From assembly GCA_021324045.1 (NCBI GenBank), contig JAJPJV010000023.1, positions 80,687 to 104,686 of the forward strand: a DNA stretch of 24,000 nt, read 5' to 3'. How positions within the stretch are numbered: the stretch's first letter is position 1; every line of letters begins with the position of its first letter. The stretch comes from Actinomycetota bacterium. GTDB taxonomy: Bacteria > Actinomycetota > Acidimicrobiia > Acidimicrobiales > RAAP-2. The notes beneath the pieces were generated by a model. That model did not search any database. It was given only the letters and a program-made list of their open reading frames with translations, and was not told where the DNA came from. Both the position numbers and the translations under genes were made by a program. This document shows, piece after piece, positions 1 to 24,000 of the stretch.

Positions 1-14
1 ACCTCATCGCCAGC

Positions 15-596
15 ATGGGAGGTCTGGTGATGGTGGTCGTGCTCCTGGTCGCCGGTGGCCTTTTGATGTGGGGCTCCAGCTACGCCAACTCGAACGTGCA
101 CAACCAGCTTGCCCAGCAGGAGATCTTCTTCCCGCCCAAGGCAGCCTTCGCGCACGCCAAGCCCGGCACGGAGATCACCCCGTCGATGATCCCCACCGTC
201 TCCCAGTACGCGGGCCAACAGGTCCTCACCGGCCGCCAAGCGGAGGTGTACGCGGACGACTTCATCGCGGTGCACCTCTACGAGATGCCCTACCACGGCG
301 TCTACGCAAAGATCAGCGCAGCGGCACGAGCGGCAAAGCCCGGGACGCCCCAGGCGGCGAAGCTGACGGCACTCGAGCAGACGTCCTTCCAAGGGACCAC
401 GCTGCGAGGGCTGTTGCTCGAGGCGTACGGCTTCTCGACCTTCGGCGAGATTGCCTTCTGGGCCGGGATCGCGGCGTTCTCCCTTGCGTTCGTCATGGCG
501 GTGTTGGTGTCGTTGGGCTTCTGGCACGCACGGCGCACCCCTGCCGATGCGGAGCTGCTGGCGGCGGCGCGGGAGCGCAGCTTGAGTGCAGCCTGA
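15..596 (+). CDS. hypothetical membrane protein with N- and C-terminal TM helices; 5' end possibly outside window
   Basis: 193-aa ORF with GC-rich third positions. Hydrophobic segments LVMVVVLLVAGGLLMW (N-terminal) and IAFWAGIAAFSLAFVMAVLVSLGFW (C-terminal). The frame stays open back to nt 3, so the start is uncertain. A long hairpin follows at 610-659. Confidence 0.6.
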   Translation: MGGLVMVVVLLVAGGLLMWGSSYANSNVHNQLAQQEIFFPPKAAFAHAKPGTEITPSMIPTVSQYAGQQVLTGRQAEVYADDFIAVHLYEMPYHGVYAKISAAARAAKPGTPQAAKLTALEQTSFQGTTLRGLLLEAYGFSTFGEIAFWAGIAAFSLAFVMAVLVSLGFWHARRTPADAELLAAARERSLSAA

Positions 597-609
597 GTGC
601 TCCAACCTC

Positions 610-659
610 GCATCGATCCAATCCTTGGTCCAGGACCGGACCAGGGGTTGGATCGATGC
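610..659 (+). terminator. 22-bp stem / 6-nt loop hairpin after the membrane-protein stop codon (putative intrinsic terminator without a U-tract)
   Basis: GCATCGATCCAATCCTTGGTCC (610-631) pairs with GGACCAGGGGTTGGATCGATGC (638-659). Checked base by base: 20 Watson-Crick pairs plus 2 G-U pairs, loop AGGACC. It starts 14 nt after the TGA at 594-596. No T-run follows. Confidence 0.5.
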
Positions 660-689
660 AGTGGAATCGGCTCGAGCAGGGCGGGATCG

Positions 690-1157
690 ATGGGACAACG
701 GCTCGTCAAGGACTTCATGGTGACCGCAGTGGTGACGCTCTTTCCTGAGGACCGGATCGAAAGGGCGGTGGCCACCTTGCTCGAGCACCAGGTGGGCGGA
801 GCGCCGGTCGTTGACGCCCAAGGTCGTCTCGTTGGCCTGCTCTCGGATCGCGACCTTCTTGTGCGCCAGGGTCGCATCCACGTGCCGACGATCTTCACCA
901 TTTTCTCCGAGCACGGTCGTGGCTTCCCGCCGCCGTCGCTCGAGGCCTTCGTCACCGCACTGCACAAGGCCCTGGGAACCACCGTCGGCGAGGTCATGGA
1001 CCCGAACCCCCCGACCTGCACCGAGGAGGAGACCGCAGAGGACGTTGCCACCCGCATGCTCGATCACGACGCGTCCCGGCTACCCGTCGTTCGGGACGGC
1101 ATCCTCGTGGGCATCGTGGCTCGGGGTGACCTCCTGCGGCTGTTGGGCGCTGGTTGA
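690..1157 (+). CDS. CBS-pair domain protein
   Basis: Two CBS-like repeats: VKDFMVTAVVTLFPEDRIERAVATLLEHQVGGAPVVDAQGRLVGLLSDRDLL and VGEVMDPNPPTCTEEETAEDVATRMLDHDASRLPVVRDGILVGIVARGDLL. I chose the ATG at 690. The longer ORF from 597 would run through the 610-659 hairpin. Confidence 0.8.
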   Translation: MGQRLVKDFMVTAVVTLFPEDRIERAVATLLEHQVGGAPVVDAQGRLVGLLSDRDLLVRQGRIHVPTIFTIFSEHGRGFPPPSLEAFVTALHKALGTTVGEVMDPNPPTCTEEETAEDVATRMLDHDASRLPVVRDGILVGIVARGDLLRLLGAG

Positions 1158-1357
1158 GCGCCGCGGTCTCCGACGATGAGCTTGGCCTGGCGGCGGCGCC
1201 GGATTCCGGACCGCCGGAGGGCACCCTGCCGGGCGGTCGAAGCCACCGTCGCCTCAGCCCGGCGGGGGCATGGGTGCACGGCGATCGACCGCTGGCTGGT
1301 ATTGGGTTACCAGGCACTGAGCGCGCCAGCGCGGTGCCTTCGACCGAAGGAGGCTCC

Positions 1358-1726
1358 ATGGCGGTCCAGTTGAACCACACGATCGTTCCGGCCCACGACA
1401 AGAACGCCTCGGCGACGTTCTTGGCCGAGATCCTCGGTCTGGATCCCCCGAAGCGCTTCGGGCCGTTTCTGTGCGTCGAGACGGCCAACGGGGTGAGCTT
1501 GGACTACGACGATCGCCGAGCGGTGACGCGTCATCACTACGCGTTCTTGGTCACCGAGGAGGAGTTCGACGCCATCTTCGCCAGGGTGCAGGCCCGAGGT
1601 CTCCGGTACTGGGCGGATCCGGGCCATCAGCGAGAGAACGTCATCAACGACCACGGGCGAGGCTTCTACTTCGAGGACCCCTCGGGTCACAACATGGAGG
1701 TGCTGACCCGGCCCTACGGCAGCTGA
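1358..1726 (+). CDS. VOC (glyoxalase/bleomycin-resistance/dioxygenase) family protein
   Basis: 122 aa: MAVQLNHTIVPAHDKNASATFLAEILGL...HHYAFLVTEEEFDAIFARVQARGLRYWADP...GFYFEDPSGHNMEVL. This is typical of the single VOC fold. The ATG at 1358 is preceded by GAAGGAGG (1346-1353). The upstream part of the 1154 ORF is Arg/Pro-rich and looks non-coding. Confidence 0.8.
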   Translation: MAVQLNHTIVPAHDKNASATFLAEILGLDPPKRFGPFLCVETANGVSLDYDDRRAVTRHHYAFLVTEEEFDAIFARVQARGLRYWADPGHQRENVINDHGRGFYFEDPSGHNMEVLTRPYGS

Positions 1727-1885
1727 GCGCACGGGAACGAGCAGGCAGCTTGCCGATACCGGTGCCGCTGCATCCATTCCCCCGAGGTGTCGGTACAGCG
1801 GTCTGGATACCAGCTCGCCGGCAGGAACCGACGAAGTGGTTTCTGACCTCTGGCAGGATGCAGGGCGACAGGACCGATACTGGAG

Positions 1886-2377
1886 GTGAGCACATTGTCT
1901 GCTCGGGAGCAGCGGCGGGGTCGCCGCATCGCCATGTCGTCCGAGGAGCGGGACGCCTTCTTGGCTGCAGAGCGTACGTGCCGGGTCGCCACCATCAATG
2001 GCGACGGCTCTCCGCACATCTCGCCGCTGTGGTTCGTCTGGTATCAGGACGCGGTTTGGCTCAACTCGCTCGTCAAGAGTCAGCGCTGGACGAACATCAT
2101 GCGCGATCCGCGCGTCGCCGTGGTGATCGACGGCGGTCACGATTACGGGGAGCTCCGAGGAGTGGAGATCATCGGCCGCGCTGAGGTCGTCGGAGAAGTG
2201 CCGCGGACCGGATTGGAGAACCCCGTGCTCGACGAGCCCGAACGCCTGAATGCCCTCAAGTACGCCGACGGCATCGTGCGCCATGACGGCCGCCACGCCT
2301 GGCTCAGGGTTGTTCCGCAAAAGATCGTGAGCTGGGACTTCACAAAGCTCGGCCTGCGGGAGGCCCCGACGTCCTGA
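1886..2377 (+). CDS. pyridoxamine 5'-phosphate oxidase (PPOX)-like / F420-dependent flavoprotein family
   Basis: EERDAFLAAERTCRVATINGDGSPHISPLWFVWYQDAVWLNS...RVAVVIDGG..YGELRGVEIIGRAEVV fits the PPOX split-barrel family. Start is ambiguous: GTG 1886, TTG 1895 (8 nt after GGAGG at 1882-1886) or ATG 1934. Confidence 0.7.
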   Translation: MSTLSAREQRRGRRIAMSSEERDAFLAAERTCRVATINGDGSPHISPLWFVWYQDAVWLNSLVKSQRWTNIMRDPRVAVVIDGGHDYGELRGVEIIGRAEVVGEVPRTGLENPVLDEPERLNALKYADGIVRHDGRHAWLRVVPQKIVSWDFTKLGLREAPTS

Positions 2378-2423
2378 GGGTTCGGCACCGGGATGCCGCC
2401 ACGGTGCGCGCGGGGCGATACCG

Positions 2424-3569
2424 CTACGAGGCCAGCCGGCTCAGTACCTCACGGGCGATCACGACGCGCTGGATCTGGTTCGTTCCCTCGTAGATCTGTG
2501 TGATCTTGGCATCGCGGAGGAACCGTTCGACCGGATGCGCCGTGGTGTAGCCGTAGCCGCCGAGCAGCTGGACAGCGTTGGTCGTGACCTCCATGGCCAC
2601 GTCGGACGCGAAGCACTTCGCCATGGCGCTGAGCGCCGTCGACTCCCCGTAGGGGTTGTGGGCATCGATGTGGGCGAGGGCTTCATAGACCAGCGCACGG
2701 GCAGCCTCGGTTTTCATGGCCATGTCGGCAAGCAGGAACCGAAGCCCCTGGAACTCGGCAATGGGCTTTCCGAACTGGTGGCGTTGGCCCATGTAGCGTG
2801 CCGCGTAGTCAAGGGCCCCCTGCGCGATGCCGACGGCTTGGGCACCGATCACCGGTCGTGAGGAGTCCAAGGTGGCCATGGCGATGTTGAAGCCTTGCCC
2901 TTCGGCGCCGATGCGGTTCTCCGCAGGGACTCGGACGTCTTGGAGGATCACCTCGCCGGTCGGGCTGCCGCGGACCCCGAGCTTGGACTCCAACTTGCCG
3001 ATCTGGACCCCCCAGTCGCGTTCGACCAGAAAACAGCTGATCCCCCGACGGCCAGCGTCGGGGTCGGTCTTGGCGAAGACGGTATAGAGGTCGCTCATCC
3101 CGGCATTGGTGATCCAGTATTTGGTGCCGTTCAGGACGTAGTGGTCGCCCTCACGCCGGGCGGTAGTCCTCATCGCAGCGACATCGGACCCGGCATCAGG
3201 CTCAGAAAGGCAATAGCTCGCCTGCCATTCACCCGAGGCGACGCGGGGGAGGTAGCGCTGTTTCTGCTCGGGGGAACCCCAGTTGATGAGCGGAGTCGTA
3301 CCCAGCCGCGAGATGAGCGCAGTGAGCGAGGAAGAGGCACAGACCCGGGCCATCTCCTCGATGAGGATCCCGCAGGAGATGGCATCTGCCCCATCGCCAC
3401 CGTATTCCTCGGGGAACTGCATGCGCACCCAGCCATGGGCGACGTAGGACTTGAACGATTCGACGGGAAAGCGCTGCTCACGGTCGACACCGGCAGCATG
3501 GGGCGCAAGCTCTTCCTCGGCCCAACGTCGGATCGCAGCACGGAGTTGGCGGTGTTCTTCGGTGATCAT
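2424..3569 (-). CDS. acyl-CoA dehydrogenase (short/branched-chain type)
   Basis: 381 aa from MITEEHRQLRAAIRRWAEEEL. Typical ACAD blocks are present: SEPDAGSDVAAM, YWITNAG, and a C-terminal IYEGTNQIQRVVIAR with the catalytic Glu of the MCAD/SCAD type. The ATG at 3567-3569 overlaps the upstream gene's stop as ATGA. The 510-aa ORF extension is rejected. Confidence 0.9.
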   Translation of the reverse strand: MITEEHRQLRAAIRRWAEEELAPHAAGVDREQRFPVESFKSYVAHGWVRMQFPEEYGGDGADAISCGILIEEMARVCASSSLTALISRLGTTPLINWGSPEQKQRYLPRVASGEWQASYCLSEPDAGSDVAAMRTTARREGDHYVLNGTKYWITNAGMSDLYTVFAKTDPDAGRRGISCFLVERDWGVQIGKLESKLGVRGSPTGEVILQDVRVPAENRIGAEGQGFNIAMATLDSSRPVIGAQAVGIAQGALDYAARYMGQRHQFGKPIAEFQGLRFLLADMAMKTEAARALVYEALAHIDAHNPYGESTALSAMAKCFASDVAMEVTTNAVQLLGGYGYTTAHPVERFLRDAKITQIYEGTNQIQRVVIAREVLSRLAS

Positions 3570-4027
3570 GGCGAGCCGGCCCGTTCGTAGGAGATCGTGG
3601 GGCGAGGATGCCCTGGGTCCTGGGATCCATCGTGCTCGCGCGCCTGGGCGATCGCTTCCGAGACAGCCTCGACAACCTCTTTGGCGGAGGCACCTGGGAG
3701 CAGGATGCGGGAGACCCCCATCCTCCGCAGCGTGTCGAAATCCCTCGTGGGGATGATGCCGCCCACCACGACCGGGAGGTTGAGGCCCCTTGCTCGAAGC
3801 GCTTGGAGAACGGCAGGGACCAAGGCGAGGTGGCCACCGGAATGCATCGAGAGGCCCACCGCGTCGACGTCTTCCTGCGCGGCGGTGGCAGCGATCATCT
3901 CCGGGGTCTGGCGGAGCCCGCCGTAGATGACCTCGAAGCCGGCGTCGCGTAGGCAACGCGCCACGACCTTGAGGCCGCGGTCATGGCCGTCGAGGCCGAC
4001 TTTGGTCACGAGCACTCGGTGCACCAT
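3566..4027 (-). CDS. cobalamin (B12)-binding small subunit of an acyl-CoA mutase (IcmB/MCM C-terminal domain type)
   Basis: HRVLVTKVGLDGHDRGLKVVARCLRDAGFEVIYGG carries the base-off/His-on DxHxxG motif (DGHDRG, nt 3974-3991). GLSMHSGGH and VVVGGIIP blocks are also present. Its start lies 2 nt after the large-subunit stop. Confidence 0.9.
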   Translation of the reverse strand: MVHRVLVTKVGLDGHDRGLKVVARCLRDAGFEVIYGGLRQTPEMIAATAAQEDVDAVGLSMHSGGHLALVPAVLQALRARGLNLPVVVGGIIPTRDFDTLRRMGVSRILLPGASAKEVVEAVSEAIAQAREHDGSQDPGHPRPTISYERAGSP

Positions 4028-4029
4028 GC

Positions 4030-5691
4030 TCAGACGACGGAGCGTTCGTCCCAGGTCCCGAAGACCTCGGCCAAGGTGGCCATGATCTCTCCGACGGTCG
4101 CATACGCACGCACGGCCTCGAGGACGGCGGGGAAGAGATTGACGGTCGGGTCGGCGGCATCGCTGCGGAGCGCAGCCAGGCTCTCGCTGACCGCGTCGCT
4201 GTTGCGGGTCGCCTTGACCGTGGCCAGGCGTTTGAGCTGGAGCTCCTCGGTCTGGGCCTCGATCGCCAACAGTTCTGGTTCGTGCTCGTCCCCTTCGGTG
4301 AAGGCGTTGACCCCCACCAGGATCCGCCGACCGTCGTTCAGGCGCCGTTCGAAGTCGGCGGATGCCTCGGCGATGCGGGTTTGGAACCAGTTCTCTTCGA
4401 TCCCGCGGTAGACGCCCTCGAGCATCGACCCGTTGCCGAGCTGCTCGAGCTCTGCGAAGAGGGCTTCAGCTTGACGCTCGACCTCGTCGGTCAGCCACTC
4501 GACGAACGGTGCTCCCCCCAGCGGATCGGCGACGTGGGCGACCCCGGTCTCGTGGGCGATCACCTGCTGGGTGCGTAGCGCGATGCGCGCGGCCTTGTCG
4601 GTCGGGAGCGCGAGCGCCTCGTCGAATGCGTCGGTGTGCAGGCTCTGGGTACCCCCGAGCACGGCGGCGAGTGCCTCGATCGCCACCCTGGCAATGTTGA
4701 CCTCGGGCTGCTGAGCGGTGAGGGAAACCCCGGCAGTCTGGGTGTGGAAGCGAAGCTGCATCGAGCGCTCGTTGGTGGCGCCATAGCGTTGCTTCATCCA
4801 TCGGGCCCAGATGCGGCGCGCCGCGCGGTACTTGGCAATCTCTTCGAAGAAATCGATGTGCGCGTTGAAGAAGAAGGAAAGGCGCGGCGCGAAGGCGTCC
4901 ACCTCCATGCCCGCCGCCCTGGCTGCTTCGACATAGGCAAAGCCGTTGGCCAAGGTGAAGGCCAGCTCCTGGACCGCCGTGGAACCCGCCTCACGGATGT
5001 GGTAGCCCGAGATGGAGATGGGATGCCATTTGGGCATCTCGGCCGCGCAGAACGAGACGACGTCGGTGACCAGTCGCATCGATGGGCGCGGTGGGAAGAC
5101 GTACTCCTTCTGGGCCTGGTATTCCTTCAAGATGTCGTTCTGGATGGTCCCTCCGAGGACACGGCGTTCGATGCCCGCCTTCTCGGCCACCGCCACGTAC
5201 ATCGCCAACAAGGCGATGGCGGGAGAGTTGATGGTCATCGAGGTCGTGACCTTCGAAAGGTCGATCCCAGAAAAGAGGTCCTCCATGTCGGCAAGGGTGT
5301 CCACGGCCACCCCGCCCTTTCCGACCTCGCCCAAGGCCAAGGGGTCATCGGAGTCCCGGCCCATGAGGGTGGGGAGGTCGAATGCCGTGGACAGCCCCGT
5401 CCCCCCCGAGCACAGGAGCTCTTTGAACCTGGCGTTGGTGTCCTCGGGGGTACCGAAGCCTGCGAACATGCGCATCGTCCAGAGCTTCGATCGGTACATG
5501 GAGGCGTACGGCCCACGGGTGTAGGGCCACTGCCCTGGGTACAGGTCGTCCTCGGCGCCGTAGGCGGGCTCGAGCGGAATCCCCGAAATGGTGACCGCGT
5601 CGTGGTCACGCAGGGGAGCCGCCTCATACGCTCGGCGCCAGTCCGCTCGCCCGGTCACCGGCTCAGTATAGCCATCCGGTTGTACGTCCAA
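4030..5691 (-). CDS. acyl-CoA mutase large (substrate/TIM-barrel) subunit, isobutyryl-CoA-mutase-like
   Basis: 553 aa with family blocks YTRGPYASMYRSKLWTMRMFAGFGT, GLSTAFDLPTLMGRDSDDP, GTIQNDILKEYQAQKEYVFPP, SGYHIREAG, HTQTAGVSLTAQQP and ADPLGG. It has no B12 domain, so this is a split enzyme. The annotated start is TTG 5689-5691, directly after an in-frame TAG. An alternative leaderless GTG lies at 5656-5658 (see findings). Confidence 0.9.
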   Translation of the reverse strand: MDVQPDGYTEPVTGRADWRRAYEAAPLRDHDAVTISGIPLEPAYGAEDDLYPGQWPYTRGPYASMYRSKLWTMRMFAGFGTPEDTNARFKELLCSGGTGLSTAFDLPTLMGRDSDDPLALGEVGKGGVAVDTLADMEDLFSGIDLSKVTTSMTINSPAIALLAMYVAVAEKAGIERRVLGGTIQNDILKEYQAQKEYVFPPRPSMRLVTDVVSFCAAEMPKWHPISISGYHIREAGSTAVQELAFTLANGFAYVEAARAAGMEVDAFAPRLSFFFNAHIDFFEEIAKYRAARRIWARWMKQRYGATNERSMQLRFHTQTAGVSLTAQQPEVNIARVAIEALAAVLGGTQSLHTDAFDEALALPTDKAARIALRTQQVIAHETGVAHVADPLGGAPFVEWLTDEVERQAEALFAELEQLGNGSMLEGVYRGIEENWFQTRIAEASADFERRLNDGRRILVGVNAFTEGDEHEPELLAIEAQTEELQLKRLATVKATRNSDAVSESLAALRSDAADPTVNLFPAVLEAVRAYATVGEIMATLAEVFGTWDERSVV

Positions 5692-5706
5692 CTATTGGAG
5701 GTCCAA
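5665..5706 (-). promoter_or_regulatory. putative mutase-operon promoter (-10 TATACT) plus a TCCAA/TTGGA inverted-repeat operator
   Basis: On the minus strand TATACT (5670-5665) is followed by 6 nt (gagccg) and then an in-frame GTG (5658-5656). TCCAA(5687-5691)-cta-TTGGA(5695-5699)-gg-TCCAA(5702-5706) sits over the -35 region, in an AT-richer patch of the divergent MarR/mutase region. Confidence 0.4.
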
Positions 5707-5828
5707 GTATGCGTGCGCCAGCGGAGACCGTGCGCCGGGCTCGAAGGGGCCCTGGCAGGCGGACCGAGGTGCCCGTCGGTGATCCGCCGGCCGACGAAGC
5801 AGTCCCAGGCGTGTCGGCGATGGATGGA

Positions 5829-5834
5829 TATCGT
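5829..5834 (+). promoter_or_regulatory. putative -10 box (TATCGT) of a leaderless MarR transcript
   Basis: TATCGT matches TAnnnT. It lies exactly 6 nt (gagcga) upstream of the ATG at 5841, which opens the conserved-looking MarR N-terminus MARPLRFDP. Confidence 0.35.
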
Positions 5835-5840
5835 GAGCGA

Positions 5841-6356
5841 ATGGCGCGACCGCTTCGCTTCGATCCGATCATGGAGGCACGCCGGCAGTGGATCGCACAT
5901 GGCTGGGCGGTTCCGGATTGGATGGCCGCGACGACCTCGATCACGCGGGCGCAGCAGATCATCCTTCGCCGGATCGACACGGCCCTGCGTCCCTTGGGCC
6001 TGACGTTCGCCCGCTATGAAGCACTGGTCCTGCTCTCGTTCTCTCGAAAGGGCTCGCTGCCGTTGGGAAAGATGGGCGATCGGTTGATGGTGCATCCCGC
6101 CAGCGTGACCAACGCGATCGACCGCCTCGAAGCAGATGGGCTCGTCGTTCGCTACCCCCATCCCACTGATCGTCGGACGATCCTGGCCGAGATCACCGAC
6201 GCCGGTCGGGCGCTGGTCGAGCAAGCCACCCGTGCGCTCGCGGCGATTCGCTATGGCTTGGAAGGAATGAGCGGTGCAGACGTTCGCGCCATCACGACGT
6301 TGCTCACGAGGCTTCGGAGCGCCGCAGGAGACTTCGTTGCAACTGGAGAAGCGTGA
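5841..6356 (+). CDS. MarR-family transcriptional regulator, divergent from the mutase operon
   Basis: Winged-HTH block LTFARYEALVLLSFSRKGSLPLGKMGDRLMVHPASVTNAIDRLEADGLVVRYPHPTDRRTILAEITDAGRAL. Start chosen at ATG 5841 (alternative 5820). The ORF-track start at 5709 adds an Arg/Pro-rich, non-coding-looking extension and would leave no intergenic space. Confidence 0.8.
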   Translation: MARPLRFDPIMEARRQWIAHGWAVPDWMAATTSITRAQQIILRRIDTALRPLGLTFARYEALVLLSFSRKGSLPLGKMGDRLMVHPASVTNAIDRLEADGLVVRYPHPTDRRTILAEITDAGRALVEQATRALAAIRYGLEGMSGADVRAITTLLTRLRSAAGDFVATGEA

Positions 6357-6453
6357 CGCAGGTGTCACGTGGATTCCGTCGGGTCGATGATCACATCCCC
6401 ACGCTTCGGAACGAGCGAATGATCGCGACCTCCACTGACAACGGGAGCGACCG

Positions 6454-7398
6454 ATGGGGCTGCTGGACAACAAGGTCGTGATCGTCACCGGTGGAGGGCG
6501 GGGCCTGGGGAGAAGTCATGCGCTGACCCTGGCTCGCCAGGGAGCGGTCGTCGTGGTGAACGACGTCGGCTGCTCCGTTCATGGCGAGGGCACCGACGCA
6601 ACGGTTGCCGAAGCGGTCGCTGAGCAGATCAGGGTTGGCGGGGGCAGCGCCACGAGTGATTCCACTTCGGTTACCGATCACCAGGGCGTTGGTCGACTGT
6701 TCCGACGCACGATCGAGCAGTTCGGGCGAATCGACGGCGTGGTCAACAATGCCGGGATCGTGCGGCCCAATGAGTTGCTGACCGCGATGACCGAGAGGGA
6801 CTTCGACGCCGTGCTCGCTGTGCACGTCAAAGGAACGTTCAACGTGCTGGCGCATGCAGCTCTGTACTTTCAAAGACGATGGAACGAGGGCGACCGCAGT
6901 GGCGGGCGTGTCGTTAACACGACCTCGGGAGCCGGTTTGCGCGGCTCGCCGGCCCTGTCGTACTCGACGGCCAAGGCCGGCATCGCCGCGTTGACCATTT
7001 CTGCAGCGATGCAGTTGCGTCCCTATGGCGTCACCGTCAACGCCATCTCCCCGGTTGCCCGGACCCGGATGAACCCGGGCGCCTTTGCTCCGGCATCCGA
7101 CGCGCACGCCCCTGGGGTCGACCCACTCGCGCCCGACCACGCCTCAGCGCTCGTCGCCTACCTGCTCTCGGATGCCGCTTCGTGGCTGACTGGACAAGTC
7201 CTTCGCGTCGACGGCAACGTCGTTCGCCGTTACGAGGGATGGAAAGTGGGTCCAAGGGCGTACCAGGGACGGGGCGAGGTGCTCGAGGCAGACGAGCTCG
7301 ACGACGCGTTGCGGGTGCTCTATGGCGTGCTGCCGGTTCCGTATCTCGATCCGGCTAATCCCCGTTCCGTGGAGCTGCCGGGGGTCACCGAGACATGA
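6454..7398 (+). CDS. SDR-family oxidoreductase (probable 3-hydroxyacyl-CoA dehydrogenase-like)
   Basis: VVIVTGGGRGLGRSHAL (TGxxxGxG), NNAGI, and a catalytic S...YSTAKAG (YxxxK) are all present. The internal insert and about 70-aa C-terminal extension recall MFE-2-type hydroxyacyl-CoA dehydrogenases. GGGAG lies 6 nt before the ATG. Confidence 0.85.
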   Translation: MGLLDNKVVIVTGGGRGLGRSHALTLARQGAVVVVNDVGCSVHGEGTDATVAEAVAEQIRVGGGSATSDSTSVTDHQGVGRLFRRTIEQFGRIDGVVNNAGIVRPNELLTAMTERDFDAVLAVHVKGTFNVLAHAALYFQRRWNEGDRSGGRVVNTTSGAGLRGSPALSYSTAKAGIAALTISAAMQLRPYGVTVNAISPVARTRMNPGAFAPASDAHAPGVDPLAPDHASALVAYLLSDAASWLTGQVLRVDGNVVRRYEGWKVGPRAYQGRGEVLEADELDDALRVLYGVLPVPYLDPANPRSVELPGVTET

Positions 7399-7560
7399 AT
7401 GCCCAGTGGGCGATACGTCGCACAGCCTCGGCGCGCTGCTGCGAGCGTTCGACTCGCCCGCCCCCGTGGAGACCGGCAGCAGGGCTGGAGGGTGGCCGGG
7501 GACCAGACTGGATCGACGGGAGCACGCACAAGGAACACAAGAGGAGAAGCGCTGATCGAC

Positions 7561-8310
7561 ATGGCCATCGACTACGACGTCAAGGATCGGATCGCCTACA
7601 TCGCGTTCTGCAGGCCCGAGAAGCACAATGCGCTGCGGGACGAGGACATCGCGGACCTGATCGGTGCGCTGAGCCGCCTCGACCACGACGAGGCAGCGGA
7701 CATCGGGATCATCCATGGACAGGGGCGTTCGTTCTCGAGCGGTGCCGACGTCGGGGCTCGCCTCCAGCGTTCGATCGACGAGCAGGACGCCGCCAACCGA
7801 ACGAGCGAGGCCGATGCCATCTTGAAGAGCGCGAGCAACAAGCCCCTGATCGCCGCGGTCCACGGGTATTGCCTGGGCCACGCGTTGGGAACCGCGCTGT
7901 TGTGCGATCACCTCGTGGCCGAGCGCAGCGCGAAGTTCCGGGTGCCTGAAACGGCGCTGGGGATTCCCTTGCCTGGCCTGTGGTTCCGACTCGGCGCCAA
8001 CACGTTCGCCAATGACGTCACGATGACGGCCAGGTACTTCAGTGGGGAAGAAGCCGCTCGCGCGGGACTGGTGACCCGGCTCGTCGAGGAGGGCGCGCAC
8101 CTGACGGGGGCCGAGGAACTGGCCAGGGCCATCCTCGAGCATCCCCAGGAGGCCGTACGCGAGCTGGTGCGGGTCCGCAGGGCGGTCGTCGCCACCGTTG
8201 CCCAGGAGGCTCAACGCGTGGGTGGAGCCTTCGACTGGGCCCGCAGCACCGAAGCAGCGGAGCGCATCCGCAGCACGCTCGAACGCGTGAGCGACTCGAA
8301 CCGAGGCTGA
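7561..8310 (+). CDS. enoyl-CoA hydratase/isomerase (crotonase) family protein
   Basis: 249 aa: MAIDYDVKDRIAYIAFCRPEKHNALRDEDIADLIGAL...IIHGQGRSFSSGADV...KPLIAAVHGYCLGHALG. This is the classic crotonase fold signature. ATG 7561 is preceded by AAGAGGAG. The upstream part of the 7399 ORF is rejected. Confidence 0.85.
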   Translation: MAIDYDVKDRIAYIAFCRPEKHNALRDEDIADLIGALSRLDHDEAADIGIIHGQGRSFSSGADVGARLQRSIDEQDAANRTSEADAILKSASNKPLIAAVHGYCLGHALGTALLCDHLVAERSAKFRVPETALGIPLPGLWFRLGANTFANDVTMTARYFSGEEAARAGLVTRLVEEGAHLTGAEELARAILEHPQEAVRELVRVRRAVVATVAQEAQRVGGAFDWARSTEAAERIRSTLERVSDSNRG

Positions 8311-8391
8311 TCGTTACGGGAGCATGCAGACCGCAGGCGCCGGCAGGCTCCCTCGACGAGGGCATGAGGTAACGTCGGGCGACCAGGTAAT

Positions 8392-8420
8392 TTGACGTCA
8401 AAAGGTTTGGCACCTAGGTT
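8392..8420 (+). promoter_or_regulatory. putative promoter of the MFS-MarR operon with a palindromic operator
   Basis: TTGACG (8392-8397), a 17-nt spacer, then TAGGTT (8415-8420, TAnnnT). The perfect 10-bp palindrome TTGACGTCAA (8392-8401) overlaps the -35. This is the only AT-rich patch in the 8311-8487 gap. Confidence 0.45.
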
Positions 8421-8487
8421 GAGGCGATCGCAATCCTGTCGCTGCTGAACCGCTCGATCCCTGCCCGGATCGCACCGGCGCGCTGAC

Positions 8488-9978
8488 ATGGTCACGTTCT
8501 GGCGGGGCTCTGACGCCAACCGCATGGACCCTCACGTCAAGCGGGTCGCCACCGTGATCGTGCTGGGGTCGATCATGTCCGTGCTCGACACGACCATCGT
8601 CAACATTGCCCTGGACACGCTGTCGAAAGATCTGCACAGCTCGTTGAGCACGATCCAGTGGGTGGTCTCGGCGTACCTATTGGCGCTCGGCGCGGTGATC
8701 CCGCTCACCGGATGGGCGGTGCGCCGTTTCGGCGCGTTCGCGGTCTACATGCAGGCGCTCGTGATGTTCACCCTGGGCTCGGCGCTCTGTGCGCTGTCGA
8801 CGTCGACGAGCGAGCTCATCGCGTTCCGAGCGTTCCAAGGGGTCGGGGGTGGGATGCTCGTGCCCACAGGCATGGTCCTCCTCGTCCAGGCCGCAGGTCC
8901 GGTCCATTTGCCCAAGGTCATGGCCGCGATCGGCGTTCCGATGGTGCTCGCCCCCGTCGTGGGCCCGACCTTGGGGGGGTTCCTCCTCCAGAGCGTGAGC
9001 TGGCATGCCATCTTCATGATCAACATCCCTGTCGGGGTCGTGACCGCCGTCGTCGCCACGCGCCTGCTCCCGCGTCAACCCCCCGACGGTGTCGGGGTTC
9101 GCCGACTCGACTGGCAGGGTTTGGTGCTGTCGGGCGCAGGAACGGTCGGCATCATTTACGGGCTCTCCAAGAGCGCCACCGCGGGGAGCCTCACCGCCAG
9201 CTCGGTGGTGGTGCCGGTGGTGGTGGGCCTTGCGCTGCTCGTGGTGTTCGTCGTTCGTGCCCTGCGAGCCGAGCACCCGCTCCTGGACATGAAGCTCTAC
9301 CGGATCAAGGCATACGGATCGGCCTCGGCGGTCATGTTCTGCCTGGGTGCTGCCATGTTCGGAGCGATGATCCTGTTGCCCCTGTACTTCCAGGTGGCAC
9401 AGGGTCAGGATGCCATTCGCACCGGACTGTTGCTCATTCCCCAGGGGGTTGGGGCGGCAGTCGGGATGAACCGATCGGCCATGGCGACACGGCGTCTGGG
9501 GGCTGGCCTCACTTCCCTCTACGGGGGATTGGTCATGACGGCGGCGACCGTTCCCTTCGCTTTCATGGGTGCCACGACCCCTTATCTCGACCTCGCCGTG
9601 CCGATGGTCGTTCGAGGGGTGGGCATCGGCCTGGCGATCATGCCTGCGTTCACCGCGGCATTCGCGACCCTCGACGACGACCAGGTCACCGACGCCAGTC
9701 CCCAGCTGAACGTCATCCAGCGCATCGGCGCGTCCTTCGGCACGGCAGTAGTGGCCGTGGTCTTGCAGTCCAAGCTCACCCATGCTGGCGTCGCGGGCGC
9801 CGTGGATGGCGCGTCGCGCGCGGCGGCGGCCTTCGACGGGACGTACTGGTGGGTGATGGCCATGAGCGTGGTCGCGTTGGTGCCGGCCGTGATCATGTGG
9901 CGGGTCGAGCGCAAGGTTCGAGCCGACGGCGGACCATCGGCCATCCCTCATGAGGCGCTGATCGAGGTTGCGGCATGA
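8488..9978 (+). CDS. MFS transporter, DHA2 (EmrB/QacA, 14-TMS) drug:H+ antiporter family
   Basis: The N-terminal signature VLGSIMSVLDTTIVNIALDTLSKDLHSSLSTIQWVVSAYLLALGAVIPLTGW and FRAFQGVGGGMLVP is typical of DHA2. Many hydrophobic segments run over 496 aa. Alternative start at Met13 (8524). Confidence 0.9.
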   Translation: MVTFWRGSDANRMDPHVKRVATVIVLGSIMSVLDTTIVNIALDTLSKDLHSSLSTIQWVVSAYLLALGAVIPLTGWAVRRFGAFAVYMQALVMFTLGSALCALSTSTSELIAFRAFQGVGGGMLVPTGMVLLVQAAGPVHLPKVMAAIGVPMVLAPVVGPTLGGFLLQSVSWHAIFMINIPVGVVTAVVATRLLPRQPPDGVGVRRLDWQGLVLSGAGTVGIIYGLSKSATAGSLTASSVVVPVVVGLALLVVFVVRALRAEHPLLDMKLYRIKAYGSASAVMFCLGAAMFGAMILLPLYFQVAQGQDAIRTGLLLIPQGVGAAVGMNRSAMATRRLGAGLTSLYGGLVMTAATVPFAFMGATTPYLDLAVPMVVRGVGIGLAIMPAFTAAFATLDDDQVTDASPQLNVIQRIGASFGTAVVAVVLQSKLTHAGVAGAVDGASRAAAAFDGTYWWVMAMSVVALVPAVIMWRVERKVRADGGPSAIPHEALIEVAA

Positions 9979-10430
9979 CGGTCGTGAAGGACCAGACCGA
10001 CCGCGCACAGGCGCTCGAGGCCGTTCGCTCGGCGATGGTCGAGCTCTTCGGCGCCGAGCGGCGCCTGCGCGCCCGGGACCAAGCGCACGGCGGCCTCACC
10101 AACGCGCAGCTGCGGGCCCTTTTGATCCTCGATCAACACGACGAGGTGACGGCCGGGGAGCTGGCCAAAAGCGCCGACCTCAACCCGGCGAGCGTGACGG
10201 CCATGCTCGATCAGCTCGAATCGAGAGGCATCATCGAGCGTCAGCGGGCACACGACGACCGCCGGGTCTGCATGGTCTCGCTCACCCCGGCCGGGCGCGA
10301 GGTGGTCAAGGAGCGACGTGCGGCATGGCACGCGATGTGGGAGCAGCGCCTGGGACAGTTCTCCGACCATGAGCTCATGGCTGCGCTCTCGGTGCTGCGG
10401 ACGATGACCAAGGTGATCGACGAGCTCTGA
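9975..10430 (+). CDS. MarR-family transcriptional regulator, translationally coupled to the MFS exporter
   Basis: LTNAQLRALLILDQHDEVTAGELAKSADLNPASVTAMLDQLESRGIIERQRAHDDRRVCMVSLTPAGREVV is a MarR wHTH. ATGA overlap with the MFS stop at 9975-9978. Confidence 0.85.
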   Translation: MTVVKDQTDRAQALEAVRSAMVELFGAERRLRARDQAHGGLTNAQLRALLILDQHDEVTAGELAKSADLNPASVTAMLDQLESRGIIERQRAHDDRRVCMVSLTPAGREVVKERRAAWHAMWEQRLGQFSDHELMAALSVLRTMTKVIDEL

Positions 10431-10755
10431 TCCCGCCCGGACGACCGGCGCGTCGCCGTGATTCGGGGCGCCGGAGGGCCGCGGGGACGGGGGAACCCCC
10501 TTGGTCCAACGGCGGGCTCGATGGGCAAACGTGGTCTGGGTCGGCCGGGCACACGGTCGCCATGGCGCGCGGTGGCTGGGAGGGGCGACCCGACGGGCGC
10601 ATGGGGCCTTGGTTCGATCGCTCGCTGTGATGATCCTCGGGTCCTCGCCTCCCGATCGCCTACCCTCGCCGACCGGTCGGGGGTCCTCGTCACGGCGGAG
10701 GAAGTGAGAACAGCGGACCCGGTCACCGGTCGAGGCGGTCGCGCGTTCGAAGGGC

Positions 10756-11469
10756 CTATCCGGTGGTCGCCTCGAGGGGTACGTCCGTCGGAGGGGAGCG
10801 CCCATCGGAGGGGATCGTGATCGGGCGGGGCGGATCGGCGACGAGGAGGTGAGGCGCACCGGTGCGGATGGCAAGGCCAATCGTCGCCGCAGCGGGGTCG
10901 GCCGATGGGTCCAGCGGCGGGTAGACGACCGAGACATTGATCCCATACGGGGAGAGCTCCTGACGAGCGACTTCGGAGACGGCGTTGAGCGCAGCTTTCG
11001 CGGCGGCCCAGCTTCCGAGGTCGAACGCGCCCTGCAACGAGGCCGCGGAACTGACGTTGACGATCGAGCCGGTTCGCTGGCGCCGCATCGGCGGGAGCAC
11101 CGCCTGCATCGCCACGAGCGAGGCGACGACCTCGAGCTCGAGCACCGCCCGGACGTCGCTCGGCGCGACCTCGGCGATCGGAACCCGCAGTTGGCGGGCC
11201 GCGGCGTTCACCAGTACGTCGACGCGGCCGAATGCCTCCAGGGTCTTTGCCACCAGCCGCTGCACCTGCCAGGGCACCGTGACATCGGTGGGGACGGCCA
11301 TGGCGCCGTCGAGTTCGCCTGCGAGCGCGCTCAGTCGCTCGCTGCGACGGGCGGCCAGGACGGTGTGCGCGCCCTGGGCAGCGAGCCACCGGGCAGCCGC
11401 CTCGCCGATTCCCGACGAAGCGCCGGTGAGGATGACGACCGTGTCGGCGAGCTCCATCGGCTCCACCAT
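10756..11469 (-). CDS. SDR-family protein with a non-canonical active site (Tyr replaced by Trp)
   Basis: TVVILTGASSGIGEAAA (TGxxxGxG), then VNAAA in place of NNAG, and NVSS...GSWAAAKAAL where YxxxK is expected. The Trp codon TGG is at 11008-11010 (plus strand cca). The Lys codon is at 10996-10998. Confidence 0.8.
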   Translation of the reverse strand: MVEPMELADTVVILTGASSGIGEAAARWLAAQGAHTVLAARRSERLSALAGELDGAMAVPTDVTVPWQVQRLVAKTLEAFGRVDVLVNAAARQLRVPIAEVAPSDVRAVLELEVVASLVAMQAVLPPMRRQRTGSIVNVSSAASLQGAFDLGSWAAAKAALNAVSEVARQELSPYGINVSVVYPPLDPSADPAAATIGLAIRTGAPHLLVADPPRPITIPSDGRSPPTDVPLEATTG

Positions 11470-11520
11470 GACGGATCGCTGCCCCGTGCCCTAGGGGCCA
11501 AGGTCACATTGCGAGCCGAT

Positions 11521-11536
11521 TTCAATGCTTCAATGC
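11521..11536. repeat. tandem direct repeat TTCAATGC x2 in the divergent SDR/stressosome control region
   Basis: TTCAATGC at 11521-11528 is repeated exactly at 11529-11536. It lies within an AT-richer patch of the 185-bp divergent intergenic region. Confidence 0.5.
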
Positions 11537-11654
11537 CGAGCCCCCACTGAGGAAAAGCGCCGCTCGTGGTTCCTGGGCAAGCGGTGGCCGAAGAGGCCTC
11601 GGGTACGATCGGCGACGGCGACGGTTCGAGGGCACTGAAGCGAGGAGGTGGCCG

Positions 11655-12875
11655 ATGGCGACGCGAGGCGTCGAAGATCGCGGTCCCGGCGGCTGGCCGG
11701 GCGAACTCGACGCGATGCTCGGGGCGATCACCGACTACGCGATCATCACGCTCGACCCCAGCGGCACGGTGACCCGGTGGAGTCGTGGAGCCGAGGCCAT
11801 GACCGGTTTCCTTGCGACCGAGGTGCTGGGGCAGCCGGTTTCGATCCTCTACGCCGACGAAGACCGCAAGAACGGCCTCGTCGAGCAGGGGCTCCGGGGC
11901 GCACGTGACTTCGGACGCTTCCAGCTCGAGGGGTGGCAGGTCAAAAAGGGTGGCGAGCGCTATTGGGCGAACATGACCCTGAGTCCCATCCGAGACGACC
12001 ACAATGCGCTCACCGGCTTCGTCGCGGTGGCCCAAGACGTCACGGAACGCAAGAAGGTGGAGCGGCTCTTCCAGGACCTCTTCGAGACGGCGCCCGACGC
12101 CACCGTCATCGTCGGGCCCGACGGGCGCATCGCCCGGGTCAACCGCCAAGCCGAGGAGCTCTTCGGGTACCGTCGTGACGAGCTCGTGGGCCAAGAGGTC
12201 GAGATCCTCGTACCTCAGCGCTTCCGGCAGAGCCACCCAGCGCTGCGCGGCGGGTTCCTCGCCGCTCCCAGGGCGCGCCCGATGGGCATCGGGCTCGAGC
12301 TGTACGCCATGCGACGGGACGGCAGCGAGGTCCCCGTCGAGATCAGTCTGAGCCCGCTCGAGACCAACGAAGGGGTGCTGGTCTCGGCCGCGATCCGGGA
12401 CGTGACCGAGCGGCACCGACAGCTCGAGCAGTTGCGCCGCCAGCGCGACGAGATCCTGGAGCTCTCCACCCCAGTGATCCAGGTGTGGGACAAGGTCCTG
12501 GCGCTTCCGATCATCGGCACCCTGGACTCCGATCGCGCCTCACGGCTCACCGAGAGCCTGCTGGAGAAGATCAGCGAGCAGCAGGCAGAGGTCGTCATCT
12601 TGGACATCTCCGGCGTGCCGACGATCGACACTTTGGTTGCCCAGCACTTGCTCAAGACGGTCCAGGCCGCGACCCTCATGGGCGCGACGAGCATCATGAG
12701 CGGCGTGCGGCCTGAGACGGCTCAGGCAATGGTGCACCTGGGGATCGACATGGGCCAGCTCCGGAGCCGCAACACGTTGCGCGATGCCTTGCAGCTCGCG
12801 CTGCGCGTGGTTCGGGAACGCAGCGAACTGGCTGACCGAGCGACCCGGAGCATCGAGGTCGAGGAGCTCAGATGA
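11655..12875 (+). CDS. rsbR: RsbR-like stressosome scaffold/sensor: PAS-PAS N-terminus with C-terminal STAS domain
   Basis: Two PAS units, about aa 18-135 and 138-255, each ending in DVTER. The C-terminus ELSTPVIQVWDKVLALPIIGTLDSDRASRL...VVILDISGVPTIDTLVAQHLL...GVRPETAQAMVHLGID matches the RsbR-type STAS. GGAGG lies 6 nt before the ATG. Confidence 0.85.
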   Translation: MATRGVEDRGPGGWPGELDAMLGAITDYAIITLDPSGTVTRWSRGAEAMTGFLATEVLGQPVSILYADEDRKNGLVEQGLRGARDFGRFQLEGWQVKKGGERYWANMTLSPIRDDHNALTGFVAVAQDVTERKKVERLFQDLFETAPDATVIVGPDGRIARVNRQAEELFGYRRDELVGQEVEILVPQRFRQSHPALRGGFLAAPRARPMGIGLELYAMRRDGSEVPVEISLSPLETNEGVLVSAAIRDVTERHRQLEQLRRQRDEILELSTPVIQVWDKVLALPIIGTLDSDRASRLTESLLEKISEQQAEVVILDISGVPTIDTLVAQHLLKTVQAATLMGATSIMSGVRPETAQAMVHLGIDMGQLRSRNTLRDALQLALRVVRERSELADRATRSIEVEELR

Positions 12876-13270
12876 GCGAGGGTGTGCCCGCGCGCGACGA
12901 CGTCTGCCCGATCATGCGGATCGGCGACACGTTGCTCGTGGCCCTCCAAGGCGAGCTCGACGACGCCACCGTGGTCCGCATCGAGGACCGGCTCACCAAG
13001 GAGGTCGCGCGCACCCATGCCACTGGCACCCTGATCGACGTGAGCGGCCTCAGCGTCGTCGACTCCTTCATCGCTCGCGTCATCGCCAGGGTGGTTGGGA
13101 TGGTGCGCTTGCTCGGCTCCGAAGCCGTGGTGGTCGGCATCCAGCCGGCGATCGCGATCACCTTGGTCGAGCTCGGCGTGCCGATGGGGCATCTCGACAC
13201 TGCGCTCGACGCCGAGCAAGGCATGGCGCTGTTGCGCCGACTGCGTGTCGATGGCAACCGAGCTCGTTGA
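12872..13270 (+). CDS. rsbS: RsbS-like single-STAS stressosome protein
   Basis: 132 aa: IMRIGDTLLVALQGELDDATV...LIDVSGLSVVDSFIARVIARVVGMVRLLGSEAVVVGIQPAIAITLVELG. This is collinear with B. subtilis RsbS as I recall it, including the phosphorylatable Ser in the DSFIA motif (Ser65, nt 13064-13066). ATGA overlap with rsbR. Confidence 0.85.
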   Translation: MSEGVPARDDVCPIMRIGDTLLVALQGELDDATVVRIEDRLTKEVARTHATGTLIDVSGLSVVDSFIARVIARVVGMVRLLGSEAVVVGIQPAIAITLVELGVPMGHLDTALDAEQGMALLRRLRVDGNRAR

Positions 13271-13676
13271 ACCGACCGAGGTCGTTGTCCCGATCGATTC
13301 GGAGGCCGACCTCATCCAAGTTCGCCGGGTCCTGCGCACCGAGGCCGTCCGCGCGGGGCTGAGCCTCGTCGATCAGACCAAGCTCGTCACCGCCGGGAGC
13401 GAGCTCGCCCGCAACATCTTGATCTATGCCGGCGACGCTGGGGGGGAGCTCCGGGTCGAGCAGGTCCGTTCCGGCGATCGTCAAGGGGTACGGGCCACGT
13501 TCTCCGACAACGGACCCGGGATCGAGGACGTCGAGGCCGCCCTCACCGACGGGTTCTCCACGAACGGGAGCCTCGGGCTCGGCTTGCCCGGATCCAGACG
13601 CCTCGTCGACGACCTCTCCATTCGTTCCGCGAAGGGAGCCGGCACCACGGTGGTCATCGTAAAGTGGCGACGCTGA
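13251..13676 (+). CDS. rsbT: RsbT-like serine kinase (GHKL ATPase, anti-sigma-factor-type)
   Basis: 141 aa: LVTAGSELARNILIYAG (N-box), DNGPGI (G1), DGFSTNGSLGLGLPGSRRL (G2), VIVKWRR. This closely parallels B. subtilis RsbT. The ATG at 13251 overlaps rsbS by 20 nt. Confidence 0.85.
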   Translation: MATELVEPTEVVVPIDSEADLIQVRRVLRTEAVRAGLSLVDQTKLVTAGSELARNILIYAGDAGGELRVEQVRSGDRQGVRATFSDNGPGIEDVEAALTDGFSTNGSLGLGLPGSRRLVDDLSIRSAKGAGTTVVIVKWRR

Positions 13677-14770
13677 AGGCGAGCACTGCGATCATCGAGT
13701 CCGCGCATCGCTGCCACTTCGTGCGTGCCGAGGAAGACGTCGGTGCGCTGCGGCGTGCGGTGGTCGAGCTCGCGTCGCGCTGCCTCGGGCTCCGGGCCGC
13801 CGATGCAGCGCTCGTCGCCACCGAGCTCGGCACGAACCTGGTCCGGCATGCCACCCCAGGTGGCTATGTGCTGTACCGAGCAGATCGCGAGGGGATCGAG
13901 TTGCTGGCGGTGGACCGTGGACCCGGTTTGGCGCATCAGGGGCAGCTCGCGCTCCGAGGAGCTGCGCACGCGTCGCCCGATCCGCCGGCTCGCCGGCGGG
14001 GGCTGGGAATCGGGCTCGGCGTCGTCGCTCGGACCGCCACCGAGTTCGACCTTTATTCCTCCCGGCCCGGCGGGACGGTGGTGCTGGCACGCCTGCTGTC
14101 GCATCCGCGGCAAAGGACGTGGTGTCGCTGGGGCGCGGTCAACGTCCCGCGCGACCACGTCGGGGATTCGGGGGATGGGTGGATGGTGAGCGTGAACGGA
14201 ACGCTCACCGCGCTCGTCGTCGACGGGCTCGGCCACGGGGAAGCGGCTGCCCGTGCGGCACGAGCGGCCATTTCGGTCTTTGCGGCCCAACCAGGCGCGG
14301 AGCTGGCAGACCTCATGGATCGCGCCGACCAGGCGATGCGCTCGACGCGTGGCGGTGCGTTGGGCGCCTGCTCCATCGATCCCGGATCTCCCGGCGCGTC
14401 CTTCGGGGCCGGATTGCGCTACGTCGGCGTCGGCAATGTCGTCGGCCGGCTCTTCTCTCAGGGGAAGAGTCAGGGCCTCGTCGGCCGCGAGGGCACGCTG
14501 GGGACCCCACTGGGCGTGCGTCGCGCGCCGGTTGCGACGTACCAATGGCCGCCGGGTGCGACCGTCATCCTGGCCTCCGATGGCCTGCGGACTCGCTGGG
14601 ACCCGTTGGCGTACCCCGGCCTTCTCGGTCGTGACCCCTCGGTCGTGGCTGCGGTCTTGCACCGTGACTTCGGGCGAACCAGTGACGACGCGACGGTCCT
14701 GGTCATCGAGGACCTCCGCTCCGGGTCCTCGGGAGCCGAGGAGGGCCGGCTCGCATCGCCACGCCGATGA
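13664..14770 (+). CDS. fusion protein: N-terminal RsbT/RsbW-like GHKL kinase domain + C-terminal RsbX-type PP2C (SpoIIE) phosphatase
   Basis: N-terminal part (about nt 13706-14098): VATELGTNLVRHA, DRGPGL, GLGIGLGV. C-terminal part (about nt 14126-14713): GDSGDGW...LVVDGLGHGEAAARAA...MRSTRGGALG...VGVGNV...ILASDGL...TSDDATVLVIE parallels RsbX. The GTG start overlaps the rsbT end by 13 nt. Confidence 0.8.
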   Translation: MATLKASTAIIESAHRCHFVRAEEDVGALRRAVVELASRCLGLRAADAALVATELGTNLVRHATPGGYVLYRADREGIELLAVDRGPGLAHQGQLALRGAAHASPDPPARRRGLGIGLGVVARTATEFDLYSSRPGGTVVLARLLSHPRQRTWCRWGAVNVPRDHVGDSGDGWMVSVNGTLTALVVDGLGHGEAAARAARAAISVFAAQPGAELADLMDRADQAMRSTRGGALGACSIDPGSPGASFGAGLRYVGVGNVVGRLFSQGKSQGLVGREGTLGTPLGVRRAPVATYQWPPGATVILASDGLRTRWDPLAYPGLLGRDPSVVAAVLHRDFGRTSDDATVLVIEDLRSGSSGAEEGRLASPRR

Positions 14771-16392
14771 GCGCCCGTGCGAATGTCGTCTCCACGGTGG
14801 GGATCGAGACCGAACGCGACTTGATCGAGCTGCGCAGGCTGGCCCAGCAGATCGCGGCCGGTTCGGGACTGGCGCTGCAGACCCAGGTGCAGCTGGTCAT
14901 CGCGGCCACCGAGGTCGCGCTCCACGCCCTGCGCCGCGGCGGTGGGGGAACCGTCACCTTCAGGGTCGTCGGTGACGACGATGCTCGCCTCGAAGTCGTT
15001 GCCGACTCGGGATCCGGCACCGGCGAGCTCGGTGCCCTGGAGGCGGCGAGCCCCGAGGCCGGGCTGGCATGTGCGCGCCGCAACGCAGAGCAGCTGGCGA
15101 TCGAGCACCCAGCCGGGGGAGGCACGACGGTCAGGCTGTCGTGGACCCTCCCCCCGGAGGCGCAGCGCCATCCCACCCTCGGGGGCCCTCCCGACGGCGG
15201 GATGGGAGCGCTCGCTGACCTCCTCCGCCGGGAGGACCTGGTGTTGGAGCAGGTCGTCACCCTCCTTGGCAGCAAGGACTCGGAGCTCCAACGAAGCCAA
15301 TCGGAGATCGCTGAGCTGGTGGAAGAGCTCGAAGAGACCAATCGCGGACTCGTGGCGCTCCACGTCGAGCTCGAGGATGCCCGGGAGGCGGAGGCGCACC
15401 TTGCGGCGATCGTCCGCTCGTCTGACGACGCCATGTGGTCGTTGACCCCCGAGCTGACGATTGGCACCTGGAACGCTGGCGCTGAGCAGCTCCTCGGCTA
15501 CCGGCAAGAGGAGATCCTCGGCCGTCCCGCATCGATCCTGGTCCCCGAGGAGGAGCGCAGCGCCTTCACCGCGGCCCTCGAGCAGCTCTCGGGCGGCGAG
15601 CACGCGGTGCGTTACGACACGTGGCGTCGGCGCAAGGATGGCTCCTTGGTCGAGGTGTCGGTCACGCTGTCGGCGATCCGCGACGCGACAGACCGCCTTG
15701 TCGGCTACTCCGCGGTGGTCCGAGACCTCACGAGTCGCCGGCAAGCCGAACAGGCGTTGGCGGAAGCCTGGGCCGCGCACGAAGTGCTTGCGGATCGGGA
15801 CCGTATCGCCCGTGATCTCCACGACCTGGTGGTGCAACGACTCTTCGCGAGCGGCATGGCGTTGCAGGGCGTGCTCAGCCTCGCCGAGCACCCTCAGGTG
15901 CGGAGCCGCATGGAGAACGTCATCGACGATCTCGATGCCACCATCGCCGAGATCCGCTCGACGATCTTCGCCCTGGGGCACGGCCCCAAGCCCGCGAAAG
16001 GCGGCGGGCTTCGCGCTGAGATGCTCGCGGTCGCCTCCAAGGCCGCCGAGCTGCTCGGCTTCCAGCCGCGACTGGAGTTCAGCGGCCCGGTCGACACCGC
16101 GATTCCCGACGACGTTGCGGACCATCTGCTCGCCACCGCTCGCGAGGCGCTCTCGAACGTCGCGCGCCACGCTGGCGCTTCGACGGTCGAGGTCACTGTC
16201 CAGGCTGGGAGCGAGATCGTGCTCGAGGTCACCGACGACGGTCGGGGGATGGGCTCGGTCACCCACCGGAGCGGGCTGGCGAACCTAGAGCGTCGAGCGA
16301 AGATGCTCGGCGGACGTTTCGAGGTGTCCGCCAACGGCGAGCGGGGGACCCGCGTGGAATGGCGGGTCCCGCTCCCGGCCTCCTCTGGGTGA
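14767..16392 (+). CDS. sensor histidine kinase: degenerate GHKL-like N-domain, coiled coil, PAS, HisKA_3, HATPase_c
   Basis: HisKA_3 H-box DRDRIARDLHDLVVQRLFASGMALQG (His352, nt 15820-15822), similar to the DevS/NarX/DesK class. HATPase_c blocks LATAREALSNVARHAG, DDGRGM and SGLANLERRAKMLGG. PAS at about aa 212-325. The N-terminal 128 aa resemble RsbT but with altered ATP-binding motifs. ATGA overlap with the upstream gene. Confidence 0.85.
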   Translation: MSARANVVSTVGIETERDLIELRRLAQQIAAGSGLALQTQVQLVIAATEVALHALRRGGGGTVTFRVVGDDDARLEVVADSGSGTGELGALEAASPEAGLACARRNAEQLAIEHPAGGGTTVRLSWTLPPEAQRHPTLGGPPDGGMGALADLLRREDLVLEQVVTLLGSKDSELQRSQSEIAELVEELEETNRGLVALHVELEDAREAEAHLAAIVRSSDDAMWSLTPELTIGTWNAGAEQLLGYRQEEILGRPASILVPEEERSAFTAALEQLSGGEHAVRYDTWRRRKDGSLVEVSVTLSAIRDATDRLVGYSAVVRDLTSRRQAEQALAEAWAAHEVLADRDRIARDLHDLVVQRLFASGMALQGVLSLAEHPQVRSRMENVIDDLDATIAEIRSTIFALGHGPKPAKGGGLRAEMLAVASKAAELLGFQPRLEFSGPVDTAIPDDVADHLLATAREALSNVARHAGASTVEVTVQAGSEIVLEVTDDGRGMGSVTHRSGLANLERRAKMLGGRFEVSANGERGTRVEWRVPLPASSG

Positions 16393-16422
16393 GCCTCCTA
16401 CCGGGCGCGGCGGACCAGGGCT

Positions 16423-18942
16423 TCAGCCGCCGGGGTGTGCGAGCTCCCGAACGATCGCTTCAGGTTGTGGTGCCACGCCCCTCGAAGCGGCCGATGGTCG
16501 TGCACCGGACGCGGTGCTACCGATCGGTTGGCGGCCGGATCCCTCACGGGTCTGTCGGCCGAGCCGACGTTCGACCTCGAGTACCGCGCGCGTCGTGGGC
16601 ACCACGGTGTCGGGGTTCAGGCTCATCGAGTCGATACCGATCTCCACCAGGAACTGCGCGATGTCGGGGTAGTCCGACGGTGCCTGGCCACAGAGCCCGG
16701 AGTGGATGCCGTTGCGTCTGCAGCCCTCCACCGCCAAGCGGATCATGGTCTTGACACCCTCGTCGCGTTCGTCGTAGTCGAAGGCCACGACCTCGCTATC
16801 GCGATCGACCCCGAGCGTGAGTTGGGTGAGGTCGTTGGATCCGATGGAGAACCCGTCGAAGAGTTCGGCGAAGCGATCGATCAGGATCACGTTATTGGGG
16901 ACCTCGCACATCGCGTAGATCTGCAGACCGTCGTGTCCACGGACGAGCCCCAGTTCGGCCATGCGCGCCAGGACCTGGCGCGCCTCCTCGACCCGGCGGA
17001 CGAAGGGGATCATGAGCACGACGTTGGTGAGGCCCATGTCCTGGCGAACTCGTCGCATCGCTTCGCACTCCAGCGCGAAACCCTCGCTGTAGGCGGGGTG
17101 CGCATAGCGCGAAGCACCCCGGAAGCCAAGCATCGGGTTGGCTTCCTTGGGCTCGAAGTCCTCGCCACCGAGCAAGCTTGCGTACTCGTTCGTCTTGAAG
17201 TCCGACATCCGGACGACGACGGGTTTTGGCCAGAAGGCGGCAGCGATGGTACCGATGCCCTCGGACAACCGCTCGACGAAGTAGTGCGCCCCGTCTCGGT
17301 ACCCGTGCAGGAGCCGCTCGATCTCGGCGCGCGCGCCAGGGTCGGTCACCTGATCGGGGTGCACGAGAGCGAGGGGGTGCGCCTTGATGGACTCGCTCAC
17401 GATGAACTCCATGCGGGCGAGGCCGACCCCGTCGTTGGGGAGGAATGAGGTGGCGAAGGCGAGGTCGGGATTCCCGAGGTTGACCATGATCTTCGTTGCC
17501 GGCCGCGCGAGCGCTTCGGTACTGGTGCGCTCGATCCGAAAGCCCACCAGCCCGCGGTAGACGCGGCCGGTCTCGCCTTCGGCGCATGAGACCGTCACCA
17601 CCTCGCCGCTTCGCACTCGGTTCGTGGCGTCCTTCGTGCCGACCACGGCAGGGATCCCGAGCTCCCGGGCGACGATCGCCGCGTGGCACGTCCGGCCACC
17701 TCGATTGGTGACGATGGCCGCGGCCGTCTTCATCACCGGCTCCCAGTCGGGGGTGGTGGTATCGGCGATGAGCACCTCGCCGGCCTGGAACGCTTTCAGC
17801 TGGGTGACGTCGTCGATGCGCCGAGCGGTTCCGGCGGCGACCTTCTCCCCGACGGCGCGCCCTTGGGCGATGACTTCTCCTCCGGCCTCGACGACGTAGC
17901 GCTCGATGGCGGCAGGGGCACGCTGGGAGACACTGGTCTCCGGCCGGGCCTGGACCAGGTAGATCTGGCCGTCCAGACCGTCCTTGGCCCACTCCATGTC
18001 CATGGGGCGCCCGTAGTGGGCCTCGATCGCGCAGGCATTGTCGGCGAGCTCGAGCACCTCGTCGTCGCTCAGGCAGAAGCGCGATCGATCGGCTCTGGGG
18101 GTGGGGACGTTGCGCGTCGTCTGGCGGCCTCCCCCCTGGGAGAAGACCATCTTCACTGCCTTGTCCCCGAGCACTCGGCGCAGCACCGTTCGATGGCCGG
18201 CGAGGAAGGTCGGTTTGAAGACGGTGAACTCGTCGGGGTCGACCGCCCCCTGCACCACGTTCTCGCCGAGGCCATAGGAGCCGGTGATGAAGACCACGTC
18301 ACGGAAGCCTGACTCGGTGTCGAGGGAGAACATCACCCCCGCGGATGCCAGGTCCGAGCGCACCATCTTCATGATCCCGATCGACAGCAGCGTCTTGAAG
18401 TGGTCGAAGCCTTGGTCGACGCGGTAGTGGATCGCGCGGTCCAAGAACAAGCTCGCGAAGCACCGCCGGCAGGCCTCGAGGAGGTTGGCGTCTCCGCGGA
18501 CGTTGAGGTAGCTCTCGTGCTGCCCGGCGAAACTGGCACTAGGGAGGTCCTCGGAGGTGGCCGAGCTGCGGACGGCGAGGCTGACCTCGGGCCCATAGCG
18601 GGCTTGGAGCTCCCGATAGCCTGCAAGGATCTCGGAGCGCAGTGCCTCTGGGAGGCCAGCGCCGTAGACAATTTCGCGGGCCCGCTGTCCTCGTCGCGCC
18701 AGGTCGTCGACGTCGGCGGTGTCCAGACCATCCAGGGCCGCGCGCAGCGGCTCCCATGCCCCGGCCTCATCGAGCATGGCGCGGTAGGCGGCGGTGGTGA
18801 CCGCGAACCCCTCGGGCACTCGTACCCCTGCGCTGGCGAGGTGGCGAAGCATTTCCCCCAGGGAGGCATTCTTCCCGCCAACGAGGGCGAGATCCTCCAT
18901 GCCGATCTCGTCGAAGAAGCGGATGTAGCGCGGCGAGCTCAT
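16423..18942 (-). CDS. ppsA: phosphoenolpyruvate synthase (pyruvate, water dikinase)
   Basis: 839 aa from MSSPRYIRFFDEIGMEDLALVGGKNASLGEM. Phospho-His loop TNRGGRTCHAAIVARELGIPAVVG. PEP-utilising C-domain with GSNDLTQ and LCGQAPSDYP. The ORF-track entry (1627 aa) is trimmed to the ATG at 18940-18942. Confidence 0.92.
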   Translation of the reverse strand: MSSPRYIRFFDEIGMEDLALVGGKNASLGEMLRHLASAGVRVPEGFAVTTAAYRAMLDEAGAWEPLRAALDGLDTADVDDLARRGQRAREIVYGAGLPEALRSEILAGYRELQARYGPEVSLAVRSSATSEDLPSASFAGQHESYLNVRGDANLLEACRRCFASLFLDRAIHYRVDQGFDHFKTLLSIGIMKMVRSDLASAGVMFSLDTESGFRDVVFITGSYGLGENVVQGAVDPDEFTVFKPTFLAGHRTVLRRVLGDKAVKMVFSQGGGRQTTRNVPTPRADRSRFCLSDDEVLELADNACAIEAHYGRPMDMEWAKDGLDGQIYLVQARPETSVSQRAPAAIERYVVEAGGEVIAQGRAVGEKVAAGTARRIDDVTQLKAFQAGEVLIADTTTPDWEPVMKTAAAIVTNRGGRTCHAAIVARELGIPAVVGTKDATNRVRSGEVVTVSCAEGETGRVYRGLVGFRIERTSTEALARPATKIMVNLGNPDLAFATSFLPNDGVGLARMEFIVSESIKAHPLALVHPDQVTDPGARAEIERLLHGYRDGAHYFVERLSEGIGTIAAAFWPKPVVVRMSDFKTNEYASLLGGEDFEPKEANPMLGFRGASRYAHPAYSEGFALECEAMRRVRQDMGLTNVVLMIPFVRRVEEARQVLARMAELGLVRGHDGLQIYAMCEVPNNVILIDRFAELFDGFSIGSNDLTQLTLGVDRDSEVVAFDYDERDEGVKTMIRLAVEGCRRNGIHSGLCGQAPSDYPDIAQFLVEIGIDSMSLNPDTVVPTTRAVLEVERRLGRQTREGSGRQPIGSTASGARPSAASRGVAPQPEAIVRELAHPGG

Positions 18943-19112
18943 CTTCACAGCATCGAGGGTTGCCGGGGCGCGCGCTAGGGGCGAAAGTACCCATTTGCGG
19001 CCGGTTGCCGGCCAGGGTAGGCAGCCGCTTCCCGGGTCACCGTCTCTGCGGAGGCCCGGCCAGAGGACCTTCAGCCCTATTCGCTGCCCCCACGCAGCGC
19101 GATCCTGGCCAG

Positions 19113-19544
19113 ATGGGACGGATCGTGGTCGGAGTCGACGGCTCGATGCCGTCGAGGGAGGCGCTGTTGTGGGCGGTTTCGGAGGCCGCGCACACCGGGG
19201 CTGTGGTGGAGCCCATGATGGTCTGGGAGAACCCCTACCGCGAGATGTGGCTCCCCCACGTCGAGCCCCGAGGCGACCCGCTCGCCCTCGTCCGGCAACG
19301 GCTCGATCTCCTGGTCGAAGAGGTCCTCGGCCCCCACCCCGATGTCCCGATCGAACCGCTGGTTGCCGAGGGCGCTCCGGCCCGGATGCTCGTGGGTGCA
19401 GCGAAGGGTGCAGACCTCCTCGTGGTCGGCAACCGCGGGAGGGGCGGCTTCGTCGGCGTTCTGCTGGGGTCGGTGAGCTTCCACTGCGTGTCGCATGCGC
19501 CGTGTCCCGTCGTCGTGGTCCGTGGCGAGCCCGACGGGTCGTAA
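19113..19544 (+). CDS. universal stress protein (UspA family)
   Basis: 143 aa: MGRIVVGVDGSMPSREALLWAVSEA...ADLLVVGNRGRGGFVGVLLGSVSFHCVSHAPCPVVVV. This carries the canonical Usp ATP-binding G-2x-G-9x-G(S/T) block. The upstream part of the 18960 ORF is rejected. Confidence 0.85.
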   Translation: MGRIVVGVDGSMPSREALLWAVSEAAHTGAVVEPMMVWENPYREMWLPHVEPRGDPLALVRQRLDLLVEEVLGPHPDVPIEPLVAEGAPARMLVGAAKGADLLVVGNRGRGGFVGVLLGSVSFHCVSHAPCPVVVVRGEPDGS

Positions 19545-21219
19545 CGGGGCAGCCGTGCCCGCTGGTCGGTCGACGTCGCGGCGAGTGTTCGGGCACCGAG
19601 GGCTCACGCTCGCCGTGCTCTCGGTGAGCCTGCTGTTGGTCAGCCTCGACATGATGATCCTCAACGTCGCGCTCCCCGTCATCGCTCGGTCGATGCATGC
19701 GTCCTCGAGCGAACTGGCGTGGTTCGTCGATGCCTACGTGGTCGTCTTCGCCGGGTTGCTCCTGGTCGCCGGCAGCCTGGGCGATCGCCTGGGGCGCAAG
19801 TGGGTGTTCATGGTGGGGTTGGCGGCGTTCGCAGCGGGATCCGCGGCGTCCGCGTTCTCCGGGACGCCGGACCGGCTCATCGCGGCGCGGGCCTTCATGG
19901 GGATCGGTGGCGCAGCCATCATGCCCACGACCTTGTCCATCCTCACCAACGTCTACACCGAGGCCCAGGAGCGAGCTCGGGCCATCGGGATCTGGTCGGG
20001 GACGACGGGGCTCGGCGTCGCCCTCGGTCCGATGGCCGGTGGCTTCCTGTTGGCCCATTACTGGTGGGGATCGGTGTTCTTGGTGAACGTGCCGGTCGCA
20101 TTGGTGGGGCTGGTCGCGACGCCATGGCTGGTGCCCAACTCCAAGAACACGGCTGCCAAGCCTTCCGATCCGACAGGCGCCGGGCTCTCCATGGTCGGGA
20201 TGGGGCTGCTGTTGTGGGGCATCATCGAAGCCCCGACGCGCACGTGGAGCTCCCCGCTGATCCTCGGCGCCCTGACGGGGGCGCTCGTCGTGCTGGGTGC
20301 GTTCGTGATCTGGGAGCGTCGCTCGGTGCACCCCATGCTCGAGCTGGCGTTCTTCCGCTCCGCGCGGTTTTCGGCAGCCATCGCCGCGATGGCCATGGTG
20401 ATGTTCGCGTTGATGGGGTTCCTGTTCCTCCTGACCCAGTACCTGCAGTTCTCGCTGGGCTATAGCGCGTTCCAAACCGGGCTGCGCGTGGCCCCGGTCG
20501 CCGTCGTCTTCTTGATCGTCGCCCCGCTGTCGGCTGCCGCGGCGCGCGTCCTGGGAACCAAGGTCGTCGTGTTCGCTGGGATGGGGCTTGTCGTGGTGGG
20601 CTCGGTCCTGCTGTCGCGCGTCAGCGTGTCGGGCACCTACAACGACGTGCTCCCTGCGCTCTTCTTCCTCGGCGTCGGGACGGGCCTGGCGTTCGCCCCT
20701 TCGACGGAATCCGTGATGGGTTCGTTGCCGCTCGAGGATGCCGGCGTGGGATCGGCCACGAACAGCACCGCCATCCAGATCGGCGGTGCTCTGGGCGTCG
20801 CGGTACTGGGGAGCATCCTCAATACCCGCTACCAGGATCGGCTGGCCCCGCTCCTCGCCCGCCGGGGCGTTGGGCCTTCGGTTGCCCACCTCGTCACGGG
20901 CTCGTTGGGCGGGGCGCTCGCGGTCGCCGGCCATCTGGGTGGTGCGCTGGGCGACGCCCTCGCGACCGTCGCGCGCCAGGCCTTCGTGAGCGGCATGGAC
21001 GTGGCGGTCAGCGTGGGAGCCGGGGTGGTGGCAGGAGCGGCATTCGTGGTGATCGGGTTGCTTCCCAATCGCGCCCGCCCCACCCGAGCGGAATTCGGGG
21101 CGTTCGGCCCTAGCGAAGGAGGCGAACAGGGCACACCATGGGACGAAAGACGCGGAAAGGGGTCGAGAGATGAACCAGACCCGAACCTGGCTCGAAACCA
21201 ACGAGAAGCAGCTGGCTGA
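19495..21219 (+). CDS. MFS transporter, DHA2 (EmrB/QacA) family, second copy
   Basis: LAVLSVSLLLVSLDMMILNVALPVIARSMHASSSELAWFVDAYVVVFAGLLLVAGSLGDRLGRK, ARAFMGIGGAAIMP, and about 14 hydrophobic segments. Start uncertain: ATG 19495 overlaps usp by 50 nt, and GTG 19555 is an alternative. The last 35 or so codons have AT-rich third positions, so the tail may be read-through. Confidence 0.85.
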   Translation: MRRVPSSWSVASPTGRNGAAVPAGRSTSRRVFGHRGLTLAVLSVSLLLVSLDMMILNVALPVIARSMHASSSELAWFVDAYVVVFAGLLLVAGSLGDRLGRKWVFMVGLAAFAAGSAASAFSGTPDRLIAARAFMGIGGAAIMPTTLSILTNVYTEAQERARAIGIWSGTTGLGVALGPMAGGFLLAHYWWGSVFLVNVPVALVGLVATPWLVPNSKNTAAKPSDPTGAGLSMVGMGLLLWGIIEAPTRTWSSPLILGALTGALVVLGAFVIWERRSVHPMLELAFFRSARFSAAIAAMAMVMFALMGFLFLLTQYLQFSLGYSAFQTGLRVAPVAVVFLIVAPLSAAAARVLGTKVVVFAGMGLVVVGSVLLSRVSVSGTYNDVLPALFFLGVGTGLAFAPSTESVMGSLPLEDAGVGSATNSTAIQIGGALGVAVLGSILNTRYQDRLAPLLARRGVGPSVAHLVTGSLGGALAVAGHLGGALGDALATVARQAFVSGMDVAVSVGAGVVAGAAFVVIGLLPNRARPTRAEFGAFGPSEGGEQGTPWDERRGKGSRDEPDPNLARNQREAAG

Positions 21220-21523
21220 GATCGCGCGAGCCTCAGGAACCGTTCCCTGGCTCGTCCATCTCGCGGCGGTCCTCGTTGCTGACGGGCTGACCGACGCGCA
21301 GATCATTGACCAATGTGCAGCGCTGAGGACCAGGCTCCATTCAGCGGACGGTTTTCCTGCCGGCCTGCGGCGCGCGCTCCCCGAGATCAGGGAGCTGGCG
21401 AGCGATCTCGGCGTTGGAGCATCCGAGGGTGGTGATGATGGACAGCAGCGATCGAGGGAACGAGGAGCGGTCCGCGAGCGGGCGTGGCGCCCACGCGCCG
21501 GATCCCGGGCAAGGGCGGGCTGA
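21170..21523 (+). CDS. hypothetical small protein (no recognisable family)
   Basis: The first 80 or so codons give a helical-looking sequence (MNQTRTWLETNEKQLAEIARASGTVPWLVHLAAVLVADGLTDAQIIDQCAALRTRL) with roughly 75 percent GC3 by hand count. The last 35 or so codons look non-coding and overlap the next ORF. True 3' end uncertain. Confidence 0.35.
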   Translation: MNQTRTWLETNEKQLAEIARASGTVPWLVHLAAVLVADGLTDAQIIDQCAALRTRLHSADGFPAGLRRALPEIRELASDLGVGASEGGDDGQQRSRERGAVRERAWRPRAGSRARAG

Positions 21524-21752
21524 GCGCGCCGCGCGCGGCGGTTGGCGTCCTCGCCTGCGCCAGCTGGCTCGTGCTGGGGTGTGCGAGCGCTGCGGGGCTA
21601 CTGCGCATGTGCATCGTGGGCTGTGCCGGCGCTGCCGCCGCCTCGTGCTCGACGAACGCCAGAGGCTGCAGCCCTCGGAGTCCGAGGCCCGTCGCCGCGA
21701 GGTCCCACCGAGGCCGCTTCGGAATCCCCCGTGGCACCGAAAGGGTGCCTGA
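21435..21752 (+). CDS. hypothetical Arg-rich small protein with a CxxC-x10-CxxC zinc-ribbon-like motif
   Basis: GAGG (21424-21427) lies 7-10 nt before the ATG ATG at 21435/21438. High GC3. VCERCGATAHVHRGLCRRCRR (Cys codons between 21582 and 21635). The antisense 151-aa ORF is low-complexity Ala/Pro/Arg. Confidence 0.35.
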   Translation: MMDSSDRGNEERSASGRGAHAPDPGQGRAERAARGGWRPRLRQLARAGVCERCGATAHVHRGLCRRCRRLVLDERQRLQPSESEARRREVPPRPLRNPPWHRKGA

Positions 21753-21861
21753 GGAGCGGGCGCTCGCCTGAGCTGGCCTGTTCGTGGCCTGCGGGCACGC
21801 GAGAGGTGCCCGGGGGTGTCTGTCCGCTGCAGCCTGGTGCAAGCGGCTGGTGATCGCGCGT

Positions 21862-22665
21862 TCAGCGTCGATCGCTCTCCCAGGGCGTTGTGGACCATGT
21901 GTCGGGCCATGGCGGCAACGGCGGTGGTCCGAGGGGTGGTGGGGGTCCGGGTGGACGCCTTGGAGGGCGCTTTGCGATGGACTCCTCGGCGTTGGCCCCG
22001 AGGAGGACGAAGAGACCGATGAGCACCAGCCAGAGGTCGTAGAAGATCCCCCCGAGGATCATGATGACGGCGACTGCCCGCGCGATCGAGGCCGCGATGC
22101 GAGTCGCCTCCTGGCGACTCCGGTGCCTGGCGAGCCCCGCGCGCAGGACACGACCACCGTCCATCGGGAGGGCGGGAAGGAGGTTGAAGGACCCGAGGAG
22201 GACGTTCAACCACGCAAGGCGCGCGACCCACGCCCGTGCGAACAGGGTCGGTGGCCACAGTTGCACATGGAAAGCCAAGCCGGCGACGACGAAGGCGGTG
22301 GCGATCCCGAGGCTGGCGAGGGGTCCTGCCGCAGCGATCGCGAGCTCGGTGCCGGGGTCCTCTGGGATCTCGCTCATCTGGGAGAGCCCGCCGATCGGCA
22401 AGAGCAGGATGTCGAGCACGACGACGCCGTGGCGGCGTGCGACGAGTGAGTGGGCGAGTTCGTGGGCGACGACCGATCCGAAGATGGCCCCGATCCACAC
22501 CATCCCCCATCCGACGGCGGAGGCGCTCGTTCCTCCGAGCGCGATCAATGCCGGAAGGATCAGGAAGCTCCAGTGCACCAAGATGTCGATTCCCGCGATG
22601 CGCGCGATCCGCAGCGAGCCCCTGTGCCTGTGCGCTGGTTGGCCGTGCACCGTCCCATCTGCCAC
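21862..22665 (-). CDS. M50-family site-2 metalloprotease with a proline-rich C-terminal tail
   Basis: HELAH (HExxH) in a TM helix and NLLPALPMDGG (the NxxPxxxxDG motif of M50/S2P). Start chosen at GTG 22663-22665, preceded by AAGGAG + 6 nt. C-terminus RPPRRPPGPPPPLGPPPLPPWP. Confidence 0.8.
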   Translation of the reverse strand: MADGTVHGQPAHRHRGSLRIARIAGIDILVHWSFLILPALIALGGTSASAVGWGMVWIGAIFGSVVAHELAHSLVARRHGVVVLDILLLPIGGLSQMSEIPEDPGTELAIAAAGPLASLGIATAFVVAGLAFHVQLWPPTLFARAWVARLAWLNVLLGSFNLLPALPMDGGRVLRAGLARHRSRQEATRIAASIARAVAVIMILGGIFYDLWLVLIGLFVLLGANAEESIAKRPPRRPPGPPPPLGPPPLPPWPDTWSTTPWESDRR

Positions 22666-22758
22666 CGCAGGCTCCTTCAAGTCCGGACCTCCCCAGCCTG
22701 AGCGATCCTGTCGGCGTTGACCAGGGCCCAAGGTCATCGCTGCCGAGCAGCCCGACGA

Positions 22759-23475
22759 TCAGCCAGCGAGACGGCCGGCCTTCATCTTGACGATGCGGTC
22801 TGCTCGGGTTGCGAGCTTCTCGTCGTGGGTCACGAGCAGGACGGTCATGCCGTCCGCGTTCACCTTCTCGAAGAGGTCCATGATGCGTTGCGCGGCATCG
22901 GGATCGAGGTTCCCGGTCGGTTCGTCGGCGAGGAGCAGGCGAGGCTCGTTCGCCAGGGCGCGCGCGATGGCAACGCGCTGGCGCTCCCCGCCGGAGAGCT
23001 GCGTGGGCAGGCGGTACTCGAGGCCCGACAGCTCGACCTCGGAAAGCAGCTCGAGGGCCCGCTCCCGCCGTGCACGACTGCTTCGGTGGGTGCCGTACAT
23101 GACGACCTCGATGTTCGCGAGCACGGAGAGCCGGGGCAACAGGTTGTGCAGTTGAAAGACGAGACCGACCTCGTGGCGGCGGAAGCTGCTGAGGTCTCGC
23201 ATCGTCGTGAGGTCCTGGCCGTTCACCCGGACCGTGCCCGACGTCGGGTGGTCGAGCGCAGCCACCAGGTGGAGCAGGGTCGACTTCCCACAGCCCGACG
23301 GCCCGGTAACGGCCACGAACTCGTGCTCGGCAATGGCGAGGTCGATGTGGTCGAGCGCCACGACGCCACCGGGATAGCGCTTGACGACGTCGCAGAGTTC
23401 CACCGCGAATCGGGCACCAGATTGGGCCTGCCGAGACGGCGGTGCGGTGACGGGAGACGACGAGGGATCACTCAT
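22759..23475 (-). CDS. ABC transporter ATP-binding protein (MacB/LolD/FtsE-like)
   Basis: Walker A GPSGCGKST, Q-loop VFQ, signature LSGGERQR, Walker B LLLADEPTGNLD, H-loop VTHD. An 8-nt overlap with the upstream permease gene. Confidence 0.9.
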   Translation of the reverse strand: MSDPSSSPVTAPPSRQAQSGARFAVELCDVVKRYPGGVVALDHIDLAIAEHEFVAVTGPSGCGKSTLLHLVAALDHPTSGTVRVNGQDLTTMRDLSSFRRHEVGLVFQLHNLLPRLSVLANIEVVMYGTHRSSRARRERALELLSEVELSGLEYRLPTQLSGGERQRVAIARALANEPRLLLADEPTGNLDPDAAQRIMDLFEKVNADGMTVLLVTHDEKLATRADRIVKMKAGRLAG

Positions 23476-24000
23476 AGCTGAGTGCCTTCAGTGGGGCGAG
23501 CAGCGCCGCGCGAGTCGCCGGGTAGAGGCCACCGATGATGGTCATCCCGAGGGCGGTGAGCAGGGCCCGCCAGAAGGCGCCCTGGGTGAAGTGGGCGTGC
23601 AGGATCCCCACGAGAGCAGGCACGTTTTCGAGGATCGCGCTCACCGCGAACGACAGCCCGACGCCGATACCGGCACCGACGACGGCCAGGACCAGGCTCT
23701 CGGTCAGGATCAGGCCGACGATGCGTCGCCGGGTCCAGCCGACCGCCCGCAGCAAGCCGAGCTCCCGGGTTCGCTCGAACACCGAGAGCAGCATCGTGTT
23801 CCCCACGATGATGGCTCCGATGAGGACAGCCAAGATGGTCGATCCCGTGACTGCAGCCTTGAGGTAGACGAGGGTTCGGTCCGCCCGCCCGAACTGCGAG
23901 GCAGTGCGAATGGTCGTGAGCTCGGGAAGCCGGTAGTCGATCGCTCGTTCGACGGCGCTGACCGAGTACCCGTGAGCGACCTTTACGAAGACCAAGGTGA
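23468..24000 (-). CDS. ABC transporter permease, FtsX/MacB-type (C-terminal part; 5' end outside window)
   Basis: FERTRELGLLRAVGWTRRRIVGLILTESLVLAVVGAGIGVGLS is the conserved FtsX-domain block, followed by two more TM segments. The frame is open to the window edge. Confidence 0.8.
   Translation of the reverse strand, partial: TLVFVKVAHGYSVSAVERAIDYRLPELTTIRTASQFGRADRTLVYLKAAVTGSTILAVLIGAIIVGNTMLLSVFERTRELGLLRAVGWTRRRIVGLILTESLVLAVVGAGIGVGLSFAVSAILENVPALVGILHAHFTQGAFWRALLTALGMTIIGGLYPATRAALLAPLKALSYE

Follow-up and report, generated by a model that had tools for sequence, protein, structure and literature searches.

A conserved stressosome-type gene module linked to an orphan histidine kinase in an uncultured Acidimicrobiia actinobacterium

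Results

Gene organization of the locus

The locus lies in a 24,000-nucleotide stretch of DNA (the window) from an uncultured Acidimicrobiia actinobacterium and contains five genes, all on the + strand, at 11655–12875, 12872–13270, 13251–13676, 13664–14770 and 14767–16392. The outer two gene pairs share ATGA junctions (12872–12875 and 14767–14770), the rsbS and rsbT ORFs overlap by 20 nt (13251–13270), and the rsbT and phosphatase ORFs overlap by 13 nt (13664–13676). These coordinates and overlaps had been proposed in a sequence-only reading of the DNA and were reproduced exactly, and an independent gene caller gave the identical five genes on an identical public contig. Pfam and NCBIfam profile searches also bore out the proposed domain calls for the five proteins, in the order PAS-PAS-STAS; STAS; HATPase_c_2; HATPase_c_2 plus SpoIIE (PP2C); and an RsbW-like N-domain followed by PAS-HisKA_3-HATPase_c. 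The features of the locus are:

11655..12875, + strand: RsbR-type co-antagonist, 406 aa (Pfam PAS_9, 1.8e-36; STAS, 2.9e-14)
12066..12422, + strand: PAS2 of RsbR, FixL/DosP-like, candidate haem-type PAS
12872..13270, + strand: RsbS-type single-STAS antagonist, 132 aa, candidate phospho-acceptor Ser65 in 'VVDSF'
13251..13676, + strand: GHKL serine kinase in the RsbT position, 141 aa (Pfam HATPase_c_2, 5.5e-12)
13664..14770, + strand: two-domain phosphatase (X), 368 aa (Pfam HATPase_c_2, 5.6e-9; SpoIIE, 2.1e-7)
14767..16392, + strand: orphan sensor histidine kinase, 541 aa (Pfam and NCBIfam)
14779..15168, + strand: N-terminal GHKL-fold domain of the kinase (HK_N), RsbT paralog whose nucleotide-binding site is degenerate
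15325..15378, + strand: signalling-helix motif ELEETNRGLVALHVELED (aa 187–204), candidate module–kinase coupling site
11492..11507, no strand assigned: tentative OsdR/DevR-like box (TAGGGGCCAAGGTCAC) in the divergent SDR/rsbR promoter region

A Pfam search of all GC3-supported ORFs found no sigma factor, RsbU/V/W or response regulator in the 24-kb window, and a NarL-type regulator used as a phmmer query likewise found no response regulator there, so that the absence first noted for the nearby genes holds for the whole window. The 3′ neighbour is, as proposed, a convergent ppsA, with a corrected extent of 16423–18942 (839 aa). A 1627-aa ORF listed at this position was rejected as a high-GC artefact.

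The R-S-T-X proteins

RsbR contains PAS1 (~aa 20–137), PAS2 (~aa 138–256) and a STAS domain (~aa 262–387); the Pfam PAS_9 match consists of two stretches, and NCBIfam YtvA_fam matches aa 156–379 (8.6e-40). The C-terminus, correctly read as STAS, is closest to RsbR of Vibrio vulnificus (7O0I; 6.3e-33) and of Listeria. The best PDB matches of PAS2 are 10JX (1e-22), DosP (3.7e-16) and FixL (3.9e-16). His194 (codon 12234–12236) is kept in all 27 orthologs possessing PAS2 and aligns with the His of 'RHEH' in FixL and of 'RPAH' in DosP, which we take to be the proximal haem ligands (RmFixL His194, EcDOS His77). PAS2 may thus bind haem, as a candidate only, because the distal Arg/Met residues are not conserved.

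The second protein falls in the STAS family as proposed, and its closest matches are RsbS of B. subtilis (6JHK; 1.2e-28), Listeria RsbS (1.9e-27) and Moorella MtS (1.9e-20), compared with only 5e-4 for SpoIIAA. Ser65 aligns with Ser59 of B. subtilis RsbS and is Ser or Thr in 81 of 81 orthologs, with Asp64 and Phe66 invariant. The other two predicted phospho-sites, in RsbR, are conserved as well: Thr326 is kept in 81/81 orthologs and the Ser292 position is Ser/Thr in 80/81. By sequence, the two proteins are clear RsbR and RsbS orthologs with conserved phospho-sites.

The gene directly 3′ of rsbS encodes a small kinase whose N box (E51..N55), G1 box (D86-x-G-x-G) and G2 box are all intact; these ATP-binding motifs are invariant in all 80 orthologs. 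Its assignment as an RsbT/RsbW-type kinase held at the level of fold. The best PDB match is SpoIIAB, and neither NCBIfam/Pfam nor the PDB search gave an RsbT-specific profile or structure match for 13251–13676, so the suggested orthology to B. subtilis RsbT is limited to fold, size and gene position.

The phosphatase combines an N-terminal RsbT-paralogous GHKL domain (X_N, ~aa 20–145) with a PP2C domain (~aa 165–350), in agreement with the proposed fusion of a kinase domain to RsbX. Among solved phosphatases, the PP2C domain has just two matches, MtX of Moorella (3ZT9; 5.2e-9) and RsbX of B. subtilis (3W40; 0.0087), by which we class the enzyme as RsbX-type. X_N aligns to the RsbT family with 99.8% probability (hhalign) and matches the RsbA anti-sigma family in NCBIfam; its ATP-binding motifs are intact, and the N-box and G1 are retained in ~82/83 orthologs. 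The phosphatase has relatives in 620 cluster representatives (E<=1e-30). These assignments support the view that R-S-T-X is a genuine stressosome-type module.

The histidine kinase and its helix motif

The kinase consists of an RsbT/RsbW-fold domain (aa 5–134), a long helix (aa 146–204), PAS (aa 206–331), HisKA_3 (aa 344–404, with His352) and HATPase_c (aa 446–537). His352 is kept in 29 of 30 orthologs. Among solved structures the catalytic domain comes nearest to DevS (3ZXO; 6.9e-19), with DosT (6.4e-15) next, and we assign the core by sequence to a DevS/DosT-like HisKA_3 type.

The RsbT-like N-domain ascribed to this kinase in the sequence-only reading proved right in fold: HK_N matches NCBIfam RsbA_anti_sig (6.9e-9), aligns by hhalign to the RsbT family (98.1% probability) and to pan-bacterial kinase N-domains (99.2%), and gives an AF2 model (pLDDT 85.6) whose best Foldseek matches are RsbW (6M36/6M37), UsfX and SpoIIAB. 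An active RsbT-like kinase it is not, as the ATP motifs are degenerate: the N-box Asn is replaced by His52 (E48..H52), the G2 box is lost and the ATP lid is short. HK_N is intact in most phyla, with intact ATP motifs in 20 of 24 pan-bacterial kinases, degenerate in the window kinase and lost in Streptomyces. It is wholly absent from Streptomyces-type and Pseudomonas-type kinases, which retain both the linkage and the helix motif, and for this reason HK_N is not a universal coupling element. In the Pseudomonas-type kinases (~290 aa) Pfam shows only HisKA and HATPase_c, with the conserved helix ahead; since they have no Pfam sensor domain, a protein partner is their likeliest input.

The helix motif, with the near-invariant consensus ELEETNRGxxALxxEL, sits just ahead of the DHp or PAS-DHp region, and its columns E, T, N, R, G, A, L, E and L are invariant in 13 kinases from several phyla. 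In the window kinase it lies within the predicted helix 146–204, where pLDDT is ~89–97. We found the motif in about nine-tenths of module kinases, in every class, and in 118/120 matches of a GHKL-plus-helix profile, compared with 1/25 GAF-type relatives and 1/16 mid-length relatives among non-module HisKA_3 kinases; a homolog outside an R-S-T-X context (P0033) is without it. The TNRG motif is missing in 8 of 21 fused kinases. With this distribution, the motif is the strongest candidate for where R-S-T-X couples to the kinase.

Distribution of the module

We surveyed 82 non-redundant loci with the same kinase-like–PP2C phosphatase, from Streptomyces, Pseudomonas, Nitrospira, Acidobacteriota, cyanobacteria and others. 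R-S-T lies upstream of the phosphatase in 79 loci, and a histidine kinase, of HisKA or HisKA_3 class, is the next gene after X in 76; of the remaining six loci, three are contigs cut short. One further peculiarity is a locus (L059) with no free RsbT gene. The five-gene cluster is conserved at ~50% identity between unrelated flanks, and the linkage persists across phyla despite swapped kinase class, RsbR sensor domain and kinase accessory domains. The co-occurrence anticipated for the five genes is thus found, and synteny strongly supports the linkage behind the proposal that a kinase stands in place of the sigma cascade. The kinase had also been read as having no linked regulator, and this orphan status is conserved, a NarL-type regulator being absent within ~8 kb in 28 of 30 HisKA_3-type loci. 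How singular the architecture is had been overstated: Streptomyces, Kitasatospora and Streptosporangiales have as their standard set a PAS-PAS RsbR, an RsbX with a fused kinase domain and a PAS-HisKA_3 kinase, and both this RsbX fusion and kinases bearing the RsbT-like N-domain are pan-bacterial.

Putative regulatory boxes

The TAGGGGCCAAGGTCAC box lies 148–163 nt upstream of the rsbR ATG and shares a 13-mer with a site at 18976–18988 (2 observed vs 0.15 expected, for a pattern derived post hoc from both). A strict OsdR-type filter rejects the box, and across 29 loci the region upstream of rsbR shows no enrichment of OsdR/DevR-like boxes, so its assignment is weak. One good OsdR-like box lies between ppsA and usp, where the neighbourhood and box mirror the OsdR-bound SCO0207/0208 region of S. 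coelicolor (PMC5069765). The neighbourhood also has genes typical of such regulons, encoding Usp, PEP/pyruvate dikinase, PNPOx and a CBS protein. A DevR/OsdR regulon link for the module is a hypothesis.

Discussion

Comparison with known systems

The RsbRST modules beside two-component proteins that had been mentioned for Vibrio are in print, as is a genetic study of a V. vulnificus stressosome with two-component output (PMC9237108, PMC10014275). V. vulnificus and V. brasiliensis share with our locus the R-S-T-X order, in which the feedback phosphatase gene immediately follows that of RsbT, the lack of RsbU/V/W and SigB, and a PAS-containing sensor kinase directly downstream as presumed output (PMC9237108, PMC10014275, PMC4976288). 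This comparison draws on published descriptions, with sequences only of the RsbR/RsbS chains of 7O0I. The RsbR sensor is a haem globin in Vibrio and PAS-PAS here; RsbX is described there as a single-domain PP2C, whereas here it is fused to an RsbT-like GHKL domain; and the Vibrio output is the VvD1 sensor kinase with VvD2, thought to control c-di-GMP, in contrast to an orphan kinase of the HisKA_3 type (NarL-class) whose RsbT-like N-domain is degenerate and which lacks a linked regulator.

Compared with B. subtilis and Listeria monocytogenes, RsbS and the RsbR STAS are clear orthologs (E 1e-28) in which the phospho-acceptor positions coincide, and both systems have a small GHKL kinase following RsbS as well as a PP2C of RsbX type. 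RsbU, RsbV, RsbW and a sigma factor are missing here, the RsbR N-domain is PAS-PAS instead of a non-haem globin, RsbX is GHKL-fused, and the output is a histidine kinase without RsbU_N. The Moorella thermoacetica MtR-MtS-MtT-MtX plus MtG system, whose MtX is, of the solved structures, nearest to the PP2C domain, and the proteobacterial RsbU_N kinases are likewise re-wired via RsbT to a non-sigma output. There, a four-helix RsbU_N domain receives RsbT, and control of the effector through a coiled-coil linker has been proposed (PMC12143880); here there is no RsbU_N, and in its stead stands a single conserved helix motif, to which an RsbT paralog may or may not be fused. The dormancy two-component systems DevS/DosT–DevR of M. 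tuberculosis and OsdK–OsdR of S. coelicolor resemble the kinase in HisKA_3 and HATPase_c, closest to DevS/DosT among solved structures, but have tandem GAF domains where it has PAS, and no DevR/OsdR gene is linked here. The five-gene S. coelicolor SCO7324–SCO7328 operon, compared by literature description only, is likewise actinobacterial, with RsbR/RsbS-like proteins encoded first and an orphan histidine kinase within (PMC7244524, PMC9739842); its kinase SCO7327/OsaD is a hybrid with a receiver domain, and SCO7325 and SCO7328 serve there as RsbV for SigB and as an RsbW homolog (PMC8346170).

Proposed mechanism and alternatives

We lean, by a little more than even chances, toward a single stressosome-type operon with R-S-T-X as input and an RsbT-switched histidine kinase as output. 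From complex formation and binding partners to signalling direction, signal and regulator, we infer the following course. The five genes would form one translationally coupled operon, and RsbR and RsbS a scaffold that holds the small GHKL kinase RsbT. A signal at the RsbR PAS domains would cause RsbT to phosphorylate RsbS Ser65 and RsbR Ser292/Thr326 and to leave the scaffold; the kinase would then be the direct target of released RsbT. The likeliest contact is the helix at aa 187–204, which would feed through PAS into the DHp and switch autophosphorylation at His352, analogous to RsbT acting via the RsbU N-domain and coiled-coil linker (PMC12143880). Output would run through an unlinked NarL-family regulator, possibly DevR/OsdR-like. 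The phosphatase would dock on the STAS scaffold by its RsbT-like domain and reset it by its RsbX-type PP2C, and HK_N would be the degenerate relic of an RsbT paralog that was fused to the kinase in an ancestor, a docking aid at most. RsbT paralogs fused N-terminally to kinases in many phyla, together with the locus lacking a free RsbT, give Rosetta-stone-type support for cooperation between RsbT-like domains and the kinase. Against RsbT switching stand the missing linked regulator, the fused kinases without the helix motif, the boxes that are not enriched, a kinase PAS domain that could allow independent regulation, and, in V. vulnificus, an RsbT–VvD1 interaction that was not detectable (PMC9237108).

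The three paralogous GHKL domains (T, X_N and HK_N) encoded beside two STAS proteins also suit direct sequestration, in which the kinase and phosphatase dock on the RsbR/RsbS STAS scaffold by their own RsbT-like domains and STAS phosphorylation by RsbT releases or re-orients the kinase, making contact with free RsbT needless. The structural matches of HK_N were solved with STAS partners (RsbW–RsbV, UsfX–RsfB, SpoIIAB–SpoIIAA), and both the intact ATP motifs of most pan-bacterial HK_N domains and the locus without free T fit this view. We nevertheless consider it unlikely, given that the window HK_N has neither the N-box Asn nor the G2 box and that the kinases devoid of HK_N keep linkage and motif.

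It is more doubtful still that R-S-T-X controls a sigma factor of SigB/SigF type encoded elsewhere, X_N perhaps acting as an RsbW-like anti-sigma factor and the kinase being a co-transcribed parallel sensor or an input. The RsbA match and kept ATP-binding motifs of X_N would allow this, as would the precedents of SCO7325 as RsbV for SigB, of the RsbW homolog SCO7328, an interaction partner of SigB-family sigma factors (PMC8346170, PMC9739823), and of mycobacterial stressosome genes linked to SigF (PMC8115616); however, neither the window nor the related loci whose precomputed Pfam tables were read contain a sigma factor or RsbV/W, the kinase follows X even in proteobacteria without SigB, and the Pseudomonas-type kinases make sense only with module input. 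Least probable, and in our judgement very improbable, is mere co-regulation, with module and kinase answering related stresses without contact. The kinase does carry its own PAS sensor, and no stressosome-linked kinase has a demonstrated interaction (PMC9237108), but the overlapping stop and start codons, the linkage kept across many phyla between non-conserved flanks while kinase class, RsbR sensor and accessory domains are replaced, the module-specific helix motif and the fused RsbT paralogs all argue against it.

The wiring of a stressosome to a two-component system is known in outline (Pané-Farré 2005; Vibrio vulnificus). In the searchable literature we found neither the GHKL-fused phosphatase and kinase nor the helix motif. 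The window locus represents the actinobacterial form of this module, whose five genes recur together in many bacterial phyla.

Anatomy of the operon and its surroundings

The five plus-strand genes proposed in the sequence-only reading were recovered at the same coordinates, GC3 frame analysis supports them as real genes in the GC-rich window (~66–71% GC), and an independent gene caller returned the same five products from an identical public contig. Public metagenome contigs, recorded as up to 575 kb in length, encode proteins identical to those of the window. The junctions are also as proposed, with ATGA overlaps at 12872 and 14767 and overlaps of 20 nt (13251–13270) and 13 nt (13664–13676). 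Pfam and NCBIfam searches, the check suggested at the outset, found the expected domains in all five proteins.

Genes of the operon and their domains (Pfam/NCBIfam)
11655–12875, plus strand: RsbR gene, 406 aa, PAS-PAS-STAS
12872–13270, plus strand: RsbS gene, 132 aa, STAS
13251–13676, plus strand: RsbT gene, 141 aa, HATPase_c_2
13664–14770, plus strand: phosphatase gene, 368 aa, HATPase_c_2 and SpoIIE/PP2C
14767–16392, plus strand: kinase gene, 541 aa, RsbW-like N-domain, PAS, HisKA_3 and HATPase_c

The 24-kb window encodes no sigma factor, RsbU, RsbV, RsbW or response regulator, and the kinase gene is followed, as had been claimed, by convergent ppsA (16423–18942). A 1627-aa minus-strand open frame (16423–21306) was set aside as a high-GC artefact: PEP synthase accounts for residues 792–1584 only, and the remainder overlaps an MFS transporter gene (19477–21219) and a gene that the sequence-only reading did not mention, both on the plus strand:

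19113–19544, plus strand: universal stress protein (Usp) gene, 143 aa

Besides ppsA and Usp, the window encodes a CBS protein, a glyoxalase, a PNPOx-family protein, an acyl-CoA dehydrogenase, a methylmalonyl-CoA mutase, two MarR regulators, two short-chain dehydrogenases, an enoyl-CoA hydratase, two MFS transporters, an M50 peptidase and an ABC/FtsX pair. The named close relatives of the mutase (73–79% identity) all come from Acidimicrobiales/Acidimicrobiia MAGs, which places the source of the window among uncultured Actinomycetota. The MarR genes (5709–6356 and 9954–10430, both plus strand) bracket a fatty-acid/propionate metabolism block of mutase, acyl-CoA dehydrogenase, SDR, enoyl-CoA hydratase and MFS genes, and appear unrelated to the module. 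The upstream CBS (597–1157) and PNPOx-family (1847–2377) genes resemble dormancy-regulon-type genes, as does Usp, and Usp, CBS or PNPOx neighbours are also found at the related loci L004, L005 and L018. At such a high GC content, scanning the operon for sigma-70 promoters and intrinsic terminators gave nothing informative.

RsbR and RsbS

The nearest solved relatives of RsbS are B. subtilis RsbS (6JHK; E = 1.2e-28), Listeria RsbS and Moorella MtS, with SpoIIAA matching only at 5e-4, and the STAS domain of RsbR is nearest to V. vulnificus RsbR (7O0I; 6.3e-33), followed by Listeria RsbR (1e-28). Both 12872–13270 and the C-terminus of 11655–12875 thus encode members of the STAS family. The phospho-acceptors named in advance are conserved: RsbS Ser65, which aligns with the B. 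subtilis RsbS phospho-site Ser59, is Ser or Thr in 81/81 orthologs, and the positions of RsbR Ser292 and Thr326, which by motif position (DS/TxR and IDT) probably correspond to B. subtilis RsbRA Thr171 and Thr205, are Ser or Thr in 80–81 of 81.

RsbR matches YtvA_fam because of its PAS-linker-STAS architecture; a LOV/YtvA-type photoreceptor reading was rejected, as by eye PAS2 contains no flavin-binding NCRFLQ motif. PAS2 is most similar to the haem-PAS sensors DosP (3.7e-16) and FixL (3.9e-16), and contains the following residue:

12234–12236, plus strand: codon of RsbR His194 in PAS2, aligned with the proximal haem-His positions of FixL and EcDOS/DosP

This histidine, whose counterparts in FixL and DosP are the proximal haem ligands, is invariant in 27/27 orthologs, and the distal Arg of FixL and Met/Arg of DosP are replaced by Leu/Ile. 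The alignment is a weak hint of a haem-PAS stressosome that might sense O2, NO, CO or redox, in parallel to the globin-based one of Vibrio.

RsbT and the GHKL domains fused to phosphatase and kinase

The product of 13251–13676 is a GHKL kinase of the RsbT/RsbW type (HATPase_c_2, 5.5e-12 in Pfam), encoded directly after the overlapping rsbS, and its N, G1 and G2 boxes are invariant in 80/80 orthologs. It is tentatively assigned to RsbT rather than to RsbW/SpoIIAB by fold, size and position, since NCBIfam and the PDB yielded no RsbT-specific profile or structure match. The STAS and GHKL placements hold, and the operon does encode, as judged from its sequence, an R-S-T-X set of stressosome type with a HisKA_3 kinase after it. 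The locus is real and well formed, and the sequence-only observation is confirmed, its interpretation in part: the set and its position before the kinase stand on anatomy, conserved residues and conserved linkage, whereas the RsbT-to-kinase step is one that we infer.

By profile–profile comparison, two further domains are paralogs of RsbT: X_N, the N-terminal GHKL domain of the phosphatase, and HK_N, the N-terminal GHKL-fold domain of the kinase. X_N matches the RsbT family with 99.8% probability; HK_N of the window clade matches RsbT with 98.1% and the N-domains of kinases from other phyla with 99.2%. An AlphaFold2 model of kinase residues 1–205 (mean pLDDT 85.6) consists of a GHKL domain (5–134) followed by a single helix (146–204). 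The kinase had been said to carry an RsbT-like N-domain, and the fold is right, but in the window the domain is a pseudokinase, with His52 in place of the N-box Asn, no G2 box and a short lid. HK_N is degenerate in most close relatives too (kinase homolog P0002 appears by eye to retain all three boxes), and the ATP-binding motifs are intact in 20/24 kinases overall.

The motifs of X_N are intact in the window and in ~82/83 orthologs. At L007:3859–4902, in a close relative, the phosphatase combines an intact PP2C part with a GHKL domain that has lost the N-box Asn and the G1 box. In some lineages, then, X_N can do its work without binding ATP, pointing to docking rather than catalysis as its role. 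The PP2C domain has Moorella MtX (3ZT9; 5.2e-9) and B. subtilis RsbX (3W40; 0.0087) as its sole phosphatase matches in the PDB and retains all metal-binding Asp motifs (GDSGDG, DGLGHG, SDG and DDAT). Unlike the minimal PP2C family of RsbX type, the window protein has the extra N-terminal GHKL domain; of 1.84 billion cluster representatives, 620 belong to this two-domain family at E<=1e-30.

A conserved helix in the module kinases

The kinase matches HisKA_3 (2e-11) and HATPase_c (1e-12) in Pfam, and among solved structures its catalytic core is nearest to DevS (3ZXO; 6.9e-19) and DosT. His352 in 'DLHD' is kept in 29/30 orthologs, and the N-box Asn of the core in 30/30. At E<=0.01 none of the five proteins matched RsbU_N, the four-helix N-terminal domain of RsbU-type outputs, in Pfam, and an RsbU_N-type receiver on the kinase was ruled out, the N-terminus being modelled as a GHKL domain plus a single long helix.

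All kinase classes of the module share a motif, ELE[ED]TN[RQK]G[VL]xAL[YH]xEL[DE] (in short, ELEETNRGxxALxxEL), which in the window occupies kinase residues 187–204 inside the predicted long helix. In HisKA members the motif runs straight into the H-box; in actinobacterial members an inserted PAS domain separates the helix from the DHp domain. The motif or a close variant is present in 30/30 HisKA_3 module kinases, 21/21 minimal kinases and 13/21 RsbT-like::HisKA kinases, or ~9/10 module kinases overall, and is rare in non-module relatives (1/25 GAF-type and 1/16 mid-length HisKA_3 kinases). Pfam finds only HisKA and HATPase_c in the Pseudomonas-type kinases, with the helix ahead of them, which makes the helix the best candidate for the point at which the signal of the module would enter the kinase. 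A profile of the GHKL+helix kinase N-terminus matched at least 2061 clusters; the best 120 of these all combine HATPase_c_2 with HATPase_c, and nearly all carry HisKA, the exceptions being short fragments.

A full-length kinase homolog with a degenerate N-domain, P0033 (46% identity; L005:7027–11416, a JGI metagenome contig), has no R-S-T-X genes around it and does not carry the ELEETNRG helix motif. Its surroundings in L005 include a Usp gene, a NarL-type regulator and the OsdR-like box GGGGCGATGGTCCC.

Distribution of the module

Other metagenomic actinobacteria also carry the five-gene cluster, at ~50% identity and between unrelated flanks. A version with a short kinase devoid of HK_N is present in many genomes of Streptomyces, Kitasatospora, Wenjunlia, Planomonospora and Streptosporangiaceae. 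A scan based on the phosphatase alignment, with one genome per species, returned at least 439 loci, and 82 non-redundant loci were annotated. R, S and T lie directly upstream of X in 79 of these, and a kinase directly follows X in 76.

Gene following the phosphatase gene in the 82 annotated loci
Short PAS-HisKA_3 kinase: 27
HisKA_3 kinase with HK_N: 2, plus the window itself
HisKA kinase with intact RsbT-like N-domain, often with receiver domains: 21
Minimal ~290-aa HisKA kinase: 21 (Pseudomonas, Dyella, Luteibacter, a planctomycete)
Other HisKA kinase: 5
None or other: 6 (3 are truncated contigs)

Hosts of the RsbT-like::HisKA kinases include Nitrospirota, Bacillota, Acidobacteriota, Pseudomonadota, Verrucomicrobiota, Cyanobacteria and Cellulomonas. 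An RsbRD_N sensor replaces PAS on RsbR in the nine non-actinomycete loci sampled and in one Cellulomonas locus. The window has the gene order by which we define the module (R, S, T, GHKL::PP2C, kinase with helix), and its architecture is not unique: the neighbourhood comparison finds the module in many phyla. Given the distribution of the 82 loci across phyla, the R-S-T-X-kinase module is pan-bacterial, and the window holds its actinobacterial variant (PAS, HisKA_3), part-way through the loss of HK_N. Flanking genes were compared for pointers to the regulator or regulon, and no family was common to more than 7 of 29 loci.

Two departures from the common gene order were seen. At L059:6371–10255 (a Ramlibacter MAG) the order is R-S-X-kinase, with no stand-alone RsbT and with RsbT-like domains only as phosphatase and kinase fusions; the fused domain may therefore be able to replace RsbT. 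At five non-actinobacterial loci (L065, L070, L080, L083 and L086) a sixth same-strand gene (~650–800 aa, PAS-like regions) follows the hybrid kinase; like VvD2 of Vibrio, its product may be a further component for relay or output.

Leads to the output

The window contains no cognate NarL-family response regulator, and a NarL-type regulator lies nearby in only 2/30 related loci, each time as part of a neighbouring pair. Two candidate operator sites were considered:

18976–18991: OsdR/DevR-like box AGGGGCGAAAGTACCC, between the starts of ppsA (18942, minus strand) and usp (19113, plus strand)
11492–11504: weaker copy, a poor site, sharing a 13-mer with the AGGGGCGAAAGTACCC site, upstream of rsbR

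The box agrees at 13/16 positions with AGGGCCGAAAGTCCCG, an OsdR site predicted in S. coelicolor, and the divergent ppsA/usp promoter has the same gene arrangement as the S. coelicolor USP/pyruvate-phosphate-dikinase intergenic region, SCO0207/SCO0208, that OsdR binds (PMC5069765). The 13-mer statistic is post hoc, the pattern having been derived from the rsbR and ppsA/usp sites themselves, and a strict OsdR-type scan upstream of rsbR found boxes in 3/29 loci with no enrichment (0.22 vs 0.13 per kb), which leaves a DosR/OsdR regulon link as a weak lead. The window shows no excess of the plain palindrome GGGACN4GTCCC.

The window kinase resembles DevS and DosT in its HisKA_3 and HATPase_c core. 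DevS, DosT and OsdK carry tandem GAF sensors with haem in GAF-A, whereas the window kinase, in which Pfam finds no GAF domain, has a GHKL-like domain, a helix and PAS. For Actinomycetota, the family suggests that a PAS-sensed, possibly haem-sensed, redox or oxygen signal might reach a DevR/OsdR-type dormancy regulon via the orphan kinase.

A proposed mechanism and its rivals

We infer the following assembly, binding partners, direction of signalling, signal and regulator. RsbR and RsbS would build a STAS scaffold, in stressosomes a megadalton pseudo-icosahedral complex, that holds RsbT. Upon a PAS-sensed signal, RsbT would phosphorylate RsbS Ser65 and RsbR Ser292/Thr326, and the released RsbT would act on the kinase via the conserved helix, by analogy with its action on the N-domain and coiled-coil linker of RsbU (PMC12143880). 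The kinase would then signal from His352 to an unlinked NarL-family regulator, and the phosphatase, docked via X_N, would reset the scaffold.

Three other explanations bear on the RsbT-to-kinase step. The kinase could be sequestered directly on the scaffold through HK_N, whose model has as its best Foldseek matches RsbW, mycobacterial UsfX and SpoIIAB, anti-sigma kinases solved with STAS partners; the short and minimal kinases of the module have the helix and no HK_N. The R-S-T-X set could still control an unlinked sigma factor through X_N, or the module and the kinase could merely be co-regulated. On the side of a physical relationship between RsbT and the kinase are the fusions of RsbT paralogs to the kinase and the Ramlibacter locus, which lend it Rosetta-stone-type support; on the other side, in V. 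vulnificus, the best-studied non-sigma case, no RsbT–kinase interaction was detectable (PMC9237108).

Non-sigma outputs of stressosomes, two-component ones included, have been catalogued since 2005, with V. vulnificus, V. brasiliensis and Moorella studied; these papers describe single-domain RsbX and outputs with RsbU_N or without a recognised receiver (PMC9237108, PMC10014275, PMC4976288, PMC12143880). The window architecture is thus a variant within known stressosome-to-two-component wiring rather than a unique one, and differs from the Vibrio and Moorella systems as described there by its GHKL-fused RsbX and kinase and by the helix motif. Full-text searches of the available literature gave no description of these three features and nothing beyond Heinz 2022, although Pané-Farré 2005 and 2017 may mention GHKL-fused outputs. 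An apparently related actinobacterial operon with a hybrid kinase, S. coelicolor SCO7324–7328, likened here by literature description, appears in omics and interaction studies only (PMC7244524, PMC9739842, PMC8346170).

The output of stressosomes other than RsbU and SigB is a question on which this family offers concrete handles: ~290-aa kinases with the helix ahead of HisKA and HATPase_c, the sole domains that Pfam detects in them, natural fusions of RsbT paralogs to the helix-kinase unit, and a phosphatase with the same paralog. The coupling step is experimentally tractable in culturable hosts such as Streptomyces and Pseudomonas. We propose, tentatively and as something rather more doubtful than probable, that these loci represent a large phylum-spanning and so far uncharacterised system, in which an RsbR/RsbS scaffold is served by three paralogous RsbT-like GHKL domains (free, phosphatase-fused and kinase-fused), the near-invariant helix just upstream of DHp is a dedicated receptor of the RsbT signal, and the Acidimicrobiia/Streptomyces branch has been re-wired to a DevS-like HisKA_3 kinase and haem-type PAS sensors. 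If true, this would be a general, previously undescribed coupling of partner-switching, by Ser/Thr phosphorylation, directly to two-component (His-Asp) signalling.
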